Of a stretch of DNA of 64,000 nt, positions 1 to 64,000 are shown piece by piece. A program made the translations under genes and the position numbers. The DNA is taken from the NCBI GenBank assembly GCA_963979435.1, contig CAXBVE010000001.1, positions 65,420-129,419 on the forward strand. The letters run 5' to 3'. This DNA comes from an uncultured Candidatus Actinomarinales bacterium. Its GTDB lineage: Bacteria; Actinomycetota; Acidimicrobiia; Actinomarinales; Actinomarinaceae. The notes under the pieces were generated by a model. The model ran no database searches and was not told where the DNA came from. It was given only the letters and a program-made list of their open reading frames with translations. Positions within the stretch are counted from its first letter, which is position 1. Every line of letters starts with the position of its first letter.

Positions 1-1
1 A

Positions 2-1546
2 GCTTTGTCATACAGAGAAAGAGTAGAGGTTTTAGAAGCAGCAAGAGGATCTATTTACGACAGAAACCTTAATGTCATTTCTAGTAGTGTCCAGTCTTAT
101 GATATAGGTATCCGGCCAAATGAGGTCTCAGAGAAAGAAGAACTATCTGAAGTACTTTCATTATTTTTAGACATAGAAGAAAATAAAATTTTAAGTGAAC
201 TTGAATCTAGAAATTCATATTTTTATATTAAAAGAAATGTTGATTTTGAAATAGGAAAAGAAATTAAAAGTTGGAACTATAAAGGGCTTTATCCAGAGTT
301 ATCGTCTAAAAGAATATTACACTCGAAATCGCTACAGAATATTGTTGGAAGAGTAGACCCAGACAATAACGGAATCGAGGGCCTCGAACTATATTACGAC
401 ACTTTACTTACTGGTAGAAATGGAGAGTTAAGATATGAGGCTGCCCCTAATGGATCGATTATTCCTCAAGGAGAAATAAGTACAATACAACCTGTCCATG
501 GTGATGACATAATACTTTCTATAGATGGCGATCTACAGTATTTAAGTGAGAATCTTTGCGCCCAAGCATTATCCGAAACAAAAGCATACAATTGTTCAGT
601 TGTATTTGCTAATGCTCTAAGTGGGGAGATAATTATCTCTGCAGAAAAGAAATCTCCTGAAACTGAAAAATTTAATATAAATCTCATTAGCGGAAGGGCT
701 AATTATGAACCTGGATCAGCATTAAAAATCTTCACAATAGGCTCAGCAATAGAAAATAACCTAATTCAAGCAGCAACAACATTTGAAGTTGATGATCAAA
801 TTGAAATTATCAATGGTTCATGTGCTATAAATTACAAAGGAAAGGATAAAGGTTGCTTTCATGACTTTCTTAAGCACGAGAAATATATTTTATCTGTAAA
901 GGAAATAATTGAGAGATCATCAAACGTTGGAACAATTCTTGCAACCCAAAGTTCAGATATAAAAGATATTGAGGAATTTTTAAAAAGGTTTGGCTTTTCT
1001 GAAAAAACCGGAATTGAATTATCTGGTGAAACTAGGGGAGGCTTTACGGAATATAATACTTGTAAAACATGTCTAGGCTCACTTTCAATAGGATACTCAA
1101 TTGATGTTTCTCAATATCAAATGGTAAAAGCTTATAGCATTATTGCTAATGGTGGAAAAAATGTAGACTTAACTTTGACTAGAGGAATAAGTAATAATAA
1201 AAGTTCAACTGAGATTATTTCAGAATCAACAGCAATGCAGCTCAAAGAATTATTAATTAACGTAGTCGAAGGAAAAAATGGTACCGGTAAGTCCCTAAGA
1301 ATGGATAATTATACAATCGGCGGTAAGACCGGTACAAGTAGGACACACATCGAAGGGATTGGTTATTCAAATTCTAGATTCAATACATCTTTTACTGGAT
1401 TTATCGAAACTGATGAAGGACCTGTAGTTGGATCTGTTTTACTATGGGGTGCTGCAATTTCTCCACGTTCTGAATATGTTACAGGAGGTTCTACAGCTGC
1501 TCCGATTTTTAAAACTATCGTGAGTTATCTAGTTCCAGGTGAATGA
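2..1546 (+). CDS. ftsI: Penicillin-binding protein transpeptidase (FtsI/PBP3-like), 5' end outside the window
   Basis: The ORF runs in from the window edge. Transpeptidase motifs are present: SxxK (GSALKIF), SxN (RSSNVG), KTG (GGKTGTS). It sits at the head of the dcw cluster, immediately before murE. Confidence 0.85.
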   Translation, partial: ALSYRERVEVLEAARGSIYDRNLNVISSSVQSYDIGIRPNEVSEKEELSEVLSLFLDIEENKILSELESRNSYFYIKRNVDFEIGKEIKSWNYKGLYPELSSKRILHSKSLQNIVGRVDPDNNGIEGLELYYDTLLTGRNGELRYEAAPNGSIIPQGEISTIQPVHGDDIILSIDGDLQYLSENLCAQALSETKAYNCSVVFANALSGEIIISAEKKSPETEKFNINLISGRANYEPGSALKIFTIGSAIENNLIQAATTFEVDDQIEIINGSCAINYKGKDKGCFHDFLKHEKYILSVKEIIERSSNVGTILATQSSDIKDIEEFLKRFGFSEKTGIELSGETRGGFTEYNTCKTCLGSLSIGYSIDVSQYQMVKAYSIIANGGKNVDLTLTRGISNNKSSTEIISESTAMQLKELLINVVEGKNGTGKSLRMDNYTIGGKTGTSRTHIEGIGYSNSRFNTSFTGFIETDEGPVVGSVLLWGAAISPRSEYVTGGSTAAPIFKTIVSYLVPGE

Positions 1547-2958
1547 TGGATATTTCTAAAGAAATTCAAATTTTCAATGATTTGGATATAAATCTTGATA
1601 ATTTAGTAAACAGTACTCTTGATGTGTTTGAAGACTGTATTTTAATTATTAATTTAAACAATAAAAAAAAATTAGATAAATATGTGACTGAAGCTATTAA
1701 TAAAAAAGCTAAATTAATTATTACTTCTATAAATTGCAATGTTGAATCTGAAAGGGTTGTTAAATTCGAAAATTATGAAGATGTGTTTAATCATGTCATA
1801 AAAAAAATGTACCCAGAATATGTGGATAAAAACTTTTTTGGACTTACTGGCACTAATGGTAAAACTACCACTGGGTATTTTCTCAACCAGCTACTAGGCG
1901 AGGACTCTCTCTTTATAGGAACAACAGAGGACTATTTATTCAAGGACATAACGAGAGAAGAACACCTTACAACACCAAAGCTTTTTAATATATTTAAATT
2001 ATTGAGAAAAAAAGAATATACGCATATTAATAACATAGTTTTAGAAGTCTCGTCACACGCATTAGACCAAAATCGACTTAAAGGAATGGAATTCCTAGTT
2101 TCAGGATTTACAAACCTATCACAGGATCACTTTGATTACCACGACAATATTGACACTTACTTTGATGCTAAGAAAAAGCTATTTAATAAAAATCTTTCTA
2201 AACAATATGTATTCATAGACGAAGATTGGGGTACAAGACTGAACAAAGAGGTTAATGGAGAATCATGGAGTATTGGTTTTAAAAAAGAAAATGATATGTT
2301 TATTAAGGAAATAAAAAGTTCTGAAACCAATACTCTTGTCAGCTTTAAGATTGATAATCACGATTACAGGGTAATACTTCCCTTTATAGGTCCTAATTGT
2401 GAAATGAATTATTTATTAGCGGTTGGCATGGCACATTTTTCAGGTACATTATCATTAGATAGAATTTTACTAGAAACCGTTAATATTAAAAATCCAAAAG
2501 GTAGATTCGAAAAATTTTCTTATTTAGATAATGATGTCTATGTTGATTACGCACATACACCTGAAGCAATAGATAAAGCAATTGAAGTAGTTCAAGAAAA
2601 ATATGAAAAAATTATTATTGTCTTTGGAGCGGGAGGAAACAGGGATTCATACAAAAGAGTAAATATGGGAAAAGCCGCTAACAAAGCAGATCATATAATC
2701 ATTACAAATGACAATCCAAGAAAAGAAGATCCAATGTTAATCGCAAAAGAAATTCTTGAAGGAGTAGATTTAAATAAAAAAGTAGAGATTGTTCTAGATA
2801 GAAAGGCAGCTTTAAAGAAAGGTCTGGATTCACTTCGGGGTAAATCTGTTCTATTAGTATTAGGTAAAGGACATGAAAGTAAACAAGAACTTAAAGACAG
2901 GTTTGTAGATTTCGATGATTCTGTAATGATAAGTAATTTAATTGAAGATATGAAATGA
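1543..2958 (+). CDS. murE: UDP-N-acetylmuramoyl-L-alanyl-D-glutamate--2,6-diaminopimelate ligase
   Basis: Mur ligase P-loop GLTGTNGKTTT. The C-terminal DNPR motif (IITNDNPRKEDP) is typical of meso-DAP-adding MurE. It overlaps the ftsI stop by 4 nt. Confidence 0.8.
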   Translation: MMDISKEIQIFNDLDINLDNLVNSTLDVFEDCILIINLNNKKKLDKYVTEAINKKAKLIITSINCNVESERVVKFENYEDVFNHVIKKMYPEYVDKNFFGLTGTNGKTTTGYFLNQLLGEDSLFIGTTEDYLFKDITREEHLTTPKLFNIFKLLRKKEYTHINNIVLEVSSHALDQNRLKGMEFLVSGFTNLSQDHFDYHDNIDTYFDAKKKLFNKNLSKQYVFIDEDWGTRLNKEVNGESWSIGFKKENDMFIKEIKSSETNTLVSFKIDNHDYRVILPFIGPNCEMNYLLAVGMAHFSGTLSLDRILLETVNIKNPKGRFEKFSYLDNDVYVDYAHTPEAIDKAIEVVQEKYEKIIIVFGAGGNRDSYKRVNMGKAANKADHIIITNDNPRKEDPMLIAKEILEGVDLNKKVEIVLDRKAALKKGLDSLRGKSVLLVLGKGHESKQELKDRFVDFDDSVMISNLIEDMK

Positions 2959-4013
2959 TAGCAACAATAGTTTCTGGAGGATTGAGTTTCTTGTTTGTTA
3001 TATTATTTACAGCAATAGGTACTAATTTATTTAAATCAAAAAATATAGGACAGTCAATTCAAGAAGAGTTAAATTTCCATGATCACAAAAAAGGGACACC
3101 GACCATGGGAGGAGTTTTTATTGCTGCTGGTACTTTTTTTGGTTTTTTAATTGCACATATTAATTTTTGGACAATTGGTCAAGGATTTAAAGTGGAGATT
3201 GATTACATAGTCCCGGAAGTACTTTCTCTATTACTGTTTGGAACTTTAATGGCATCAGTAGGATTTATAGACGATTTCCTAAAAGTTCAACAAGGTAGAA
3301 ATTTAGGCCTAAATGCTAAAAACAAAATAATTTTACAGATTATTGTTGCATCAATAATTAGTTATTATTTTTACACTTGGGATTTAAGCACCACTCTATA
3401 CCTTTTTAGTGGTTTTGGAGTTGATATAGGTATTGCTAAGTGGTTTATAATTGTACTTTTTATTGTTGGCTTCACAAATGCCGTTAACTTAACTGATGGT
3501 TTAGATGGATTAGTTGCAGGTACTTCAACTGTTTCATTTGGCGGAGTTCTAGTTATGACCTTCTGGATATTTAGACATCAGAATTACTATACCAATTTTA
3601 TGAACGATGCTTTTCTTTCATTAGACTTGTCAATTTTAGTCTCATCAATAGCAGGGTCATGTCTCGGTTTCTTATGGTGGAATACAAATCCTGCAAAAAT
3701 AATAATGGGAGATGTTGGATCACATTTTATTGGGGCCATGTTTCCAATTATCTTTTTCGCAATCGGCGCAGATGCACTCATATTTTTTATTTGTATGTTG
3801 TATGTAGTAGAGGCTTTGTCAGTAATTATTCAAGTAGCATCATTTAAGATTCGCGGAAAAAGGGTTTTCAAGATGGCTCCATTACATCACCACTTTGAGA
3901 TGAACAATTGGGCTGAAACAACAATAATAGTTAGATTTTGGATAGTAAATGGAATCTTTGTTGTTATAGCGCTCGGTCTCTTTTATGGTGACTGGGTTTT
4001 ATTTGGTAACTAA
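2955..4013 (+). CDS. mraY: Phospho-N-acetylmuramoyl-pentapeptide transferase
   Basis: Polytopic membrane protein with the MraY signature NAVNLTDGLDGL and a C-terminal HHHFE motif. It holds the dcw position. Confidence 0.9.
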   Translation: MIATIVSGGLSFLFVILFTAIGTNLFKSKNIGQSIQEELNFHDHKKGTPTMGGVFIAAGTFFGFLIAHINFWTIGQGFKVEIDYIVPEVLSLLLFGTLMASVGFIDDFLKVQQGRNLGLNAKNKIILQIIVASIISYYFYTWDLSTTLYLFSGFGVDIGIAKWFIIVLFIVGFTNAVNLTDGLDGLVAGTSTVSFGGVLVMTFWIFRHQNYYTNFMNDAFLSLDLSILVSSIAGSCLGFLWWNTNPAKIIMGDVGSHFIGAMFPIIFFAIGADALIFFICMLYVVEALSVIIQVASFKIRGKRVFKMAPLHHHFEMNNWAETTIIVRFWIVNGIFVVIALGLFYGDWVLFGN

Positions 4014-5225
4014 TTGAAATATTTAATTCTTGGTTATGGTGTAACTGGAAAATCAGTAGAAAATTATTTAAACAAAATAGGTGCCAACTATGTCATACAC
4101 GATGATGATGAGAATGAGCTCAAGAAAGTAGAAAACTCGAAAATCTTCAATAAAAAATATTTAAATTCTATTGACGAGGTAATAATCTCACCCGGGTTAA
4201 GGCCAGATCATCATCTTGTACAACAATTTCTGGATATAAAAGTTCCAATTAAGACAGATATTGACATTTTTGCTATGAACTATACCGGTAAGGTTATTGG
4301 TGTTACAGGAACAAATGGTAAAACAACTTTTGTAAGTGAACTTGTAAAATTTTTAAATATTAATGGTATTTCTTCTTTTCCTGCTGGCAACATAGGAGTG
4401 TCTCCTCTAGAAATCTTAGAAAATAAATATGATTATTTGGTTCTAGAGCTTTCTAGTTACCAGCTACATTACACAAATATTTTAAATCTTGATTTAGCAG
4501 TCATTCTTAATATTTTCCCAGATCATATTGATTGGCATCAAAATATTGAGGACTATGCAAATTCAAAAGTAAAAATATTAAGTTTTTTGAATAATAAAAA
4601 GATGGATAGAAAAATAATTGGATCAAATTATGGAATAATCGAACAAAATCTTTCTGATGATGCCAATTTAAATAATCATAATTTAAAAATTCACAAGGAG
4701 CTACTTTCAGCCCTCTCCGAAACAGTAAAGAAAATTGGTGGAAGGGTTTTGTATGAAAGTTTTATTGATTATATAAAATATAACGAAATGCACTACGAAC
4801 ATAGAATGGAGCAGTTCTTGAGGGTTAGAGGTAAAAATCTTACATTTATTAATGATTCTAAAGCAACAAATTATCACGCAGTATCAGAAGGAACTAAGCT
4901 ATTTTCTGCCTGTGATGAGGAAGGCATCTTAATACTTCATGGCATCACAAAGGAAACGGTACAGAATAAGTTAAATATTGACCCAACTTTTAAACATATA
5001 GTAATTCCAAAGGATATGAATGTTAATCTCGGTAGTCATAATGCTGATATCATTTATATAGATGATATTTACCAATTAAAAAAATTATTACCATCAATGA
5101 TAAGTAGTAATCAGATAATTTTATTTTCCTGTGGAGGGTCGAGTTTTAATGACTTCGAAAATTATAAAATAAGAGGAGATTATTTTAAAAATCTAATATT
5201 AAGCATGGGGCTTCCAAATGATTAA
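4014..5225 (+). CDS. murD: UDP-N-acetylmuramoylalanine--D-glutamate ligase
   Basis: Mur ligase P-loop GVTGTNGKTT. Apparent TTG start directly after the mraY stop. Order mraY-murD-ftsW. Confidence 0.8.
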   Translation: MKYLILGYGVTGKSVENYLNKIGANYVIHDDDENELKKVENSKIFNKKYLNSIDEVIISPGLRPDHHLVQQFLDIKVPIKTDIDIFAMNYTGKVIGVTGTNGKTTFVSELVKFLNINGISSFPAGNIGVSPLEILENKYDYLVLELSSYQLHYTNILNLDLAVILNIFPDHIDWHQNIEDYANSKVKILSFLNNKKMDRKIIGSNYGIIEQNLSDDANLNNHNLKIHKELLSALSETVKKIGGRVLYESFIDYIKYNEMHYEHRMEQFLRVRGKNLTFINDSKATNYHAVSEGTKLFSACDEEGILILHGITKETVQNKLNIDPTFKHIVIPKDMNVNLGSHNADIIYIDDIYQLKKLLPSMISSNQIILFSCGGSSFNDFENYKIRGDYFKNLILSMGLPND

Positions 5226-6321
5226 CATTAGTAATACTTTTTTTAAGAAAATGAATTTATACGCAATTTGGTTTCTAGTTACATTCGGTCTACTTTTACA
5301 AATATCAGCTTCTTCAGTACAAGGCCTCAATCAATACAACGATAATTTTTATTTTATTAAGCGTCACGTAGCCTCTTTGGTAATCGGAATAATTATTTTC
5401 AACTTAGTGAAAAGCGTCTCATATAAATTCATTTTAAAATTTTCTAACACTTTTATAGTTCTTATAACACTTTCACTTTTTTTAGTACTTGCTTATGGTG
5501 TAGTAGTAGGTGGAAGTAGGAGATGGATTGACTTAGGGCCCGTATATTTTCAGCCAAGTGAGTTTGCAAAACCAATAATTATCTTATGGGTTGCTCATAA
5601 ATTATCTGAATTAAAAAATGAACACTCTCACAGGTACTATTTACAGCGCGCAATACTGCTACCTATTGTCTGCTGTTTCTTAATTTATTTAGAACCTGAT
5701 TATGGAACAACATTAACAATATTAGGCATCTTTTTTGTTCAGATCGTATTTTCAGATATCAAAGCAAGATATCCAGTAGCAATATTATCGCTATCAGTTT
5801 TCCCCCTTTATTTATTCGCAAATGCTTCAGATTACAGACGTCAGAGAATTGAAACTTTTGTAACTGGTAAATGTCAGGAAGGTGTTGATTTACTTGGAGA
5901 TTGTTTTCAGCTAAATCAAAGTTGGATTGCAATTAGTTCTGGAGGACTGACTGGACTTGGACCAGGTACATCTAGAGCTAGGTGGGGGATGCTGCCAAAC
6001 GCATATACTGATTTTATTGTTTCTATTACTGGGGAAGAATATGGATTTATTGGTATATTAATACTTACAATAATTTTTTTAATTTTAATAATATCTTTCT
6101 ATGGCATGGCTGTAACAACAGACAATAGTTTTAAAAAACTTATACTAGTTGGACTTGGAACCTGGGTTGGTTTACAAACCATTATCAATCTCGGAGGTGC
6201 TGTTGGGCTTCTTCCAATTACAGGGATAGTACTCCCTTTCATTTCGTATGGAGGAACTGCAATGGTTTCAATTTTTATTGGACTATCTTTGGCCCACAAT
6301 GAAACGTTATACAATGAATAA
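5218..6321 (+). CDS. ftsW: Cell division peptidoglycan glycosyltransferase FtsW (SEDS family)
   Basis: Polytopic FtsW/RodA family protein (GPVYFQPSEFAKP, PFISYGGTA) lying between murD and murG. Confidence 0.85.
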   Translation: MINISNTFFKKMNLYAIWFLVTFGLLLQISASSVQGLNQYNDNFYFIKRHVASLVIGIIIFNLVKSVSYKFILKFSNTFIVLITLSLFLVLAYGVVVGGSRRWIDLGPVYFQPSEFAKPIIILWVAHKLSELKNEHSHRYYLQRAILLPIVCCFLIYLEPDYGTTLTILGIFFVQIVFSDIKARYPVAILSLSVFPLYLFANASDYRRQRIETFVTGKCQEGVDLLGDCFQLNQSWIAISSGGLTGLGPGTSRARWGMLPNAYTDFIVSITGEEYGFIGILILTIIFLILIISFYGMAVTTDNSFKKLILVGLGTWVGLQTIINLGGAVGLLPITGIVLPFISYGGTAMVSIFIGLSLAHNETLYNE

Positions 6322-7348
6322 AAGATATTGTTTTTTCTGTGTAGGTACAGGCGGTCATATTTTTCCGGCTAAAAATCTAATAAAAAGATTATTGGAATCT
6401 GGTGTACCTGAGGAAAATATCATCATTGTTTCAGATAAAAGAGGGGTTAAGTATTTCGAAGATATGACTGTCGAGATTATTCAAAAAGAATTTTTTATTT
6501 CTACAAGAGGAATATTTGGATACTTAGTTAATATTGGTCAGTTTATTGGGACAGTATGGGAAGTTTACAAGGAACTTAAAACTAAAAAAATAAATACGAT
6601 AGTAACTACTGGTGCATATATTGCTCCATATGCAGCGCTAATAAGTTTAATACTTCGTTCAGAGTTTTATGTTCAAGAGCAAAATCAATATGCTGGGCTT
6701 GGCAATAGGGTAGCATCCTATTTTCCAAGTACTGTTTTTGAATCATTCCCTGAAACAAAAAATCTAAATAGAAAAAATACTATTTTTACTGGACCTATTT
6801 TAAATATAGATACCAAAAAAGTGATTGAAAAAAATACAAACAGAAACTTTACAATTGGGATACAGGGGGGGAGTCAAGGTTCAGAAGAAATAAACCAATT
6901 TATTTATAAATTTATTGAAGAATTTGATAACTATGATGTAGAGTTTCTTCATATTACTGGACCAAAGAAAGCTAATACTATTAAGTTTGATAAGTCTTTT
7001 TATCATCAAGTTGAGTTTTTCTATGACATGAATGATTACTATCAATCTGTTGATTTCCAAATTTCCAGAGCTGGTGGTGGAATATTAGAAGCTGCGTATC
7101 TAAATATTCCTCAGTTGTTAATACCATTCAAACATGGAACCACTGCAAGCCATCAGACTCTTAATGCTAACTATCTTGAAAAAAATGGAAATGCTAAAGT
7201 AGTACTTGAATACAAGGAATTTTCTGAATTAATACACAATATTTGTAAATATAAATTTTCCTACTTGGATGAAAACTTTTCATCGCATCAAATCAAGGTT
7301 GGAAATGATGATATATTTAGAATTATCAGTGAAAGTAATTATGAATAG
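6314..7348 (+). CDS. murG: UDP-N-acetylglucosamine--N-acetylmuramyl-(pentapeptide) pyrophosphoryl-undecaprenol GlcNAc transferase
   Basis: N-terminus CFFCVGTGGHIFPA matches the MurG G-loop. The track ORF begins at 6248 inside ftsW. I prefer ATG 6314 (alternative 6299), giving the usual short overlap with ftsW. Confidence 0.8.
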   Translation: MNKRYCFFCVGTGGHIFPAKNLIKRLLESGVPEENIIIVSDKRGVKYFEDMTVEIIQKEFFISTRGIFGYLVNIGQFIGTVWEVYKELKTKKINTIVTTGAYIAPYAALISLILRSEFYVQEQNQYAGLGNRVASYFPSTVFESFPETKNLNRKNTIFTGPILNIDTKKVIEKNTNRNFTIGIQGGSQGSEEINQFIYKFIEEFDNYDVEFLHITGPKKANTIKFDKSFYHQVEFFYDMNDYYQSVDFQISRAGGGILEAAYLNIPQLLIPFKHGTTASHQTLNANYLEKNGNAKVVLEYKEFSELIHNICKYKFSYLDENFSSHQIKVGNDDIFRIISESNYE

Positions 7349-8654
7349 TTATAAAAATGTATACATTTTGGGTATTGGTGGTACTGGCATGAGTTCAATA
7401 GCAAAATACATGTCCCAAGCAGGATTTAATGTAGGAGGGTATGATCAAAGGAAATCTTATATAACAAATACTCTTGAACAAGAAAGTATTAACATCGACT
7501 TTGACCTTGAGGATATAATGTATGACAAAAATACTTTATATATTTACTCAACAGCGTTTAATTTAACTAAAACTAACTTATCATCAAATACTGAAAGTAA
7601 AAACGTACTTTCTCGGCCGGAGTTTCTTCAGGAACTAACCAGAAACAATTATGTTATCGGAGTAACTGGAACCCATGGAAAGACTTCTACAACAGCCTTA
7701 CTTGCACATATATTTCATTACAATAAACGCAATGTTTCGTATATTTTTGGGGGAGTCACTTCTTTTAATGGAATCGGGGGACACTATGGAGCTGATAATA
7801 AAGTATTAATTTTAGAAGCAGATGAAGCATTCGATACTTTTAATAGTCTACATATTGATGATTTATTAGTGACCAACATAGATGAGGATCACCTAGATTA
7901 TTATTTAAATTTTGAAAATTTAATCAATGCGTTTAAAAATGTTATTGAAAATACAAGTAACAATGTAGTCTTAAATTTAGATAATTTAGAATTAAAGAAA
8001 TTAAAACTATCTAAAAAGATTTATAGTTATTCATCTTCAGATGAATCTGAAATTACAATTAAAAATTCTGGGATTATTTCACATGAGGGTACGAACTTCC
8101 TAATTGAAACAAGTATGATTGGAGATCATTTTAAATCAAATATTGCTGGAGCCATTTGTATTGCTTATTTAAATGGAATCTCCATTGAAGATTCACTTCT
8201 AGCTATTAAACACTTTTCTGGTGTAAGAAGAAGAGCAGAGTTTCTTGGATCTACTTCTGGCATAAGCATTTATGATGATTATGGTCACCATCCTACTGAG
8301 ATTGATGCCACAATTACTGCACTAAAAAGCTACGTTAAAGGTAAGTTATATGTTGTATTTCAACCTCACCGATACACAAGAACACAAGAACATATAGATA
8401 AATTCAAAATATCATTATTAAAAGCGGACGAGGCAATTGTTGTTGACATTTACCCATCTGGTGAGTTACCCATCCCAGGAGTTTCGAGTAAAAATCTTGA
8501 GGATGAGAATATTAAATACATCAAGTCTATGCGGGCTGTACCAAGTTATTTAAAAGGTAAGGTTAATAGTGGTGATGCAGTCCTCACAATAGGTGCTGGT
8601 GATATTACACTATTGGGACCACAGATACTAAAGTATTTAGATGAAAAAAACTAG
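7341..8654 (+). CDS. murC: UDP-N-acetylmuramate--L-alanine ligase
   Basis: MNSYKNVYILGIGGTGMSSIA N-terminus and Mur ligase P-loop GVTGTHGKTSTT. Start taken at ATG 7341, which overlaps the murG stop by 8 nt. Confidence 0.85.
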   Translation: MNSYKNVYILGIGGTGMSSIAKYMSQAGFNVGGYDQRKSYITNTLEQESINIDFDLEDIMYDKNTLYIYSTAFNLTKTNLSSNTESKNVLSRPEFLQELTRNNYVIGVTGTHGKTSTTALLAHIFHYNKRNVSYIFGGVTSFNGIGGHYGADNKVLILEADEAFDTFNSLHIDDLLVTNIDEDHLDYYLNFENLINAFKNVIENTSNNVVLNLDNLELKKLKLSKKIYSYSSSDESEITIKNSGIISHEGTNFLIETSMIGDHFKSNIAGAICIAYLNGISIEDSLLAIKHFSGVRRRAEFLGSTSGISIYDDYGHHPTEIDATITALKSYVKGKLYVVFQPHRYTRTQEHIDKFKISLLKADEAIVVDIYPSGELPIPGVSSKNLEDENIKYIKSMRAVPSYLKGKVNSGDAVLTIGAGDITLLGPQILKYLDEKN

Positions 8655-9501
8655 CGTAAAACTTTCAGAAGTTACAACCTATAAATTCGGTGGTTATTGT
8701 CATAATTTTTTTGAAATCAATTCATTAAAACAGTTAGAGAATATCGGGTTTGATACCCGAGATAAAGACTTATTAATACTTGGAAAGGGTTCAAATATAG
8801 TCTTTTCAGATGCAGGTTATGAAGGCACTATTATTAAACCAGATTTTAATTTCATTGAATTAAATATAGAAAAGAATATTTTGAGTCTGGGTGCTTCTGC
8901 TTATCTTCCTGATATCGCACGCTTTTCAAAAGATAACTCAATTAGTAGCCTTGAGTGGCTGATCGGCATTCCAGGATCAGTTGGCGGTGCAGTTCATATG
9001 AATGCTGGGGCATATGGATATGAGTTTTCTGATCATATTAAATCAGTAACTTTTTACAATTTTGAAACGAATAAAATTGAATCAGAAAGTAAAGATTTTT
9101 TTGAGTTTTCATATAGAACTGCAAAAAATCTAAATAGTAAAATGGTCGTTTCTGTTGATTTCATAGTAGAAAAAGGTGATCCTACTGTAATCCAAAGTCA
9201 AATAAGTGAATATCTTAATCGTAGAAAAAAAACACAACCTCCAGCAATATACAATGCTGGTAGTGTTTTCAAGAATCCTAAGAATGGATCAGCTGGTTAC
9301 CTCATCGAAAAAGCTGGTCTTAAAGGTTTCTCAATAGGGGGGGTAGAAGTGAGTCAAAAACATGCTAATTTCTTTGTGGCTCAGAAAGATTCAAAAGCTC
9401 AGTCTTTGTATGAATTAGTAAAATATGTAAAAGGAATAGTTCATCAAAAATTTGATATTTCCCTAACGGAAGAGATAATATTTGCAGGTAAGTTCAATTA
9501 A
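8641..9501 (+). CDS. murB: UDP-N-acetylenolpyruvoylglucosamine reductase
   Basis: Length and composition fit the short MurB type (FAD-binding N-terminus, C-terminal GSVFKNP ... GGV motifs). It lies between murC and ftsQ. Confidence 0.7.
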   Translation: MKKTSVKLSEVTTYKFGGYCHNFFEINSLKQLENIGFDTRDKDLLILGKGSNIVFSDAGYEGTIIKPDFNFIELNIEKNILSLGASAYLPDIARFSKDNSISSLEWLIGIPGSVGGAVHMNAGAYGYEFSDHIKSVTFYNFETNKIESESKDFFEFSYRTAKNLNSKMVVSVDFIVEKGDPTVIQSQISEYLNRRKKTQPPAIYNAGSVFKNPKNGSAGYLIEKAGLKGFSIGGVEVSQKHANFFVAQKDSKAQSLYELVKYVKGIVHQKFDISLTEEIIFAGKFN

Positions 9502-9503
9502 AT

Positions 9504-10196
9504 ATGAACGAATTTAACCTAAATCAAATCCGCTTTTTTAAATCGTTCATAATCTTTGCCTTAGTAACATTAGCTATTTCCTTAATAATTATGAATAGCT
9601 CATCTCAAAAATTTCGTGTTTCTGAAATAGAGCATTCAATGGAGAATCAACTTGCTATGGAAAGTTTAAATTTATTATATGGAAAATCTATTTGGTTTAT
9701 TGATGAAAATTCTTTTGACCAGATTTATGAAGACAATCCTGATATTAAAAATTTAAACATAACTAAAAGATTACCAAATAAGCTTATTATTTCGTTTGAT
9801 TTATACCAACAACTGGCAAACATCATAGATTTAAGGGCATCGGTTGAAACTTACACTGTATTATATGAAAATTCATATGTAGTAAGTACACCAACAATTG
9901 TGAACACATTACCAATAGTAAAGATTGAAAATGGCCCAGTAGAAAGTGGTTTTAATGGTGAGTTGATATCCCTGTTTAAGACACTGGACAATTATCAATA
10001 CACCAAACAGTCTTTACAGATCAAATATGATGGTGAAGCATTCAACGCTTATTACGGTAAGACCACCTTTCAACTTGGAGAAGCTGTTGACCTCGGAAAG
10101 AAGGCTTCAATACTTGGAACCTACCTCTCTGATAATAGTTGTGATGGTACAGTAAGATTTTTAACATCAGTATCAACTATCGAGGATTGTACATAA
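9504..10196 (+). CDS. ftsQ: Cell division protein FtsQ/DivIB (POTRA domain, single N-terminal TM)
   Basis: N-terminal TM helix, about 230 aa, located immediately upstream of ftsZ in the dcw cluster. Sequence similarity is weak, so the call is positional. Confidence 0.55.
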   Translation: MNEFNLNQIRFFKSFIIFALVTLAISLIIMNSSSQKFRVSEIEHSMENQLAMESLNLLYGKSIWFIDENSFDQIYEDNPDIKNLNITKRLPNKLIISFDLYQQLANIIDLRASVETYTVLYENSYVVSTPTIVNTLPIVKIENGPVESGFNGELISLFKTLDNYQYTKQSLQIKYDGEAFNAYYGKTTFQLGEAVDLGKKASILGTYLSDNSCDGTVRFLTSVSTIEDCT

Positions 10197-10336
10197 TCTA
10201 AACCTAAACTATAGGTATAGATAAAATATAAAATATATATTTGTTTAAGACGGTATTAATGATATTCTTTTTTTGAAAAAGGATTTTAATGAAACAAAAT
10301 AAAAAAAATACTAAACAAAAAGGAGTTAATTTAAAC
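10197..10336 (+). promoter_or_regulatory. ftsQ-ftsZ intergenic region, presumed ftsZ promoter(s) and RBS
   Basis: A 140-bp AT-rich spacer, the longest inside the dcw cluster. TATAAAAT-like -10 candidates. AAAGGAG lies 12 nt upstream of ATG 10337. Confidence 0.3.
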
Positions 10337-11356
10337 ATGAGACCTAAAAATTATACAGCTGTAATCAAAGTCATGGGTGTTGGCGGTGGGGGTACAAATG
10401 CTGTCAATCGAATGATGAAAATGAATATTGGCGGAGTAGATTTTGTAGCTTGTAATACAGACGCACAAAGCCTACTTGGCTCCAAAGCTGATATGAAACT
10501 TGATCTTGGAAGAAAATCAACAAGAGGCCTTGGTGCGGGTGCTAATCCTGAGGTTGGCAGACAAGCTGCTATTGATTCTGAAGAATTAATTATTGAAGCC
10601 CTTAAAGGTTCAGATATGGTATTTATTGCTGCTGGTGAAGGTGGGGGAACTGGTACTGGAGCTTCACCTGTAATCGCAAATATTGCACATGAATTGGGTG
10701 CCTTAACTGTTGGTGTTGTAACTCGACCTTTCGGTTTCGAAGGAAGAAGAAGATCTGTTCAGGCTGAAGAAGGAATTCAGGCTTTAAGAGATGTAGTAGA
10801 TACTCTAATTGTGATTCCTAACGATAGATTATTACAAATAAGTGATAAGGATATAAAAGTCAGCGAAGCTTACATTAAATCTGATGAAATCTTAGCTAAT
10901 GGTGTCAAAGGCATTACTGGTCTAATAACAAATCCGGGTGTTATAAATGTTGACTTTGCAGATGTTAGAACAATACTTAAAGATGCAGGAAACGCAGTTC
11001 TTGGTATAGGTAGATCCACAGGAGAACAAAGAGCTCCAAATGCCGCACAAGCTGCAATATCTTCGCCACTACTAGAAGCAAATATGGATGGTGCTGAAGG
11101 TGTTTTGATTACAATAGCAGGATCTGAAGACTTAAAACTTCAAGAGGTGAATGAAGCTGCAAGAGTAATTACAGAACGTGCAGATGATAATGCTGAAATT
11201 ATATTTGGACACACAGTGGATGAAACCTTGGGTGATGCTGTTGAAGTAACCGTAGTTGCTGCCGGATTTGGGCCTAGACCAACAAGAAAGCCAAAAGATT
11301 TTGATGAAAATCAAGACTCCGGAGGTGACGGTCTTCCTGACTTCATCAAGGGATGA
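10337..11356 (+). CDS. ftsZ: Cell division GTPase FtsZ
   Basis: IKVMGVGGGGTNAV and the tubulin signature GGGTGTG. Start moved to ATG 10337, which is preceded by AAAGGAG 12 nt upstream. The track start at 10289 is probably too early. Confidence 0.95.
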   Translation: MRPKNYTAVIKVMGVGGGGTNAVNRMMKMNIGGVDFVACNTDAQSLLGSKADMKLDLGRKSTRGLGAGANPEVGRQAAIDSEELIIEALKGSDMVFIAAGEGGGTGTGASPVIANIAHELGALTVGVVTRPFGFEGRRRSVQAEEGIQALRDVVDTLIVIPNDRLLQISDKDIKVSEAYIKSDEILANGVKGITGLITNPGVINVDFADVRTILKDAGNAVLGIGRSTGEQRAPNAAQAAISSPLLEANMDGAEGVLITIAGSEDLKLQEVNEAARVITERADDNAEIIFGHTVDETLGDAVEVTVVAAGFGPRPTRKPKDFDENQDSGGDGLPDFIKG

Positions 11357-11958
11357 TTGAGTCTTCATTTATTCAACAAAGTTACTTTAGTAACAAAATT
11401 GATGGAAATGATTTAGCTGACATTTTAAGGAGCCAAAAACCTTCAGGTGAAATGCTCCTTGATGTTGCTCAGATGAATCAAACCCACAGCAATAAGATTG
11501 AGTGTATTGAGACAGAAGGTATTTTTCCTTCTGATGGACTGGTTACATCAACAAAAAATATATCATTAGTCGTTAAAACTGCTGATTGCATGCCTGTACT
11601 AATTAAAACAGAAGCATCAATTGCTGCCTTACATGTAGGTTGGAAAGGCTTACAAAATGATATTTTCGACTTGGCTTTAAGGAAAATTGCCGGTACTAAC
11701 ATTAAGGTTTCAGTTGGACCTCATGCTCAAAGTTGTTGCTACGAGATACAAAATGATGTAGCCAAATTATTTCCCGAAAGTGTTTTAAAAAGAAAAAATA
11801 AAATGTATTTAAACTTGTCTAAACAAATTGTAAATTCTTGCCAATTAAACGACATAGAAATTCAAGTATCAAAAAATTGTACTGTTTGTGATAATAATTT
11901 CTGGTCCTTTAGAGAAAATAAAACAGCACAAAGACAGTATTCTTTTATATGGATATAA
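11353..11958 (+). CDS. pgeF: YfiH/PgeF family purine-nucleoside phosphorylase / peptidoglycan editing factor (DUF152)
   Basis: Conserved His-Cys-His positions (HSNKIE, TADCMPVL, LHVGWKG). It holds the conserved actinobacterial position directly after ftsZ. Confidence 0.7.
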   Translation: MIESSFIQQSYFSNKIDGNDLADILRSQKPSGEMLLDVAQMNQTHSNKIECIETEGIFPSDGLVTSTKNISLVVKTADCMPVLIKTEASIAALHVGWKGLQNDIFDLALRKIAGTNIKVSVGPHAQSCCYEIQNDVAKLFPESVLKRKNKMYLNLSKQIVNSCQLNDIEIQVSKNCTVCDNNFWSFRENKTAQRQYSFIWI

Positions 11959-12563
11959 AAAACTTAGAAAAAATAGTTAATAAAATTTCAAAATTTAATG
12001 CGAGGTTATTACCTGTCGTTAAAAATCAGAATATAGAAGACATAAACAAGTTGATTAATTTTGGAATCAAAGATCTGGGTGAAAATAGGTTAGATGAACT
12101 TCATCTACACCACCAACATTTCCCAGATAGTAATTATCACTTTATTGCACCATTGCAATCAAGAAAAATTTCGGAAATATTAAGCAAGTGTGTGACATTA
12201 CATTCGATCTCCAGAGAGAAGGAGCTTGATGTAATTTCCAAAACCTATTCTGATCAAAATATATTTATACAGGTAAATATCGATAATGATCCCAATAAGA
12301 GTGGTATTAGTGGAGATAATTTAAACGATTTTATTGATTATTCTCTAACCCTTGGTATACAGCCAGTAGGTTTAATGTGTATACCTAATATAGAATCTAA
12401 TAGAAAAAAGGTGTTTTCTTCGATGCAAAAATTAAATGAAAAAATAAAAATTCAGTATAAAAACTATCCTGGTGAATTATCTATGGGCATGTCTGATGAT
12501 TATGAGATTGCTCTAGATTACGGTGCTACAATAATACGTGTAGGTAGTAAAATATTTTTATAA
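11949..12563 (+). CDS. yggS: YggS family pyridoxal phosphate homeostasis protein
   Basis: Alanine-racemase N-terminal-like fold with C-terminal ELSMGMSDDYEIALDYGATIIRVGSKIF. Conserved position yfiH-yggS-sepF. Confidence 0.7.
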   Translation: MDIKNLEKIVNKISKFNARLLPVVKNQNIEDINKLINFGIKDLGENRLDELHLHHQHFPDSNYHFIAPLQSRKISEILSKCVTLHSISREKELDVISKTYSDQNIFIQVNIDNDPNKSGISGDNLNDFIDYSLTLGIQPVGLMCIPNIESNRKKVFSSMQKLNEKIKIQYKNYPGELSMGMSDDYEIALDYGATIIRVGSKIFL

Positions 12564-13003
12564 TGTTAGAAAAATTCTTAATAGCAATTGGACTCAAGCA
12601 ACCACAAAACCTAAGTTTTGATGATTCACCTCAACAAAATAGAACAGTAAGACCTTCGACAGAAAACAGATTTTCTACAGATGAACAAGTTGGAGATGTT
12701 AGAATTCACAATCCGAAAGATGAAGTAGAGATTAAAGTACTGAAGTCATTTAATGATATCCATAGTTTAGGTAATGTTGTAAAAGAAGACTACATTGTTG
12801 CAATGGATATTCGAGATATATCTGATCAAACAGACCGTAGAAGAATTATAGATTTTGTAACTGGCATGGCTTTTATCAGCGACGCAAAAATAAGATCAAT
12901 TAATAAAGATGGAGTATATTTACTGCTTCCTGCATCAGCATCACTGCCGTCTAGCGAAAGAGAAAGGCTCCAAAACTTGGGTCTTTACAATATTAATGTG
13001 TAG
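12563..13003 (+). CDS. sepF: Cell division protein SepF
   Basis: DUF552 core (VAMDIRDISDQTDRRRIIDFVTGMAFISDAKI). SepF is the FtsZ membrane anchor in Actinobacteria, which lack FtsA. Confidence 0.8.
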   Translation: MLEKFLIAIGLKQPQNLSFDDSPQQNRTVRPSTENRFSTDEQVGDVRIHNPKDEVEIKVLKSFNDIHSLGNVVKEDYIVAMDIRDISDQTDRRRIIDFVTGMAFISDAKIRSINKDGVYLLLPASASLPSSERERLQNLGLYNINV

Positions 13004-13262
13004 CTTACTGATACTCTTTTTCAGATTTTTCTCATATGCTCTATTCGCATGGATAATTTTAAGTTGGGTTCAAGTTTCGCCTGAGCATCCTCTGGGTCAA
13101 GTGAAATATGTATTAGATAAAGGTTTTACAAGAATTTTAGAACCGATACGTTCAAGAATGCCTACCCTTCGAATAGGTATGGCTGGTTTAGATTTATCAC
13201 CACTCGTTTTAATATTTGGAGTTAACCTATTACAGCCTTATCTACTAAGAGCTGTTTGCTAA
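12996..13262 (+). CDS. yggT: YggT family membrane protein
   Basis: Small 2-TM protein directly after sepF. Start chosen at ATG 12996 (8-nt overlap). The longer track ORF from 12909 runs inside sepF. Confidence 0.6.
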   Translation: MCSLLILFFRFFSYALFAWIILSWVQVSPEHPLGQVKYVLDKGFTRILEPIRSRMPTLRIGMAGLDLSPLVLIFGVNLLQPYLLRAVC

Positions 13263-16200
13263 GATTTTTCAATTTGTATTGAAATCGAGTAGTTCAACAA
13301 ATTTTCTATCCCAGGTTTTTTAACAGTAGAAAAACTTACTGAGAGAGTCTCATTTTGAATATATTTTACGTGAGATTTAATAGCCGAAAGCACTATTTCA
13401 TCTTCAGAAGAAATAGTAGTAATGATTCTATCAGTTATGTCATAATCACTTTCTTTACGCAACTTTTGTATGAGGGAAACAATTTCTCTAGAGATTCTTT
13501 CTTCAAGCAATTCATCATCTATGTCTGTATTTAATGAGATTAGAAAATCATTAACAATATCTTGATTCGGCCTATCAGCTGTTGCAACTAACTGTAAATC
13601 TAAACTGTGTAAATCAATTTTTTGATTACTAAAGGTAAAAGATCCAGCTTCAATAATATCTGCAATTTCATCTTGATTTAGTGAATCTAACTCTGATTTA
13701 AGTTTGTTAACATCTTTTCCTAGTTTCGGTCCCAATTCTTGATAGTTTGGTTTACAAATATATTTAACCCACTCAGATATATTATTTTCAAAAATAATTT
13801 CTTTCACGTTTAGTTCATTAAGTATTATGTGCTCTACATTTTTTAATTCGTTTTGTAGGCTTGTATCGTTAGTAACAATTTTTAAACTTCTTAAAGGTTG
13901 CTTATTAGGCATCTCTACATTAAGCCTTATATTTCGTGCGGATCTTATAATATCTTTAGCAGTTGAGATTTCTTTCTCTAATTGAGTATTTATTAAATTG
14001 TTATCTGCAACGGGATAGTTTTCATAATGGATACTTGTATCTTCCTCCTCAACTAAGCCCTGATAAATTTGCTCACAGATGAAGGGGAGTACAGGAGCCA
14101 TTGTCTTTGAAAATTCTAATAAAACTTCATGCAAGGTTTTAAATGCATTAATTTTATCAAGATCATCAACGCCTTTTTCTTTCCAAAATCTTTTTCGGTT
14201 TGATCTAACATACCAGTTCGTTAATTCGTCGATAAAACTTATTAGTGGTGGGATAACTTCATATAAATAATAGTTCTCCATTTTTTCGTTCACAGTTTTA
14301 ATAAGTGATTGTAAAGTAGAAATAATCCATTGATCCATTAATGGCCTATTTTCAACAGGGTCAGCTTTACTTAATTCTTCCATTGTAATTTCATCTGCGT
14401 TTGCGTAGTTGGAGAAAAATGTAAAACTATTCCATAGCGGCAAGATTACATTTCTAGTAACTAGCTGCACACCATCTTCAGAAAACTTAAGAGGTTCACC
14501 TCTTACAACTGGTGAATTTATTAGATAAGCTCTCAAACTATCTCCACCATAGCTATTGAGTAATTCTTCAGGATCTGGATAATTTTTTAAACTTTTACTC
14601 ATCTTTCTGCCATCTTCAGCCAAAATCATTCCTGTAGTTATACAATTTTTAAAAGCTACGGAATCAAATAATGCAACTGATAAAATTGTAAGCGTGTAAA
14701 ACCAACCTCTTGTTTGATCTAGTCCCTCAGCTATGAAGTCTGCGGGAAAACCATCCGAAAAATTTTCTTTATTTTCAAATGGATAATGCTGTTGGCCATA
14801 CGGCATAGAACCTGATTCAAACCAACAATCAAGAACTTCTGAAGTTCTTACATATTTCTTACCTTTTATTTCTATTTCAATATCGTCTAAGTAGTGTTTA
14901 TGAAGATCGTCTACCTTAACACCGCTTAACTCTTCAAGTTCCTCAATAGATCCAATACAGATCTGATCAGATGGATCTTCAGTGTTTATCCAGACTGGAA
15001 TACAGCTTCCCCAGTATCTGTTTCTACTAATCGCCCAGTCACGAGCGTTACCAAGCCAATTTGAGAAACGTTTCTCTCCTATGAAACCAGGTACCCAATG
15101 GGTTTCTTCATTTAACTCAACCATACGATCTCTTATTTTCTCTACTCTCACAAACCAAGTAGGAATAGCTTTATATATTAGAGGAGTACCAGTTCTCCAA
15201 CAGAAGGGGTAAGAGTGCATTTCTGTCTTTTGACTAAAAAGGGAACCACGTTCTTTTAGTTGGTTCATTATTACCTTGTCTGCATCTTTTACGTTTAATC
15301 CCTCAATACCGCTTATTGAATTATCAAATTTACCCGATAGGGTAACGGGATCAACAATCACATCGATATTTGCATCTTTCAGTGCATAAAAATCACTCTC
15401 ACCATATGCAGGAGCTTGAGAAACTAAACCAGAGCCGGCTTCAGTATTAGTGTCATCGCTATGAATTAATCGAAATGCTCCATTGGAGTATTCATGCTCA
15501 TACTCACTGTACGCTGGAATGTATTCAGCACCAATCATATCTGCACCAATTGACTCATCTAAAATTTTATATTCATACTCCTTTAACTCTGAAATAAGAT
15601 TTTTAGCTATCCAAAATATGTCATCTGTTATTTGAATTCTCAGATATTCTATCTCTTTTCCAATGGCTATTGCTAAATTTCCTGGAATGCACCATGGGGT
15701 AGTTGTCCAGACTAAAAATTTGTCTGATTTTTTTATTTTATTAAAGTCACCACGAGCTGTAAGCGTAAAAAATATTGAGGGGTCTTCAACATCCCTGTAG
15801 TCCATATTGGCTTCGAAATTTGATAATGGTGTGGCTGCCGACCAAGAGTATGGTAAAACTTTATAATCTTTATATATTAAGTCATTTTCCCATAAGTTTT
15901 TAAATACCCACCAGACACTTTCCATAAAGTCAATATCCATAGTTTTGTAATCATTCTCAAAATCTACCCACCTACCGATTTTTCTAGTGACTCGTTCCCA
16001 ATTTTCTGTATTAGTTTGCACTTGGCTTCTACATGCTTCATTAAACTTACCTATACCAAAATCATTAATTTGTTGAGGATCGTCTAACCCCAGTTGTTTC
16101 TGTACTTCCATTTCAATAGGCAAACCATGTACATCCCAGCCGAATCTTCTTTCTACATAATATCCTCGCATAGTCCAGTACCTTGGAACTATATCTTTTA

Positions 16201-16390
16201 TTACTCCTGCAAGTAAGTTGCCATAATGTGGGCTTCCTGTAGGAAATGGAGGTCCATCGTAGAATCTAAAAACCTTTTGATCTTTCCGATTCTCCATTGA
16301 GTTATCAAATGCGTTTATTTCATCCCAGTAAGCAGATATATTCTGTTCTTGGGATGCAAGATTAATATTATTGTTAACTCTTTTGAACAT
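13259..16390 (-). CDS. ileS: Isoleucine--tRNA ligase (type 2, long form)
   Basis: Class I HIGH motif (PHYGNLLAG) and KMSKS. 1043 aa. Conserved neighbour of lspA in Actinobacteria. Confidence 0.95.
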   Translation of the reverse strand: MFKRVNNNINLASQEQNISAYWDEINAFDNSMENRKDQKVFRFYDGPPFPTGSPHYGNLLAGVIKDIVPRYWTMRGYYVERRFGWDVHGLPIEMEVQKQLGLDDPQQINDFGIGKFNEACRSQVQTNTENWERVTRKIGRWVDFENDYKTMDIDFMESVWWVFKNLWENDLIYKDYKVLPYSWSAATPLSNFEANMDYRDVEDPSIFFTLTARGDFNKIKKSDKFLVWTTTPWCIPGNLAIAIGKEIEYLRIQITDDIFWIAKNLISELKEYEYKILDESIGADMIGAEYIPAYSEYEHEYSNGAFRLIHSDDTNTEAGSGLVSQAPAYGESDFYALKDANIDVIVDPVTLSGKFDNSISGIEGLNVKDADKVIMNQLKERGSLFSQKTEMHSYPFCWRTGTPLIYKAIPTWFVRVEKIRDRMVELNEETHWVPGFIGEKRFSNWLGNARDWAISRNRYWGSCIPVWINTEDPSDQICIGSIEELEELSGVKVDDLHKHYLDDIEIEIKGKKYVRTSEVLDCWFESGSMPYGQQHYPFENKENFSDGFPADFIAEGLDQTRGWFYTLTILSVALFDSVAFKNCITTGMILAEDGRKMSKSLKNYPDPEELLNSYGGDSLRAYLINSPVVRGEPLKFSEDGVQLVTRNVILPLWNSFTFFSNYANADEITMEELSKADPVENRPLMDQWIISTLQSLIKTVNEKMENYYLYEVIPPLISFIDELTNWYVRSNRKRFWKEKGVDDLDKINAFKTLHEVLLEFSKTMAPVLPFICEQIYQGLVEEEDTSIHYENYPVADNNLINTQLEKEISTAKDIIRSARNIRLNVEMPNKQPLRSLKIVTNDTSLQNELKNVEHIILNELNVKEIIFENNISEWVKYICKPNYQELGPKLGKDVNKLKSELDSLNQDEIADIIEAGSFTFSNQKIDLHSLDLQLVATADRPNQDIVNDFLISLNTDIDDELLEERISREIVSLIQKLRKESDYDITDRIITTISSEDEIVLSAIKSHVKYIQNETLSVSFSTVKKPGIENLLNYSISIQIEKS

Positions 16391-16513
16391 ATCTTTAAAA
16401 TTTTAAAGCTTTTTCAATTAAATATGTCATTAATAGAGATTATTTAAAAGTTTATAAAATACTTAACTTTTCGTGGAAATTTACTATGATATTTAAATTA
16501 ATAGGAAATATAT
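16391..16513. promoter_or_regulatory. Divergent AT-rich intergenic region: presumed promoters for ileS (-) and the dksA-like/lspA operon (+)
   Basis: A 123-bp AT-rich spacer between divergent genes. No T-box-like conserved sequence (AGGGTGG/ACCGCG) is seen on the ileS strand. Confidence 0.3.
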
Positions 16514-16891
16514 ATGACAAGAAAATTATCAGCTAATACCGTAAATAAATTCAAGAAAAAACTTGAACAAGAACAAGTAAACCTTAAAGGCATTTTAGAA
16601 AGACACCAAGAAGAGCGTGAAAAAGTCAGGCTTTCTGAAGGATCAGCTGAAAGAAGTCCAGATCCATCAGAGGCTGATGGTGGTTCAATGGCTTTTGAAT
16701 TAGAAAAAGAGTTAACTTTGGATGAAAATACAAAATATCTCTTGAATCAAGTTGAGCACGCACTTTTTCTAATAAAGAAGAAAAAATACGGTATATGTGA
16801 AAATTGTGGAATTGCTATTCCGGTAGCAAGACTTGAGGCTTTACCCTATTCGTCAAATTGTAAAGATTGTGCCGTTTTAATTGACTCTTAA
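16514..16891 (+). CDS. DksA/TraR family C4-type zinc-finger protein
   Basis: C-terminal CENCGIAIPVARLEALPYSSNCKDC four-cysteine finger with an N-terminal coiled-coil region. Conserved upstream of lspA in Actinobacteria. Confidence 0.6.
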   Translation: MTRKLSANTVNKFKKKLEQEQVNLKGILERHQEEREKVRLSEGSAERSPDPSEADGGSMAFELEKELTLDENTKYLLNQVEHALFLIKKKKYGICENCGIAIPVARLEALPYSSNCKDCAVLIDS

Positions 16892-17339
16892 AAAGTACCT
16901 TTACCCAACTATTACAGTAATTTCTTTAGCTCTGATAGATAATTTAACAAAGTATTATGTCAGAATTGAAAATATTCAAGAGTTGGTCTTAATAGAAAAC
17001 TTTTTAACTATCGACCTTACTTACAATACCGGCATAGCTTTTGGATTTCTAAGCGATTACACAAATACTACATATGTGGTTTCTTTATTAGTTCTAGTGT
17101 GGTTGGTGTTCCAAATAAAAGATTCTAAAAATAGTTCACTTGAACTTTATTCCTATATTTTAATACTTGGAGGTGCTCTAGGGAACTTATCTGAAAGAGG
17201 TTGGAATCTAGTGACTAACAACGGTGGGAAAGTAACAGATTTTGTAGAACTACTATTTATTCCAAGTTTTAACTTTGCTGATTCCTTAATAAGCATTGGA
17301 ATCACCATATTATTATTTTCGGAGTTCAAAAATAAGTAA
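16881..17339 (+). CDS. lspA: Lipoprotein signal peptidase II
   Basis: NTGIAFGF and FNFAD catalytic motifs. About 150 aa with 4 TM helices. Confidence 0.8.
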   Translation: MTLKKYLYPTITVISLALIDNLTKYYVRIENIQELVLIENFLTIDLTYNTGIAFGFLSDYTNTTYVVSLLVLVWLVFQIKDSKNSSLELYSYILILGGALGNLSERGWNLVTNNGGKVTDFVELLFIPSFNFADSLISIGITILLFSEFKNK

Positions 17340-18006
17340 CTTAAAAGTAGTCTACGAAGATGATAATTTCATAATTTTTAATAAACCTAACGGTTTGCTT
17401 ACTCATCCTACTAATAAATCTACAGAATTTACTTTACGAGACTATCTCGTGGAGGAGCATCCGAGCATTTTATCTTGGGGTGAGGAAAATAGAGAGGGAA
17501 TTGTTCATAGATTAGACAGAGTCACATCAGGACTAATAGTTTGTGCTCTGAATTTGGAATCTTATAATCTTCTAAAAGGAAAATTCAAGAATAGAGAAAT
17601 CACAAAATCTTATGTTGCTTTAATCGAGGGATCTCTCCCTTCAGATTCTGGAATTTTAAACCTTCCATTAGCCCGTTCATTGAAAAATCGTAGTAAACGA
17701 ACCGTTGACACTAACGGACGAAATTCAACTACTAAGTATGAGGTACTAAATTTTTATGAAGATTTAAATATTTCTAAAATTGAACTTGATCTTATAACAG
17801 GCAGGAATCATCAAATTAGAGCACACATGGAATATATGAAAACACCGGTACTTAACGACACACTTTATAACGCATCTAAAAATCATATAATTCCAGAGAA
17901 TTCAATTGCGCTTCATTCTGCTGTATTAAAATTTACACTAGACAATGATAAATATTCTTTCAGCTCTGAGGTACCTTCTTTTTTTAATCGAGTGATAGAT
18001 GTGTAA
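17296..18006 (+). CDS. rluD: RluA/RluD family pseudouridine synthase (short form, no obvious S4 domain)
   Basis: Catalytic HRLDRVTSGLIV motif. Conserved lspA-rluD pairing. The exact start is uncertain because the ORF overlaps the lspA end. Confidence 0.75.
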   Translation: MESPYYYFRSSKISNLKVVYEDDNFIIFNKPNGLLTHPTNKSTEFTLRDYLVEEHPSILSWGEENREGIVHRLDRVTSGLIVCALNLESYNLLKGKFKNREITKSYVALIEGSLPSDSGILNLPLARSLKNRSKRTVDTNGRNSTTKYEVLNFYEDLNISKIELDLITGRNHQIRAHMEYMKTPVLNDTLYNASKNHIIPENSIALHSAVLKFTLDNDKYSFSSEVPSFFNRVIDV

Positions 18007-18035
18007 TTATTAAAAAATACTTTTAAGATGTTTTT

Positions 18036-21000
18036 ATGAGTAAATCCTTTGTCCATCTACATGCCCACACTGAGTATTCAATGCTGGATGGAGCTGCAAA
18101 AATACAAACATACATAGATCGAGTAAAAGAGCTTCACCAACCTGCAGCTGCGATTACTGACCATGGAAATCTTTATGGTGCTTTGGAATTTCATAACATA
18201 GCCAAAAAAAATGGCGTAAAACCCATTATCGGATATGAAGCCTACATCACAACAGAATCTAGATTTGACCGTCCAGATAGAAATAAAAACAAACGCTACC
18301 ATTTAACACTTTTAGCAGAAAATAATGAAGGGTACTGGAATCTGGTACAACTTGCTAGCAAAGCCTTTACAGAGGGTTATTACTACAAGCCCAGGCTTGA
18401 TTATGACTTATTGAGAATCCACTCAAAAGGTATCATAGCTTTATCTGGTTGCCTTGGAGGAGAGGTTGCCCAGCATTTGGCTCCAGACGGCTCTATAGAA
18501 GAGGGTAACAATCAAGGTGAAAGAAGTTATCAGAAAGCCCTAGAAAAGGCAGATTTGTATCAAAGCATTTTTGGTAAAGAAAATTTTTATATAGAACTTC
18601 ATAACCATGGGATTAAACAACAAGAGATAATACTTCCAGACTTATTAAAAATATCAAACGAGCTTTCAGCTCCATTAGTTGCAACAAATGATTCACACTA
18701 CGTAAACCCTGAAGATTCTTCTGCTCATGATGCGTTGCTTTGTGTACAAACTAACGCGACTATTGATGATGATTCGAGATTTAAGTTTGAAGGAGAAGGA
18801 TACTATGTTAAATCTTCGGAGGAGATGAGAACACTTTTTAACGATTCGGAGTACCCAGGTGCTTGTGATAACACTTTGGAAATAGCTGATAGAGTTGAAT
18901 ACAATTTTGAATCTGGGAAGTATTATCTCCCAGCTTTTCCGATTGATGATCCAAACTTAACGGTTGAAGACTATCTTAAAAATCTTGTCTACGAAGGTGC
19001 AAAGTCTATATACCAAGAAATAACTGATGAGATCACTGAACGAATAGAGTATGAGCTTGAAGTAATTAATTCTATGGGATTTGCTTCTTATTTTTTAATC
19101 GTTGGAGATCTTATTCAGTATGCAAAAGAAAATAATATCAGAACTGGTGCAGGAAGGGGTTCTGCTGCAGGATCTATTGTCTCATATTGTCTTGGGATAA
19201 CAGGAATAGAACCTTTAAAATATGGGTTGCTCTTTGAAAGGTTCCTTAATAAAGGCCGTAAAGAACTACCTGATATTGATATGGATATTGATGAACGTTA
19301 TCGAAAAGATGTTATCGAATATGTTATTGGCAAATATGGAGAAGATAAAGTTGCTCACATAGTTACTTTTGCAACCATTAAAGCAAAACAAGCTATTCGC
19401 GATGCATCGAGAGTATTAGGTCTTCCATTTTCAGCAGGAGACAAGGTTGCAAAACTCATGCCACCTATGATATTAGGAAATACTGCAACACTGAGCGAAT
19501 GTTTGCAGTTAGATGAGGAAAATAATAGTGGCTACAGTAAAGAGTTTTATACTGCATCAGCTGAATTAAGAAATCAATATAAAAATGATGAAGAGGTTAA
19601 AAGAATAATTGATATAGCTCTTGGCCTAGAGGGCTTAAGAAGACAAGATGGAATCCATGCTGCCGCTGTAGTTATATCTCCAGAAGCTATCACAAATTAT
19701 TTACCGGTACAAAAAAAAGGAAAAGATGCAGAGTTAGTAACTCAGTTTGAAATGCACACAGTAGAACAACTTGGGTTGTTAAAAATGGATTTTTTAGGTC
19801 TCAGGAATCTTTCAATTATTGATAGAACTGTTGAACTTATTAATAATGAAGATTTTAATATTGATGAAATACCATTAGATGACAAAAAAACATTTGAATT
19901 ATTTTCAACAGGACGCATGATTGGAGTTTTCCAACTTGAGAGTAGAATAGCTCAAATTACTGCAAGAAGTTTGAAACCTACTAGGTTTGAAGAAATCGTT
20001 GCTTTAGTTGCTTTAATAAGACCTGGACCCTTGGGTGCAAATATGCATATTGAATTTGCAGATAGGGCCACAGGTAAAAAAGAGATAGAGTTTTTACATA
20101 CAGATCTCAAAGAGATATTAGAAGAAACATATGGAGTAATTTTATATCAAGAACAAGTTATGCAGATTGCTCAAAAAATCTCAGCATTCCAATTAGACGA
20201 AGCTGATGATCTCCGAAAGGCAATGGGTAAGAAAATACCAAAAGTTATGGAACAACAAAGAAAAAAATTTACTGATGGAGCTATTAGTAATGGTTATTCA
20301 GAGCAGTTTTCAATCGAACTCTTCGATCAAATAGCATTTTTTGCTGGGTACGGATTTAACAAGAGTCACTCAGTTCCTTATGCTCTTATTGCTTATCAAA
20401 CAGCCTATCTTAAAGCTAATCATCCCGCAGAGTATCTATCAGCATGTTTAACTGCTGTTAAGAGAGATAAGGACAGAACCGCAATATTTCTGGCTGAAGC
20501 TAGGGAGCTTGGAGTAAATGTGAAGACTCCTGACATTAATTTAAGTATTGAAGATTTTTCTGTCGCCAATGGAGAAATTTTGTTTGGGTTATCAGCTATT
20601 AGAAATGTCGGGGATGTAACAGCGGAAAAAATTGTAGCAGAAAGGGAAAGTGGAAATTACGAGACAGTACAGGATTTTTTAGCACGTACAGATTCCAGAT
20701 CTTTAAACAAAAGGGGAGTCGAAGCCATGATTCAAGGTGGAGCTTTTGATCAGTTTGGATTTCCTAGAAGAGGTTTATATGAATCAATAATTGACCTTAT
20801 AGAAGATGCTAAAGGTTTAAAGAAAGAAAAAGACAACTCTCAAGCCTCTCTCTTTGACCTTGACGAACAAACAAACGAACTCACAACTATAAAAAATGTT
20901 GAATGGGAAAAAAAGGAACTCCTTGACAGAGAACGAGAAATGTTAGGTTTTTTTGTTAGTGAGGACCCCTTAGAAGGTTATGGAGAGATATTTAGATCTG

Positions 21001-21530
21001 AATCTACCCATTCGATTATTGAACTTATGGATATAGAAGAAGACGAAGAAGTCAACGTTGCCATAACTGGCTTAGTATCCAATGTTCAAAAAAGGGTATC
21101 AAGAAGAGGAAATGCATGGATTCAATTTGACCTACAAGAATCTACTGGTTCCCTGGGTGTTCTTGTTTTTAATAAACTTGTAGAAAAATATAATGCACAG
21201 CTAGATGGTGAATTGTATCTGAAAGTTTCTGGTACATATGTTGGAGGAACTGAAAATAATATTAGAGCTAGAGATTTCGAGCTAATAGAACCATCGAAAT
21301 TATTGACTGACTTAGATATTACACCATTGAAGATTTCAGTACAGGAAGAAATTATGGATAAGAAAAATTTAATCTTATTAAAAGAATTATTGGAAAGGCA
21401 TCCAGGAGGATCAAAAGTTGAATTGGAAGTCAATAACCAAGAAGGAGTGAAGCTTCTTGAATTAAAAAATATAAAAGTTAAAAAAACGACTCAGTTAAGA
21501 AATGAAATTAACACATTATTGAAAAATTAA
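18036..21530 (+). CDS. dnaE: DNA polymerase III alpha subunit
   Basis: PHP domain N-terminus HLHAHTEYSMLDGA. 1164 aa. Pol III alpha core motifs are present. Confidence 0.95.
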   Translation: MSKSFVHLHAHTEYSMLDGAAKIQTYIDRVKELHQPAAAITDHGNLYGALEFHNIAKKNGVKPIIGYEAYITTESRFDRPDRNKNKRYHLTLLAENNEGYWNLVQLASKAFTEGYYYKPRLDYDLLRIHSKGIIALSGCLGGEVAQHLAPDGSIEEGNNQGERSYQKALEKADLYQSIFGKENFYIELHNHGIKQQEIILPDLLKISNELSAPLVATNDSHYVNPEDSSAHDALLCVQTNATIDDDSRFKFEGEGYYVKSSEEMRTLFNDSEYPGACDNTLEIADRVEYNFESGKYYLPAFPIDDPNLTVEDYLKNLVYEGAKSIYQEITDEITERIEYELEVINSMGFASYFLIVGDLIQYAKENNIRTGAGRGSAAGSIVSYCLGITGIEPLKYGLLFERFLNKGRKELPDIDMDIDERYRKDVIEYVIGKYGEDKVAHIVTFATIKAKQAIRDASRVLGLPFSAGDKVAKLMPPMILGNTATLSECLQLDEENNSGYSKEFYTASAELRNQYKNDEEVKRIIDIALGLEGLRRQDGIHAAAVVISPEAITNYLPVQKKGKDAELVTQFEMHTVEQLGLLKMDFLGLRNLSIIDRTVELINNEDFNIDEIPLDDKKTFELFSTGRMIGVFQLESRIAQITARSLKPTRFEEIVALVALIRPGPLGANMHIEFADRATGKKEIEFLHTDLKEILEETYGVILYQEQVMQIAQKISAFQLDEADDLRKAMGKKIPKVMEQQRKKFTDGAISNGYSEQFSIELFDQIAFFAGYGFNKSHSVPYALIAYQTAYLKANHPAEYLSACLTAVKRDKDRTAIFLAEARELGVNVKTPDINLSIEDFSVANGEILFGLSAIRNVGDVTAEKIVAERESGNYETVQDFLARTDSRSLNKRGVEAMIQGGAFDQFGFPRRGLYESIIDLIEDAKGLKKEKDNSQASLFDLDEQTNELTTIKNVEWEKKELLDREREMLGFFVSEDPLEGYGEIFRSESTHSIIELMDIEEDEEVNVAITGLVSNVQKRVSRRGNAWIQFDLQESTGSLGVLVFNKLVEKYNAQLDGELYLKVSGTYVGGTENNIRARDFELIEPSKLLTDLDITPLKISVQEEIMDKKNLILLKELLERHPGGSKVELEVNNQEGVKLLELKNIKVKKTTQLRNEINTLLKN

Positions 21531-21543
21531 TTAATATTAATCT

Positions 21544-21753
21544 ATGACATTTAACATTGAAGAATTTCAAAACCGATTTAAAGAAAGAGCCGAGGCTGTA
21601 AAGAATCGTCCTATGCCACCAATTGGAGGAGATGAAAGATTAGCCTTTATAAAACAAGCTGAAAAGGATTATCAAGATTATATGATAATTTCTGATTCAG
21701 AATTTGAAATCACGGAAGATTTTTTAGTTTTTAAATACAAACTAGATTCTTAG
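21544..21753 (+). CDS. Hypothetical small protein (69 aa)
   Basis: ORF only. It sits directly after dnaE and converges on thyX. No recognisable motif. Confidence 0.25.
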   Translation: MTFNIEEFQNRFKERAEAVKNRPMPPIGGDERLAFIKQAEKDYQDYMIISDSEFEITEDFLVFKYKLDS

Positions 21754-22412
21754 TTTAAATCTTTACCCATCGGAAAAATAATATTTATAACTTCTGCGCA
21801 TGCTTTTGCAATTTCCATGTGTTCTTTTTGAGTCCCATTACTTGCTCTCAGTTGAATATAATGTATCCAACTTCTTAATGTTCCATTCATATACAATCTG
21901 CTAACTGTATTACCTTCTGGCAAAACAGATCTAGCTTGTTCTTTAGCAATACCAGCATCAATAGCCCAGTTGTAGGCATTCTTTGAAGTTTCGATTACTT
22001 CTTCTTGTAGTTCATTCCATTTGGATATAATTTCTTCATTCTCGGTTTCAACAGAATTTTGTCTATTTTTATCATCCTGTAGTCTTGCCTCTCTAATTTT
22101 AAATTCTAAATCTTTAACGGGGTTTGCGTACCTTTGGCTAAACTCCTGAAAACTAAATGACCTATGTCTTAAAATCTGCCTGGCTATGTCACGCGTTGTC
22201 TCTATTTCCAAACAAGCACTAACCATTTCAAGTGGGGACCAATGTGCATTTTTGATTAAATAATTGATAAGTTTCTCGCTAGTTTCTGTATTTAACTGAT
22301 TTGATGGATTTGAAACCCTTGCACAAAAAGCAACCAATTCCTGGGCATCTGTAATACCATCTGAATAGAATTCTTCAGTAGGTTTGGAATAACTAATTAA
22401 TTTAACCTTCAT
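21750..22412 (-). CDS. thyX: FAD-dependent thymidylate synthase
   Basis: ThyX signature RHRSFSFQEFSQRY (RHRx7S). Confidence 0.85.
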   Translation of the reverse strand: MKVKLISYSKPTEEFYSDGITDAQELVAFCARVSNPSNQLNTETSEKLINYLIKNAHWSPLEMVSACLEIETTRDIARQILRHRSFSFQEFSQRYANPVKDLEFKIREARLQDDKNRQNSVETENEEIISKWNELQEEVIETSKNAYNWAIDAGIAKEQARSVLPEGNTVSRLYMNGTLRSWIHYIQLRASNGTQKEHMEIAKACAEVINIIFPMGKDLN

Positions 22413-22441
22413 TTATGTAACTATATTAAAATAAAAAAAAT

Positions 22442-22705
22442 ATGTTTTTATTACGAGTAATTGTTTTTCTGATTTTACTTTCATTAATTCTAATTCTTGC
22501 ATACCCACTATTGATTGTATTTAATATTGCCTCTGGTGGGGATGGTTTTGGATTATGTAATGATTTAGCAACCTGCATTATTCCGGTATCAGAAGGTCCA
22601 AAGCTTCTTATTTATTTGATAGGTATTTTCTTTCTTCTTGTTTTGCTGTTGAGGTTAATAATGAAATATATGAATTCTCTTCAAAGTAAAAATTCTATTC
22701 TCTAA
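22442..22705 (+). CDS. Hypothetical 2-TM membrane protein (87 aa)
   Basis: ORF only. Two hydrophobic helices flank a Cys-containing loop. It could be spurious in AT-rich sequence. Confidence 0.25.
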   Translation: MFLLRVIVFLILLSLILILAYPLLIVFNIASGGDGFGLCNDLATCIIPVSEGPKLLIYLIGIFFLLVLLLRLIMKYMNSLQSKNSIL

Positions 22706-23522
22706 TTATAAGAAAAATAGATAGTAATACCAGACATACACCTGCCCAATTAGTAAAGTTCAATACTTCACCGACGTAAAGTATTCCTATAATTAAAGCA
22801 AAGATTGCCTCCAAGCTCAGTAGCAATGCAGCGGTTGCAGCGTTTACTTCTTTTTGACCAAATAGTTGCAAATAAAATGCGGCAAAGTTCACTATGAAGC
22901 CTAAGAACAAAATTGGTAAAACATATTCTATTTTGAAACTAAACTGCGAAGGGTTTATAAAAGGTAGACAAAGTGCAGCACCTACAAAAGATTGAACAAA
23001 CATTAACTGCGATATATTTTGATTTCTTATATACCTTTCGACCATAACAATATGTAATGCATATCCAGTGGCACATACAAGCGTAAAAAGGTTGCCAAAT
23101 AATTGATCGTAACTATTACTAGCTATAAGAAATATTCCCATAAATCCAGCTAATGAAAAAATATAACTTCTTGGTGAAAGATTAGTTTTATTGATAATTT
23201 TTGAAAAAATTGGAGTAAGTACAATATAAAATCCTGTAACAACTCCTGAATTAATTGTTGATGTTGTAAGTAAACCTTGAGTTTGGGTTACATACCCAAT
23301 CCAAAGAAATAGTCCCATTAAAATTCCAGGTTTAATCGTTTTTTTAGATGGGATACCTCCAGTTAACAAAAATAAGAACGAGGCTATTGCATATCTTAAA
23401 AAAACAATATTTATAGGAGAAAAGTTATCAAGTAAATTTTTAACGACTATGAAAGTTCCACCAAAAAATAAGGCAGAGAGTATTAATGATGTAATAGCCA
23501 ATGTTCTTTTATTTTTAATCAT
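22695..23522 (-). CDS. EamA/DMT superfamily permease
   Basis: About 10 predicted TM helices in two repeated halves typical of EamA-domain transporters. 275 aa. Confidence 0.5.
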   Translation of the reverse strand: MIKNKRTLAITSLILSALFFGGTFIVVKNLLDNFSPINIVFLRYAIASFLFLLTGGIPSKKTIKPGILMGLFLWIGYVTQTQGLLTTSTINSGVVTGFYIVLTPIFSKIINKTNLSPRSYIFSLAGFMGIFLIASNSYDQLFGNLFTLVCATGYALHIVMVERYIRNQNISQLMFVQSFVGAALCLPFINPSQFSFKIEYVLPILFLGFIVNFAAFYLQLFGQKEVNAATAALLLSLEAIFALIIGILYVGEVLNFTNWAGVCLVLLSIFLIIRE

Positions 23523-23562
23523 GCAGTCTAATGAAGATTAATATACAGATTAAAATAGACAT

Positions 23563-24210
23563 ATGAGCAATGAATTAAATCAACTAGCTAAAAAATTTCA
23601 TGCATATCTTCGTAAAGAATACTCTGATATCAAAACAATTCTCAAATACAGAACGCAGTTTCAGTTACTTGTTTCGATTGTTCTTTCCGCTCAAACAACA
23701 GATGAAAATGTAAATAAAGCTACTAAAGGGCTGTTTAAGGAATATCCAAATGCGAAATCATTGGCATCTGCAAAATTAAAAAGTATTGAAAAACTTGTAT
23801 TCTCTACAGGTTTTTATAAAGTTAAATCTAAAAACATACATGCATTATCCAAAATACTTGTAAACGAATACAACTCAAGGATTCCTAAGACAATTGAAGA
23901 ACTTGTAAAACTTCCTGGCGTTGGAAGAAAAACAGCATCAGTTTTTCTTGCAGAAACATTTGATCAACCAACTATAGCTGTGGATACCCATGTACTGAGG
24001 GTGTCTCACAGACTTGGGCTGTCAACTAAAAGACACGATCCAATCCAAACTGAAAAAGAATTAAAGTTGCTTTTTCCTAAAGACTTTTGGCGATATCTTT
24101 CAATGAGTTTTGTACAATTTGGAAGAGACATTTGTGATGCAAAAAAACCATTATGTGAAGTTTGTGATTTTAACAATTCTTGTAAGTACTATTTATCTCT
24201 TAATACCTAA
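23563..24210 (+). CDS. nth: Endonuclease III (DNA glycosylase/AP lyase)
   Basis: HhH-GPD motif LPGVGRKTA. C-terminal 4Fe-4S cluster ligands C-x6-C-x2-C-x5-C (CDAKKPLCEVCDFNNSC). Confidence 0.85.
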   Translation: MSNELNQLAKKFHAYLRKEYSDIKTILKYRTQFQLLVSIVLSAQTTDENVNKATKGLFKEYPNAKSLASAKLKSIEKLVFSTGFYKVKSKNIHALSKILVNEYNSRIPKTIEELVKLPGVGRKTASVFLAETFDQPTIAVDTHVLRVSHRLGLSTKRHDPIQTEKELKLLFPKDFWRYLSMSFVQFGRDICDAKKPLCEVCDFNNSCKYYLSLNT

Positions 24211-24229
24211 TCATATATATATTTAATCT

Positions 24230-24937
24230 ATGGAAGTAAATATTTTTCTATCGTTTGTTTTTGGAATGCTATCTTTTTTCTCACCTTGTGTGTTACCGCT
24301 AGTGCCTGGATACCTCACTATATTTTCAGGGGCTGAGAACACAATACAAAATAGGTTTAGAGGTTCGTTAGAATTTTGTTTAGGCTTTTCAATAGTTTTC
24401 ATATCTCTTGCTGCCATAGCATCTTCAGTAGGTTCTTTCTTCACAAGAAATTCCTCGACACTTGGTATGGTCAGTGGGCTAATAATAATATGCTTTGGAT
24501 TATTATTACTTTTTCCTACATTTAACATGAGATACTTTTACTCAGCTAACTATGTTGATATAAAAAAATATTCAACATTTAAAAATTTTGTTTTAGGCTT
24601 AACTTTTGCTTTTGGCTTCACACCATGTATCGGACCTGTTTTGGGGGCTCTATTAACTTTAACTTCAAATTCAGCAACTCTATATAGGGGTGTGGGCTTA
24701 TTGATTAGCTTTTCGTTAGGGCTTTCTATTCCATTTATTCTTATTTCTGTTTTATCAGGAAAATTTAGTTTTAAAAATAAGATATTTATTGCATTCCAAA
24801 AATATTCCTCAAAAATATCTGGTTTAGTTTTAATCTCTATCGGTCTTTTGATATTTACTGATAAAATGTATATTTTGGCATCGATGTTTCAAGATCTTCT
24901 TATTTTCATGAACCTTGATTGGTTGAGTACAATTTAA
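24230..24937 (+). CDS. ccdA: Cytochrome c-type biogenesis protein CcdA (DsbD-family thiol:disulfide transporter)
   Basis: FSPCVLPLVPGYL motif with a second Cys in FTPCIGPVLG. About 6 TM helices. Confidence 0.8.
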   Translation: MEVNIFLSFVFGMLSFFSPCVLPLVPGYLTIFSGAENTIQNRFRGSLEFCLGFSIVFISLAAIASSVGSFFTRNSSTLGMVSGLIIICFGLLLLFPTFNMRYFYSANYVDIKKYSTFKNFVLGLTFAFGFTPCIGPVLGALLTLTSNSATLYRGVGLLISFSLGLSIPFILISVLSGKFSFKNKIFIAFQKYSSKISGLVLISIGLLIFTDKMYILASMFQDLLIFMNLDWLSTI

Positions 24938-24939
24938 TT

Positions 24940-25503
24940 ATGAATACTGTAATAAGCACCCATTCTTTAAAAATAGAAGGAGATGATGCAATTAAATTTA
25001 TTGAATCCTTGATATCTATAGACCCTATGGACAATATATTTAAAACATCATTTTTACTTAAACCAGACGGAAAAGTTAATCACTGGTTTGTTATTAAAAG
25101 AGTTAATGATAAATTATTTTTATACCAGAGCGAACAAGAGCTCACCCGTATCAAAGAAAGTTTAGATTTTTATAAAATCAGAACTAAATGTTCTCTTGAA
25201 ATTATTAAAGATGAAAAATATTTGGGTCTCGTATTACAAGAAGATAATTTTAAATTTATTGAGAATTTAGATCAAAAAAATATCATTGACTGGGCTGATT
25301 TGTCCTTAATACTCGAGTTACCTTTACCAGAAATAACCCTTGATGGTCTCCTCCCAAATGAGACTAAATGGTTAGATTTTATGGTTGACTTTAATAAGGG
25401 TTGTTTTCTTGGTCAAGAGCAAGCTTCCCGTGTCAAATTTAGAGGAAGACCAAGAAGACTTTTACAATCTAACAAAGATTTTCAAGAATTCATAAAAATC
25501 TAG
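24940..25503 (+). CDS. YgfZ/GcvT-like folate-binding protein (short)
   Basis: C-terminal signature KGCFLGQEQ (the K-G-C-[FY]-x-G-Q-E motif of YgfZ/aminomethyltransferase-fold proteins). Start ATG 24940 (alternative 24919). Confidence 0.5.
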   Translation: MNTVISTHSLKIEGDDAIKFIESLISIDPMDNIFKTSFLLKPDGKVNHWFVIKRVNDKLFLYQSEQELTRIKESLDFYKIRTKCSLEIIKDEKYLGLVLQEDNFKFIENLDQKNIIDWADLSLILELPLPEITLDGLLPNETKWLDFMVDFNKGCFLGQEQASRVKFRGRPRRLLQSNKDFQEFIKI

Positions 25504-25504
25504 A

Positions 25505-25807
25505 ATGCAGAGATGTGATTATTGCGGAAGGATTCTTTATAAAAATGTTTCTGAAAAATACTTTTTGTGCTCTTCTAAATGCCGAACAAAATATAAAAAT
25601 AAAAAATACTTATCTAAATTAGAACAATCAGTTACTTCTGTAGTTAAAAATGGAATCCTTGTTAAGGAGATTGTCAATAAACTAGATTACGATAAATTTG
25701 ATACGGTATCTGCGATAAGAAGATTAATTTATAAAAAAGGAAGTCTCTTCATTAAAGCTAATAGTGAGATAAATCTGAATGTAGAAATATTTATAGTGAG
25801 AAAATAG
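25505..25807 (+). CDS. Hypothetical zinc-ribbon protein (100 aa)
   Basis: N-terminal CDYCG ... CSSKC (CxxC-x17-CxxxC) followed by a basic region. Confidence 0.35.
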   Translation: MQRCDYCGRILYKNVSEKYFLCSSKCRTKYKNKKYLSKLEQSVTSVVKNGILVKEIVNKLDYDKFDTVSAIRRLIYKKGSLFIKANSEINLNVEIFIVRK

Positions 25808-26393
25808 CGCCTCTATCAAATTTTGATAGTGAGTACTGAACAATTGGACCTACAGAGAGAACCATTACAACTGTTCCGTAGCCATATGAACCTCCAAGTA
25901 AAACTCCAAGCATAAAAGCTGAAAAGTCAATTCCTATTCTTGTAACTCTAATGCTTGGTCCTAGTTTTGAAATTCCTGTCATAATTCCATCCCTTGGTCC
26001 GGGACCCAATCCAGCACCGATATAAAGACCAACTCCCATCGCAAATACTATTGTTCCAAAGTAGAGATATAGATGTCTAACATACATTAATTCAGGAGCA
26101 GGCAAATATAACATGGTTAAATCAATAACGTTACCAATCGTCAGTATATTTATAATTGTGCCTATGAATGGTACCTGCTTTAGTGGTATCCATCCAAGAA
26201 GCAAAATGAAACCTGTTATAACACCTGCAAATCCAATTTTCACATTTACAAGCTTGCTAAACCCATCGTGAAAAACATCCCAAGAATTTAAACCTAAGTT
26301 AGCTTCAATTGTAAAAGCTAGACCAAAACCACAAAGAAAGAGACCAAGAAGCAATTGAGGCATACGATTGAGAATTTCTTTACTATTCTTCAA
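25791..26393 (-). CDS. YczE/YitT-like polytopic membrane protein
   Basis: N-terminus LLGLFLCGFGLAFTIEANLGLNSWDVF resembles the YczE-type membrane protein family. About 6 TM helices. Confidence 0.4.
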   Translation of the reverse strand: MKNSKEILNRMPQLLLGLFLCGFGLAFTIEANLGLNSWDVFHDGFSKLVNVKIGFAGVITGFILLLGWIPLKQVPFIGTIINILTIGNVIDLTMLYLPAPELMYVRHLYLYFGTIVFAMGVGLYIGAGLGPGPRDGIMTGISKLGPSIRVTRIGIDFSAFMLGVLLGGSYGYGTVVMVLSVGPIVQYSLSKFDRGAIFSL

Positions 26394-26754
26394 TGAATAG
26401 ACTTTCTAATCTTTCAACATACTCAGGACAAAGTTCATAAGATGACTGGAATCTTAAAATTGGTATAATTCTGTCGTTGAAAGAAGTATTTATATCATAA
26501 TCTGAAACAATATTATTTATTACTATCAAGGAGTTATTTTCATCTTTCCATTCAGCACTTGATTGACATACTGCTTTTCCTAATGAAACAAGTTGTTCAT
26601 CGGATAGAGTATCTAATGTGTCATCACTATCAGCAACCCTGATCTGTTCTATAAAAGTCTGACCAAAAGTATCATCGCTATTTATGAAAACAATAATTAA
26701 AGAAATAATCAATACAATAAAAACTGTAAAACTAAAAGTAGGTATCTTCTTCAA
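26383..26754 (-). CDS. Hypothetical membrane-anchored or secreted protein with two conserved Cys (DUF732-like?)
   Basis: N-terminal signal/TM helix followed by a soluble domain with two Cys. Overlaps the downstream gene by 11 nt, so they form an operon. Confidence 0.35.
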   Translation of the reverse strand: MKKIPTFSFTVFIVLIISLIIVFINSDDTFGQTFIEQIRVADSDDTLDTLSDEQLVSLGKAVCQSSAEWKDENNSLIVINNIVSDYDINTSFNDRIIPILRFQSSYELCPEYVERLESLFIEE

Positions 26755-26785
26755 GTAACCATTCTAGACAAAGAGTTTTTTTGTA

Positions 26786-26867
26786 TATAAAAAGTACCCG
26801 GAGGGGGAGTCGAACCCCCACATCCGAAGATACTGGATTTTGAATCCAGCGCGTCTGCCAATTCCGC
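26786..26867 (-). tRNA. tRNA-Leu (anticodon CAA), class II long variable arm, no encoded CCA
   Basis: Cloverleaf read by hand: acceptor GCCCGGA/TCCGGGT, anticodon stem CTGGA/TCCAG with loop TTCAAAA, long variable arm, T-loop GGGGG-TTCGACT-CCCCC. It generates the spurious shadow ORF 26751..27047 (-) (MAELADALDSKS...). Confidence 0.85.
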
Positions 26868-26945
26868 CATCCGGGCTTTACTTCTATGATTATATTTCAT
26901 ATTTAATCCAAAGAGAGAAAAATAATTTAAGTTTACAATGAAAGG

Positions 26946-29447
26946 ATGATTGTTCTCATTGATGGTTTTAGCATTGCTTTCAGGGCCTTTTATGCTTTGC
27001 CTGAAACTTTGATGACATCCAAGGGTACTCCAACAAATGTTATCCATGGCTTTTTATCAATGCTCAATAAAATAACATCAGACTATAAATTAGAACAATT
27101 AATCGTAACTTGGGATCTACCAGGAAATACTTTTAGAAATGATATATACACAGATTACAAAGCCAACCGAACGTCGGCACCTGATAATTTTAACATTCAA
27201 GTACCTCTATTACACAATCTGTTAGATACGTTTAACATTCCACAAGTTTCAAAAGAAGGTTATGAAGCTGATGATGTTTTAGGATCTCTCTCTGTGATGC
27301 TAAATCAGAAAAATAAAGAAGTTCTTATTGTTACAGGTGATAGAGATACATATCAATTGATTTCTAATAAGACAAAAATACTATATACAAAACGTGGTAT
27401 CTCAGATGTTGATTTGGTCGATGAAAAATTCTTTGTAAATAAATTTGGAATAAACACTAAGCAATATGTTGAATATCTTGCCTTAAAGGGTGATCCTTCT
27501 GATAACATCCCAGGTTTACCAGGTGTTGGTGAAAAAACAGCTATTAATTTATTACAAAAACATAAAGATATTAAAACTATTTATAAAAATCTAGATGAAT
27601 TAACTCCCAAAATAAAGGGTTCATTTGAAGATAATAAAGAAATACTATTGATGAGCAAAGACCTAGCTACAATTCGGACTGATTTAGAACTTAAGATACC
27701 TGATATCAAAATTGAAGATACTATATTTTACTCTGATAATGTTCTGAAAGATTCACAAGATCAAGTTACAAAGCTTGAACTTAATAAATATATAAGAAAG
27801 TATAAATCTCAACAAGAGACTACTGAAGTTGACACTACAGACCTAACTATAAATGAAATTAGCTCAAAAAACTTTCCATTAAATTCATTACTTTTTAAAT
27901 TTGAGAATAATATTTATGTTGTTAATGATGAAATAGCAGGAAGATTAGTTGATGATGTAGTCATTGATAAAGATTTCATTTCGCTAACAACTCAAAAACT
28001 GTTTACTTCGTTACCTAAACTGGATACTAAGTATGTTACGGCTTACGATTGTCTTTTATTTTTACATGATCCCAATAAAAGACCCGATAATCTCTTAAAT
28101 GTTTGTAAACATATTGAACAAGCTAATCTTCTTAATAAAAAATCTACAATTGAAGATTTTATTAAATTCTTTAATTTAAATTACAACCAAATAATAAATG
28201 ATTTAAAGAATTTCAAATCTGATAAAACTTTAATAAAACTTTATGAAGAATTAGATTTCCCGATTGTATCTGTACTTAACTCTATGCAGATTAAAGGAGT
28301 TAAAGTTTCAAATAAAAAAATTGATACTCTTTCAAAAATTATCAATCAAGAAATCTCTGATTATAGAGAAAAAATAATCGAGATAACCAAGCAAGAGTTT
28401 AATTTAAATTCTCCGAAACAATTGGCTAAGGTTCTATTTGAAGACATGAACCTTCCTGTTATTAAAAAAACTCCAAAAGGAGCCCCGTCAACGGATGGTT
28501 CAGTTCTTGAAGAACTCTCCAAAGATTACGAACTTCCTAAATATATATTGAAATATCGAGAATATGAAAAAATAAGATCAACCTATATTGATGGTTTAAA
28601 AACAGAAATTACAGCTAAAAATAGAATTCATACAACTTACAATCTTTTTGGAACCACAACAGGTCGGTTATCTTCAGAAAAACCAAATCTCCAAAATATT
28701 CCTAATAAAACAGATATTGGCCAAAAAATACGCGAATTCTTTATTGCTGACACCAATCATACTTTTATTATTTCTGACTATTCACAAATTGAATTACGAG
28801 TACTTGCCCATTTAAGTTCTGATAAAAATATGATTGAAATACTAAGTTCTATTGATTCTGATATTCATACTGAAACTGCATCTAGAATTTTTAACATCAG
28901 TTTAGATTCAGTAACAAAAGATATGAGAAGAAAGGCTAAAGAAGTTAACTTCGGTCTTATTTATGGAATGGAATCATTTGGACTTTCTAAAAGTCTTGAT
29001 ATTAAAAAAAATGAAGCTCAAGAACTTATAGATGCATATTTTTCTCAGTTTCCAAAAATAAAAGGTTTTTTGGACACAATAGTATCGGATGCTGAAAAAA
29101 ATGGGTTTACAAAAACACTTTATGGAAGAAAACGAATTATAAAAGAGTTAGGTTCTTCTAACTTTCAACTAAAAGCCATGGGAAAAAGAATTGCAATGAA
29201 TGCTCCCATACAAGGAACAGCGGCAGATATTATGAAAATAGCAATGCTCAAGGTGCAAAGTAAAATATCAGATTTAGAGTCTACAGATTTATTGCTACAG
29301 ATCCATGATGAGATTATTGTTCAGACACCTATTGCAAACATTGAAGAGGTCACAAACATCATAAGTACCGAAATGGAAAGCGCAACCCAACTTAAAGTTC
29401 CGTTATTTGTTAACATAAAAAATAATAAAAATTTAGCAAATAATTAA
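26946..29447 (+). CDS. polA: DNA polymerase I
   Basis: N-terminal 5' nuclease domain. Polymerase motifs RRKAKEVNFGLIYG and QIHDEIIV. The Exo I DxE motif appears degenerate (FKFEN), so it is probably proofreading-deficient like mycobacterial Pol I. Confidence 0.9.
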   Translation: MIVLIDGFSIAFRAFYALPETLMTSKGTPTNVIHGFLSMLNKITSDYKLEQLIVTWDLPGNTFRNDIYTDYKANRTSAPDNFNIQVPLLHNLLDTFNIPQVSKEGYEADDVLGSLSVMLNQKNKEVLIVTGDRDTYQLISNKTKILYTKRGISDVDLVDEKFFVNKFGINTKQYVEYLALKGDPSDNIPGLPGVGEKTAINLLQKHKDIKTIYKNLDELTPKIKGSFEDNKEILLMSKDLATIRTDLELKIPDIKIEDTIFYSDNVLKDSQDQVTKLELNKYIRKYKSQQETTEVDTTDLTINEISSKNFPLNSLLFKFENNIYVVNDEIAGRLVDDVVIDKDFISLTTQKLFTSLPKLDTKYVTAYDCLLFLHDPNKRPDNLLNVCKHIEQANLLNKKSTIEDFIKFFNLNYNQIINDLKNFKSDKTLIKLYEELDFPIVSVLNSMQIKGVKVSNKKIDTLSKIINQEISDYREKIIEITKQEFNLNSPKQLAKVLFEDMNLPVIKKTPKGAPSTDGSVLEELSKDYELPKYILKYREYEKIRSTYIDGLKTEITAKNRIHTTYNLFGTTTGRLSSEKPNLQNIPNKTDIGQKIREFFIADTNHTFIISDYSQIELRVLAHLSSDKNMIEILSSIDSDIHTETASRIFNISLDSVTKDMRRKAKEVNFGLIYGMESFGLSKSLDIKKNEAQELIDAYFSQFPKIKGFLDTIVSDAEKNGFTKTLYGRKRIIKELGSSNFQLKAMGKRIAMNAPIQGTAADIMKIAMLKVQSKISDLESTDLLLQIHDEIIVQTPIANIEEVTNIISTEMESATQLKVPLFVNIKNNKNLANN

Positions 29448-29520
29448 TATTCGTTTGTAAAAACTGTAGATATGTTATGCTAAAAGACGAAAATAATATG
29501 ATTGGAAATAAATAAACTAT

Positions 29521-30798
29521 ATGACAGATAATCAAGAGAAGGTAATTGAACCTTCAAACGTTGTTGAACTCCCAGACGACATCAAACCTGAAGATTTCCC
29601 AGATTTACTAGAAAAAACTCTAATAACATTTAATGATGGTGACGTTATTGAAGGAACTATTGTTCGCATCGATCGAAATGAAGTTATGGTAGATGTGGGT
29701 TACAAATCAGAAGGAGTTATACCATCCAGAGAATTATCAGTTCGAAAATCAGTAAACCCTAAAGATCTTGTAAATGAAGGCGACAAGATTCAAGCTCTTG
29801 TACTAGATAAGGAAGATGATGAAGGAAGACTTATTCTTTCTGTTAAAAGGGCTATTTATGAAAAAGCCTGGGGGGATATTCAAGAAATCTCAGATAATGA
29901 CAAATCTGTCAAAGGGACAGTAATTGAAAGTGTAAAAGGTGGTTTAATTGTAGACATTGGTGTAAGAGGTTTTCTTCCCGCTTCCTTAATTGATGTAAGG
30001 AGAGTAAAGGAATTAACTTCTTATATTGGTGAAGAGATAGAAGCCAAAATTTTAGAACTAGATCGTCAAAGAAATAACATCGTACTTTCAAGAAAAGCTC
30101 ACTTAGAGCAAGAACAATCGGGAGAAAGAAAGAGTTTCTTAGAAAATTTAGAAGTTGGAAATATTAAAGAAGGTAAGATATCTTCAATTGTTAATTTTGG
30201 AGCATTCGTTGACATTGGTGGTATGGATGGCCTAGTTCATGTTTCAGAATTATCATGGAGACATGTAGAGAATCCGAATGAAGTCGTAAAAGTTGGAGAT
30301 ACCGTTACTGTAAAAGTTCTTGAAATAGACAACGACAAAGAAAGAATATCATTATCTATTAAACAAGTAACAGAAGATCCATGGGCAGATTTTGAATTAC
30401 AATACAAACAAGATGACATTGTTGATGGCGAAGTTACCAAAGTAGTACCGTTCGGTGCATTTGTCACTATCGGAAAAGGTGTAGAGGGACTAGTTCACGT
30501 TTCAGAGATTTCAGTTGATAAAGTCGATTCTCCAGAATTAGCACTCGCTATAGGGCAAAAAGTCAAAATTAAAATTACTGAACTTGATATACCTAAAAGG
30601 AGAGTTAATCTTTCAATCAAACAAGCTGATCCGAATTGGAAAGATGTGGAAGAAAAGAAAAATGCTCCTAAAACTCACTCATCACAATCTGAGGAAAAAC
30701 AAGAACAAAAACAAGAACGTCAAACTGTTGAAGGTATAGATGAGTCTTTAGAGAATATTCTTCAGGAACTCAAAGAAAGAGGAATAGGAAACTCCTAA
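29521..30798 (+). CDS. rpsA: 30S ribosomal protein S1
   Basis: Four or more S1 repeats (GxV...VHVSE motifs). Conserved polA-rpsA-coaE order. Confidence 0.95.
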   Translation: MTDNQEKVIEPSNVVELPDDIKPEDFPDLLEKTLITFNDGDVIEGTIVRIDRNEVMVDVGYKSEGVIPSRELSVRKSVNPKDLVNEGDKIQALVLDKEDDEGRLILSVKRAIYEKAWGDIQEISDNDKSVKGTVIESVKGGLIVDIGVRGFLPASLIDVRRVKELTSYIGEEIEAKILELDRQRNNIVLSRKAHLEQEQSGERKSFLENLEVGNIKEGKISSIVNFGAFVDIGGMDGLVHVSELSWRHVENPNEVVKVGDTVTVKVLEIDNDKERISLSIKQVTEDPWADFELQYKQDDIVDGEVTKVVPFGAFVTIGKGVEGLVHVSEISVDKVDSPELALAIGQKVKIKITELDIPKRRVNLSIKQADPNWKDVEEKKNAPKTHSSQSEEKQEQKQERQTVEGIDESLENILQELKERGIGNS

Positions 30799-30828
30799 TA
30801 GTTCCTAATATTCTTTATCCTTAAGCAT

Positions 30829-31389
30829 ATGGATTCAAGAGTAACAATTATTACAGGCCCAATAGGAAGTGGGAAGTCCACTGCTTGTGAATATTTAGCG
30901 AACAAAAACTTTAAAACAATTGATTTAGATCAAATTTCAAACGAAATCTTACAAAGTCAAGATTCTTTACCATTTTTAAAAGAAGAGTTCAGCAATTGTG
31001 TAAAAGGAAATACTGTTGATAGACAATTATTAGCAGATATTGTTTTTACAAATTCTGAAAAACTTAGATTACTAGAAAACTTTTTACATCCTTTAGTAAC
31101 GGAACGAGTATTAGTAGTAATACAGGAAACCAAAGAACACTTATTCATAGAGGCTTCAGCCCCTAAAAATATTTCTAAACTTTATCCTACTGTTGTTATT
31201 TTTGCTGACGAACAAACTCGTAGAAACAGACTTAAAAAAAGAGGTATGTCATTAACTGATATAGACAATCGAATCAAAACTCAACAAGATGAATCTTGGT
31301 GGAAATCACTTGGGTTGGTGATAGAAAATACTTCAGTTAAAGAATTACAAGCACAACTAGATAATTTCTTTGATTCGAAAAATGAATAA
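30829..31389 (+). CDS. coaE: Dephospho-CoA kinase
   Basis: P-loop ITGPIGSGKST. About 190 aa. Lies between rpsA and uvrB. Confidence 0.8.
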   Translation: MDSRVTIITGPIGSGKSTACEYLANKNFKTIDLDQISNEILQSQDSLPFLKEEFSNCVKGNTVDRQLLADIVFTNSEKLRLLENFLHPLVTERVLVVIQETKEHLFIEASAPKNISKLYPTVVIFADEQTRRNRLKKRGMSLTDIDNRIKTQQDESWWKSLGLVIENTSVKELQAQLDNFFDSKNE

Positions 31390-33379
31390 GTTTAAAGTAA
31401 TATCTGACTTTACACCACAAGGAGATCAGCCAAAAGCAATACAAAATCTAAAAAATGGTGTTACAAATGGATTAGATTACCAAACGTTAATGGGTATTAC
31501 AGGTTCTGGAAAGTCAGCAACAATAGCATGGCTTATTGAAGAGTTGCAAATGCCCTCCCTTGTACTCGCACCAAATAAAGCGTTAGCTGCTCAACTAGCA
31601 AATGAGTTTAAGCAATTTTTTCCAGAAAATAGGGTTGAATATTTTGTATCATATTACGATTACTATCAACCTGAAGCTTATGTTCCAAGGACCGATACTT
31701 TTATAGAAAAAGATTCAAATATAAATGAAGAGATCGACAGATTAAGACATTCAGCCACAAGTGCATTGCTACTAAGAAAAGACGTCATTGTAGTTTCATC
31801 AGTATCTTGTATATATGGTCTGGGTTCTCCCCAAGAGTATAAAAATAAAATTATACCTCTTTTTAAGGGTGAAGAATTTGAGCTTGACCAACTATTAGAA
31901 GAACTTATTCGACAACAGTACGTAAGAAATGATCTTGTAGTCACAAGAGGAACATTTAGGCTTAAAGGTGACACACTAGACATATTCCCTGTGTATGAGG
32001 AAACAATTTTTAGAGTTGAATATTTTGGTGATACAATTGAGAATATTCTGAGAATAGATCCTGTTACTGGTGAAATATTAGAAAAACTTACAGAACTTGC
32101 AATTCTTCCAGCTTCACATTACGTAACATCTGAGGATGTCATGAACAATGCTTTAAATCAAATTGAAAAAGATATGAATAAACAGATTAAAAAGTTTGAA
32201 AAACAGGATAAATTATTAGAGGCTCAAAGAATTAAACAAAGAACTATGTTTGATTTGGAGATGTTGAGAGAGTTAGGGGTGTGTTCAGGAATAGAAAATT
32301 ATTCCAGATATTTTGATGGAAGAAAACCAGGAGACCCACCGTATACGCTACTAGATTTTTTTCAAGAAGAATTTTTAATGGTTGTAGATGAGAGCCATAT
32401 TGCTATACCTCAAATAAGGGGACAATTTGCAGGTGATAAATCTAGGAAGACAACATTAGTTGATTATGGTTTTAGACTCCCAGCTGCTTTAGATAATAGA
32501 CCTTTAAAATTTGAAGAATGGCAAGGAAAAATTAAAAATACCGTACTTGTATCAGCTACCCCAGGTAAGTGGGAAAATGCAAATTCAAGTAACTTTGTGG
32601 AGCAAATTATTAGACCAACAGGACTAATTGATCCAAATATTATTATTAGGCCAACTGAAAATCAAATTGAGGATTTGTTAAAAGAAATTAAACAAGTTAT
32701 TGATAAAGGAAATAGGGTTTTAGTGACAACTTTAACAAAAAAAATGAGTGAAGCTTTAAGTGATTATTTTTTAAAGATGGGAATTAAGACTAGGTATCTT
32801 CATTCAGATATAGATACCCTTGAAAGAATAGAAATACTGCGTGATTTAAGGAAAGGTGAGTTTGATGTCTTAGTTGGAATAAACCTCTTACGTGAGGGAT
32901 TAGATTTACCAGAAGTGGAACTGGTAGCAATTATGGATGCGGATAAAGAAGGATTCTTAAGATCAGAAACAAGCCTTATACAAACAATAGGTAGAGCTGC
33001 TCGTAATAAGGATGGGTACGTAATTATGTATGCTGACAGAAAGACTGACTCAATTGCAAAATCAGTTTATGAAACTGATCGAAGAAGGGAAATCCAAATT
33101 GCTCATAACAAAAAATACGGTATTACTCCTACGACAATATCAAAAGAGATAACTGACATTCTCGAAATGGTTGAAAAAAATAGGCCATCTAGGGATGATA
33201 TGGATTTCAAATCAAATATAGATTTGAGTAATGCCTCAAAGCAAGATTTATACAAAATCTCGAAAAATATTGAAAAGGAAATGAAGGTTGCCGCTGATTT
33301 ATTAGAGTTTGAATTAGCTGCTAGATTAAGGGACGAACTTAAAGAGATTAAAAAAGAAATTATGGAGTTACCAAGCTAA
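31382..33379 (+). CDS. uvrB: Excinuclease ABC subunit B
   Basis: Walker A GITGSGKS, helicase motifs, C-terminal UVR domain (ELAARLRDELKEIK). Start ATG 31382 (8-nt overlap with coaE). Confidence 0.95.
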   Translation: MNKFKVISDFTPQGDQPKAIQNLKNGVTNGLDYQTLMGITGSGKSATIAWLIEELQMPSLVLAPNKALAAQLANEFKQFFPENRVEYFVSYYDYYQPEAYVPRTDTFIEKDSNINEEIDRLRHSATSALLLRKDVIVVSSVSCIYGLGSPQEYKNKIIPLFKGEEFELDQLLEELIRQQYVRNDLVVTRGTFRLKGDTLDIFPVYEETIFRVEYFGDTIENILRIDPVTGEILEKLTELAILPASHYVTSEDVMNNALNQIEKDMNKQIKKFEKQDKLLEAQRIKQRTMFDLEMLRELGVCSGIENYSRYFDGRKPGDPPYTLLDFFQEEFLMVVDESHIAIPQIRGQFAGDKSRKTTLVDYGFRLPAALDNRPLKFEEWQGKIKNTVLVSATPGKWENANSSNFVEQIIRPTGLIDPNIIIRPTENQIEDLLKEIKQVIDKGNRVLVTTLTKKMSEALSDYFLKMGIKTRYLHSDIDTLERIEILRDLRKGEFDVLVGINLLREGLDLPEVELVAIMDADKEGFLRSETSLIQTIGRAARNKDGYVIMYADRKTDSIAKSVYETDRRREIQIAHNKKYGITPTTISKEITDILEMVEKNRPSRDDMDFKSNIDLSNASKQDLYKISKNIEKEMKVAADLLEFELAARLRDELKEIKKEIMELPS

Positions 33380-36189
33380 TGTCTCAAGATTATTTAAAAG
33401 TAAAAGGCGCAAAAGAACATAACTTAAAAAATATTTCACTCGATATTCCAAAAAATAAATTCGTAGTAATCACTGGTCTGTCAGGATCGGGCAAATCTTC
33501 ACTTGCTTTTGATACAATATATGCAGAAGGACAGCGTAGGTATGTTGAAAGTTTATCGGCTTATGCTCGACAATTTTTAGGCCAAATGGAAAAACCAGAT
33601 GTTGAAAGTATTGAGGGATTGTCACCTGCAATAGCTATCGACCAAAAAACGTCTTCAAGAAGCCCAAGATCAACAGTAGGCACAGTCACAGAAGTTCACG
33701 ACTATCTTCGTTTACTCTGGGCGAGAATTGGTATATCCTACTGTCCAATATGTGGTTCTAAAATTGAAAAACAGTCAGTAGATTTTATTGTAAATCAAGT
33801 TATGTCCCTTGGTGAAAACGTTGATATAGAAATTCTAGCTCCAGTAGTTAAATCCAGAAAGGGTGAGTTTGAATCACTTTTTAAGGATTTATTAAAAGAT
33901 GGATTTACAAGAGCTTATATAGACGGAGAACTAATAAGACTTGATGAGGCAAAGAGACTTGATAAATATTTCAATCATGACATATCTGTTCTTGTTGATA
34001 GAGTGAAAATCAAAAAAACACCAGGAAGACGATTACCTCAATCTATTGAAACAGCATTAAAGCTTACTGGTGGAACTCTTGATATAAGATTTAATGAAAA
34101 TATTCAGAATTATAGTCAAAATCTAGGATGCCTAGAGTGTGGAACTTCTTATGACAAACTTGAGCCACGAGACTTTTCATTCAACTCACCTTTTGGTGCT
34201 TGTAATACTTGTAATGGGCTTGGAATAAATTATGAGATTGATGAAAAACTATTGATTAAAAATAGAGAATTAAGCATAGGTGAAAATGTATTTCCCGATA
34301 TGTCTACCAGAAAGTACTTTAGAGCACAGATTTACGGGGTCTGTGAATTTTTTGAGATACCAATGGATATTTCTTATAAAGATTTATCCGAAAACGATAA
34401 ACATATATTATTAAATGGAAGTGACGGAATTAAGACTCCTATTAGATACACAAATAGATTTGGTAATTCAAGAACTTGGGAGAGACCCTATCCTGGAATA
34501 ATCCCAATGTTTAAAAGACTTTACGAAGAAACTACATCAGACCATGCACGTGACTACTACATGCAATTTATGCGTGAACTTCCATGTGGTGGTTGCGAAG
34601 GTGAGAGACTTAATGAACGTTCAAGGATGGTGCAGGTAAAGTCACTAACGTTAGGACAGTTCAATAAACTATCAATAACCAGGGCTTATGAGGTTATTGA
34701 TAAATTGAAACTCACCGGAAACTCTAAAGAGATTGCAGAAGCTATTCTTAGAGAAATAAAAGAAAGACTTAATTTTTTAAACGAAGTAGGACTTGGTTAT
34801 CTTCAATTAAATCGTGGAGCAGCAACACTATCAGGTGGAGAAGCTCAAAGAATTAGATTAGCCACACAAATTGGCTCAGGTTTGACTGGAGTCTTATATG
34901 TTTTAGACGAGCCTTCCATAGGTTTACACCAATCGGATAATAACAAATTAATAGAAACATTAATACGGCTGAGAAATCTAGGTAATACTGTACTAGTAGT
35001 GGAGCATGATGAAGAAACCATGAAGCAATCAGATCACCTAATTGATATTGGCTGGGGAGCTGGCGAACAAGGTGGCAATATTGTCGCATCTGGAACATGG
35101 GAAGAGGTTGCTCAAGTAAAGAAATCTATCACAGGTAGATACCTTTCTGGAAAAGTTAAAGTTCCATATCCGAAAGTAAGAAGGCAAGGAAACAAGTCAA
35201 AAATTGTTTTAAGAGGCGCCCAAGAAAATAATTTAAAAAATCTTACAGTTGAGTTTCCCCTTGGTAAATTTATTTCCGTTACGGGAGTATCCGGAAGTGG
35301 CAAATCGACACTTGTAACCGAAATTTTATCTAAGGCTATTCAAAATGAATTTACAAGAAAGAATTGGATACCTCCTGGTATACATAAAAGTATCTCAGGA
35401 TTAAATTACCTAGATAAGTTAATTGAAATAGATCAATCACCAATTGGACGAACACCTCGATCAAACCCAGCTACTTATTCGGGTGTCTTCGATATGATTC
35501 GTAAATTATATTCTATGACTGAAGAATCTAAAATTAGAGGATATAAACCAGGTAGATTCTCTTTTAATGTACCTGGTGGTAGGTGTGAAGTATGTAGAGG
35601 TGACGGCACTATTAAAGTTGAAATGTATTTCTTACCTGATGTATATGTTAAATGTGAAGACTGTGATGGCTCAAGATACAATCCAGAAACATTGAGTATT
35701 AAATGGAAAGGCTACAGTATTGCTGATATTCTTAACTCAACTATTGAAAATTCATTGAAAATATTTGAAAATCAGCCCTCAATTTTTAAAATAATCAAAA
35801 CATTAGATGATGTTGGGCTTTCTTATATTACCTTAGGTCAAGCAGCTACAACACTTTCTGGGGGAGAAGCTCAAAGAGTTAAGCTTGCTAAGGAGTTAAG
35901 CAAACGTTCTACAGGTCAAACAATGTATATTCTCGATGAACCCACAACAGGCCTTCACTTTGCAGACGTCCAAAAATTACTTGAAGTATTGCATATGCTG
36001 GTCGACAAGGGCAATACAGTAGTAGTTATTGAGCATAATCTTGATGTAGTCAAAAACTCTGATTGGGTAATTGACCTCGGTCCTGAGGGGGGCGAGAATG
36101 GTGGCAAGATTGTAGCTTCTGGAACGCCTGAAAGCATTGTTAGAGATAAGAATTCACTCACTGGTAAATATTTAAAATCTTTGCTTTAA
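33379..36189 (+). CDS. uvrA: Excinuclease ABC subunit A
   Basis: Two ABC ATPase modules (GLSGSGKSS, GVSGSGKST; LSGGEAQR twice) and zinc-finger cysteines. Confidence 0.95.
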   Translation: MSQDYLKVKGAKEHNLKNISLDIPKNKFVVITGLSGSGKSSLAFDTIYAEGQRRYVESLSAYARQFLGQMEKPDVESIEGLSPAIAIDQKTSSRSPRSTVGTVTEVHDYLRLLWARIGISYCPICGSKIEKQSVDFIVNQVMSLGENVDIEILAPVVKSRKGEFESLFKDLLKDGFTRAYIDGELIRLDEAKRLDKYFNHDISVLVDRVKIKKTPGRRLPQSIETALKLTGGTLDIRFNENIQNYSQNLGCLECGTSYDKLEPRDFSFNSPFGACNTCNGLGINYEIDEKLLIKNRELSIGENVFPDMSTRKYFRAQIYGVCEFFEIPMDISYKDLSENDKHILLNGSDGIKTPIRYTNRFGNSRTWERPYPGIIPMFKRLYEETTSDHARDYYMQFMRELPCGGCEGERLNERSRMVQVKSLTLGQFNKLSITRAYEVIDKLKLTGNSKEIAEAILREIKERLNFLNEVGLGYLQLNRGAATLSGGEAQRIRLATQIGSGLTGVLYVLDEPSIGLHQSDNNKLIETLIRLRNLGNTVLVVEHDEETMKQSDHLIDIGWGAGEQGGNIVASGTWEEVAQVKKSITGRYLSGKVKVPYPKVRRQGNKSKIVLRGAQENNLKNLTVEFPLGKFISVTGVSGSGKSTLVTEILSKAIQNEFTRKNWIPPGIHKSISGLNYLDKLIEIDQSPIGRTPRSNPATYSGVFDMIRKLYSMTEESKIRGYKPGRFSFNVPGGRCEVCRGDGTIKVEMYFLPDVYVKCEDCDGSRYNPETLSIKWKGYSIADILNSTIENSLKIFENQPSIFKIIKTLDDVGLSYITLGQAATTLSGGEAQRVKLAKELSKRSTGQTMYILDEPTTGLHFADVQKLLEVLHMLVDKGNTVVVIEHNLDVVKNSDWVIDLGPEGGENGGKIVASGTPESIVRDKNSLTGKYLKSLL

Positions 36190-37998
36190 ATGGATAAAAT
36201 AAAAACAAATGAGATTCCAGAAAATCCTGGCATATATATATTTAAAGATAAATATAATGACCCACTTTATGTAGGTAAAGCAAAAAATCTTCGTAAAAGA
36301 GTGCCTTCCTACTTTCGTGAGAACTCAACTTGGAAGATAAAAAGATTAACTTCAGAGGCAACTCAAATAAGTTTTGTTACTTCAAAAAATGAAGCGGATG
36401 CATTATTGGCTGAATATTCTTTCATTCAGCAATACAAGCCGAAATATAATGTTCGACTGAAAGATGATAAATCCTATCCTTATGTAACACTCACAAATGA
36501 TGATTGGCCAAGGGCTTATGTTTCTAGAAAAATTAATTCAAATAATATTAACTTTGGACCTTTCCCATTTATTGGCGCTGCAAGAAGATCTTTAGATCAT
36601 TTAATTAATATATTCCCTGTAAGAACTTGTACTAAAAATGTCTTTGAAAGACATCAAAAACTAAATAAACCATGTTTGCTCTATGATATAAAAAAATGTG
36701 CTGGACCATGTATAGATGCAGTTCCACGTAATGAATATAAAGAAATGTTGAATAACATTGAAAATTTCTATTCTGGGAAATCAGATGTATACGTGAATGA
36801 TAAAGTATCAGATATGAAAAAATATTCCTCTAATCAGGAATATGAAAAAGCTAATGAAGCTAAAAAGTTAATAGAGCATCTAGAAAATGCACGTTCAACT
36901 CAAACATTAATGGTATCAAACACTAAATCTGTTGATGTTATAGGTATAGATGTAAGCAATTTGGACGTAGTTATATCTTGTTTGTTGATACGAAACGGAA
37001 GAATTATTGGGGAAGTTAAGAAAACATTTGAACCTATAGATACAAAAAAACATGATGAATACTTACCTCAGATTATCTTATCAATATTTTCTGAAAATCA
37101 ACCATCTGAGGAAATCCTTGTTAGCCACAGTTTTCCGTATATAGATCTCATTCAAGAACAACTGACACACAAATGGGGTCGCAAAATTGTATTAAAAACT
37201 CCCAAGCAGGGATGGAAAAAGGAACTCTTAGACACGGCAATTATTGACGCAAAAGAGTTACGTAGAGTTGTTAATTTTAGGAGAAGGACAGATTTAGAAT
37301 TTAGATCAAGATCTTTAGAACAGTTAAAAAATAAATTAGGTTTGAAGAATATTCCTTACCGCATAGAAGCCTACGATATTTCAAATTTAGGGCCTGATTA
37401 TAGAGTCGGCTCAATGGTTGTAATGGAGGATGGTTTATCAAAACCATCAATGTATAGAAAATTTCACATCAAATCATTTCAAGGACAGGATGATTTTAAA
37501 TCAATGGAGGAAGTTTTATTTAGAAGACTTAAAAGGTTAACAAAGAATACAGAAAACGATCCAAGTTTCAGAAGAAAACCAGATTTAATATTAATTGATG
37601 GGGGAAAGGGACAACTATCATCTGCCAAGGGCGTAATAGATCATCTTCAATTGGATATTGATATTGTTGGTCTAGCAAAAAGAGAAGAGGAAATTTTTAA
37701 ACCATTTAAAAAAGAATCAATTATGTTAAATAAAAACTCCGAAGCCCTTTTTACATTGCAAAATATTAGAGATGAAGCACATAGATTTGCAATTAACGAA
37801 AATCGAAGATTAAGAATAAAGAACTTTGATAAACAAACACTACTAACCATTGAAGGGGTTGGAACCATCTCTTCAAAAAAAGTATTAGATAAATTTAAAA
37901 CTATTGAAAAACTTTCTAAGGCTACTTATCAAGACTTAGAGGAAATAGTTAGCCCTAACATAGCAAGAAAGATCTATACACACTTTAATGGCTTATAG
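36190..37998 (+). CDS. uvrC: Excinuclease ABC subunit C
   Basis: GIY-YIG N-terminus (PGIYIFKDKYNDPLYVGKAKNLRKR). 602 aa. C-terminal HhH region. Confidence 0.9.
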   Translation: MDKIKTNEIPENPGIYIFKDKYNDPLYVGKAKNLRKRVPSYFRENSTWKIKRLTSEATQISFVTSKNEADALLAEYSFIQQYKPKYNVRLKDDKSYPYVTLTNDDWPRAYVSRKINSNNINFGPFPFIGAARRSLDHLINIFPVRTCTKNVFERHQKLNKPCLLYDIKKCAGPCIDAVPRNEYKEMLNNIENFYSGKSDVYVNDKVSDMKKYSSNQEYEKANEAKKLIEHLENARSTQTLMVSNTKSVDVIGIDVSNLDVVISCLLIRNGRIIGEVKKTFEPIDTKKHDEYLPQIILSIFSENQPSEEILVSHSFPYIDLIQEQLTHKWGRKIVLKTPKQGWKKELLDTAIIDAKELRRVVNFRRRTDLEFRSRSLEQLKNKLGLKNIPYRIEAYDISNLGPDYRVGSMVVMEDGLSKPSMYRKFHIKSFQGQDDFKSMEEVLFRRLKRLTKNTENDPSFRRKPDLILIDGGKGQLSSAKGVIDHLQLDIDIVGLAKREEEIFKPFKKESIMLNKNSEALFTLQNIRDEAHRFAINENRRLRIKNFDKQTLLTIEGVGTISSKKVLDKFKTIEKLSKATYQDLEEIVSPNIARKIYTHFNGL

Positions 37999-38066
37999 AG
38001 AATTACCCTATTAAAAATGCCTTCCATCTCATTACATCGCAACTACAATATCTTTGAAAGGTAAAA

Positions 38067-38930
38067 ATGGTTTCTAAAAGACCCGAAGTTTTGTTACTGG
38101 TAGGTATGTCTGGTGCCGGTCGTTCTGCTAGCTCTAATGTCTTTGAAGACCTTGGGTATTATGTTATTGAAAACTTACCACCTGAGTTGGTTGAGTCTGT
38201 TGTTGAATCTAATGATGTTGCTGAATCAAATAAACAACTTGTTCTAACAATTGATGCTAGAGATGGGACAGCACAAGAAGCACTTAACAAAAGTCTTGAA
38301 AGGTTAAGTCAATCAGGTGTTTTGACAAGAGTAATATTTTTAGATGCAAATAATGAAACCCTCATAGAGCGTTATGAGGAGAATAGAAGACCTCATCCGA
38401 TGGGTCTAGATTCATTATCTCAATCAGTAAAAAATGAAAGAGATCAATTAAAGCCTATAAAAGAACTTGCTGACTTAGTTATAGATACTACAGACATGAA
38501 CGTACATGAACTAAGAAAAAGAATTATTGAGGGATTCCAGGGTGAAGCAACAAATCAAGATCTAAAGATATCCGTTACATCATTTGGATTTAAAAATGGT
38601 GCACCCAGGGATGCAGACATTGTATTAGATGTAAGGTTTTTACCAAACCCTCATTGGAGAGAGGAATTACGTTCTTCTACTGGGCAATCTCCAATGGTGA
38701 GAAATTATGTACTGTCGTTCGAAGATGCAGAAATCTTTCTTGAGAAGACAAAAGACTTAATTGATTTTTTGTTACCTAGATTCACATCTGAAGGAAAATC
38801 TTATGTAGGTATAGCAATAGGCTGTACTGGTGGAAAGCATCGAAGTGTTGTGATGACAGAAGAAGTTGGCGGTTGGTTGATTAACGCAGGTAAAGATGCA
38901 GTGATTCTACACCGAGATATGAAAGAATAG
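38067..38930 (+). CDS. rapZ: RNase adapter protein RapZ (YvcJ) P-loop NTPase
   Basis: Walker A GMSGAGRS. About 287 aa. Conserved position after uvrC. Confidence 0.8.
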   Translation: MVSKRPEVLLLVGMSGAGRSASSNVFEDLGYYVIENLPPELVESVVESNDVAESNKQLVLTIDARDGTAQEALNKSLERLSQSGVLTRVIFLDANNETLIERYEENRRPHPMGLDSLSQSVKNERDQLKPIKELADLVIDTTDMNVHELRKRIIEGFQGEATNQDLKISVTSFGFKNGAPRDADIVLDVRFLPNPHWREELRSSTGQSPMVRNYVLSFEDAEIFLEKTKDLIDFLLPRFTSEGKSYVGIAIGCTGGKHRSVVMTEEVGGWLINAGKDAVILHRDMKE

Positions 38931-38932
38931 TA

Positions 38933-40087
38933 TTGTCTTCCGGATTAAAACTTGGCAATACCCTCATACGAGCTGATCTAAATGTTCCTATCCATGAAAA
39001 GGTTGTCAAAGATAATTTTAGAATTATTAAGGCTATTGAGTATTTAGTAGATCTTCGTAAAATTTCAAAATCTGTAACATTTCTCAGTCATCTTGGACGG
39101 CCAGAGGGAATAAATCTTGACTATTCTCTTAAACCTGTGGCAGAGGAAATGTCATTATTGTTGAACGAGGAAGTCCTGTTTATTAACTCTCTTCATGGTC
39201 CAGAGGTTAAGAATCATATTGATGAAAATCCTGGGAAGGTTTTTCTTCTGGAGAATCTAAGATTTCACGACGAAGAAGCAGAAAATAATTTAAATTTTGC
39301 CAAAAAAGTAACGGAAAACTTTGACTCATTTATTTTAGATGCTTTTGGAGCAGCACACAGAAATCATGCATCTATAGTTTCTTTTGGCAATTTTTTAGAA
39401 GCATACCAAGGAAAGTTAATGACAAATGAAGTCAACAACCTAGAACTACTCACAAATTCACCTAAAAAGCCATTCTCAGTAATCCTTGGTGGTGCAAAGA
39501 TATCTGATAAGTTACAGTTGATCAATAATCTTTTGCCGAATGTTGACAATCTTCTTATAGGTGGCGGCATGTGTTTTACATTCCTAAAAGCACTTGGTAA
39601 CAATATTGGGAAATCTCTGTATGAAGAGGACTATCTACAGGAAGCTAAAGAGTTGCTTGATTCAGATAATGGTAAGAAGATACATCTACCAACAGATTTT
39701 GGAGTAACTAAATCTATAGATTCAGGGATAAGATTAGATAAAGAAATTTCTGAGTTTTCAGATGATGACATAGGCGTTGACATATCAGAAAGAACGGTGA
39801 AAGAATTTGCATCAATATTAGTTACTTCTAATACTGTATTTTGGAATGGTCCAATGGGTATTTTTGAAGTTGATAATTTTAAATTAGGTACACAATCGAT
39901 AACTGAAATCGTTTCAAATTTAGAAGCTTACACTGTTGTGGGCGGGGGAGATTCTGTTAGCGCAATAAGAATTTTTTCCGATCTTTCAAAATTTAATCAT
40001 ATATCTACTGGAGGTGGAGCATCACTTAAATATTTACAAGGCAATGAATTGCCCGGTGTAAATATCTACAAACCCCTTATACTTTGA
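38933..40087 (+). CDS. pgk: Phosphoglycerate kinase
   Basis: N-terminal RADLNVP. Conserved C-terminal region. Apparent TTG start 3 nt after the rapZ stop. Confidence 0.85.
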   Translation: MSSGLKLGNTLIRADLNVPIHEKVVKDNFRIIKAIEYLVDLRKISKSVTFLSHLGRPEGINLDYSLKPVAEEMSLLLNEEVLFINSLHGPEVKNHIDENPGKVFLLENLRFHDEEAENNLNFAKKVTENFDSFILDAFGAAHRNHASIVSFGNFLEAYQGKLMTNEVNNLELLTNSPKKPFSVILGGAKISDKLQLINNLLPNVDNLLIGGGMCFTFLKALGNNIGKSLYEEDYLQEAKELLDSDNGKKIHLPTDFGVTKSIDSGIRLDKEISEFSDDDIGVDISERTVKEFASILVTSNTVFWNGPMGIFEVDNFKLGTQSITEIVSNLEAYTVVGGGDSVSAIRIFSDLSKFNHISTGGGASLKYLQGNELPGVNIYKPLIL

Positions 40088-40091
40088 AAAT

Positions 40092-40856
40092 ATGAAAAAG
40101 ATTATTATTGGTAATTGGAAACTTAATTTAGATCATTTAGAAGCTATACAGCTTTTACAAAAACTCAATTATTCACTCGAAGTTAATATAGAAGACAAAA
40201 TTGACATTGTCATAGCTCCTTCACATACATCTTTAAGATCGCTTCAGACAATTATTGATGCTGATAATCTAAAAATTAAAATTTCATCTCAGGATGTTTC
40301 AGCTTACATAGAAGGGGCTTACACTGGTGAAGTGTCTGCTCTTCAATTGAGTAAACTAAATATTACACACTCTATTATTGGACATTCAGAGAGAAGAACA
40401 GTTTTCAATGAAACCGATGAGACAATTAACCTAAAAGTCCATAATGCGGTAAATAACAAACTTATACCTGTTGTTTGTTTTGGCGAATCTGAAGAACAGA
40501 GAGACAGTAATGCATATTTATCCTATATTTTAAATCAGGTCAATATTGCGGTAAAAGGTCTTCGAAAAGACAAAGTAGAAGAAATTATCTTTGCTTATGA
40601 ACCAATTTGGGCAATAGGTACTGGCAAAGTTGCTTCAGTTGAAAATGCAATAGAAGTTATCTCTTCTGTAAAGCAAGAGATTTCAACAAAGCCATTCTAT
40701 GATGAAGAAAAAATAAGATTCATATATGGTGGAAGCGTCTCACCCACAAATGCATCTGAGTTACTTAATACTAAAATAATTGATGGAGTGCTCGTTGGAG
40801 GTGCTTCCTTAGATGTAGATAAATTCGTACAAATTATTAAGTCAGTTAAATTATGA
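40092..40856 (+). CDS. tpiA: Triosephosphate isomerase
   Basis: IIGNWKLN, IIGHSERR, and C-terminal GGASL motifs. Confidence 0.9.
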   Translation: MKKIIIGNWKLNLDHLEAIQLLQKLNYSLEVNIEDKIDIVIAPSHTSLRSLQTIIDADNLKIKISSQDVSAYIEGAYTGEVSALQLSKLNITHSIIGHSERRTVFNETDETINLKVHNAVNNKLIPVVCFGESEEQRDSNAYLSYILNQVNIAVKGLRKDKVEEIIFAYEPIWAIGTGKVASVENAIEVISSVKQEISTKPFYDEEKIRFIYGGSVSPTNASELLNTKIIDGVLVGGASLDVDKFVQIIKSVKL

Positions 40857-41596
40857 ACTTAATATTTATTCGTCATGGACAAAGTGAATGGAATAAAGAA
40901 AATAAATTTACTGGTTGGGTAGATGTAGGACTTTCTGAAAAAGGGAAACTAGAAGCTATCGAAGCGGGTAAAGTATTACTCAATGCCGGTTTTGCGCCAA
41001 GCATTTGTTACACCTCATATTTAACTCGGTCAAAAGATACTGCTAAACATATTTTATCAGAATTGCCTATAGATGAATCAATTGAATTTCCGATAAAGAA
41101 TTTATGGCAGCTTAATGAAAGACATTATGGAGCACTTCAGGGACTTGATAAGATTGATACGGCAAATAAGTATGGGGAAGACCAGGTTCAACAATGGAGA
41201 AGAGGGTACAAAATAAAACCACCTCTAGTTGAAAAAGATTCAAAATATAATCCAAACAATGATTTAATTTACAAAGAAATCAAAGAAAAATTACCCTTAG
41301 GGGAGTCATTAGAAGATGTGGTCGTGAGAGTTGAAGAGACACTTAATTTAATTAAGTCAGAAACAAAAGAAGGAAATGTATTAGTTGTTGCTCATGGAAA
41401 CAGCATTAGAGCAATACTAAAAATACTAGAAAAAATCTCTGATAATGATATTGTGGATATAAATATTCCGACTGGAATTCCTCTCGCATTTAACATTAAT
41501 GATGATAAAATAACTAGAATTGGGTATCTTGGAAATGAAAAAAAGATACAGGAACTTGAAGAAGAAGTTAAACAACAATCTAGATTGAAAGAGTAA
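40853..41596 (+). CDS. gpmA: 2,3-bisphosphoglycerate-dependent phosphoglycerate mutase
   Basis: Histidine phosphatase motif FIRHGQSEWN with RHYG and a C-terminal HGNS. Confidence 0.85.
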   Translation: MNLIFIRHGQSEWNKENKFTGWVDVGLSEKGKLEAIEAGKVLLNAGFAPSICYTSYLTRSKDTAKHILSELPIDESIEFPIKNLWQLNERHYGALQGLDKIDTANKYGEDQVQQWRRGYKIKPPLVEKDSKYNPNNDLIYKEIKEKLPLGESLEDVVVRVEETLNLIKSETKEGNVLVVAHGNSIRAILKILEKISDNDIVDINIPTGIPLAFNINDDKITRIGYLGNEKKIQELEEEVKQQSRLKE

Positions 41597-41601
41597 TTTT
41601 T

Positions 41602-41838
41602 ATGGATACATTAACAGCGAGTTTAGTTGCAGTACATATAGTTATTTCGATAGCACTTATTGGACTTGTATTATTAAATAGTGGAAAAGGTGGTGGCCTA
41701 TCGGATATGTTGGGTGGACCAGGTGCGTCTGGAAATATCGGGCAAACATTAGCTGAAAGAAACTTGAGTAGAATCACCGCAGCGGTTGCTCTTTTATTTT
41801 CTGTAACAACGTTATTACTTTTTTGGTTTCTTGACTGA
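41602..41838 (+). CDS. secG: Preprotein translocase subunit SecG
   Basis: 78 aa with two TM helices and the LLNSGKGGGLSDMLGG motif. It follows the glycolytic genes as in Actinobacteria. Confidence 0.8.
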   Translation: MDTLTASLVAVHIVISIALIGLVLLNSGKGGGLSDMLGGPGASGNIGQTLAERNLSRITAAVALLFSVTTLLLFWFLD

Positions 41839-41842
41839 TTTA

Positions 41843-41926
41843 GCGCGGGTGGCGGAACTGGTAGACGCGCAGGATTAAGGATCCTGTGGGGTAAAACCCG
41901 TGGAGGTTCGAGTCCTCTTCCGCGCA
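41843..41926 (+). tRNA. tRNA-Leu (anticodon TAA), class II long variable arm, no encoded CCA
   Basis: Acceptor GCGCGGG/TCCGCGC, anticodon stem CAGGA/TCCTG with loop TTAAGGA, variable arm GGGGTAAAACCC, T-loop TTCGAGT. The ORF 41580..41927 (-) is its shadow. Confidence 0.85.
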
Positions 41927-41931
41927 CAAGT

Positions 41932-42588
41932 ATGGAAACTATAAAAACAATTGCAATAATAAATGATCCGAAAGTAACTCTCGGATCGTTATCAAATAGT
42001 GATATAGAAGAAAAGTATGCATGGGACGTTGATTGGGAATCGCTTTCAGAGCATCATGAATACATCATATTGGGTGGGCACATGGGGGCATATGAGATAG
42101 AAACCTATCCATACTTGCTCAAAGAAAAGGAATGGCTTAATAAAGTTATTAATAACGGAACTAAAGTATTTGGTATTTGCTTAGGTGCACAACTTATTGC
42201 TGATTCAATGGGGGGCACAGCATTTCTTTCTGAAGAGATTGAGTTTGGATTTAAAGAGTTAGAATTTCATAAAGAGACTGAAATATTCTCGGGATTAAAA
42301 AATTCAAAAGTCTTTTTATGGCATAGAGATACCTTCACCCTTCCTCCATCAGCAGAGCTTATTGCTTCTACAAAATATCCTCAAATCTTTACAATTCGAA
42401 ATTCTATTGCCGTACAATTTCATCCGGAGGTAACTGAGACTCTTTTTAAAGACTGGTATGACAGTGACATAAGTAGAAAAGAGTTAGTAGATTATGATGT
42501 ATCTTCAACTTTGAATTATTTAATAACTAATACAGAACATTTTAAGTTTGAAATCAATTCAATATATAAAAAGTGGAAAAATATTTAA
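41932..42588 (+). CDS. Class I glutamine amidotransferase-like protein
   Basis: Nucleophile elbow GICLGAQL with downstream FHPE (Cys-His-Glu triad arrangement). Confidence 0.6.
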   Translation: METIKTIAIINDPKVTLGSLSNSDIEEKYAWDVDWESLSEHHEYIILGGHMGAYEIETYPYLLKEKEWLNKVINNGTKVFGICLGAQLIADSMGGTAFLSEEIEFGFKELEFHKETEIFSGLKNSKVFLWHRDTFTLPPSAELIASTKYPQIFTIRNSIAVQFHPEVTETLFKDWYDSDISRKELVDYDVSSTLNYLITNTEHFKFEINSIYKKWKNI

Positions 42589-43163
42589 AAATTTATGTCA
42601 TTTATTTTTTGAACATAATTTTTTAATATTGAGAATCTTTTAACAATTTCTCTTTCGGAAACTAGATAATTCCTTGTTTCATCAGCCATTGGCAACTTTG
42701 CTGACAGTTCCCAAAGTTTTAGAATTCTATTAGCTGAGTCTATTTCAAATATTGGTAATTCAATATCTAAGCCTTGTTCTATCAATTTTCCAATGCCTCT
42801 TTTAATATCTGCTTCAAGTGATAAAAGCTCATCTTCAGTTGGAGGTAGCCCAATATCTATTACTAGCTCACCCGACGCTTTTGGGTATTCATTTTGAATG
42901 TTGATATTTGTAATTTCTATTAGATTGATACATTCTACAACTACTACCTGTTCAGCATTTGATATGTCTTGATGATCAATAATCCTAACTTCTGAGGCAA
43001 TCTCATTTAAATTATCCAATGATCTGCCAACGCAAAATGTACTGTTATTTTGAATACTATCACCAATTAAAAGAAGATATCTTGGCTCAAATATACGTAA
43101 AACTGATATTTCATGTGGAAAATAATTAATACCAGCGGCAAAAAAAGGAAATTCAACTATCAT
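42585..43163 (-). CDS. LON N-terminal (PUA-like) substrate-binding domain protein
   Basis: N-terminus FPHEISVLRIFEPRYLLL resembles the LON N-domain (LPLFPL...IFEPRY). It is a stand-alone domain of about 190 aa. Confidence 0.45.
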   Translation of the reverse strand: MIVEFPFFAAGINYFPHEISVLRIFEPRYLLLIGDSIQNNSTFCVGRSLDNLNEIASEVRIIDHQDISNAEQVVVVECINLIEITNINIQNEYPKASGELVIDIGLPPTEDELLSLEADIKRGIGKLIEQGLDIELPIFEIDSANRILKLWELSAKLPMADETRNYLVSEREIVKRFSILKNYVQKINDINF

Positions 43164-43199
43164 AATCTTTGTTATTTAGGATAAGTGATATAAAACATT

Positions 43200-44246
43200 A
43201 TGAGAATAGAAGATGAGATAAAGTTAACTTTTGATGATGTATTGATAAGACCTAAAAGAAGTACACTCGTATCAAGAGCGGAAGTCGAATTAAACAGAGA
43301 ATTTAAATTTCGTCATTCAAGCGAAAAATGGACTGGTATACCTATCTTTTCTGCAAATATGGACACAACAGGGACGTTTGAAACAGCTAGGGCACTTCAA
43401 AGTCACAACATGCTTACTGCAGTTCATAAATTTTATACTTTAGATGAATGGCAAGAAAACCTAAAAAGTCTAGATCCAGAATATCTTGCTGTGACTGTGG
43501 GCACTTCAAAAGAAGACTTTCAGAAAGCTGTAGATGTTTTCAAACTAGAAGATGGATTAAAATTTTTATGCTTGGATGTTGCAAATGGCTACCGTGAAGA
43601 TTTTGTAGAATCAGTTAAGCAATATAGAGAACAATTTCCAAACAAAATAATTATTGCAGGAAATGTAGCTACAAGAGAAATGACAGAAGCGCTGATCCTT
43701 GCTGGTGCTGATATAGTCAAAATTGGTATTGGTCCTGGATCGGTTTGCACTACTAGAAAAGTAGCAGGAGTAGGCTACCCTCAACTTTCTTCTATTTCTG
43801 AATGTTCTGATGCCGCTCACGGTCTTGGTGGACATGTAATTGCAGATGGTGGTTGCAAGTACCCAGGTGATGTTTCTAAAGCTTTTGGAGCTGGTGCTGA
43901 CTATGTCATGCTTGGTGGAATATTTGCTGGTCACAAAGAATCGGGAGGAGAACTTGTCACCGATAAAAATGGTATTCAGTACAAAGATTTTTATGGAATG
44001 TCTTCAAGAAAAGCTCAAGAAACATATTATGGTGACCTTGCAGAACATCGCGCACCTGAGGGGAAAAAAGTAAGACTTAAATACAAAGGTGAGATTGATT
44101 CTACTGTTCAATCAATCCTCGGGGGAATTAGATCAGCATGTTCCTATGTAGGTGCAAAGTCTATTAAGGACTTGCCAAAAAGTACTACGTTCATAAGAGT
44201 TACTCAAACAACGAATGAAATATATACAGGATCTGAAAACAGTTGA
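43200..44246 (+). CDS. guaC: GMP reductase
   Basis: N-terminus MRIEDEIKLTFDDVLIRPKRSTL. IMPDH/GMPR TIM barrel with catalytic Cys loop GIGPGSVCTTR. 348 aa with no CBS insert. Confidence 0.8.
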   Translation: MRIEDEIKLTFDDVLIRPKRSTLVSRAEVELNREFKFRHSSEKWTGIPIFSANMDTTGTFETARALQSHNMLTAVHKFYTLDEWQENLKSLDPEYLAVTVGTSKEDFQKAVDVFKLEDGLKFLCLDVANGYREDFVESVKQYREQFPNKIIIAGNVATREMTEALILAGADIVKIGIGPGSVCTTRKVAGVGYPQLSSISECSDAAHGLGGHVIADGGCKYPGDVSKAFGAGADYVMLGGIFAGHKESGGELVTDKNGIQYKDFYGMSSRKAQETYYGDLAEHRAPEGKKVRLKYKGEIDSTVQSILGGIRSACSYVGAKSIKDLPKSTTFIRVTQTTNEIYTGSENS

Positions 44247-44476
44247 ATATAGAAATATATACAAAAGATTTCTGTATTTGGTGTGATAGAGCAAAATCTT
44301 TGCTTGAGTCAAAAAACCTTAGTTTTACTGAAATTGATTTATCTGATGACTCAGTTAGATCTGAATTTTATTCAAAATTAGGTGAAGGCGTGAAAACTGT
44401 GCCACAGATATTTATGGACAACAAACGTATTGGTGGTTTTCAGGAACTTGTTAGATGGTTTGCTGATGGCAACTAA
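44243..44476 (+). CDS. Glutaredoxin/NrdH-like redoxin
   Basis: CIWC active site in a thioredoxin-fold-sized 77-aa protein, with conserved TVPQIF and GGF positions. Confidence 0.7.
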   Translation: MNIEIYTKDFCIWCDRAKSLLESKNLSFTEIDLSDDSVRSEFYSKLGEGVKTVPQIFMDNKRIGGFQELVRWFADGN

Positions 44477-45368
44477 CGAATCATCTAAAACTGTTTTTCT
44501 TGCAATGTCTGTCAATTTTTCTATAGGTATTGCTAAATCAATTATTGCAACAATAACTATGTCTAGTGCAATGTTTTCAGAAGCTATACATTCATTTGTA
44601 GACACCGGTAACCAATTTCTCTTATGGTTTGGAATAAAGCAATCAAAAAAGGTAGATGCAAGAATATATCCTTTAGGGAGAGGCAGAGAAGAATATTTTT
44701 GGACACTTGTCGTAGCTGTGCTTATCTTCACTATTGGAGGACTTGTTTCTTTAGAACATGGAATAGAATCTCTTTCGCATCCTAAAAAGCTTGAAAACCT
44801 AGCAATTTCAATAACATTATTAATCGTTTCGATAATACTCGAGTCTTATGTGTTAAAAAAAGCTATTACAGAGCTAAAAAAGGGACAAGATAATAAAAAA
44901 GGTGTTGTTGGACTATTAAAAGAATCAACGGATGGACCCTTGATAGCAATTGTAGTGGAAGACTTTGCAGCAACTTTAGGACTTGTTATAGCATTAGTTG
45001 GAACCATACTTTCATCACTTACGCAGAATTCAATATATGACTCAATATCTGCGATTTCTATTGGAGTTCTACTCATGGTATCTGGTTTATTTTTAGGGTA
45101 TGAAATGAAACATTTAATTACTGGAGAAAGTATTTCACAAGAGAAACTCAAGTTAATTGAAAATATAATTAATAAAAATGAAAATATATCTAAAATAACA
45201 GACTTAAAAATATTACCAATAGGAAGTAAGCAATATTTAGCGTTAGTAAAACTTGATTATAAAGACTCCCTAGGTGATGTAGACATAGTAGAAATTAATA
45301 CAGCTCTTAAGAATGAAATAGTAGAAACAGAGTCTACAATTACAGAAATTTACTTTAATCCTCAATAA
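44466..45368 (+). CDS. Cation diffusion facilitator (CDF) family metal efflux transporter
   Basis: Six TM helices with the CDF signature (SxASxxxDxxHxxxD-like: HSFVDTGNQ) and a C-terminal cytoplasmic domain. Start ATG 44466. Confidence 0.65.
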   Translation: MATNESSKTVFLAMSVNFSIGIAKSIIATITMSSAMFSEAIHSFVDTGNQFLLWFGIKQSKKVDARIYPLGRGREEYFWTLVVAVLIFTIGGLVSLEHGIESLSHPKKLENLAISITLLIVSIILESYVLKKAITELKKGQDNKKGVVGLLKESTDGPLIAIVVEDFAATLGLVIALVGTILSSLTQNSIYDSISAISIGVLLMVSGLFLGYEMKHLITGESISQEKLKLIENIINKNENISKITDLKILPIGSKQYLALVKLDYKDSLGDVDIVEINTALKNEIVETESTITEIYFNPQ

Positions 45369-45382
45369 GATAAAATAATCCT

Positions 45383-45754
45383 ATGGCAATAAATAAAGAC
45401 CATTTAACCGCAGAACAAATACAAGTTACACAATTTTGTGGAACAGAGCCTCCATTTTCTGGAAAACTTCTTAATGAAAAAAGAATTGGTAATTATGTAT
45501 GCGCAGTTTGCAAAGAAATATTATTTGATTCCTCAACAAAGTATGAATCAGGCTCAGGATGGCCAAGTTTTTTTGATGCAGTTGCAGAAAAAATAGAAAC
45601 TAAAGAAGATACAACTCTAGGCATGATAAGAACTGAAATACTTTGTAAAATTTGTTCTTCCCATCTTGGCCACATATTTCCTGACGGTCCAAAACCTACG
45701 GGGAAAAGGTATTGTGTCAACAGTCTTAGCTTAGAGTTTCAAGTAAATGAGTGA
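45383..45754 (+). CDS. msrB: Peptide-methionine (R)-S-oxide reductase
   Basis: SelR motifs CGTEPPFSGK, GWPSF, RTEILCKICSSHLGHIF, plus zinc CxxC pairs. Confidence 0.85.
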   Translation: MAINKDHLTAEQIQVTQFCGTEPPFSGKLLNEKRIGNYVCAVCKEILFDSSTKYESGSGWPSFFDAVAEKIETKEDTTLGMIRTEILCKICSSHLGHIFPDGPKPTGKRYCVNSLSLEFQVNE

Positions 45755-46055
45755 AATTTTTGTAGACCAAAACTGTACTGTTTGTAGTGCTTATGGAAAA
45801 TTTATTAATAAAAAAAATAAAAATGTAAGCGTGTCTAATCAGCTTGATCTTAGTAATGAGGACATAGCTAGAGATGAAGTTGTTTATGTAAAGAATCAAG
45901 AAAAATTTTATGCTTCTGATGCAATTATTGAGTCTGTCGCCGATCTGGGTGCATTTTATAAAATTATTAAAATTTCATATATAATCCCGAAATTTATTAG
46001 AAACTCAATTTATAAGTTAATTTCTAAAAATAGAAAAAGGTTTTTTTATAAATAA
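45747..46055 (+). CDS. DCC1-like thiol-disulfide oxidoreductase family protein (DUF393)
   Basis: N-terminal VDQNCTVCS (the YDGxCxLC-type motif of DUF393). About 100 aa. Confidence 0.45.
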   Translation: MSEIFVDQNCTVCSAYGKFINKKNKNVSVSNQLDLSNEDIARDEVVYVKNQEKFYASDAIIESVADLGAFYKIIKISYIIPKFIRNSIYKLISKNRKRFFYK

Positions 46056-46229
46056 ACTAAATAAACTAATTCAAACAAAAACATTTAAAACATTTGTGTT
46101 GTTTTCTATATTCCGGGCCATACATGGCGTTGTTGTTCTAGTAGTCTTTTATTACTTTGGATATAAAGCAAATGTAGGTTTTGAAGTTTATATACTTTAT
46201 TTAATCGTTTCCATTCTTCTATCGAGGCA

Positions 46230-46250
46230 AATTTTTAAAAGATTAAAAAA
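46230..46250 (-). terminator. Weak AT-only hairpin (GATTAAA-7nt-TTTAATC) followed by a U-rich tract downstream of yajQ; possible intrinsic terminator
   Basis: Perfect 7-bp inverted repeat directly after the yajQ stop on the minus strand, with U-rich sequence following. The stem has no GC pairs, so stability is low. Confidence 0.2.
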
Positions 46251-46255
46251 AAGGT

Positions 46256-46738
46256 TTAATCTCTAAAGTTTCCAAATGATAGGTGTATATCATAATTTTT
46301 ATCTTTAATCTCGTTCATAATTGACTGCAGAGAGTCCCTTTTTTTTGAAGTTACACGTATCGAACCATCTTGAATAGCGGCTTGCATTTTTTTATCTTTT
46401 TCTTTAATAAATTTAACTATTTCTTTAGCATCGACAGTCTCAATCCCAGTTTTTAGGGTGTAAACTCTTTTGTTTTCGGATGGTGTTTCTTCATCTGAAA
46501 AGTCAGATAAAAACTTTATAGAAATATTTCTTTTTGCAAATTTTTCTCTTAATACTTGATCTGCGGCTAAAAGTCGATCTTTTGTGGCACTCTTAATACT
46601 TACAGTCGACTCTGAACTATCAATAGAAGTACTCGTATTTTTAAAATCATATCTGTTAACAATTTCTCTTTTGCTTTGGTCTACAGCATTTAAAACTTCT
46701 TGTTTGTCGAATTCTGAGGTAATGTCAAAACTTGGCAT
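46256..46738 (-). CDS. yajQ: YajQ family nucleotide (c-di-GMP)-binding protein (UPF0234)
   Basis: N-terminus MPSFDITSEFDKQEVLNAVDQSKREIVNRYDFK matches the YajQ family signature. About 160 aa. Confidence 0.75.
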   Translation of the reverse strand: MPSFDITSEFDKQEVLNAVDQSKREIVNRYDFKNTSTSIDSSESTVSIKSATKDRLLAADQVLREKFAKRNISIKFLSDFSDEETPSENKRVYTLKTGIETVDAKEIVKFIKEKDKKMQAAIQDGSIRVTSKKRDSLQSIMNEIKDKNYDIHLSFGNFRD

Positions 46739-46740
46739 AA

Positions 46741-46929
46741 TCAACTCCCGTATTTTTCTTTAATATAGTTAAGTTCACTTTCAATCTTATTGATACTTTT
46801 TTTTAAAACTTTGATTTCTTCAACTTTATCAAAGTTCTCATAGAGTTTTATCTTGGTTTCTAACGACCTATACCTAATTAGTAAAAAAACTATTATTATT
46901 AAAAGACCTACCCAAAATATATTTTCCAT
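46741..46929 (-). CDS. Hypothetical small membrane protein (N-terminal TM plus coiled coil; FtsB/DivIC-like architecture?)
   Basis: 62 aa. One TM helix then a heptad-like charged region. Compactly placed between crcB and yajQ. Confidence 0.3.
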   Translation of the reverse strand: MENIFWVGLLIIIVFLLIRYRSLETKIKLYENFDKVEEIKVLKKSINKIESELNYIKEKYGS

Positions 46930-46932
46930 AGT

Positions 46933-47295
46933 CTAATTTACCATTTTACTACCTATGTATACACCTATTAATGCACCAAAGATTGAAAGAAGTACTGTTG
47001 AAAAAAAATAACCAAGTGTAGATAATTGCGATTGGGTATTTAATTCTATTAGGTCAAAGGTAAATTGTGAATAGGTAGTAAACCCTCCAAGTATGCCTGT
47101 AAGTAGGAAGATACTAACCAAACTATTTTCTGCAACTATTGAATATATTATTCCAAATAAGAATGATCCAAGTACATTTATAAATAATGTCGAGAACTGT
47201 GGTAACGAAGATACATTTATTAGTGTATTTAATAGAAACCTTAATACTGTACCTAGTCCACCCCCAATGAAAACTAGTAAAACTTTACTATACAT
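46933..47295 (-). CDS. crcB: Fluoride ion channel CrcB/FluC
   Basis: GGLGTVLRF and GILGGFTTYSQF motifs. 120 aa with 4 TM helices. Confidence 0.8.
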   Translation of the reverse strand: MYSKVLLVFIGGGLGTVLRFLLNTLINVSSLPQFSTLFINVLGSFLFGIIYSIVAENSLVSIFLLTGILGGFTTYSQFTFDLIELNTQSQLSTLGYFFSTVLLSIFGALIGVYIGSKMVN

Positions 47296-47731
47296 TTTTC
47301 TGCCTCAGGTATTCATATCCAACTATTGCGACTGAGTTAGCTAAATTTATACTTCGGGAATTATCATCCATTGGTATTGTTAAAAGATATTTTTGCTCAA
47401 AAATAATATCTTGTGGTAATCCAACAGATTCCGGACCAAAAACTAAGTAATCAAATGATAGGAGATTGCAGTCCCAATAGTTTTCATTTCCCTTTGCCGA
47501 AAGATATGCGATTGCTTTGTTTTGGTTTTTTTGAATAAATTCATCCCAATTTTCATAGATACTGACTGTAGCTAAATCATGATAATCCAAACCAGCACGT
47601 CGAATCTTATTCTCCTGAAAGCTAAAACCAAATGGTTTTATTATATTTAATGGAATACCTGTATTGGCAGAGAGTCGTATGCAAGCTCCAACGTTTCCGG
47701 CAATCTCTGGCTGATAAAGTACTATTTCCAC
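47288..47731 (-). CDS. trmL: tRNA (cytidine/uridine-2'-O)-methyltransferase TrmL (SpoU/SPOUT)
   Basis: IVLYQPEIAGNVGACIRLSANTGIPLNIIKPFGF ... RRAGLDYHD matches the TrmL family almost along its whole length. Confidence 0.8.
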   Translation of the reverse strand: MEIVLYQPEIAGNVGACIRLSANTGIPLNIIKPFGFSFQENKIRRAGLDYHDLATVSIYENWDEFIQKNQNKAIAYLSAKGNENYWDCNLLSFDYLVFGPESVGLPQDIIFEQKYLLTIPMDDNSRSINLANSVAIVGYEYLRQKNV

Positions 47732-47782
47732 AATGTAATTATATTCCTATTCAAGAACCATATAGTATGTAAAATATTTAGT

Positions 47783-49336
47783 ATGAAACAATTTACAGGC
47801 TTATTTCTGCCGTCTTACAGAAGCTTCAAAAGAGCTCTAAGCGAAGTATCTAAAACTTCAAATTCTAGAGTTAGGTTTATCGACTTTGTAAAAGTTTCTG
47901 GTTTGTTGCTAATTATTTTCAATACAAACTATTTTCTAGATTTTGAAAAATCAAGTGGAGAATTTATTATTTACAATCGTACTGTTTTAGATAGTTCCTT
48001 AACTCCTGTTACTTGGTTGACAGCGGGGATGGCTCTATTTTTCTTTTCTACAGGTTTCACCAATAAGATTGCTTGGTATTCAAATGTTGGCAGGGACGGA
48101 AGTCAGTGGAAATTTTTGACAGATAGGGTAGATGGATTGATGGGATCTGTTCTTGTTTGGATCTTCTTCATTACCGTGTCTTTGAACACAGCAAGTAGAG
48201 TAATTTATTTTCCTAAGTATATTACAAATCAACAAGATGGCATTCTCACAGTCACAGAATTTATCATGTGGCCTTTATGGCTTGTTTCAATTTATTTAGT
48301 AGTTGTTTTGTTTTGTCCACTAACGATATATCTACATAAAAAGAATCCGTATTTAACACTTTCTTTTTTGATATCTAGTTTGGTGCTAATAGACAATATT
48401 GAATTCAATTTATCTCTCTCGTATATAAAGCTTTTTAATTATTTGATTTTTTGGTTAACAATACACCAGCTGGGTTATTTTCTAGCTGATGGAAAAATCT
48501 TTGCATTCAGAAAATCGTTGTTTGCTGGAGTAACATTTTTTTCTTACAGCTATCTGTCTTATATACACACGACAACTGAACAGTATTTATCAGTTTCGAA
48601 TTATCGGTTACTTTCTTTTTCAAATGAAGACCCTCCGACCACAGTATATTTAATTTCATCTATAGGGCTAATCTCACTCTTCCTATTATTTCGCGATCAG
48701 GTGGAATCTTTATTAAATAAGAAAATCATTTGGTCTATCTTCTCGACAATACATGCAAATATTTATACATTATTTCTTTGGCACGTTGTTTTATTCTTTT
48801 TTATTAGCTATTTTCCAACTTTTATAATCTATTACCCACTCGTAATATTCTTAATTATTTTTTGTTTTGGTAATTACGAGCGACAAACTTTTAGACTTTC
48901 CCGTTCTTTAATCAAGAGAGTTAATCCACTCCAACCGTGGCCCACACCAATAAAAGCAAGGTTATCATACAGTAATTTTCTTCTTGCTTGGATATCTTCA
49001 ATATTGATTTTGATTGGGATACTGCAAATAACTCTGGGTGGTATTGGTTTGTCAGGGTTCTTTTCTTTAAGACAGTTATATTTGTTTTCAGGAAATACAT
49101 TTGAAGCATTTGTTAGGATCGTAATTGGTCTGTTATTACTTAATGTTACGATTAGACGCAAAGATTTAAAAAACCAGCTACTAGTAATTGGTATTCTGTC
49201 TCAGATTATTACATTAGCTGTTAGGTATCAACTTTATAATTCAGTAACTGCACTTGAGCTTTACATGAGTATTTTTTTAATAGGGTTTTTTCTGATACTG
49301 ATATTTAATAATCGTAACTATAAATCAGTAGCTTGA
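47783..49336 (+). CDS. Polytopic membrane protein, possibly acyltransferase-3 (OafA-like) family
   Basis: 517 aa with more than 10 predicted TM helices. N-terminal RVRFIDFVKVSGLLLIIF resembles the R..iD.lRG.a...V motif of acyltransferase 3. No SGNH domain. Confidence 0.35.
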   Translation: MKQFTGLFLPSYRSFKRALSEVSKTSNSRVRFIDFVKVSGLLLIIFNTNYFLDFEKSSGEFIIYNRTVLDSSLTPVTWLTAGMALFFFSTGFTNKIAWYSNVGRDGSQWKFLTDRVDGLMGSVLVWIFFITVSLNTASRVIYFPKYITNQQDGILTVTEFIMWPLWLVSIYLVVVLFCPLTIYLHKKNPYLTLSFLISSLVLIDNIEFNLSLSYIKLFNYLIFWLTIHQLGYFLADGKIFAFRKSLFAGVTFFSYSYLSYIHTTTEQYLSVSNYRLLSFSNEDPPTTVYLISSIGLISLFLLFRDQVESLLNKKIIWSIFSTIHANIYTLFLWHVVLFFFISYFPTFIIYYPLVIFLIIFCFGNYERQTFRLSRSLIKRVNPLQPWPTPIKARLSYSNFLLAWISSILILIGILQITLGGIGLSGFFSLRQLYLFSGNTFEAFVRIVIGLLLLNVTIRRKDLKNQLLVIGILSQIITLAVRYQLYNSVTALELYMSIFLIGFFLILIFNNRNYKSVA

Positions 49337-49346
49337 GTCATAATAT

Positions 49347-50381
49347 ATGAATATGAAAAAAGATGAATCTAGACAAGAATTATTAAATAGAGCATTTATT
49401 TATGTGCTATTTATTGGCATTTCAGTAATAATATTTCTAAGAGTTAAACCTTTACTCTTTGATCTTTTTGTAGCTGTAGTTTTAGCAGCATTGGCAGAAC
49501 CAGTTGTTTATAGACTTTCAAAGAAATTCGGTCGAAAGATATCTGCCCTCATTTCTGTCGCACTGTTACTTCTGGTAATATTTGGAATAATCTTTTCTCT
49601 TATTCCAATAATGGTTCAAGAAATTTACTATATCTCTACACAGTTGCCGACATATCTAGATAACCTTTTGGATTACTTCAACGGAGAAGGTTTTATAATA
49701 TCCAATCAGTCTCTAGATTTGGAATCACAATTTAGTACATTTATAAACACTTATGGAGGAACAGTTGGAGAAACAGTAGTTTTTGCTGGCCAAGGGGTTT
49801 TAAGTGCTTTTGGTCATTTCTTTATCATTTTCTTCTTTTCATTCTATTTGATTAGCGAAGGTGAACATTGGAGAGAAAATCTAAAGCAAAATATCACACC
49901 AAGATACTCAAATCTCATTGATCAAGTATGGACAATCGGAGTTTCTAAAGCTGGTGGATTTATTGTTGCAAGAGTAATTCTGGGAATACTTGCAAGTATT
50001 GTATTCACAATATCTTTTCTGGTGATTGGATTACCATCTGCTGTAGCTTTGGGTATTGCTGCAGGTGTTCTTTCTCAACTAATTCCCGTGATAGGAACAT
50101 TCCTAGGTGGAATTGTTCCAGTTCTAGCCTCCATATCACTTGGTGTTAACTATGTTCTTTATACCTTGATTGTTCTATCTGTATATCAGTTAATTGAAAA
50201 CTATTTCATAAGTCCAAAAGTTACACAGTCAACAATGGAGATTCATCCGGCTGTTGCAGTATTTTCAACTATATTTGGAGCTTATACTGTGGGCGCTGTT
50301 GGCGCCATCTTAGCATTGCCAGTTGCTGCAACTATTCAAGGTGTAGTGGGAACTATTATAGAGAATCAAAAAAATGAATAA
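49347..50381 (+). CDS. AI-2E family transporter (PerM/UPF0118)
   Basis: 8-TM architecture with the characteristic C-terminal LIPVIGTFLGGIVPVLAS segment. 344 aa. Confidence 0.65.
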   Translation: MNMKKDESRQELLNRAFIYVLFIGISVIIFLRVKPLLFDLFVAVVLAALAEPVVYRLSKKFGRKISALISVALLLLVIFGIIFSLIPIMVQEIYYISTQLPTYLDNLLDYFNGEGFIISNQSLDLESQFSTFINTYGGTVGETVVFAGQGVLSAFGHFFIIFFFSFYLISEGEHWRENLKQNITPRYSNLIDQVWTIGVSKAGGFIVARVILGILASIVFTISFLVIGLPSAVALGIAAGVLSQLIPVIGTFLGGIVPVLASISLGVNYVLYTLIVLSVYQLIENYFISPKVTQSTMEIHPAVAVFSTIFGAYTVGAVGAILALPVAATIQGVVGTIIENQKNE

Positions 50382-50667
50382 TTTTATAAATATACCTATT
50401 AATGCTGTGAAATCTATTGATAGTCTACTCCAACACTTTAAAGAGGAGACTGTTGATGAGGTGGAGAACTCAATAAAGTCGTTAAAAAGAAATTTCAAAG
50501 CTGGAAACTATCTAGCTCTAGCGACACTATTCATTATTATTGGTGTAGCGTCTATATTAAGTCAGATGTTTAGTGGAAACTATTTTTTACAAGCTATGAC
50601 ATATTTTTCTATGGCTCTATTATGCTTGATTTCATTCGGATTAATTATATGGAGAATATTAAAATGA
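50374..50667 (+). CDS. Hypothetical small membrane protein (97 aa, two C-terminal TM helices)
   Basis: Start overlaps the AI-2E stop (ATGAATAA). Soluble N-terminal half followed by two hydrophobic helices. Confidence 0.4.
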   Translation: MNNFINIPINAVKSIDSLLQHFKEETVDEVENSIKSLKRNFKAGNYLALATLFIIIGVASILSQMFSGNYFLQAMTYFSMALLCLISFGLIIWRILK

Positions 50668-50819
50668 CAGAATATAGAGAAACATATAATGAACTTAAGA
50701 AAAATATTAATTCAGAAAATTCAAAAGTCATTTCTTACCTTTTTTTTGGGATACTCGTTGGTCGAGCTTACGAAAAATATCGCAAGATAAAAAAATCAAT
50801 CCTAAAAAAGCGTTCATGA
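50664..50819 (+). CDS. Hypothetical small membrane protein (52 aa, one TM helix, basic tail)
   Basis: ATG 50664 with GGAG 9 nt upstream. ATGA overlap with the preceding ORF. Below the 60-aa cutoff of the ORF track (the track shows a longer out-of-context 65-aa version). Confidence 0.35.
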   Translation: MTEYRETYNELKKNINSENSKVISYLFFGILVGRAYEKYRKIKKSILKKRS

Positions 50820-50905
50820 ATAAGTCATTACAAAAATTCGTAGCACTTGTGTTAGCTGCGGGTGTTGTATTTTCTACGATTGCCTATTTTTTACTGTTAA
50901 TATAA
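50816..50905 (+). CDS. Hypothetical 29-aa hydrophobic peptide (MNKSLQKFVALVLAAGVVFSTIAYFLLLI)
   Basis: ATGA overlap with the preceding ORF. One TM helix. Found by manual translation and absent from the ORF track because of length. Confidence 0.3.
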   Translation: MNKSLQKFVALVLAAGVVFSTIAYFLLLI

Positions 50906-50909
50906 ATTT

Positions 50910-51683
50910 GTGGAAATCGATAATAGACTAGTAATAATTTCATCTGAATCAAAAAAGTACTTAAGCGTAATAACAAAAGGCAAAGAATTCATAACTAATG
51001 ATGGCAAAATAGAATTTGATAAAATAAAATCCCTTCCTACTCAAATTGAATCATCAACCGGAAAAATATTTACAATTTATGTTCCATCTTATAAAGAATT
51101 TATTCTTCTTATGAAGAGAGGGCCTCAAATAATATATCCCAAAGATGTGGGTTCAATACTCATTTCAGGGAATATAAATTCAAATAGTAAAGTTTTGGAG
51201 ATTGGTACTGGGTCTGGAGCATTAACTCTTTTTCTAGCGTCAATTTTAGGTACTAATTCCAAATTTTATTCTTTAGATATCAGTAAAAAAAATCAATATC
51301 GAGCTAAAAAGACAATATCAAGATATTTATCTAATTATTCATCTGATTTTATAAATGATATTCAATTTATTAATACAGATCTGTCTGATTTTAAAATTGA
51401 TACCGTTCCTTTTAAATTTGATACTGTTATTACAGATGTCCCAGAACCATGGATATTCTTCGAAAACAATCATATAAATAGTAATCTTTACTGGGTTTCA
51501 TATTTACCCTCAATATCTCAAGTTTCTAAGTTAGCTGACGCTTTACAAGATAATAGCTTTAAAGATATTGAGATTAAAGAGACAATAGAGAGAGAGTGGA
51601 CGATACGAGGTAATATTTCAAGGCCAAAGCATACAATGGTTGGTCATACAGGGTTTATAGTTAGTGGAAGATATATTTTATGA
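50910..51683 (+). CDS. trmI: tRNA (adenine58-N1)-methyltransferase TrmI (Gcd14 family)
   Basis: RGPQIIYPKDVGSILISGNINSNSKVLEIGTGSGALTLFLA matches the TrmI core and SAM-binding motif I. GTG start. Confidence 0.75.
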   Translation: MEIDNRLVIISSESKKYLSVITKGKEFITNDGKIEFDKIKSLPTQIESSTGKIFTIYVPSYKEFILLMKRGPQIIYPKDVGSILISGNINSNSKVLEIGTGSGALTLFLASILGTNSKFYSLDISKKNQYRAKKTISRYLSNYSSDFINDIQFINTDLSDFKIDTVPFKFDTVITDVPEPWIFFENNHINSNLYWVSYLPSISQVSKLADALQDNSFKDIEIKETIEREWTIRGNISRPKHTMVGHTGFIVSGRYIL

Positions 51684-51684
51684 T

Positions 51685-51930
51685 TTATGGTTCAATCATT
51701 ATGCATTCGCCAGGACATTCCTCTGCCGATTCAACAACTGCATCTTCTTGACCTTTAGGAACAACAGCTAGGCCTTCAGCACCACCGACATTCCCATTTT
51801 CTTCTGAAAAAACTTTATCACCCTCTTTAACATAAAAAAGGCCATCATCTAATCCGACAAATACATCTGGTGCAATCTCTTCACAAAGGCCATCACCAGT
51901 ACATAAATCTTGATCAATCCATACTTTCAT
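51685..51930 (-). CDS. fdx: Small 3Fe-4S/4Fe-4S ferredoxin (actinobacterial Fdx type)
   Basis: CTGDGLCEEIAP ... ECPGECI cysteine pattern (C-x5-C ... C-P). 81 aa. Confidence 0.7.
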   Translation of the reverse strand: MKVWIDQDLCTGDGLCEEIAPDVFVGLDDGLFYVKEGDKVFSEENGNVGGAEGLAVVPKGQEDAVVESAEECPGECIMIEP

Positions 51931-52030
51931 AAGTAGTATTTTACCTTGTTATAGATTTACACAAATCTTCGAATATAAAATTTATATCTAATATTTTGTA
52001 AGATACTTATAAAGCTAAAACTAATTATTT

Positions 52031-52864
52031 ATGAAAAATGTATTTAAAAGGTGTTTAAAGTTAATCGCTCTTTTCGATAGCTCAAACACATTCAATCTCG
52101 ATAGTAATTACATAAAAGATAATATACCCGAGTATCGTAATTTGAATGATGCAGCGTACAAAAGATCTTTTGAGAGAGATAAAGCACTCCTAAAAGAGGT
52201 CGGGTTCAATTTAGAATATGAAAATGACAAATGGAGTGTTGAAGATGGTTATAAGCTTAAAGGAACAAATATAATTTTAGACTTACAAAGTAAATCTGGA
52301 TTTGACATTGAGAGGTTTATCAACACATATTCTGTTATTAAGAAATACTTATCACCATATTTACAACTCAATAAAGATTTAAAAGTTATACCAATACTCA
52401 ATACAGCCATAAAGGAGCGGAGAAGAGTTTCATTTATTTACAATGACAAACTAAGAAAAGTATATCCTTTAGGCCTGAGGTTCCATGCTGGAATGTGGTA
52501 CCTGGGAGCAGATGATGGAAAAATTGTTAAAACATTTAAAATAAACACTATAGAAAATCTAAAAATTGGTAACAAAGAGAATCTTCACACTAAAAATATT
52601 TCAGAATTTAACTTTTCATGGGAAAACATGTCAAGTCTTATTACGGTCGAGATAATTTCAGATAACGACTTACATAGAGTGCACAGTAGGATTTTCAATT
52701 TTACTGAGGTCTCTTCGAAGGAAAATGAAGAAAATATTACCATAAAATTAAAAACGAATGATCATCATGGCTTAATCAAGTATTTACTGTTGGTTGAGCC
52801 AAAATTACTAAATATAAATAAGCAAGACAAAGAGGCACTAAAGAGAGCTATAAATGGAATTTAA
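52031..52864 (+). CDS. pafB: PafB-like HTH-WYL domain transcriptional regulator
   Basis: N-terminal HTH-like region (…YKRSFERDKALLKEVGF…) and C-terminal WYL signature GMWYLGADDGKIVKTFKI. Occupies the pafB position upstream of tatA/tatC as in Mycobacterium. Confidence 0.6.
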   Translation: MKNVFKRCLKLIALFDSSNTFNLDSNYIKDNIPEYRNLNDAAYKRSFERDKALLKEVGFNLEYENDKWSVEDGYKLKGTNIILDLQSKSGFDIERFINTYSVIKKYLSPYLQLNKDLKVIPILNTAIKERRRVSFIYNDKLRKVYPLGLRFHAGMWYLGADDGKIVKTFKINTIENLKIGNKENLHTKNISEFNFSWENMSSLITVEIISDNDLHRVHSRIFNFTEVSSKENEENITIKLKTNDHHGLIKYLLLVEPKLLNINKQDKEALKRAINGI

Positions 52865-53675
52865 AATAAACCTAGGTAATATAATTCACATTCTTTCACT
52901 TATTAAAAAAGAAAAATCATTTAACTTAGAAGACTTAGCAGAAAATGTTAATTTAAGTTCCGACAAACTGTTGTATTCATTAACAATCTTATCGGAAGTG
53001 TACTCTTCAGATGGCGACAGCTTTATAAACTTTGAAGTAAATTTGGAAAAGAATGTCATTACCTTCGAGTTCAATGAATCTCTAGCAAGTATCCCTACAA
53101 TTACTGATCTAGACTTATTTAAAATATATACAGTTCTAAATAATCCTAAGATAAATGTTGAAAAGTTATTTGATAATAAGTCAGATCTTATTTACCTATA
53201 TAACACACTAAATAATTACTTTAAATCTCACCAAAGTGCAGCAAACAGTGCCAAACTTGACTTTAATAGAGTGTTTGTATCCGATGAACTGTATATAGAG
53301 TACATTAAATTAGGGCACAATATTTCAAATATCTATAAAATTAAGCCATTATCTTTCAATATTACAAATGATGGAGATGTTCTTGAAGCGTATGATTATG
53401 AAGACGACAAAATAAAAAGTTTTTTAATAGAAAGAATTGTTAACATTCCAGAGGAAAAAAGTCTTAAAGAAAGATTTTCAAAAAATGATAATGAGATTTC
53501 AGTTACCTATCAAGACCTAGCATTAAAAAGACATCAACAGCATTTCCGTTCAGAAGAAATAGCTGTAGAGCATTTCCTAAAGAATATAGATTCACAAAAT
53601 GTTATTGCTCCAAACTCCGTTAGAGTTGAAATTGAAAAAAGAAAAAATAAATTGATTGCTGAGTTTTTATCATGA
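52854..53675 (+). CDS. pafC: PafC-like WYL-domain regulator (paralogue partner of PafB)
   Basis: Same size class and tandem arrangement with the pafB-like gene (11-nt overlap). It is followed by tatA-tatC. WYL region is divergent. Confidence 0.5.
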   Translation: MEFKINLGNIIHILSLIKKEKSFNLEDLAENVNLSSDKLLYSLTILSEVYSSDGDSFINFEVNLEKNVITFEFNESLASIPTITDLDLFKIYTVLNNPKINVEKLFDNKSDLIYLYNTLNNYFKSHQSAANSAKLDFNRVFVSDELYIEYIKLGHNISNIYKIKPLSFNITNDGDVLEAYDYEDDKIKSFLIERIVNIPEEKSLKERFSKNDNEISVTYQDLALKRHQQHFRSEEIAVEHFLKNIDSQNVIAPNSVRVEIEKRKNKLIAEFLS

Positions 53676-53851
53676 GCATTATTGAATTACTAGTTATAGT
53701 CCTAATCTCTCTTGGTATATTTGATAAAAGCAAAATTTTATATTACTTTAATAAAATCTCTAAATTCCAAAATGGGCAAAGTCGCCAAATAATTGGAGAT
53801 AATTCAATTGATGAAAATTGGATCTGGCTAGATGAAAATGAGGAGGAATAA
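53672..53851 (+). CDS. tatA: Twin-arginine translocase subunit TatA (59 aa; not in ORF track)
   Basis: Manual translation gives MSIIELLVIVLISLGIFDKSKILYYFNKISKFQNGQSRQIIGDNSIDENWIWLDENEEE. An N-terminal TM helix is followed by a hinge and amphipathic basic helix. ATGA overlap with the pafC-like stop. It ends 1 nt before the tatC ATG and supplies GAGGAGGAA as the tatC RBS. Position matches pafC-tatA-tatC in Mycobacterium. Coordinates may be off by 1. Confidence 0.55.
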   Translation: MSIIELLVIVLISLGIFDKSKILYYFNKISKFQNGQSRQIIGDNSIDENWIWLDENEEE

Positions 53852-53852
53852 T

Positions 53853-54554
53853 ATGAAAAAACCATTCATGGAGCACCTTCAAGAGTTAAATAACAGAATA
53901 TTATTTTCTTTTACTTTAGTTGCGATAGTTGCAATATTTGTATATAACCAGTACTCATTTTTTGGTGATATTTTATTAGAACCTCTCATAAATGCTGGAT
54001 ATGATGACTCTAATATATTCGCATTAACAATCTATGAAGGTTTTCAAGTAAAGCTACAGAATACTTTTTGGATATCCATAATTATTACATTTCCATTAAT
54101 ACTTTTAATATTAGGTTATTTCGTTAAACCTGCTTTAGAGATAAGAACATTAAGCTTTTCGTTATATTTTATCTTCTTTACTCTCTTATTTTATTCAGGT
54201 ATATTTTCTTCACTAAGCATTGCTCATGTCGGTATTGAGTTCCTCCTTTCATTTAATGAGAATGAAATTATTCTAAGATCTCAAAACTATTTTCAATTCA
54301 TAACGAGAATTTCTTTGTTATTTGGAGTTTCATTTCAATTACCGTTAATCATGCTTTTTCTCCTTAACAAAGGAATAATAAAGGTAAAGAGCCTAACCAA
54401 TAAACGGGCTGAAATGTTTATAGTCATTCTTATTTTTTCAGCAGTAATAACACCAACGGGAGATCCTATTTCGCTTTTTATCTTCACTCTGCCTATGTAT
54501 TTACTCATAGAAATAATGATTTTTATTCATAAAAAAAGTAATCGTGAATTTTAA
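53853..54554 (+). CDS. tatC: Twin-arginine translocase subunit TatC
   Basis: N-terminus MKKPFMEHLQELNNRILFS matches the TatC start (M..eHL.ELR.R). Six TM helices. Start moved from the track's 53832 to ATG 53853, which is preceded by GAGGAGGAA. Confidence 0.8.
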   Translation: MKKPFMEHLQELNNRILFSFTLVAIVAIFVYNQYSFFGDILLEPLINAGYDDSNIFALTIYEGFQVKLQNTFWISIIITFPLILLILGYFVKPALEIRTLSFSLYFIFFTLLFYSGIFSSLSIAHVGIEFLLSFNENEIILRSQNYFQFITRISLLFGVSFQLPLIMLFLLNKGIIKVKSLTNKRAEMFIVILIFSAVITPTGDPISLFIFTLPMYLLIEIMIFIHKKSNREF

Positions 54555-56415
54555 TTTAGATAAATTTCAGGTTGAGGCAATTGACTCTATTAATAAAGAT
54601 TTTAATGTATTAGTCGTTGCACCTACGGGATCAGGAAAAACCTATATAGCCGAAAAAGCTATTGAAAAATATACTAACCAAAACCAAAATGTAATTTATA
54701 CGACACCCATTAAAGCATTATCGAATCAAAAATATAATGATTTCACAAATTTGAACATTGATACTGGATTGCTCACAGGAGACAGGACCATCAGCCCAGA
54801 TTCAAATCTAATTGTTGCCACTACAGAAATATTAAGAAATATGATTTATTCAGATGACAAAAGATTAAAAAAAATTGGACTCATAGTCCTTGATGAAGTT
54901 CACTATCTATCTGATTCCGAGCGAGGCACAACTTGGGAAGAAATAATTATTCATGCCCCAAAAAACATTAAGTTTCTTTTTCTATCAGCCACTATTAGAA
55001 ATAAAGAAGAATTCCATAACTGGATAGTTTCATTAAGAGGAAAAACATCATTGGTGTACTCCAATATAAGGCCCGTCCCACTAGAAATATCGTTAGTTGG
55101 TTTAAACCCTCACAGTGAGCAATTAAAAATAATTAAATCTTCAAAAGATAAGCGTAATAATAAAATTTTTAAATTTGAAAAACAATATAGAAAGTACAAG
55201 AGACCTCATCTAGGCTTTCAACTTGACTACCTCGAAAGTAAAAATCTTACACCTTCAATATTTTTTTATTTTTCAAGAGATAGAGTTGAAACAAAGGCTA
55301 GACAGGCAGCGACAAATAGAAATAAAATTAAAAAAGCAAATGAGATTAAAGATGTTTTTAATGATGTTTTTAGTTCTCTAGATTCAACTCAATATGATCT
55401 CTTAAATTTGGATGAACTATTGTGGATGTGGGTAAGAGGAATCGGATATCATCATGCAGGGCTTGCACCTATTGTAAAAGAATTTATTGAATTTTTATTT
55501 CTAAATAGATATATAAAATATTTATTTGCCACAGAAACACTATCACTTGGTCTCAATCTACCTGCGAAATCTATTGTTATCGATAGACTTTACAAATACG
55601 ATGGAATAAAAACACGATTAATCAATCAATCAGAATTTCTACAATTGACTGGGAGAGCAGGAAGGAGAGGGATTGATACAAAGGGATTTGCATTTATTAA
55701 TTATGACAGAAATATTGAAAACTTTTGGTATAACAACTTGTTTACCCTCAAATCAAGTAATTTAAATTCTGCATATTCGGTCTCGTATTCTTCAATATTG
55801 AATATGTTAAGCAAATACTCACTAAAGCAAGCCATAGAACTCCTTGAAAAAAGTTTCTTTTCTTATCAAAATAACTTCAATATCAAAAAGCTTCAAAATA
55901 CATTTACATCCAAGCTCGAAGTCCTTGAGTTGTTAAATTTCAAGAATGACAATAAGAAATCCATGGTTTTAACCGAAACCTATAGGGATAATCTAATCGT
56001 CGGACTTGAATTACTAGAGAGTGATTTTGATAAAGATATGAATTTCTACTTGATGCTTGTATGCTCTGGTTTATCCACAACCAGGCATGACTTGTCCCTT
56101 AATGAGTTGTATGTGGATACATTCATTAAATTTCAAATTATGGAGGAAAAGATTAATAAGATGGAATCATTTGCAGGGGTCAAAAAAATAACTTCAATTG
56201 AAATTGGTTGGTTCAGTATTTTTAATGAATATTTGCAATCTGAAGACGTTGAATCAGTATTATCTAAATTCAATATCAGTATCGGTGATTTTATTCGTGC
56301 TGGTAAGGAAGCTTCTGAACTCTCAACTAAACTCTTTAATATATATCGTATTAAGGAATTTAAAATGATTACTGATATTTTTAATGATGAGTTAATCCAG
56401 AAATCTATGCGATGA
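54544..56415 (+). CDS. helY: DEAD/DEAH-box (Ski2-like, HelY-type) helicase, short form
   Basis: Walker A VVAPTGSGKT, DEVH box (LDEVHYL), SAT (LSAT) and motif VI QLTGRAGRRG. GTG start overlapping the tatC end. Matches the tatC-helY order of Mycobacterium. Confidence 0.75.
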   Translation: MNFNLDKFQVEAIDSINKDFNVLVVAPTGSGKTYIAEKAIEKYTNQNQNVIYTTPIKALSNQKYNDFTNLNIDTGLLTGDRTISPDSNLIVATTEILRNMIYSDDKRLKKIGLIVLDEVHYLSDSERGTTWEEIIIHAPKNIKFLFLSATIRNKEEFHNWIVSLRGKTSLVYSNIRPVPLEISLVGLNPHSEQLKIIKSSKDKRNNKIFKFEKQYRKYKRPHLGFQLDYLESKNLTPSIFFYFSRDRVETKARQAATNRNKIKKANEIKDVFNDVFSSLDSTQYDLLNLDELLWMWVRGIGYHHAGLAPIVKEFIEFLFLNRYIKYLFATETLSLGLNLPAKSIVIDRLYKYDGIKTRLINQSEFLQLTGRAGRRGIDTKGFAFINYDRNIENFWYNNLFTLKSSNLNSAYSVSYSSILNMLSKYSLKQAIELLEKSFFSYQNNFNIKKLQNTFTSKLEVLELLNFKNDNKKSMVLTETYRDNLIVGLELLESDFDKDMNFYLMLVCSGLSTTRHDLSLNELYVDTFIKFQIMEEKINKMESFAGVKKITSIEIGWFSIFNEYLQSEDVESVLSKFNISIGDFIRAGKEASELSTKLFNIYRIKEFKMITDIFNDELIQKSMR

Positions 56416-57287
56416 AAGAATATGTTGTAGTTTATAACCTAAATTCTAGAGGTAAAAAATTAACCGAAAGCTACTTGACCACACTTTTTGAAAAGCATAA
56501 TTTGAAATCCAAAATCTTTATGACTTCTGATGTTTCAGAAGTTGATCAAATAATAGAACAGCATAAGGACAGTAAAAAATATAGTTATTGTGCAATTGGG
56601 GGAGATGGCACTATTAATTCTTTGATAGATAGTCTTCTAAGAAAAGGTCTAGACCGTCCTATTGTAGGATGTCTTCCATCAGGTAGTGGTTCTGATTTTT
56701 TAAGAACTTTTGCAATCCCTCAAAATATAGAAACCGCAATAGAACACCTCAAAGGAGATTCTACCTACCTTATTGACACAGCAATTGTGTCCACTTCCGA
56801 AAAAGAAAGACATTTTGTTAATATTTTAAACTTTGGTTTTCTTGCTGATACAGTTGAAATGAGTGAAAAATTACCAAAGATTTTTAGAAGATTTAGATAC
56901 CCGATTAGCTTCTGGCTAAAGCTACTTCCTGCTAGGTCTGGAATGATGTCTATTAAAACACACAACTATGAATTTAATGCCGATGCCTTCGTTATTACTG
57001 TATGTAATGGTCAGTTTTTTGGAGGTGGCTGGAATATATCACCTAAATCCAGTCTTCAAGATGGTCTACTTAATATTCAAATTTTTAAAGTAACAAAAAA
57101 GAAAGCTATGAAATTATTTTTTCTAGCAAAGAAGGGTTTACATTTAACAGAACCAGATGTTCTTTTAAAAAGAAGTGGAGAGATACAGCTTTTATCACGT
57201 CAATCAATAGAAATTGATGGTGATTATTTCGATAAGGGACCAGCTGAGATATTTGTTAAAAAAGCTTCCATACAGCTAAAAATTTAG
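56412..57287 (+). CDS. Diacylglycerol kinase catalytic-domain lipid kinase (YegS/DagK family)
   Basis: DAGK_cat motif AIGGDGTINSL. About 290 aa. Confidence 0.6.
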   Translation: MKEYVVVYNLNSRGKKLTESYLTTLFEKHNLKSKIFMTSDVSEVDQIIEQHKDSKKYSYCAIGGDGTINSLIDSLLRKGLDRPIVGCLPSGSGSDFLRTFAIPQNIETAIEHLKGDSTYLIDTAIVSTSEKERHFVNILNFGFLADTVEMSEKLPKIFRRFRYPISFWLKLLPARSGMMSIKTHNYEFNADAFVITVCNGQFFGGGWNISPKSSLQDGLLNIQIFKVTKKKAMKLFFLAKKGLHLTEPDVLLKRSGEIQLLSRQSIEIDGDYFDKGPAEIFVKKASIQLKI

Positions 57288-57317
57288 TATGATTTTAAAA
57301 GCACTTTAAGGAGAAGC

Positions 57318-57680
57318 ATGGCAGAAAAAGAAGTAGATGAAATTAAAGAACCTAATTTAGAAGATCTTGATGAAGACGATCTAGAAGATTCAGAAACGCC
57401 TACTGATGAAGAAGAGGAAAAAGAGGAGATTGAAACCGAATCTTTAGAAGCTCGTGTTGAAAATGAAAAGAAAACAGTAGAAGAACCTGATGATGCGGAG
57501 GGCTCCTTTATGAGTGTTGACGCAGCTGAAAAAAGAAATGTTAAAAAATCTGATTTAAAGCTAGATGAAGCTGCTGCAGATAAAGAAGATGATGAGTTTA
57601 CTTGTTCTGTTTGTTTCTTAGTTCTCAAGAATACTCAACTCGCTAAGCCAAGGTCTAAAGTGTGTGCAGACTGTGCATGA
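57318..57680 (+). CDS. Acidic protein with C-terminal zinc ribbon (DUF4193-like, conserved in Actinobacteria)
   Basis: Long Glu/Asp-rich N-terminus, then TCSVCFLVLKNTQLAKPRSKVCADCA (CxxC...CxxC). The antisense ORF 57284..57628 is Ser-rich low complexity and judged spurious. Confidence 0.5.
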   Translation: MAEKEVDEIKEPNLEDLDEDDLEDSETPTDEEEEKEEIETESLEARVENEKKTVEEPDDAEGSFMSVDAAEKRNVKKSDLKLDEAAADKEDDEFTCSVCFLVLKNTQLAKPRSKVCADCA

Positions 57681-58116
57681 GTTTGATGATTTAAATTACA
57701 AATTTTCGATAAAAAAAAGTAGTTCAAAGCCACAAATCCTTCATAAAGAGTTTATTGCTGAAATGTCCGCCATCGACAATATCTTAATAAACCATTACAA
57801 AGAATTAGAATTCTCAAAAATTAATTATTTTATACTCTCTCAAGATGATATTGAAATTGGTTATGGTAGCGCAACTGAAGAAAATGGTTTTATAACAATT
57901 TATGAACTATTTGTATCACCAAAATATAGAGAACTTGGCTTTGGCACAAGGATATTTAATGAAATTAGAAAATATACAAAGTCATTAGATCTTAAAATAA
58001 GGTCTGTCACTCTACCAAGTGACAGAACGGGAAAGAACTTTTATGAAAGTAATCTAATAACTGCGCGTGCCTTGATAATGGAGGAAAAGCGTGAAAACTC
58101 TCGCTACAGACCTTGA
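57664..58116 (+). CDS. GNAT family N-acetyltransferase
   Basis: Motif A region ELFVSPKYRELGFGTRIFNEI (acetyl-CoA binding Q/R-x-x-G-x-G/A). Confidence 0.55.
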   Translation: MQTVHEFDDLNYKFSIKKSSSKPQILHKEFIAEMSAIDNILINHYKELEFSKINYFILSQDDIEIGYGSATEENGFITIYELFVSPKYRELGFGTRIFNEIRKYTKSLDLKIRSVTLPSDRTGKNFYESNLITARALIMEEKRENSRYRP

Positions 58117-58840
58117 CGGAACACTGTATCTTGATGATCTACTCATAAAGGGTGTTGAATCTGCTTATAAATCTTTAATACTTGATAATTATAAAATATA
58201 TCATACGACTAACAACAGCTCTCAATCAACTGATGTGTTAGCTAAAAAATTAAGTAATTTATTAAATGCCGATATTGACTTATCTTCAATAGTTACTCCG
58301 CTTGTAGTTTTAAAAGAATATCTAAGTAACAAAAAACTATCTATCTTTGTTTACGGATCCAAGGATGTAAAAGATTTTGTAAGCAGTATTTCAAATACTG
58401 TTACAAATATAGAAAATAGCAATTTTATTATAATGGGTAGAGTCGACTCACCATCTGAAAGCGAACTAGATTTAATTGCTGAATCAATTAAATCTGGAAA
58501 AGAGGGCGCAACATTGAATAAAGATCTTACTTATCCAATAAGTGAATCAGAGTTTAAACCTGGAAATGGACAAATTGCGAAATATATTGAATCGAAATCA
58601 CAAAAAGAACTTCAATCATTTGGAAAAGAAGGTGAGTTGTACAGTCAGTATTTTCTAAATAAAAATATCGATGTTGATTATGTGATTGGTGATAGGGTAG
58701 ACACAGATATTATGTTTGGTAATAAGCTTGGCGCAACATCAATATTAGTAGAATCTAGCATCGAAAATTTTATGAGTGAAGATTTTGCAGATAGAAAATT
58801 TAAAGATTTTCCTACTTTTGTATCATCTATTATTAATTAA
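58091..58840 (+). CDS. HAD-superfamily hydrolase, subfamily IIA (NagD-like)
   Basis: Motif I DLDGTLY and motif III-IV VIGDRVDTDIMFG. GTG start. Confidence 0.6.
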   Translation: MKTLATDLDGTLYLDDLLIKGVESAYKSLILDNYKIYHTTNNSSQSTDVLAKKLSNLLNADIDLSSIVTPLVVLKEYLSNKKLSIFVYGSKDVKDFVSSISNTVTNIENSNFIIMGRVDSPSESELDLIAESIKSGKEGATLNKDLTYPISESEFKPGNGQIAKYIESKSQKELQSFGKEGELYSQYFLNKNIDVDYVIGDRVDTDIMFGNKLGATSILVESSIENFMSEDFADRKFKDFPTFVSSIIN

Positions 58841-59518
58841 TCTCATTGTAAGATAGCCAACAAAAAATCCACCAATATGCGCTTCCCACGATATATTATT
58901 ATTTTGTAGAGATATTATTACTTGTGAAGCAAACCAAAATGCCATGAAATATTTAGCTTTTATTGTTGTCGGAAATATGATACCGAAAGGAACTAAAACC
59001 AAAAGTTTTGCATTTGGAAATCTGTACAAATATGCACCCATTAAAGCAGAGACAATTCCTGATGCTCCTACTATTGGATTCAAATCTGAGTAATTCAAAA
59101 AAATATGAGTACCGATACTACCTCCAGCGGCAACCATTAAAAATATAATAAATTTTAATTTACCTAGCTTATCCTCAATATTGTTACCAAATATCCAGAA
59201 GCTCCAAAGGTTGCCAACAAGATGAAGTAAGTTAGCATGAAGAAAATTGGCAGTTAAAAGACTAAGCATTAAGTTTTTATTAGCAAATATAACATTATCA
59301 ATAGTTGCCATGCAGTCATTTGAGTAAAATTGATTAGCACTTAATGGTACACCTTTTTGAATTTCACAAGGGATTGCCGAGAATTCATAAAAAAAGTTGA
59401 ATAGATCTGCACTATTTTTTGGTTGCAAAAGTATATAAACAGCAATGGTAAAAAATATAAAAAACCTTGTTATATATGGAGTGTTCTCAGCAGGGTTTAT
59501 ATCTGATATAGGTATCAT
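58823..59518 (-). CDS. Rhomboid family intramembrane serine protease
   Basis: Catalytic GASG (IVGASGIVSALMG) and His in AHIGGFFVGYL. Six TM helices. Confidence 0.75.
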   Translation of the reverse strand: MIPISDINPAENTPYITRFFIFFTIAVYILLQPKNSADLFNFFYEFSAIPCEIQKGVPLSANQFYSNDCMATIDNVIFANKNLMLSLLTANFLHANLLHLVGNLWSFWIFGNNIEDKLGKLKFIIFLMVAAGGSIGTHIFLNYSDLNPIVGASGIVSALMGAYLYRFPNAKLLVLVPFGIIFPTTIKAKYFMAFWFASQVIISLQNNNISWEAHIGGFFVGYLTMRLINNR

Positions 59519-59554
59519 GTTGTACTGACTCCAAGTTGCGTATAATATATCCTA

Positions 59555-60355
59555 GTGAAGAATATATTAATTATTTCATCAAAGAAATATACCAAATTAA
59601 AAAATTATACAGATTTTGTTAGTTTGATAAAATCAAAAAAATTAGAATTCCATATTTTATTTGTTGAAGACGTAGAACAATATGATAATTATTTAAACAA
59701 AGATACACTTGTTGTTAGTTTTGGCGGAGATGGTACTGCACTTAAGGCTATGAAAATATCTTGGACCTTTGATTTACTATTCATGCCTTTAGGAACTGGA
59801 CGAGTTGGATATCTTGTAAACAAATCTGAAAATATAGAGCAAATACTTGACGAGTGGATTGAAGGCAAGAGCCACATCAATAATAGAAAAGCAATAATAC
59901 AGGATAATAATTTAAAATCACCAGCATTTAATGAAATCGTATTAATTAAAAATTCTCCAACAAGAATTCTTGATATTGTATTTAAAACTCATGACCAAAC
60001 AGTAAAACTAAGAGCTGACGGAATTATTATTTCAACATCTTTAGGCTCAACAGCATATAATTATTCAGCAGGTGGACCAATTGTACAAAATAGTCTTAAT
60101 TCAATTATCATTACACCTATCTCACCATTTTCTAAATTCCCCAGGTCAATTGTTTTAGATCAAAAGTCGCAAATTCAGATTGAAATCAAAAAAAAGCAAA
60201 ATTATGCAATTCAATTTGATGGTGTCGTCGAGTCGGAAGTAGAAAGCGATAAAGATAACAAGCTTGACTATACGTTATCAGAAAAGTCTTTACAGATAAT
60301 AGGAACAGATAATTCTCCCAGATTAGATTTATTTCTAAATCAAATTCTTAGATAA
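59555..60355 (+). CDS. nadK: NAD(+) kinase
   Basis: GGDGT motif (VVSFGGDGTAL), NE/D short motif, and DGIIISTSLGSTAYNYSAGGPIV. Confidence 0.85.
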   Translation: MKNILIISSKKYTKLKNYTDFVSLIKSKKLEFHILFVEDVEQYDNYLNKDTLVVSFGGDGTALKAMKISWTFDLLFMPLGTGRVGYLVNKSENIEQILDEWIEGKSHINNRKAIIQDNNLKSPAFNEIVLIKNSPTRILDIVFKTHDQTVKLRADGIIISTSLGSTAYNYSAGGPIVQNSLNSIIITPISPFSKFPRSIVLDQKSQIQIEIKKKQNYAIQFDGVVESEVESDKDNKLDYTLSEKSLQIIGTDNSPRLDLFLNQILR

Positions 60356-60392
60356 TCCTTTTAATAAGGATTTATCATGCTAAAATTTTCGA

Positions 60393-62018
60393 GTGACCAA
60401 ATACATATTTGTAACTGGCGGTGTAGTCTCTGGTCTTGGTAAAGGGATTACCTCTGCATCCCTTGGTAACCTTCTGAAATCACGTGGACTTACAATTGTT
60501 AATCAAAAACTTGATCCATATATCAATGTTGATCCAGATACTATGAATCCTTTTCAACATGGTGAAGTATTTGTAACAGAGGACGGCGCAACTACTGATC
60601 TAGATCTTGGTCATTACGAACGGTTTACTGGGGTGAATTTACGAAAAGATGCAAATGTGACTACTGGAAGCATTTACAGAAAAGTAATTGAAAGAGAACG
60701 TAAAGGGGATTACCTAGGAGCAACGGTTCAAGTTATTCCTCATATTACGGATGAAATAAAGAGAAGAATTAAAGGCATCTCAAATGATGTAGATGTTCAG
60801 ATTACAGAAATAGGAGGTACTGTTGGTGATATAGAGATACTTCCATTTCTAGAAGCTGCTAGGCAAATGCGAAAAGAGCTTGGTCAAGAAAATGTTATGT
60901 TTATACACGTAACTTTGGTTCCTTTTATTGGACCAAGTACAGAACTGAAAACAAAACCTACTCAACACTCAGTCTCAATGTTACGAGGGTATGGAATTAG
61001 TCCAGACATAATTGTTCTTCGTTCAGATAGAAAACTAGATGAAGATATCAAAAACAAAGTTTCACTATTTTGTGATGTAAGTTATGAGAATGTAATTAAT
61101 GCTCCAGATCTTGATGATATCTATGACGTACCTCTTAAAATGCATTCTGAGGGTTTAGATGTAGCAGTTAATAAAAGGTTAAACCTCAACACAGAAGAGC
61201 CAGAATTGAATGAATGGAAAAATATGCTTTCTCTTAAAAAAGAATCCTCTAAAGATGTTAAGATTGCAATCCTTGGTAAATATTTCGGCTTACCGGATAG
61301 CTACATGTCGGTTGTTGAATCATTAAAACATGCATGTCTTCAAAATAAAGTTAATTTAGACCTTCAATGGATTGATGCTGACAATTACGATGCTGAAGAC
61401 ATTTCTAACCTTGATGGAGTTGTAGTTCCAGGTGGTTTTGGAGTGAGGGGGATCGAAGGTAAAATTTCAGCCATACAGTATTTAAGAGAGAATAAAATTC
61501 CATTTCTCGGGATTTGTCTTGGATTACAGTGTGCCGTTATAGAGTATGCAAGAAATGTATGCGGAATTAATGAAGCTAATTCTTCTGAATTTTCACAAAA
61601 TACAAAAGATTTTGTTATCGATCTTTTACCGAATCAAGACCTAGACAAAGATGATGTTGGCGCATCTATGAGATTAGGAACATATCCTTGTAAAATTACC
61701 AAAAATACTATTACTTCAGAAATATATAAAGATGAAGTTATATATGAGCGTCATAGACACAGATATGAAGTGAATAACAAATACCGAGAAGTTTTAGAGA
61801 AAAACGGATTAATTTTTAGTGGCTTGTCTCCAGATAATAACTTAGTAGAAATGATTGAATTAAAAGACCACCCTTTCTTTGTTGCCTCTCAATTTCATCC
61901 TGAGTTCAAATCTCGTCCTTGGGAACCGGCTCCAATGTTTAATAAATTCATACAAAGCGCAGCTTCTTCTCAAAACACTGAGAAAACAACTTCTACTAAA
62001 ACGAAAGTAAAAGATTAA
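60393..62018 (+). CDS. pyrG: CTP synthase
   Basis: N-terminus [17 protein letters not shown]-terminal glutamine amidotransferase domain with GICLGLQ and HPEF. GTG start. Confidence 0.95.
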
Positions 62019-62886
62019 TAATTCTATTAAATACTTACTTGATGATTACCAAGATTATTTATCGTACTCAAAAGGATTATCAAAAAATTCAGTTGATGCA
62101 TATAGAACTGACCTCTTAAACTTATTCAAAGAAAACTCAGTAACAAATATTTCTAGTGATGCGCTCAACAAGTTAATAAAGCTAATTTCTACAAAAGAGT
62201 ACAGCCCCAATACGAAAAAAAGAAAAGTTTCCGTATTAAGACAATTTGTAAAATGGTACAACTTTAGGGAAAATTCGAAAACAGTTATTCTTGAAGATGT
62301 AACAATTAAATCTGGTCAAAGACTTCCTGAAACACTCTCCATTACACAAATTGAACAATTAATAAATTTTCATGACAAGGAAACCTTTATAAGTAAACGA
62401 AATAAAGCCATAATCGATTTTATGTATTCTACGGGATGTCGTGTTAGTGAATTATGTAATGTTAAAATTGCCGATATTGATTTTGATGAAGATTATATTC
62501 AGTTAACCGGAAAAGGTTCAAAACAACGAATTGTCCCAATTGGTTCCAAACTTAAAACTAATTTACTATCTTATCTCGACTTAAAGCTTATCAAGGATAT
62601 CTCAAATAATCCTTTTTTGTTTATTTCCCGTACTGACAATCCACTAGAACGCACTGCTATTTTTAGGATAATTAAATCAACAGCTCTTAAAACCTCAACG
62701 ACTCTAAATATCCACCCCCATACATTAAGGCACAGCGCTGCAACTCATATGCTTGAAGCTGGATGTGATCTTCGAACACTTCAAGAATATTTAGGACATT
62801 CATCTGTATCCACTACGCAAATCTATACTAAGTTAACAAAAGAATTTCTTAATGAAGTTTTTAACGAAAGTCACCCAAGAGCATGA
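62014..62886 (+). CDS. xerD: Tyrosine recombinase XerD (start codon unresolved; first in-frame ATG is internal at 62422)
   Basis: The C-terminal catalytic domain ([25 protein letters not shown]) is the track ORF 62422..62886. The same frame stays open upstream to the stop at 62008-62010 and encodes a conserved XerD N-terminal domain ([29 protein letters not shown] ... [19 protein letters not shown]). No ATG/GTG/TTG is in frame between 62011 and 62421. The 5' boundary given here assumes an ATT start at 62014. Confidence 0.6.
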
Positions 62887-63323
62887 ATGAAATTTATATA
62901 AAATCAAAGAGAGCTATAAGATTTCTCTTTTACAAACATCTTTCTATAAATGAACAATTGGTAATCTCAAATACGCTTAAAAATAATCAATTAATAAAAC
63001 AATACTGGTTATTAAACAAAGCTGATAGACATCACTCTATTGAGGTTATGAATAGAACCTTAAGATTCTCTGATGATTTAGAATTATTACAACTTTCCCT
63101 ACTGCATGATATTGGTAAAAATACTGGGCATTATTCTTGGTTCTTAAGAATACTTTCTGACCTAAAAATAGTATCTTCATATAAATCTAAGAAATATCTC
63201 GATCATGAATTAATAGGACTAGAAGTATTGTCTCAAATTGGGGATATAGATTCTTTAGTTGCTCAATATCAAAAAAATCTTCTTCAAAATAAGCATCAAA
63301 TACTAGATAAGACTGATTACTAA
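62883..63323 (+). CDS. HD-domain protein (small metal-dependent phosphohydrolase fold)
   Basis: H...HD pattern (DRHHSIEV ... LLHDIGK). 146 aa. Overlaps the xerD stop and the scpA start by 4 nt each. Confidence 0.4.
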   Translation: MNEIYIKSKRAIRFLFYKHLSINEQLVISNTLKNNQLIKQYWLLNKADRHHSIEVMNRTLRFSDDLELLQLSLLHDIGKNTGHYSWFLRILSDLKIVSSYKSKKYLDHELIGLEVLSQIGDIDSLVAQYQKNLLQNKHQILDKTDY

Positions 63324-64000
63324 TGGAAAATATACAAGTAATAGAAAATTTAAAAAGTCTTCTTGTTGAATATACATCAAATACAGAAACACAAATTGCT
63401 AATAATCTCACAATGATTTTTCAGAGTTTCCAAAATAAATCATTAAAAGAAGACATAGACAATTATGCTGAGTTTGTTCTACTTGGTGCATCGCTCTTTG
63501 AGTTAAAAGCAAAAAGATTACTGCCCCAAGATGAGGAAGTAGATTGGCTTGATGAAGTTGAACTAATAAAAGATAAAGATCTTGCATTTGCCAGATTGCT
63601 ACAATTTAAAGCTTTCACTGAAGTTGGACTGGCTCTAGCTATAAAAGTTAAACAAACCGAACGCGAAATACCTGCTTTTAAATATTATCAAACAAGTTCA
63701 TTATCAGTAAAGCCCGAAATTCGTTACAACATTGACGTCACTAAATTTACAGAAACAGCAAATGAAGTTTTCAGTAGATATAAAACGATTCAGGGATTTT
63801 CACATATTGATAAAGAACTCCCTGATTTACAAGTTGCAATAGATGATCTATTAAAACTTGTTGATAAAAGATTAAATACAACATTCGAAGAATTAGTCTC
63901 CTCAGTAAATTCTTCACAAGAGGCTGTAGCATTTTTCTTAGCATTACTTGAAGCTGTCCGATGGGGCTTTATTAAAGCTGAGCAAACAAATGTTAATAAA
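63323..64000 (+). CDS. scpA: Segregation and condensation protein A (kleisin), 3' end outside the window
   Basis: Not in the ORF track because there is no stop inside the window. Translation from ATG 63323 gives the ScpA hallmark AEFVLLGASLFELKAKRLLP and runs open to the window end. xerD...scpA order as in Actinobacteria. Confidence 0.65.
   Translation, partial: MENIQVIENLKSLLVEYTSNTETQIANNLTMIFQSFQNKSLKEDIDNYAEFVLLGASLFELKAKRLLPQDEEVDWLDEVELIKDKDLAFARLLQFKAFTEVGLALAIKVKQTEREIPAFKYYQTSSLSVKPEIRYNIDVTKFTETANEVFSRYKTIQGFSHIDKELPDLQVAIDDLLKLVDKRLNTTFEELVSSVNSSQEAVAFFLALLEAVRWGFIKAEQTNVNK

Follow-up and report, generated by a model that had tools for sequence, protein, structure and literature searches.

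Gene content of the locus

The locus lies in a 64-kb stretch of DNA (the window) from Candidatus Actinomarina (order Actinomarinales, class Acidimicrobiia), a marine actinobacterium. The nearest genomes to the window are Ca. Actinomarina and Actinomarinales MAGs and SAGs, and its GC content of 32% (span 0.29-0.35) agrees with that published for Actinomarina (1.1 Mb, 32.5% GC; PMC12008989), which supports this taxon. Positions 50910-56415 hold trmI, a ferredoxin gene (fdx) on the reverse strand, two tandem ORFs (ORF1 and ORF2), a TatA-like ORF, tatC and a helicase gene (Table 1), each where the initial annotation of this DNA had placed it. trmI shares 52-60% identity with its counterparts in other Actinomarina and about 30% with those in Acidimicrobiia, where its position upstream of fdx/arc is the same. 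ORF1 and ORF2 head a six-gene run without gaps that ends with a lipid kinase gene (lipK). Because stop and start codons overlap, this run is probably transcribed as a single operon from the 100-bp junction upstream of ORF1.

Table 1. Features of the fdx-pafB junction locus (window coordinates).
Feature	Position	Strand	Evidence
TrmI/GCD14-type tRNA methyltransferase; upstream anchor of conserved neighbourhood	50910-51683	+	PF08704 E 1e-16
4Fe-4S ferredoxin, 81 aa; divergent from pafB operon	51685-51930	-	Fer4_15 E 5e-15
Intergenic region, 100 bp, divergent; deletion junction	51931-52030	.	sequence and alignment of nine Actinomarina lineages
ORF1, 277 aa; PafB orthologue by sequence	52031-52864	+	PF13280 (WYL) E 4e-10
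ORF2, 273 aa; putative PafC-like partner	52854-53675	+	position, predicted fold, faint WYL matches in orthologues
TatA-like small membrane protein, 59 aa	53672-53851	+	tatA position; no Pfam match
TatC	53832-54554	+	PF00902 E 8e-39
Ski2/Hel308-type DEAD-box helicase, 623 aa; HelY positional orthologue	54544-56415	+	DEAD E 1e-28; Hel308 E 8e-55
YegS/DAGK-family lipid kinase (lipK); ends gap-free run starting at pafB	56412-57287	+	TIGR00147 E 4e-39, above cut-off
DUF4193 protein; downstream synteny anchor, typical of Actinobacteria	57318-57680	+	PF13834 E 4e-8

The initial annotation described tatA-tatC-helY as retained. The genes are in place and TatC is recognisable, with a TIGR00945 score of 108.7 bits that falls below the 132.7 cut-off and a start that gene callers put at window position 53853 on identical contigs, giving 233 aa. 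The other two products depart from that description. The TatA-like ORF matched no TatA model (NCBIfam TatB only, at E 0.075), (I/L)-D-K takes the place of its FG hinge motif, and hhalign aligned it to Acidimicrobiia TatA in register and weakly (prob 15.6%, E 0.0017). It is conserved in nine Actinomarina lineages. The Hel308 match of the helicase is below the cut-off and the DSHCT domain of HelY was not detected in it; its residues 1-478 align to 15-499 of an 851-aa Acidimicrobiia HelY that carries DSHCT, and it is about 230 aa shorter. Both products are reduced or degenerate forms.

Absence of the Pup-proteasome genes

None of arc, dop, pup, prcB, prcA and pafA was found anywhere in the 64-kb window. 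Precomputed Pfam assignments for genes on same-gene contigs, covering most of the window, contained no Pup_ligase, Pup, Proteasome or proteasomal-ATPase family. The relatives' genes were verified by Pfam (AAA with Prot_ATP_ID_OB, Pup_ligase twice, Pup, Proteasome twice), and a tblastn comparison of the whole window with their ARC, Dop, Pup, PrcB, PrcA and PafA proteins gave nothing at E <= 1e-4. Both analyses bear out the earlier claim that the entire set is absent between trmI and pafB.

In high-GC Acidimicrobiia the order is trmI-fdx-arc-dop-pup-prcB-prcA-pafA-pafB-pafC-tatA-tatC-helY-lipK-DUF4193, and the Actinomarina frame is this order minus a contiguous arc-to-pafA block of about 6.3 kb, which the relatives hold at the site corresponding to 51931-52030. 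Some or all of the six genes lie directly upstream of pafB in the Acidimicrobiia loci L019-L031, L034, L035, L043 and L051, and all six do so in 11 of them. Both flanks of such loci (e.g. L019-L031) are shared with Actinomarina, including lipK 3' of helY and, in L027-L029, DUF4193 at the same position, whereas the six genes themselves, and a small zinc-ribbon-like ORF that Acidimicrobiia carry between pafC and tatA, are missing. We considered the ferredoxin as an insertion or a substitute for the lost genes and rejected this, since nine relatives (L019, L020, L022, L025, L027, L031, L061, L090, L092) carry fdx between trmI and arc. By its gene order the ferredoxin, with 91-96% identity across Actinomarina, was already next to arc in the ancestor.

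The junction frame without arc-to-pafA is common to ten divergent Actinomarina genomes and six metagenome contigs, and tblastn of the six proteins found no match in sixteen Actinomarina loci of identical synteny (the window, L001-L006, L009-L018). The window comes from metagenomic or single-cell data of an uncultured organism, where an assembly or binning artefact might be suspected, but at least six independent contigs (79-128 kb, from different samples) carry the identical junction, as do ten different MAGs/SAGs of divergent species, leaving that explanation a negligible probability.

The window covers 64 kb, against a genome size of about 1.1 Mb, and the genes could have moved elsewhere, possibly with a second pafBC pair, or a strongly diverged pupylation set could persist. 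Tandem PafB/PafC-like pairs outside a Pup-proteasome context exist in other Acidimicrobiia (L032, L033, L044, L053 and others), which makes second copies possible in the class. To look beyond the window, metagenome contigs were scanned, with codons restricted to AT-biased ones, for RPI[IV]NTRDEPH, a motif invariant in Dop/PafA. All 24 loci recovered (24/24) were genuine Pup-proteasome clusters, with a GC content of 0.33-0.58, but none was Actinomarina-like: their trmI and helicase are 26-33% and 35-39% identical to those of the window, against 52-63% within Actinomarina. Actinomarina contigs are plentiful in the collections searched, and the chance of zero matches if nine lineages had dop and pafA is about 1e-4. 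The Pup-proteasome genes also sit at exactly this locus in every related lineage examined, and Actinomarina genomes are extremely streamlined (PMC12008989). Relocation is therefore improbable, and with none of the 24 clusters coming from Actinomarina in this targeted scan, the loss is likely to be genome-wide. The missing block beside a retained, divergent pafBC pair is confirmed as an observation, and its reading as a real lineage-specific Pup-proteasome loss is supported.

Identity of the tandem regulators

ORF1 combines a wHTH that bears a FERDK motif with a WYL domain (W156-Y157-L158), and its C-terminal part aligns with the WCX domain. The explicit motif GMWYLGADD reported for it is literally present, and WYL was matched by 30/30 of its orthologues; the Pfam WCX and HTH models gave no match. 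Among solved structures it is closest to M. smegmatis PafB (7p5x_AY/9fnd_X; E 3e-6 from the single sequence and 1.6e-9 from a profile), and A. aurescens PafBC (6sj9) is also among its best relatives in the PDB. In hhalign, ORF1 aligned to PafB of Acidimicrobiia with Pup-proteasome genes at a probability of 99.5% (E 3e-22, 261 columns), against 12.6% for PafC. Because of this profile comparison and these solved-structure relatives, ORF1 is, at the level of sequence, a PafB orthologue. M. smegmatis R211 corresponds to K170 (orthologues have K, S or N) and R214 to T173 (variable), and R142 (= R181) and K167 (= R208) are retained. Despite deep divergence the ORF is intact in all lineages; it has 65 invariant columns and 38-46% identity between clades.

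In the HMM search, the description of both ORFs as HTH-WYL proteins was borne out for the WYL domain of ORF1 (E 4e-10) and failed for ORF2, which matched neither the WYL, HTH_PafC and WCX models nor anything in Pfam, NCBIfam or PDB sequences, and whose hhalign comparison with PafB/PafC was not significant. Its homologues are confined to Actinomarina and annotated as hypothetical, as might be expected of an unrelated gene that took the place of pafC. Against such a replacement, ORF2 has the position, orientation and length class of pafC, overlapping ORF1 by 11 nt and tatA by a start/stop overlap. In its AlphaFold (AF2) model (pLDDT 71.6) a wHTH is predicted together with a degenerate beta domain of the WYL type and an alpha/beta domain at the C terminus, and all 29 Foldseek matches at E <= 1e-3 (29/29) were WYL regulators, headed by M. 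smegmatis PafC (9fnd_Y, E 5.8e-10). Faint WYL matches were seen in 58/97 orthologues, making WYL the most frequent family, and a colinear WYL-like pattern is retained (IEYIKLG...YKIKP...DG..LEA.D....IK.F.IERI), with L-E-A for the W-Y-L triplet and an invariant R194. We consider a replacement by an unrelated gene implausible and regard ORF2 as a putative PafC orthologue by position, predicted fold and the faint WYL matches found in its orthologues only. ORF2 is intact in every lineage, with 41 invariant columns and 29-41% identity between clades. ORF1 and ORF2 evolve faster than every other gene of the locus, which could reflect a relaxed or changed function.

The junction and the RecA-NDp motif

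The junction presumably holds divergent promoters for fdx and the pafB operon. Alignment of nine Actinomarina lineages revealed two conserved AT-rich blocks, TA(C/T)A(C/T)AAAT and TTTGTA(A/G)(A/G)AT, whose sequences are consistent with two divergent -10 elements; a consensus promoter scan of the junction found nothing convincing. The proposal that 51931-52030 is an autoregulatory site shared with the ferredoxin gained no support, as the blocks resemble -10 elements and the interval contains no RecA-NDp-like motif. The mycobacterial RecA-NDp motif, for which a search of repair promoters had been suggested together with that proposal, showed no enrichment in the window (22 matches vs 27.7 expected; half-site 44 vs 42.5) and was absent from the short non-coding stretch upstream of polA, beside a reverse-strand tRNA-Leu gene. 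rpsA, coaE and uvrBAC lie after polA on the same strand. The absence of the motif is weak evidence, because a genome of 32% GC is likely to have drifted from the GC-rich mycobacterial motif.

Discussion

The best explanation for the locus as a whole, to which we assign a probability of about 0.72, is an ancestral arc-to-pafA deletion with retained PafB/PafC orthologues as a likely ssDNA-sensing activator. The comparison with Acidimicrobiia shows how the locus arose: the ancestor carried the Acidimicrobiia order from trmI and reverse-strand fdx through arc-to-pafA to DUF4193, and one contiguous block was deleted before the sampled Actinomarina lineages split, taking the genes for pupylation and the proteasome with it and bringing the fdx promoter region next to pafB.

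pafBC has been described as tightly associated with the Pup-proteasome locus (PMC8223512), whereas the Actinomarina pair has neither pafA upstream nor that locus. As in mycobacterial and actinobacterial PafBC (PDB 6SJ9, 7P5X, 9FND), it is a roughly equal-sized tandem pair directly upstream of tatA-tatC-helY, with full-length profile alignment of ORF1 to PafB and a predicted fold of ORF2 closest to PafC. It differs in that each protein is 30-50 aa shorter, HTH_PafC and WCX are undetected, key WYL-domain residues are substituted in both partners (L-E-A in the PafC-like protein; K and T at R211 and R214 in the PafB-like one) and the RecA-NDp motif was not found in the window. Both systems have one well-kept and one less constrained WYL partner. 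In M. smegmatis ssDNA binding requires the WYL domain of PafB, and mutants in the arginines of the PafC WYL domain resemble the wild type, a functional asymmetry that fits the well-kept WYL domain of ORF1 and the degenerate one of ORF2 (PMC11804915).

Reduction of the Pup-proteasome genes with pafBC kept is also seen in Corynebacterium-type pupylation without a proteasome (and in the low-GC metagenome loci L089, L101, L102 and L111), but there prcBA alone is lost and arc, dop, pup and pafA are kept, whereas Actinomarina loses the whole set. DriD, CapW and BrxR share the architecture of wHTH, WYL and C-terminal domain and are the next-best structural matches of ORF2, but they are single-gene homodimers, unlike the heterologous tandem pair in a PafBC genomic context. 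DriD controls a small SOS-independent DNA-damage regulon; BrxR and CapW take their names from phage-defence systems (BREX and CBASS, for example), and no defence genes lie near the Actinomarina pair.

By analogy with mycobacterial PafBC, PafB and PafC would most likely pair as a heterodimer, sense single-stranded DNA mainly via the PafB WYL domain and activate repair genes through action on RNA polymerase; the induced proteins would then not be removed by a Pup-proteasome. Ligand binding may be altered, because PafC lost W-Y-L and PafB replaced two arginines critical in M. smegmatis. These same losses, the fast evolution of both ORFs, the undetectable RecA-NDp motif and the place of the pair at the head of a gap-free six-gene run would also suit a pair that no longer activates a DNA-damage response, being repurposed after the Pup-proteasome loss (for example as a local regulator of the tat-helicase-lipid-kinase operon or of the divergent ferredoxin) or under weak selection. 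PMC6466877 lists a report that PafBC regulates pafA transcription in M. smegmatis, a precedent for local regulation. Yet both ORFs are intact in all lineages with many invariant columns, ORF1 retains the FERDK wHTH, W-Y-L, R142 and K167, and the missing motif weighs little at this GC content; we therefore regard repurposing as the less favoured reading, with perhaps one chance in five. On the preferred reading of an ancestral deletion with a retained PafB/PafC activator, the locus would be no new kind of system but a tidy case of gene loss through genome streamlining.

Loss of the Pup-proteasome genes at the pafB-pafC locus

ORFs were called in every fetched comparison locus (L numbers) and compared with the window proteins and with the Pup-proteasome system (PPS) proteins of one Acidimicrobiia locus. 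The reference proteins were identified by Pfam as ARC (AAA and Prot_ATP_ID_OB), Dop and PafA (Pup_ligase, E = 1e-168 and 4e-165, respectively), Pup (Pup), PrcB and PrcA (Proteasome), PafB (WYL and WCX), PafC (HTH_PafC, WYL and WCX) and HelY (DEAD, Helicase_C and DSHCT). The order arc-dop-pup-prcB-prcA-pafA-pafB-pafC-zinc-ribbon-like ORF-tatA-tatC-helY-lipK-DUF4193 was found, within contig limits, in the high-GC loci L019-L031, L034, L035, L043 and L051. All 16 Actinomarina loci (the window itself, six contigs from independent sources and ten divergent species) carry trmI-fdx-ORF1-ORF2-tatA-like-tatC-helicase-lipK-DUF4193, where fdx is a small ferredoxin gene, and lack all six PPS genes. The Actinomarina and Acidimicrobiia loci thus differ by one contiguous block, of ~6.3 kb in L019; no PPS gene lies beside ORF1, and both flanks keep the synteny of the PPS locus.

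A tblastn search of the whole window with the verified PPS proteins gave no match. Among the Pfam families of genes on matching contigs, which cover most of the window, Pup_ligase (PF03136), Pup (PF05639), Proteasome (PF00227) and proteasomal-ATPase families were all missing. The initial annotation, which had described trmI, ferredoxin, two ORFs, tat genes and helicase in this order without PPS genes, was therefore correct as written. The arc-to-pafA deletion is lineage-wide, with pafB and pafC kept in their ancestral frame, and the block was lost before the sampled Actinomarina lineages diverged.

Features of the window and of comparison loci
Feature	Position or loci	Strand	Remarks
GCD14/TrmI-type methyltransferase	50910-51683	+	
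Ferredoxin	51685-51930	-	81 aa, single-cluster
fdx-ORF1 gap	51931-52030		100 bp
ORF1	52031-52864	+	277 aa; Pfam WYL E 4e-10; GMWYLGADD present
ORF2	52854-53675	+	273 aa; no family match
TatA-like ORF	53672-53851		59 aa
TatC	53832-54554		E 8e-39
DEAD/Hel308-type helicase	54544-56415		623 aa
YegS-type lipid kinase, then DUF4193 protein	downstream of helicase		
GNAT, HAD, rhomboid, nadK, pyrG, xerD	downstream of DUF4193		
Serine-rich ORF	57284-57628	-	114 aa; antisense to acidic DUF4193 gene
XerC/D-type recombinase frame	62020-62886	+	open directly after pyrG stop
HD-domain protein	62883-63323		follows XerC/D-type frame
tRNA-Leu genes, two	26794-26876; 41843-41927	-; +	anticodons CAA and AAG
dcw cluster, ileS, dnaE, thyX, nth, polA, rpsA, coaE, uvrBAC	elsewhere in window		
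rapZ, pgk, tpi, housekeeping genes up to trmI	elsewhere in window		
Zinc-ribbon-like ORF between pafC and tatA	L019-L023, L026-L030, L034, L035, L051		e.g. L021:11977-12264
PafB-like/PafC-like tandem pair unlinked to PPS	L032, L033, L044, L045, L053, L060, L062, L063, L075-L077, L079, L081, L085, L087, L088		Acidimicrobiia MAGs

Two other origins of this arrangement were discounted. Because many independent sources share the fdx-ORF1 junction, an assembly artefact is excluded; identical ORF1 copies are found on many marine metagenome contigs of ~80-130 kb. Insertion of the ferredoxin gene in place of the PPS genes is also ruled out, since the same reverse-strand gene adjoins arc in nine relatives, mostly between trmI and arc (two of the nine are low-GC metagenome loci). 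The ferredoxin is therefore ancestral and replaced nothing.

When one genome per species was scanned, the closest relatives of ORF1 were MAGs and SAGs of Ca. Actinomarina/Actinomarinales (L009-L018, 38-46% identity), and the next ranks were high-GC Acidimicrobiia MAGs, then Nonomuraea, Streptosporangium and similar genera. Ca. Actinomarinales genomes are ~1.1 Mb with ~32.5% GC and have a high-GC sister order, UBA5794 (PMC12008989); GC is 29-35% across the entire window. From ORF1 to the lipid kinase, successive genes all overlap or abut. Identity between Actinomarina clades is lowest for ORF1 (38-46%) and ORF2 (29-41%), the fastest-evolving genes of the locus, compared with 91-96% for the ferredoxin and 81-85% for pyrG.

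Probable genome-wide absence of the Pup-proteasome system

Metagenome records were scanned with the motif RPI[IV]NTRDEPH, invariant in Dop and PafA of all loci compared. In back-translating the motif, degenerate third positions were restricted to A or T, which excludes high-GC actinobacteria. This returned 24 loci with a GC of 0.33-0.58, all of which are genuine PPS clusters (24/24), so the scan works; Tara and GOS marine assemblies are among the returned records. None (0/24) was an Actinomarina-like PPS locus: identity to the window was 26-33% for TrmI and 35-39% for the helicase, against 52-63% among Actinomarina clades. The match chance per Actinomarina dop or pafA is 0.30-0.47, given lineage-specific codon usage, and the chance of no match to either gene in nine lineages is ~1e-4, assuming that the motif is kept and that the lineages are within the collection. 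Because no Actinomarina-like locus was returned at this chance, genome-wide PPS loss in Actinomarina is likely but not proven.

ORF1 is the PafB orthologue

ORF1 matched the Pfam WYL family (PF13280) with E = 4.1e-10 (40 bits against a cut-off of 21.8). The family was also matched by 30/30 of its orthologues, and R142, W156, Y157 and L158 are invariant in alignment. Residues 6-78 align to the winged helix-turn-helix (wHTH) of M. smegmatis PafB (7-80) and A. aurescens PafBC (23-63), and F47-E48-R49-D50-K51 is invariant in two orthologue alignments; no Pfam HTH model matches this region. Similarly, no Pfam match to WCX (PF25583) was observed in ORF1 at E <= 0.1 (Acidimicrobiia PafB, 6e-19), and the hhalign alignment extends to residue 264 (PafB residue 293), spanning the WCX region. 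Among solved structures, ORF1 is closest to M. smegmatis PafB (7p5x_AY and 9fnd_X; E = 3e-6, and 1.6e-9 with the family profile) and to the PafB half of A. aurescens PafBC.

In hhalign profile comparisons, ORF1 scored higher with PafB than with PafC or the unlinked paralogues. The probability was 99.5% for Acidimicrobiia PPS-linked PafB (E = 3e-22 over 261 columns, nearly full length), 99.0% for actinomycete PafB, 98.2% for unlinked PafB-like proteins (E = 4e-14) and 12.6-80% for PafC families, the 12.6% being Acidimicrobiia PafC. The initial annotation had named the first ORF a PafB-like WYL protein; with the Pfam WYL match and the PafB-specific profile score, ORF1 is, by its sequence, PafB.

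Tandem PafB-like/PafC-like pairs (35-41% identity to PPS-linked PafB) occur in many Acidimicrobiia MAGs (see table), with no PPS, tat, helY, lipK or trmI gene within 10 kb. These pairs are either a second, context-free type of tandem WYL proteins or the lineages' own pair at a rearranged locus. Descent of the Actinomarina pair from them was rejected on the flank synteny and the better score of ORF1 to PPS-linked PafB.

In M. smegmatis PafB, R181, R204, R208, R211 and R214 are needed for ssDNA binding (PMC11804915). Only R181 is kept in ORF1 (as R142); R208 corresponds to K167, R211 to K170 (K, S or N in orthologues), R214 to T173 (variable) and R204 to G163. Lysine may substitute for the PafB arginines in ORF1.

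ORF2 is probably PafC-like

The expectation that HMM models would recognise both ORFs as WYL proteins was borne out for ORF1, but ORF2 matched no WYL or PafC model. Acidimicrobiia PafC matches PF19187, PF13280 and WCX; window ORF2 matched none of them and gave only HTH_Mga at E = 0.039. Searches of Pfam, NCBIfam and PDB sequences (phmmer, hmmsearch) returned no significant match for ORF2, and hhalign against ORF1, three PafB and three PafC families gave nothing significant (probability < 4% for the PafC families). Homologues of ORF2 were found in Actinomarina only, all unannotated.

When 97 orthologues were scanned singly, 58 gave sub-threshold WYL matches (best E = 0.0039), WYL being the most frequent family. 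Their alignment contains a colinear WYL-like pattern in which W-Y-L has become L-E-A and the arginine of 'R-I', R194, is invariant. The structure model predicts a three-domain fold (wHTH, Sm-like WYL and C-terminal domain); a first AF2 model from 19 sequences (pLDDT 58), in which the WYL region was unmodelled, was superseded by the 97-sequence run. ORF2 overlaps both of its neighbours, ORF1 over 11 nt and the TatA-like ORF over 4 nt, and gene order is the same in Acidimicrobiia. From the faint WYL pattern, the position between pafB and tatA and the overlapping start and stop codons, we consider ORF2 to be PafC-like with a probability of about 0.85. ORF2 and its homologues, now labelled 'hypothetical protein', could be relabelled as such.

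In a 463-aa metagenome protein (P0138), PF22617/PF08502 domains are joined to an ORF2-like part (56% identity, with 75% of the query covered). It is the single member, on a single contig, and is probably a mis-assembly or read-through call.

Tat, helicase and neighbouring genes

Retention of tatA-tatC-helY, as initially annotated, held in part: tatC and a helicase core are in position, but tatA is unrecognised by models and the helicase lacks DSHCT. TatC passes the Pfam PF00902 threshold, yet falls under the NCBIfam equivalog cut-off. No Pfam or NCBIfam model, PF02416 included, recognises the TatA-like ORF. It is kept in nine Actinomarina lineages, all nine with (I/L)DK in place of the FG hinge, and aligns in register with Acidimicrobiia TatA along the transmembrane helix, with a weak profile match. 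A near-universal F-G hinge gone while TatC is kept would call into question whether Tat export still works in Actinomarina.

The helicase core was detected as DEAD (E = 1e-28) and Helicase_C (E = 3.5e-6), and no DSHCT domain was detected in its 623 aa (851 aa in HelY). Residues 1-478 align to HelY 15-499, the core only, at 35% identity. The window helicase is ~230 aa shorter than those of its relatives, and its last ~145 aa align nowhere in HelY. In Acidimicrobiia, a conserved zinc-ribbon-like ORF of ~95 aa with CxxC...CPFC motifs and no Pfam match lies between pafC and tatA; it is absent from Actinomarina.

Further downstream, the serine-rich ORF antisense to DUF4193 almost certainly arises as an artefact of composition, the sense strand being E/D-rich. 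The XerC/D-type frame encodes a plausible N-terminal domain, and its first ATG, GTG or TTG is at 62422. With no usual start before this position, ORF tools and gene callers give a fragment of 154 aa, whose match to the Phage_integrase profile starts at position 31; the start is probably non-canonical, such as ATT or ATA. The ORF after it encodes an HD-domain protein, not a second half of the recombinase.

The fdx-pafB junction and promoter motifs

Alignment of the fdx-pafB spacer from nine lineages revealed two conserved AT-rich blocks, one ~25-45 nt upstream of each start codon, which would most simply be divergent -10 elements. Scanning the junction for consensus promoters and terminators gave nothing convincing. 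The mycobacterial PafBC promoter motif RecA-NDp (TGTCRGTG-N8-TAnnnT), which the initial annotation had proposed as a search for repair-gene promoters, was not above shuffled expectation in the window, either complete (22 matches, 27.7 expected) or as a half-site (44 matches, 42.5 expected). The sole exact half-site, TGTCGGTG, falls within the ferredoxin coding sequence. The scan covered the window, outside which recA and most repair promoters lie. With neither a promoter-scan result nor enrichment of RecA-NDp, nothing specific favours the candidate autoregulatory site that had been suggested at the junction. There is one precedent: in M. smegmatis, pafA transcription is reportedly under PafBC control, according to a reference cited in PMC6466877.

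Nor does RecA-NDp occur in the short piece of non-coding DNA upstream of polA, a gene that is followed on the same strand by rpsA, coaE and uvrBAC. The reverse-strand tRNA-Leu gene at 26794-26876 fills most of the polA upstream spacer, leaving little room for a regulated polA promoter.

PafBC in a lineage probably without pupylation

PafBC is described as tightly tied to the Pup-proteasome locus, with pupylation resetting the damage response: in mycobacteria, RecA and further induced proteins are later cleared by the Pup-proteasome (PMC8223512). This association has served family surveys for orthologue identification (PMC6789036). A literature search found no paper that connects the proteasome, pupylation, PafBC or WYL proteins with either Actinomarina or Actinomarinales, and the Actinomarina pair is thus new to the PafBC family. 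It is a very divergent addition to that family in a lineage that has probably shed all of the PPS, and does not amount to a novel type of system.

Corynebacterium is known to have lost prcBA alone, and similarly four low-GC metagenome loci have lost prcBA. These loci (L089, L101, L102 and L111; GC 0.36-0.38), from another low-GC actinobacterial lineage, have the order arc-dop-pup-pafA-pafB-pafC-lipK-helY, without prcB/prcA and without tatA/tatC between pafC and lipK. Here the neighbourhood is reduced in another way, and only in part.

Most likely, ORF1 and ORF2 would form a PafBC-type heterodimer, with single-stranded DNA sensed by its PafB-like subunit and repair genes activated by the complex; in Actinomarina this activation would not be followed by Pup-proteasome removal of the induced proteins. 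In M. smegmatis, WYL-domain mutations of PafB abolish ssDNA binding and PafC WYL mutants behave like wild type (PMC11804915); the conserved PafB WYL core and decayed PafC WYL observed here fit this asymmetry. Given the arginine replacements and the fast evolution, the pair may bind its ligand differently or control another regulon, which we consider unlikely. Quite improbable, in our view, is a minimal, rewired PafBC-type damage circuit uncoupled from pupylation, in which the PafB-like protein has swapped the canonical ssDNA-contacting arginines, the PafC-like protein has lost the WYL triplet and kept one motif arginine, R194, and the pair would share its transcription with tat, helicase and lipid-kinase genes. 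Such a circuit, if true, would be a natural experiment on which PafBC features are dispensable, and a different ligand or regulon might emerge in an actinobacterium that is among the most abundant and smallest of the free-living ones.

The Actinomarina locus is a clean example of genome streamlining in which PafBC is kept without pupylation, with no new mechanism, and its contribution is to comparative-genomic housekeeping knowledge. The divergent, shortened PafB and PafC sequences reveal residues that tolerate change. An abundant marine lineage that keeps PafBC minus all PPS genes provides comparative evidence of PafBC use without a pupylation reset, and pupylation is probably dispensable for a free-living actinobacterium of the sunlit ocean.

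Follow-up and report, generated by a model that had tools for sequence, protein, structure and literature searches.

Actinomarinales are among the most abundant marine actinobacteria, and standard annotation would leave their streamlined 1-Mb genomes with a TatC and without a TatA, that is, with a seemingly broken or puzzling Tat pathway; a literature search returned no paper connecting Actinomarinales with Tat. The present locus, which lies in a 64-kb window (the whole stretch of DNA analysed, 64,000 nucleotides) of an uncultured Candidatus Actinomarinales bacterium, raises the question of whether a partner of TatC is encoded directly upstream of tatC. A direct ORF check of the window identified in this place a small ORF with an ATG start (53672..53851 including the TAA stop, on the + strand, as are all features given below), encoding a protein of 59 aa (MSIIELLVIVLISLGIFDKSKILYYFNKISKFQNGQSRQIIGDNSIDENWIWLDENEEE), which an initial annotation had taken for an unannotated tatA. 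On the strength of the sequence comparisons reported here, we consider it probable, at roughly 80%, that TatC of Actinomarinales has a partner of the TatA/B type, strongly diverged, which this gene encodes.

The small gene adjoins tatC, in the actinobacterial order pafC-tatA-tatC-helY. Upstream, a pafB-like WYL-domain gene (277 aa, 52031..52864; Pfam WYL, E = 4e-10) overlaps by 11 nt with a 273-aa gene (52854..53675), which had no significant match to any Pfam family and is termed pafC-like by position only, as it occupies the place of PafC (HTH_PafC, WYL and WCX) in higher-GC loci. Downstream, tatC (233 aa, 53853..54554) was recognised by Pfam TatC with 134 bits (E = 7e-39) and matched the E. 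coli TatC structures 9dzz and 9r91 (E ~4e-16), and its end is overlapped by 11 nt by the GTG start of a HelY/Ski2-like DEAD-box helicase gene (54544..56415; Pfam DEAD and Helicase_C, Hel308-like in NCBIfam). In a homologue search with TatC, the 120 matches listed were all 97–100% identical. The tatC start had been moved from 53832 to 53853 in the initial annotation, and comparison with three other genera supported this relocation: the ORF in locus L006 can begin only at MKKPF, the equivalent start codon is TTG in L004, and the upstream in-frame ATG matching 53832 is absent in L005.

The same three genera, whose TatC proteins share 77–81% identity with that of the window, carry an equivalent 59-aa ORF with the same ATGA overlap at its start and the same EEE/Shine-Dalgarno end. 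Nucleotide differences between genera fell mostly in codon position 3 (e.g. 11/4/24 and 14/9/36 for positions 1/2/3). A profile search collected 298 database clusters of this small-gene family, which extends across Actinomarinales and has the 59-aa gene as its founding member; a single cluster was found on 739 contigs, and all named members among the 120 matches listed were ‘hypothetical’. The ORF is short, the genome has a GC content of 32%, and the first-stage ORF track omitted the gene because it is shorter than 60 aa, all of which would agree with an ORF that arose by chance in AT-rich sequence and is no gene at all. However, the codon-position bias of the substitutions, the retention of length and frame throughout the 44 informative low-GC loci, and the fact that gene callers in several sources predict the ORF leave this explanation with a negligible probability; in our view, the comparative data already refute it, and the 59-aa ORF is, by the same sequence evidence, a real and conserved gene. 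Its description as unannotated holds for the ORF track and not for some public records, which carry it as a ‘hypothetical protein’. The end coordinate originally given, 53853, was incorrect, as the TAA stop occupies 53849–53851 and 53853 is the A of the tatC ATG.

Both junctions of the gene are tight. Its ATG (53672–53674) overlaps the TGA (53673–53675) of the pafC-like gene in an ATGA arrangement (53672..53675) that is kept in L004, L005 and L006, and the tatC ATG follows 1 nt after its stop. The sequence GAGGAGG (53840–53846) lies 6 nt before that ATG, so that the last codons of the acidic tail DENEEE (53831..53848), in which the terminal EEE is a conserved feature of the family, double as the tatC Shine-Dalgarno. 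The overlap and the embedded Shine-Dalgarno were thus both read correctly in the initial annotation. Tight coupling to both neighbours, also proposed there, is supported by the window and by L004–L006. The ATGA and 1-nt junctions are not universal: the ATGA overlap is replaced by a gap of 10–11 nt in more distant lineages, and spacers of 10–16 nt occur in other lineages.

The 1-nt distance between stop and start, together with the location of the tatC Shine-Dalgarno within the last codons, could also point to a regulatory upstream ORF, the translation of which delivers ribosomes to tatC while the peptide itself has no function. This reading appears very unlikely to us, given that amino-acid conservation is strong and spans the full length of the protein, down to 32–45% identity, with ten invariant columns and conservative substitutions elsewhere; that the codon for the invariant Ser45 alternates between TCN and AGY in different genera; and that the peptide is retained in other lineages despite spacers of 13–16 nt.

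Placement of the gene in the pafC-tatA-tatC slot of actinobacteria, as initially proposed, was upheld by a synteny survey anchored on the HelY/Ski2-like helicase (loci L020–L099, ~12 kb each). Every low-GC Actinomarinales-type metagenome locus with complete tatC and upstream sequence (44/44) carried the small-gene family directly before tatC-helY, and none of the 44 contained a canonical TatA. In the higher-GC group, tatC preceded helY in 25 loci, of which 23 had a canonical TatA/B in the slot (reference HMM, E = 1e-8 to 1e-18; four of these confirmed as PF02416 with 31–71 bits), and the small-gene family was found in none. The two are strictly complementary in distribution over 67 loci. Four further context look-ups likewise placed the small gene in the slot before tatC. 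Gene order in the higher-GC loci was PafC, TatA (PF02416), TatC and helicase, and the legend of a figure of the Rhodococcus proteasome cluster names deoR, pafC, tatA, tatC and a DEAD/DEAH helicase together (PMC6498646).

One higher-GC locus, L081, carries a small membrane ORF other than TatA in the gap between pafC and tatC, so that position alone is no proof of TatA identity. The locus is also a precedent for an alternative in which an unrelated small membrane protein, either a Tat accessory or independent of Tat, displaced tatA, with the true TatA/TatB encoded elsewhere in the genome; the search for TatA covered the 64-kb window and the ~12-kb loci, and the 1.02-Mb genome offers room for such a gene. 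What speaks against displacement at this level is the strict complementarity with canonical TatA. In addition, six-frame ORFs of the 64-kb window and of every Actinomarinales locus fetched were scanned with a regex and with a custom TatA HMM, and no canonical TatA was found. A scan of the window ORFs for twin-arginine motifs gave nothing convincing.

Searches with standard family models bear on the same alternative. The check proposed in the initial annotation, a search for PF02416 (mttA/Hcf106), gave no match at E ≤ 10, either with the window protein or with any member of a diverse set of 12, a result that favours an unrelated protein; canonical TatAs score 31–89 bits with this model. TIGR01411 (tatAE, NCBIfam) reached E = 0.66 in one member only. 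However, TatB_Rickett, the TatB model of another AT-rich lineage, weakly matched 7 of the 12 members (best E = 0.014, ~13 bits, with the cut-off at 75). No other family of the 18,950 NCBIfam models recurred, and none of ten block-shuffled controls matched any Tat model. Profile searches with a narrow alignment against the full library (17 representatives) and with the broad family alignment (among the matches listed) returned the family itself only, with no bridge to canonical TatA in the former. A profile search of PDB sequences returned only a V-ATPase c-subunit (E = 0.46), which we judged to be a chance match.

When the family profile was aligned by hhalign with that of 14 syntenic glutamate-type TatA/B sequences, P was 1.1e-4 and the probability 57%. 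Block-wise column shuffles that keep the architecture served as controls, of which 1/300 was as good with this set; discrimination was weaker with two broader reference sets (9/300 and 14/200). The register (E5 with E, D18 with the hinge G, K21 with K/R and I/L22 with L) was unchanged in all three reference sets. The proposed alignment to actinobacterial TatA thus places Glu5, K21 and I/L22 in register and puts Asp18 in place of the hinge glycine. Such an in-register match to the syntenic TatA/B, together with the recurrence of a Tat model that is absent in shuffled controls, makes displacement by an unrelated protein quite unlikely in our estimate. For the favoured reading, a diverged TatA/B, we take it that the standard models miss the protein because it is strongly altered.

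The TatA/E build claimed for the protein, an N-terminal transmembrane helix followed by a basic amphipathic segment, was supported by hydrophobicity, hydrophobic moment and AlphaFold2. The putative transmembrane helix (residues 3–17, 53678..53722), also marked by invariant columns, has a mean hydrophobicity of 0.94 over 15 residues, as in reference TatAs, and 15 residues is the length of the TatA transmembrane helix (PMC9207671). Glu5, which is invariant in 41 sequences and aligns with E. coli TatA Q8 and with the Glu of syntenic TatA/B, precedes a run of exactly 12 residues that are hydrophobic or small (L6–F17), in agreement with the TatA rule of a polar residue and then 12 hydrophobic ones (PMC13186574). 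The spacing from polar residue to hinge is exactly that of TatA, a further argument against an unrelated protein. AlphaFold2 predicted a helix at 3–16 or 3–13, a break at 17–18 or 14–18, and a second helix at 19–40 or 19–33. The acidic tail completes this TatA-like layout.

The hinge itself is altered. Its glycine, invariant in the TatA/B sequences compared with the family, aligns with Asp18 (53723..53725), an assignment based on the hhalign register, the AlphaFold2 break and the Pro variants; the position holds Asp in most members (nearly invariant) and Pro in P0146, P0149 and P0150. Of the F-G or G-P hinge followed by x-K-L-P, K21 and I/L22 match K-L, and the final Pro is missing. LGIF, initially read as the hinge, is not an F-G hinge in the best alignment; the initial annotation also remarked on the lack of a canonical FGxKKLP. 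Gly15, invariant across the family and located three residues before Asp18, was considered as the ancestral hinge; this alignment is less parsimonious, as it shifts both Glu5 and the K-L pair out of register, and was rejected.

The basic amphipathic helix (residues 19–38, 53726..53785, with K19, K21, K28, K31 and R38), delimited by moment, charge and AlphaFold2, is shorter than in TatA. Residues 21–38 have a hydrophobic moment of 0.40–0.41 and a net charge of +4 (moment 0.44 for E. coli TatA, 0.44–0.69 for reference TatAs). The F-K motif, important in the TatA amphipathic helix (PMC13186574), is not family-wide: F-K occurs only in a 61-aa subgroup (TFKNIQNGP), its place is taken by K-F in the window protein, and neither order is seen in other members. 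Conservation is strongest in a C-terminal, family-specific motif, R..IGD.S[IL].E.W.W[ILV] (residues 38–53, 53783..53830), in which R38, G42, D43, S45, W50 and W52 are invariant in the 41-sequence alignment, and which none of the reference or syntenic TatA/B sequences in the comparison contained. Loss of the hinge glycine and FK motif, and the concentration of conservation in this motif, are features of the protein that favour an unrelated origin.

For the TatA/B-type partner that we favour, descent from the glutamate-type TatA/B gene that separates pafC from tatC elsewhere in the actinobacteria is most likely, judging by sequence. Both occupy the slot pafC-X-tatC-helY and have in common a transmembrane glutamate 13 residues before the hinge position, as well as K/R-L after the hinge and then a basic amphipathic helix; in L095 (MFNVGGGELLVILLIALIVLGPQKLPEAAK...), 9 of 19 residues are identical by eye over ELLVI..L..K. 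In contrast to these proteins, the family has D-K (or P-N/K) for the G-P hinge, no L-P after K, a new Gly15 and the new invariant IGD.S..E.W.W; its members are 54–62 aa long, against inter-stop frames of ~90–200 aa, and PF02416 detects the syntenic TatA/B (31–39 bits) and not the family.

Bacillus subtilis TatAd and TatAy, of minimal TatAC systems, are likewise small proteins (57–70 aa) adjoining tatC, and their IFGPSKL is resembled by the family motif IF-x-x-SK-[IL]. Unlike the family, they have an FGP hinge, KLP and FK motif, score 83–89 bits with PF02416, and start the helix with P-G or another polar residue instead of Glu. Since no tatB-like gene is present in the neighbourhood, the small protein plausibly serves both TatA and TatB roles, by analogy with the bifunctional TatA of minimal TatAC systems. 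An invariant Glu near the start of the transmembrane helix is shared with TatB and Tha4/Hcf106 (E8 in TatB, PMC5201420; E10 in Tha4, PMC12609122), from which the family differs in its score of 13 bits against the cut-off of 75 for TatB_Rickett, its lack of a G-P hinge and its unrelated C-terminus.

The presumed partner is conserved and intact, which favours the TatA/B reading. The TM5 motif of the window TatC, TP[ST]GDP.[ST]L, is identical to that of relatives with canonical TatA and contains the equivalent of E. coli T208, part of the polar cluster that binds TatA/B (PMC5201420). A working model can be proposed in which the small gene would be translated from one mRNA with the pafC-like gene and tatC, via the ATGA overlap and the embedded Shine-Dalgarno. 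The short transmembrane helix, with Glu5 and its 12 hydrophobic residues, would insert N-out, the chain would bend at Gly15–Asp18, and the basic amphipathic helix would lie on the cytoplasmic face. The docking site of Glu5 on TatC would be the conserved polar stretch of TM5 (TPTGDP-x-S/T), and, in the manner proposed for TatA, oligomers of short helices may thin the membrane to let folded twin-arginine substrates pass. The acidic tail and the IGD.S..E.W.W motif would be a lineage-specific addition, which may act as an interfacial anchor or as a stand-in for the shortened amphipathic helix and the FK motif.

It is possible, if somewhat unlikely, that the Tat translocase of Actinomarinales works with a partner that has dispensed with the hinge glycine, KLP, FK motif and full-length amphipathic helix, all hallmarks thought essential for TatA, and has gained an invariant Trp-containing C-terminal module, as the outcome of extreme remodelling or of a non-homologous replacement of TatA. 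If true, this would imply a minimal Tat system that differs in mechanism, and nature would have provided a test of the TatA features that are really required. For Tat research, the family offers a natural variant that keeps the polar residue and 12-residue helix, has lost the hinge glycine and FK motif and carries a new conserved tail, and the roles of these elements are therefore directly testable. Recognising the family also corrects how a gene present on hundreds of contigs from ocean metagenomes is annotated, and serves as a reminder that ORF tracks filter out genes shorter than 60 aa. Predicted tryptic peptides of the 59-aa protein include ILYYFNK and QIIGDNSIDENWIWLDENEEE.

The 59-aa small ORF at 53672–53851 (forward strand), between a pafC-like gene and tatC, probably encodes a strongly derived subunit of the TatA/B type that is co-translated with TatC, a reading to which we assign a probability of roughly 0.8. 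The initial annotation had placed the end of this putative tatA at 53853; the TAA stop occupies 53849–53851, and tatC already begins at 53853 with the A of its ATG. Both proposed couplings held: the start codon shares bases with the upstream TGA stop (ATGA), and the Glu codons of the tail contain a Shine-Dalgarno sequence for tatC (GAGGAGG, 53840–53846, 6 nt ahead of the tatC ATG). Relocation of the tatC start to 53853 was likewise borne out by related loci from three other genera, since MKKPF is the only possible start of the tatC ORF in L006, the codon at the MKKPF start is TTG in L004, and L005 has no in-frame ATG matching window position 53832. The resulting 233-aa form of TatC is already used by many database entries, which also makes 53853 the better start.

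The small ORF is a genuine gene, given its conservation in other genera, a bias of substitutions towards codon position 3 and the existence of database relatives. In the same three genera, whose TatC is 77–81% identical to that of the window, the 59-aa ORF, the ATGA overlap and the EEE end were all kept at the same place; pairwise nucleotide differences fell mostly at codon position 3 (e.g. 11/4/24, 17/11/33 and 14/9/36 at positions 1/2/3), and invariant Ser45 was encoded by TCA, TCC or AGT. A single-sequence search returned 20 close relatives, unnamed or labelled ‘hypothetical protein’ and none with a Pfam domain. A profile search of all 1.84 billion representatives gave 17 hits at E < 0.001, every one in the small-ORF family, and a broader profile search extended the family to 298 clusters at 90% identity. 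The family signature consists of MS..E[LF]..I..I[SA][LI]GI.[D/P][KN].[KRQ][LIV] and, after ~15 residues, R..IGD.S[ILV].[EQ].W.W[ILV], with an acidic tail last; M1, E5, I9, G15, R38, G42, D43, S45, W50 and W52 were invariant across 41 sequences. Several database members with unrelated C-termini (P0152, P0153, P0148, P0017 and P0019) appear to come from metagenome contigs that are chimeric or frameshifted, and not to be true variants; CLLYTSPSPRDDR, the C-terminal end of P0152, we take to be translated sequencing-adaptor sequence.

Synteny was surveyed using the helicase as anchor in 80 metagenome loci (helicase identity 100% down to 34%), with six-frame ORFs scored against three home-built HMMs (TatC; the small-ORF family; TatA/B/E, built from eight Pfam-validated or textbook sequences). 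Among 50 low-GC loci (24–31% GC; the window has 32%), the family lay directly upstream of tatC in 44 of the 44 with complete tatC and upstream sequence, with a GTG start in six, and canonical TatA was absent from all 44 by this scoring. The remaining six were cut by a contig end, except the apparently rearranged L062, where just the last 85 TatC residues precede the helicase, after an unrelated 196-aa ORF segment (L062:1–770), reflecting either rearrangement or an assembly chimera. In the 25 higher-GC loci with tatC before the helicase (45–74% GC), the family was found in none and canonical TatA/B stood directly before tatC in 23 (E = 1e-8 to 1e-18); PF02416, the Pfam TatA/B/E family, was confirmed for four of these proteins (31–71 bits), and four genes upstream were confirmed as PafC (HTH_PafC and WYL in 4/4, WCX in 3/4). 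For Rhodococcus, a figure of the proteasome cluster names deoR, pafC, tatA, tatC and a helicase together in its legend (PMC6498646).

The small ORF and canonical TatA are thus mutually exclusive across the surveyed loci, and this complementary distribution before tatC and the helicase makes the small ORF the positional equivalent of tatA, in keeping with the pafC-tatA-tatC position originally assigned to it. Four diverged members showed the order GCD14, ferredoxin, WYL, pafC-like, small ORF, TatC and DEAD helicase as far as contigs reached, and no PF02416 gene occurred in up to 10 kb of flank around them. The main rival reading, that the slot is filled by an unrelated small membrane protein and that the genome encodes a canonical tatA elsewhere, we consider unlikely beside this distribution in the surveyed loci, though it would fit the departures from TatA described below.

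Two higher-GC loci were exceptions: L091 is cut by the contig start, and the actinobacterial locus L081 (contig Ga0207647_10021455, 71% GC) carries a 71-aa non-TatA membrane ORF in the pafC-tatC gap (347–559, forward strand, AGRVPVALIAWIAALAFAAVVLAFCSYEVHWKARRLRADLERLRQLGDELRR...). The L081 ORF combines a single TM helix with a charged helix and did not match the reference TatA HMM; it may represent another, independent instance of tatA's place being taken by a non-standard small protein. Several higher-GC loci have an extra ORF segment (~130–200 aa) between pafC and tatA with a CPxCG...QRRPANHRVVSILLATGV.Y motif (L077:4297–4779, L083:4518–4946, L098:2226–2609 and L084:4042–4662, all forward strand); in the window, no counterpart separates the pafC-like gene from the small ORF.

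The TatA-like build described initially, a TM helix followed by a basic amphipathic segment, was supported by hydrophobicity, hydrophobic moment and AlphaFold2. A 15-residue hydrophobic stretch (residues 3–17) precedes an amphipathic stretch of charge +4 and moment 0.41 (0.44 in E. coli TatA) and a tail of net charge -8. AlphaFold2 predicted helix 3–16, break 17–18 and helix 19–40 from a shallow alignment (pLDDT 60), and helix 3–13, break 14–18 and helix 19–33 from 41 sequences (pLDDT 69). TM helices of 15 residues have been described (PMC9207671), and a glutamate at this position of the TM helix is characteristic of both TatB (PMC5201420) and Tha4 (PMC12609122). Exactly 12 hydrophobic or small residues separate Glu5 from Asp18, the spacing of Q8 and G21 in E. 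coli TatA; a 2026 review considers the polar residue and 12-residue rule important for membrane weakening (PMC13186574).

The PF02416 search matched neither the peptide nor any of 12 family members. With NCBIfam, TatB_Rickett was matched by 7/12 members (best E = 0.014), which count as one family-level observation since the members are interrelated, and tatAE by one (E = 0.66); no other model among 18,950 recurred. Ten block-shuffled controls gave three unrelated weak matches and zero Tat matches, pointing to a signal specific to residue order rather than composition. In hhalign, P was 0.001–0.002 against eight reference TatA/B/E (observed score reached by 14/200 shuffles), 2.3e-4 against 19 syntenic TatA/B (9/300) and 1.1e-4, with 57% probability, against 14 glutamate-type syntenic TatA/B (1/300), this best figure to be discounted about threefold for the three reference sets tried. 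Because alignment columns were permuted only within each block (helix, amphipathic, tail), architecture was preserved in the shuffles. All three alignments had the same register (E5 with Q8/E, F17 with F, D18 with hinge G, K21 with K, I/L22 with L), and these weaker signals agree in suggesting a Tat relationship.

Unlike canonical TatA, the family has Asp (Pro in some lineages) at the hinge Gly, with an invariant Gly three residues ahead; it lacks the Pro of KLP, confines the FK motif to a 61-aa subgroup and has a shorter amphipathic helix. Its most conserved part, the C-terminal R..IGD.S..E.W.W motif, was in none of 27 reference or syntenic TatA/B compared. By operational definitions (HMM, hinge Gly, FK motif) the small ORF is outside the TatA family; by architecture and position its product would be TatA-like in working, and it probably descended from a TatA. 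By analogy with minimal TatAC systems, this derived subunit may be the sole, bifunctional TatA/B-type component. In the sources found, the family was never named beyond ‘hypothetical protein’ and had no recorded Pfam domain, and we found no paper connecting Actinomarinales with Tat.

The window TatC (Pfam TatC, 134 bits) is 100% identical to that of an uncultured Candidatus Actinomarinales MAG (CALSSQ010000001.1) and aligned to E. coli TatC structures (E about 4e-16), with T200 corresponding to T208 of the TatA/B-binding polar cluster (PMC5201420). As the TM5 motif TP[ST]GDP.[ST]L is also common to Actinomarinales and higher-GC relatives with canonical glutamate-type TatA/B, the docking site appears unchanged. 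Glu5 of the small-ORF product would be predicted to dock at this TM5 polar site.

Overlaps or a 1-nt gap at every junction suggest that 52031–57287 (forward strand) is one operon of six translationally linked genes: pafB-like (52031–52864) and pafC-like (52854–53675, 273 aa) overlap by 11 nt, pafC-like and the small ORF by 4 nt, tatC and the GTG-initiated HelY/Ski2-like helicase (54544–56415) by 11 nt, and the helicase and a diacylglycerol-kinase-like gene by 4 nt (56412–56415), with the 1-nt gap between the small ORF and tatC. WYL is the sole Pfam domain retained by the pafB-like gene; the pafC-like gene had no significant Pfam match, including HTH_PafC, WYL and WCX, its positional counterparts in higher-GC loci scoring 78–141 bits for HTH_PafC. 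From the trmI-like methyltransferase (50910–51683, forward) to pafB, the window has no pup, proteasome or pafA gene, only an 81-aa 4Fe-4S ferredoxin (51685–51930, reverse), so the PafBC pair seems kept but very diverged, without adjoining Pup-proteasome genes. The ferredoxin differed by 0–1 protein substitutions (ambiguous bases aside) across genera with TatC only 77–81% identical; its GC is 40% against ~28–30% in neighbours, but its GC3 is just 18%, attributing the raised GC to amino-acid composition rather than foreign origin. Between an AI-2E-type transporter gene and trmI, small overlapping ORFs lie in series at 50374–50819 (forward strand), a membrane-like 97-aa ORF (50374–50667) and then one of 59–65 aa; related contigs have called genes of 97, 59 and 29 aa in the equivalent region (1643–2192 in locus L018), and these may be further conserved small genes lost to the 60-aa cut-off.

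Follow-up and report, generated by a model that had tools for sequence, protein, structure and literature searches.

The question raised by this locus is where translation of a recombinase gene, xerD, begins if its frame encodes a conserved N-terminal domain but offers no canonical start codon ahead of it. The stretch of DNA analysed (64 kb in total, hereafter the window) has a G+C content of 32%, and its closest relatives are SAGs and MAGs of Candidatus Actinomarina and Actinomarinales. The features of the locus are compiled in Table 1.

Reading frame and gene layout

The frame of xerD, which is +1 relative to that of pyrG, is open over 291 codons (62011-62883) and bounded by the TAA at 62008-62010 and the TGA at 62884-62886. 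The sequence-only reading had described it as open from this upstream stop and devoid of in-frame ATG, GTG and TTG for 137 codons, and both statements were confirmed: according to the ORF list, the first of these codons is the ATG at 62422, codon 138 of the open frame. With the three start-type codons making up 3.07% of the window codons, the chance of such a run is P = 0.014. The upstream TAA itself is not conserved, being replaced by TTA or TCA in several relatives (L005, L006, L050, and L013).

Table 1. Features of the pyrG-xerD locus (positions in the window)
Feature	Position	Strand	Remarks
pyrG (CTP synthase)	60393..62018	+	GTG start; ends GAT TAA, with the TAA stop at 62016-62018; from the ORF list
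In-frame TAA closing the xerD frame	62008..62010	+	Two codons 5' of ATT 62014
Invariant junction block AAAGATTAA	62010..62018	+	pyrG frame Lys-Asp-stop; xerD frame (A)AG ATT AA
xerD-like tyrosine recombinase CDS (proposed)	62014..62886	+	290 codons from ATT 62014; TGA stop 62884-62886
Proposed AUU initiation codon	62014..62016	+	Third base T62016 is the first base of the pyrG stop TAA
Second in-frame ATT, less likely alternative start	62026..62028	+	Only in closer relatives
Core-binding (SAM-like) N-terminal domain, PF02899	62038..62256	+	aa 10-82; 42.8 bits against a cut-off of 22.3
Catalytic domain, PF00589	62335..62841	+	aa 109-277; 156.7 bits
First canonical start (ATG, Met137)	62422..62424	+	Gene start for callers limited to ATG/GTG/TTG
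HD-domain gene, 3' of xerD	62883..63323	+	ATG overlaps the xerD TGA stop (ATGA)

Among the approximately 57 real genes of the window, xerD is the only one with a conserved N-terminus and no canonical start. A genome-wide habit of non-canonical starts was considered and rejected, since in every other real gene a canonical start follows the opening of the frame by no more than 14 codons. Two apparent exceptions to this rule correspond to a tRNA-Leu (41843-41927) and to a Pfam domain beginning after the ATG; the other long upstream-open stretches in the window are antisense shadows or are accounted for by the positions of this tRNA or domain.

Upstream of xerD, the two Pfam domains of the 541-residue PyrG, CTP_synth_N and GATase, extend as far as residue 521, and the last 20 residues form a tail which varies at all codon positions and closes in a conserved V-K-D. 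The arrangement of xerD and the HD-domain gene was also found in two relatives, L108 and L109. The ppnK-pyrG-xerD neighborhood presumably resembles that of Mycobacterium tuberculosis (Rv1695, Rv1699, and Rv1701).

Identity of the recombinase

The 290-aa product has both domains and the catalytic residues of a Xer-type tyrosine recombinase. The core-binding domain, which had been read by eye from the translation ahead of ATG 62422, was indeed matched by PF02899 at residues 10-82. All six catalytic residues, R143 (62440), K170 (62521), H236 (62719), R239 (62728), H262 (62797), and Y271 (62824), align with the R-K-H-R-H-Y set of E. coli XerD (1A0P). The methionine encoded at 62422 had been equated with a conserved Met of box I; it is conserved within the clade but replaced by Leu in E. 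coli XerD, so it is not a general feature of box I.

The XerD model TIGR02225 was matched over its full length with 269 bits, below the equivalog cut-off of 329.6, and the XerC model TIGR02224 came barely behind with 257.7 bits, so that the protein neither exceeds the XerD cut-off nor clearly prefers XerD to XerC. The label "XerD-like" is safer, the name XerD resting on the names given by the database sources and on synteny with pyrG; in function, the product would be a XerD-like recombinase of the dif type. No second Xer gene was found within the 64-kb window. Overall, the product shares with E. coli XerD the two-domain architecture, the full catalytic set, and an equal N-terminal length, but differs from the E. 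coli and actinobacterial XerD in scoring below the NCBIfam equivalog cut-offs. The equal N-terminal length follows from the alignment, in which residue 7 of E. coli XerD faces residue 10 of the 290-aa product: with translation beginning at 62014, seven residues precede the first helix, the same number as in E. coli XerD (MKQDLAR-IEQF...).

The pyrG-xerD junction across relatives

For comparison, we used 24 species-representative loci of Actinomarina together with 72 matches from metagenomes, the majority likewise Actinomarina, and the pyrG/xerD junction could be classified in 64 of 110 loci. Without exception, these 64 fell into two types. In 26 loci (TTG-type), xerD starts at a conserved TTG (MSQKQSKK...) located 29 nt inside pyrG. 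The remaining 38 (ATT-type) have the junction of the window, AAG ATT AA, in which the ATT ends on the base that opens the pyrG TAA. Two further junctions, read directly (L110 and L084), were of the same ATT type. Overall, this type occurs in at least 11 lineages, with XerD identities going down to 54-55% (L013, L072, L109, and L110) and 45% (L084).

Among 23 distinct junction sequences, that of the window included, the block AAAGATTAA was the sole 9-mer with zero entropy within ±66 nt, the mean per-site entropy around it being 0.98 upstream and 0.79 downstream. The PyrG tail immediately 5' of the block varies freely, and a terminal V-K-D is missing from the PyrG of the TTG-type clades; the conservation of AAAGATTAA is therefore tied to the ATT-type junction and is not a requirement of pyrG. 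Part of the invariance could stem from dual coding, that is, from the combined constraint of the two frames. A sequence from clade C, AAAGATTTA, was also considered as a homolog of AAAGATTAA and rejected: by protein alignment, the two occupy non-homologous positions, and their resemblance is a coincidence of A-rich sequence.

An invariant block of the size of a shift site, with a purine-rich stretch upstream and xerD lying in the +1 frame of pyrG, would also be expected of a programmed +1 frameshift at the pyrG stop (GAT TAA T), with AAAGATTAA as the shift site and a PyrG-XerD fusion as the product. We regard this as very improbable. The tRNA-Asp sitting on GAU is unable to re-pair with AUU, and a fusion of CTP synthase with a recombinase has neither a known precedent nor a functional logic. 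Moreover, the sister clades express xerD in the same relative frame from their own TTG, 29 nt inside pyrG. In addition, termination in E. coli is strongest at UAAU, a context opposite to that of the prfB shift site.

Integrity of the gene and selection on its N-terminal half

The xerD gene is intact, and its N-terminal half is demonstrably translated. In a codon alignment against eleven relatives, the Nei-Gojobori estimates of dN/dS for codons 1-136 ranged from 0.05 to 0.16 against relatives with 72-98% protein identity, those of the catalytic half being 0.03-0.09; in all relatives but the closest, synonymous divergence is strong or has reached saturation (pS 0.6-0.8). A coding-type periodicity begins with the first codon after ATT 62014: over codons +1 to +17, the summed entropy across the 23 distinct junctions was 14.9, 7.3, and 18.9 for codon positions 1, 2, and 3, respectively. 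In all 38 ATT-type relatives, the ORF is free of stops and indels. Neither a dN/dS near 1 nor frame disruptions, as expected of a pseudogene, were thus observed. Because its N-terminal 136 codons are under such strong purifying selection, xerD is not a pseudogene, and the recent pseudogenisation that had been put forward as one reading of the locus is ruled out by these values together with the periodicity and the six intact catalytic residues.

The same data bear on the view that only the 154-aa catalytic half is made, from ATG 62422, the N-terminal half being untranslated or a decaying remnant. This ATG is the first canonical start, a promoter-like match (62386-62414) ends 8 nt upstream of it, and the 154-aa product is on record under the name XerD for 546 contigs (IMG, ENA, Logan, and NCBI). 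Nevertheless, such a truncated product is hardly credible in view of the low dN/dS and the periodicity of codons 1-136 and of the unbroken frame in the 38 relatives, and promoter-like matches in the region are fewer than in shuffled sequences (6 vs. 8.5). A Xer recombinase lacking the core-binding domain would, moreover, not clamp DNA.

A frameshift from ATG 62042, also put forward in the sequence-only reading, did not hold either. This ATG, in the +1 frame, opens an ORF of only 25 codons, and at its site GAC-GAT is found in the relative with 98% identity (L001) and in most others. The indel suspected near 62040-62045 was sought by aligning the relatives, and none was present between the window and the 38 ATT-type loci. 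The junction is identical or nearly so across independent single-cell genomes, MAGs (some of them labelled as long-read), and many metagenome contigs. With ATG 62042 missing already from L001 and the junction recurring in assemblies made independently, both a frameshift and a sequencing error are excluded. The loss of a canonical start through a sequencing or assembly error, which only the AT-rich and homopolymer-rich nature of the region would suggest a priori, has a negligible probability given that this junction recurs in independent data and is conserved across lineages.

Position of the start codon

Between the stop at 62008 and the first helix, the window contains no conserved near-cognate codon other than ATT 62014, which is invariant in the 38 relative loci (23 distinct junctions) as well as in L110 and L084. 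Because an in-frame stop lies two codons 5' of it in the window and in most relatives, nothing else upstream can serve as the start there. In five relatives (L005, L006, L050, L013, and L072), the frame is open further upstream, yet no canonical start is found in the additional stretch. The TTG called as the start in some lineages (codon 18 or 21) represents a Ser/Leu substitution in the first helix and is not conserved. No canonical start is thus available for the conserved N-terminus, and an ATT is kept among the ATT-type orthologs at the place where the protein must begin.

The sequence-only reading had proposed a non-canonical start at either of two ATT codons. The second, at 62026-62028, is likewise near-cognate and located 5' of the first helix, and would give a 286-aa protein beginning with MKYLLDDY. 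It is available in the closer relatives (besides the window, L001-L005, L050-L054, and L059) and was chosen by NCBI for MDA9862733.1. In other lineages, however, it is replaced by TTA (L006, L022, and L055) or AAG (L013), and is also missing in L072 and L084; since all six of these relatives lack a canonical start as well, ATT 62026 cannot be the clade-wide solution. Moreover, its site has a non-zero entropy and lies clear of the pyrG stop. We therefore consider it an improbable start. Of the two proposed codons, the one that stood is ATT 62014, invariant in every ATT-type locus, and translation of xerD most likely begins at 62014-62016, the use of AUU being deduced from sequence comparison.

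A different situation may exist in L108, L109, and L110, where in-frame ATGs occur 18-45 nt 5' of the same ATT at non-homologous positions. In these relatives, the protein may start upstream, with the ATT as an internal Ile codon. The ATGs show that the place of the start has shifted in evolution around the 3' end of pyrG, and that dual coding may account for part of the invariance of AAAGATTAA.

Proposed mechanism of initiation

Taken together, xerD is an intact and, in our view, functional gene of a pyrG-xerD-HD operon, whose 290-aa product would most likely start at AUU 62014-62016, probably in coupling with pyrG. The codon would be read as fMet. The AUUAA sequence constitutes a 5-nt stop/start overlap of the two genes, and with the TAA in the A site of the ribosome, the AUU is one base away from the P site. 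Most likely, ribosomes or 30S subunits that have just completed pyrG would re-initiate on this AUU, only one base away; the A-rich and unstructured junction probably also allows some de novo initiation. Since every stop codon has T as its first base, only a start codon ending in T can form such an overlap, which excludes ATG, GTG, and TTG.

No promoter-like or terminator-like site was found between pyrG and xerD. A leaderless transcript or an internal promoter 5' of the ATT was considered and rejected, no promoter-like site being present on the + strand in 61700-62014. RNA structure at the junction was not significant (z = -0.81). There is no clear Shine-Dalgarno (SD) sequence 5' of ATT 62014, the only candidates being GAAAG or AAGAG 5-9 nt upstream, and the relatives have AAGAG or AAAGG upstream of the ATT. 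Across the window, an SD core of at least 4 nt is present at only 10 of 55 genes.

In E. coli, initiation at AUU proceeds at approximately 1-2% of the AUG level (bioRxiv 10.1101/063800). In another study, the output from AUU was 6-8 times lower than from AUG and was approximately doubled by a translated upstream cistron (PMC3592434), while re-initiation without an SD sequence is inefficient and IF3-sensitive in this bacterium (PMC2268962). By analogy, the weak AUU start of xerD would keep the XerD level low and tie it to the translation of pyrG. Both the coupling to pyrG termination and the low-expression purpose are our interpretation of the junction; a low, pyrG-tethered expression would suit a recombinase required at few copies per cell.

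A more far-reaching possibility, which we put forward only tentatively and consider rather doubtful, is that AAAGATTAA could act as a dedicated coupling element, making XerD strictly dependent on the ribosomes terminating on pyrG and sensitive to IF3. If so, the chromosome-dimer resolvase would be made at a small, constant ratio to CTP synthase translation, the genome being streamlined and having few SD sites and regulators, and the junction would represent a previously undescribed class of stop/start overlap, kept across much of the Actinomarinales.

Comparison with known AUU starts and stop/start overlaps

To our knowledge, the list of bacterial genes starting with AUU is very short, with only infC and pcnB confirmed in E. 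coli. The best reading of the comparative sequence data is that xerD joins this rare class, to which it would be a well-supported and evolutionarily conserved addition.

In E. coli infC, encoding IF3, the AUU lies three bases after the thrS stop (UAA-GGU-AUU) and is preceded by a real SD sequence. The likeness to xerD is that a conserved AUU adjoins the stop of a co-transcribed upstream gene and supports weak initiation with partial coupling (PMC3592434; bioRxiv 10.1101/063800). In contrast, the AUU of xerD shares a base with the stop (AUUAA), and its SD sequence is weak or absent. Moreover, the infC codon serves the autoregulation of IF3, a feedback logic that does not exist for a recombinase.

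The second E. coli example, pcnB, encodes poly(A) polymerase I, whose expression is limited by the AUU start according to Binns and Masters (2002), as cited in PMC3592434. Like xerD, it encodes a scarce enzyme acting on nucleic acids, an excess of which is undesirable, and has an inefficient AUU start. In contrast, no overlap with an upstream stop is described for the pcnB start, which has been confirmed by experiment, the xerD start being deduced. In Enterococcus faecalis, the pilus gene ebpA has an ATT start 5' of the ATG given in the annotation, and its expression is attenuated by this rare codon (PMC4447247). Here too the ATT lies upstream of a mis-annotated ATG; in contrast to xerD, ebpA belongs to another phylum, has no stop/start overlap, and its start was verified experimentally.

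Overlapping stop/start pairs operating by termination-reinitiation (ATGA and TAATG) are represented in the window by the classical ATGA at the junction of xerD with the HD-domain gene. The overlap of ATT 62014-16 with TAA 62016-18, with no promoter-like or terminator-like site between the genes, resembles such pairs but extends over 5 nt, the third base of the start being the first of the stop, and its coupling is putative. The AUUAA overlap could serve as a natural low-gain coupling element with a geometry closed to canonical starts.

All of these reasons for significance are modest. The main practical value of the locus is that it flags a widely propagated truncated annotation, the conserved AUUAA overlap being secondary.

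Annotation of xerD in databases

Most automatic pipelines wrongly annotate only the second half of xerD. Besides the 154-aa products mentioned above, truncations of 274-276 aa are on record for hundreds more contigs. A truncated "XerD" without the DNA-clamping domain could mislead surveys of Xer/dif systems in this marine actinobacterial group, which is among the most abundant. A literature search for an ATT-start xerD or for start codons of Actinomarina returned nothing relevant. Among the NCBI records, MBT5655633.1 is identical to the 290-aa ATT-start product of the window, and for this record as well as for MBT3873692.1 and MDB4823350.1 the NCBI annotation had independently chosen the equivalent of ATT 62014.

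Annotation and start position of xerD

In public protein clusters, the product annotated as XerD on 546 contigs (IMG, ENA, Logan and some NCBI records) is the 154-aa catalytic half that opens at ATG 62422, and the annotated product in relatives has 274-276 aa and starts at a TTG that falls within the first helix and is not conserved. Both forms are systematic truncations produced by gene callers limited to ATG, GTG and TTG as starts. The promoter-like match that lies just before ATG 62422 (see table below) could in principle yield a leaderless transcript of the catalytic half. This match is probably a chance occurrence, since the region around it contains 6 such matches compared to 8.5 in shuffled sequence, i.e., fewer than the shuffles.

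In two other Actinomarina clades, xerD has a conserved TTG start (MSQKQSKK...) that lies within pyrG, the CTP synthase gene, 29 nt from its 3' end. As this start shares its relative frame with the 5-nt pyrG/xerD overlap of the window, the overlap seems to be ancestral, with the start position having shifted.

The xerD frame appears disrupted in two of the relatives. In the SAG AG-920-J05 (L024, 2501-3350), xerD is divided over two frames, with the shift near ...VSLKK at an A-rich run approximately 110 codons into the gene. Either the single-cell assembly is wrong here or the gene is truly broken in that cell. In the metagenome contig MDSV01225406.1 (L084, 1636-2160), a relative with 45% identity that has the same AAAGATTAA junction as the window, the frame stops early (...TEQPFLEL*), before the HxxR motif; the gene may be a pseudogene or carry a frameshift, or the contig may be misassembled.

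Features of the window and of related loci, with their positions
Feature	Position	Strand	Remarks
Promoter-like match TTTATA-17-CATAAT	62386-62414	+	ends 8 nt before ATG 62422
Catalytic-half XerD as annotated	62422-62886	+	public protein clusters
TTG-type xerD start region	about -72 to -44 relative to KGLS anchor		L007-L012, L014-L021, L023, L067-L070, L074-L080
tRNA-Leu, anticodon AAG	41843-41927
tRNA-Leu, anticodon CAA	26794-26876

Gene order and translation initiation

The stop codon of xerD (TGA) and the start codon (ATG) of a downstream 146-aa HD-domain gene overlap as ATGA at 62883-62886, and the same overlap is present in the relative loci L108 and L109, so that pyrG, xerD and the HD-domain gene look like a single tightly coupled operon. 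The gene order at 59555-62886 is ppnK (NAD kinase, GTG start), pyrG (GTG start) and xerD, which we take to resemble the Rv1695-Rv1701 neighbourhood of Mycobacterium tuberculosis minus recN and the intervening genes. This order is consistent with orthology to the actinobacterial XerD in a reduced genome.

Window-wide, a Shine-Dalgarno core of at least 4 nt at -20 to -4 was found at just 10 of the 55 presumed gene starts, and overlaps of a few bases between neighbouring genes are common, which together suggests that this streamlined genome starts translation mostly without SD sites or by coupling. The tRNA-Leu gene with the anticodon AAG sits within an open frame that otherwise resembles an N-terminal extension of a GATase-domain gene (ATG 41932).
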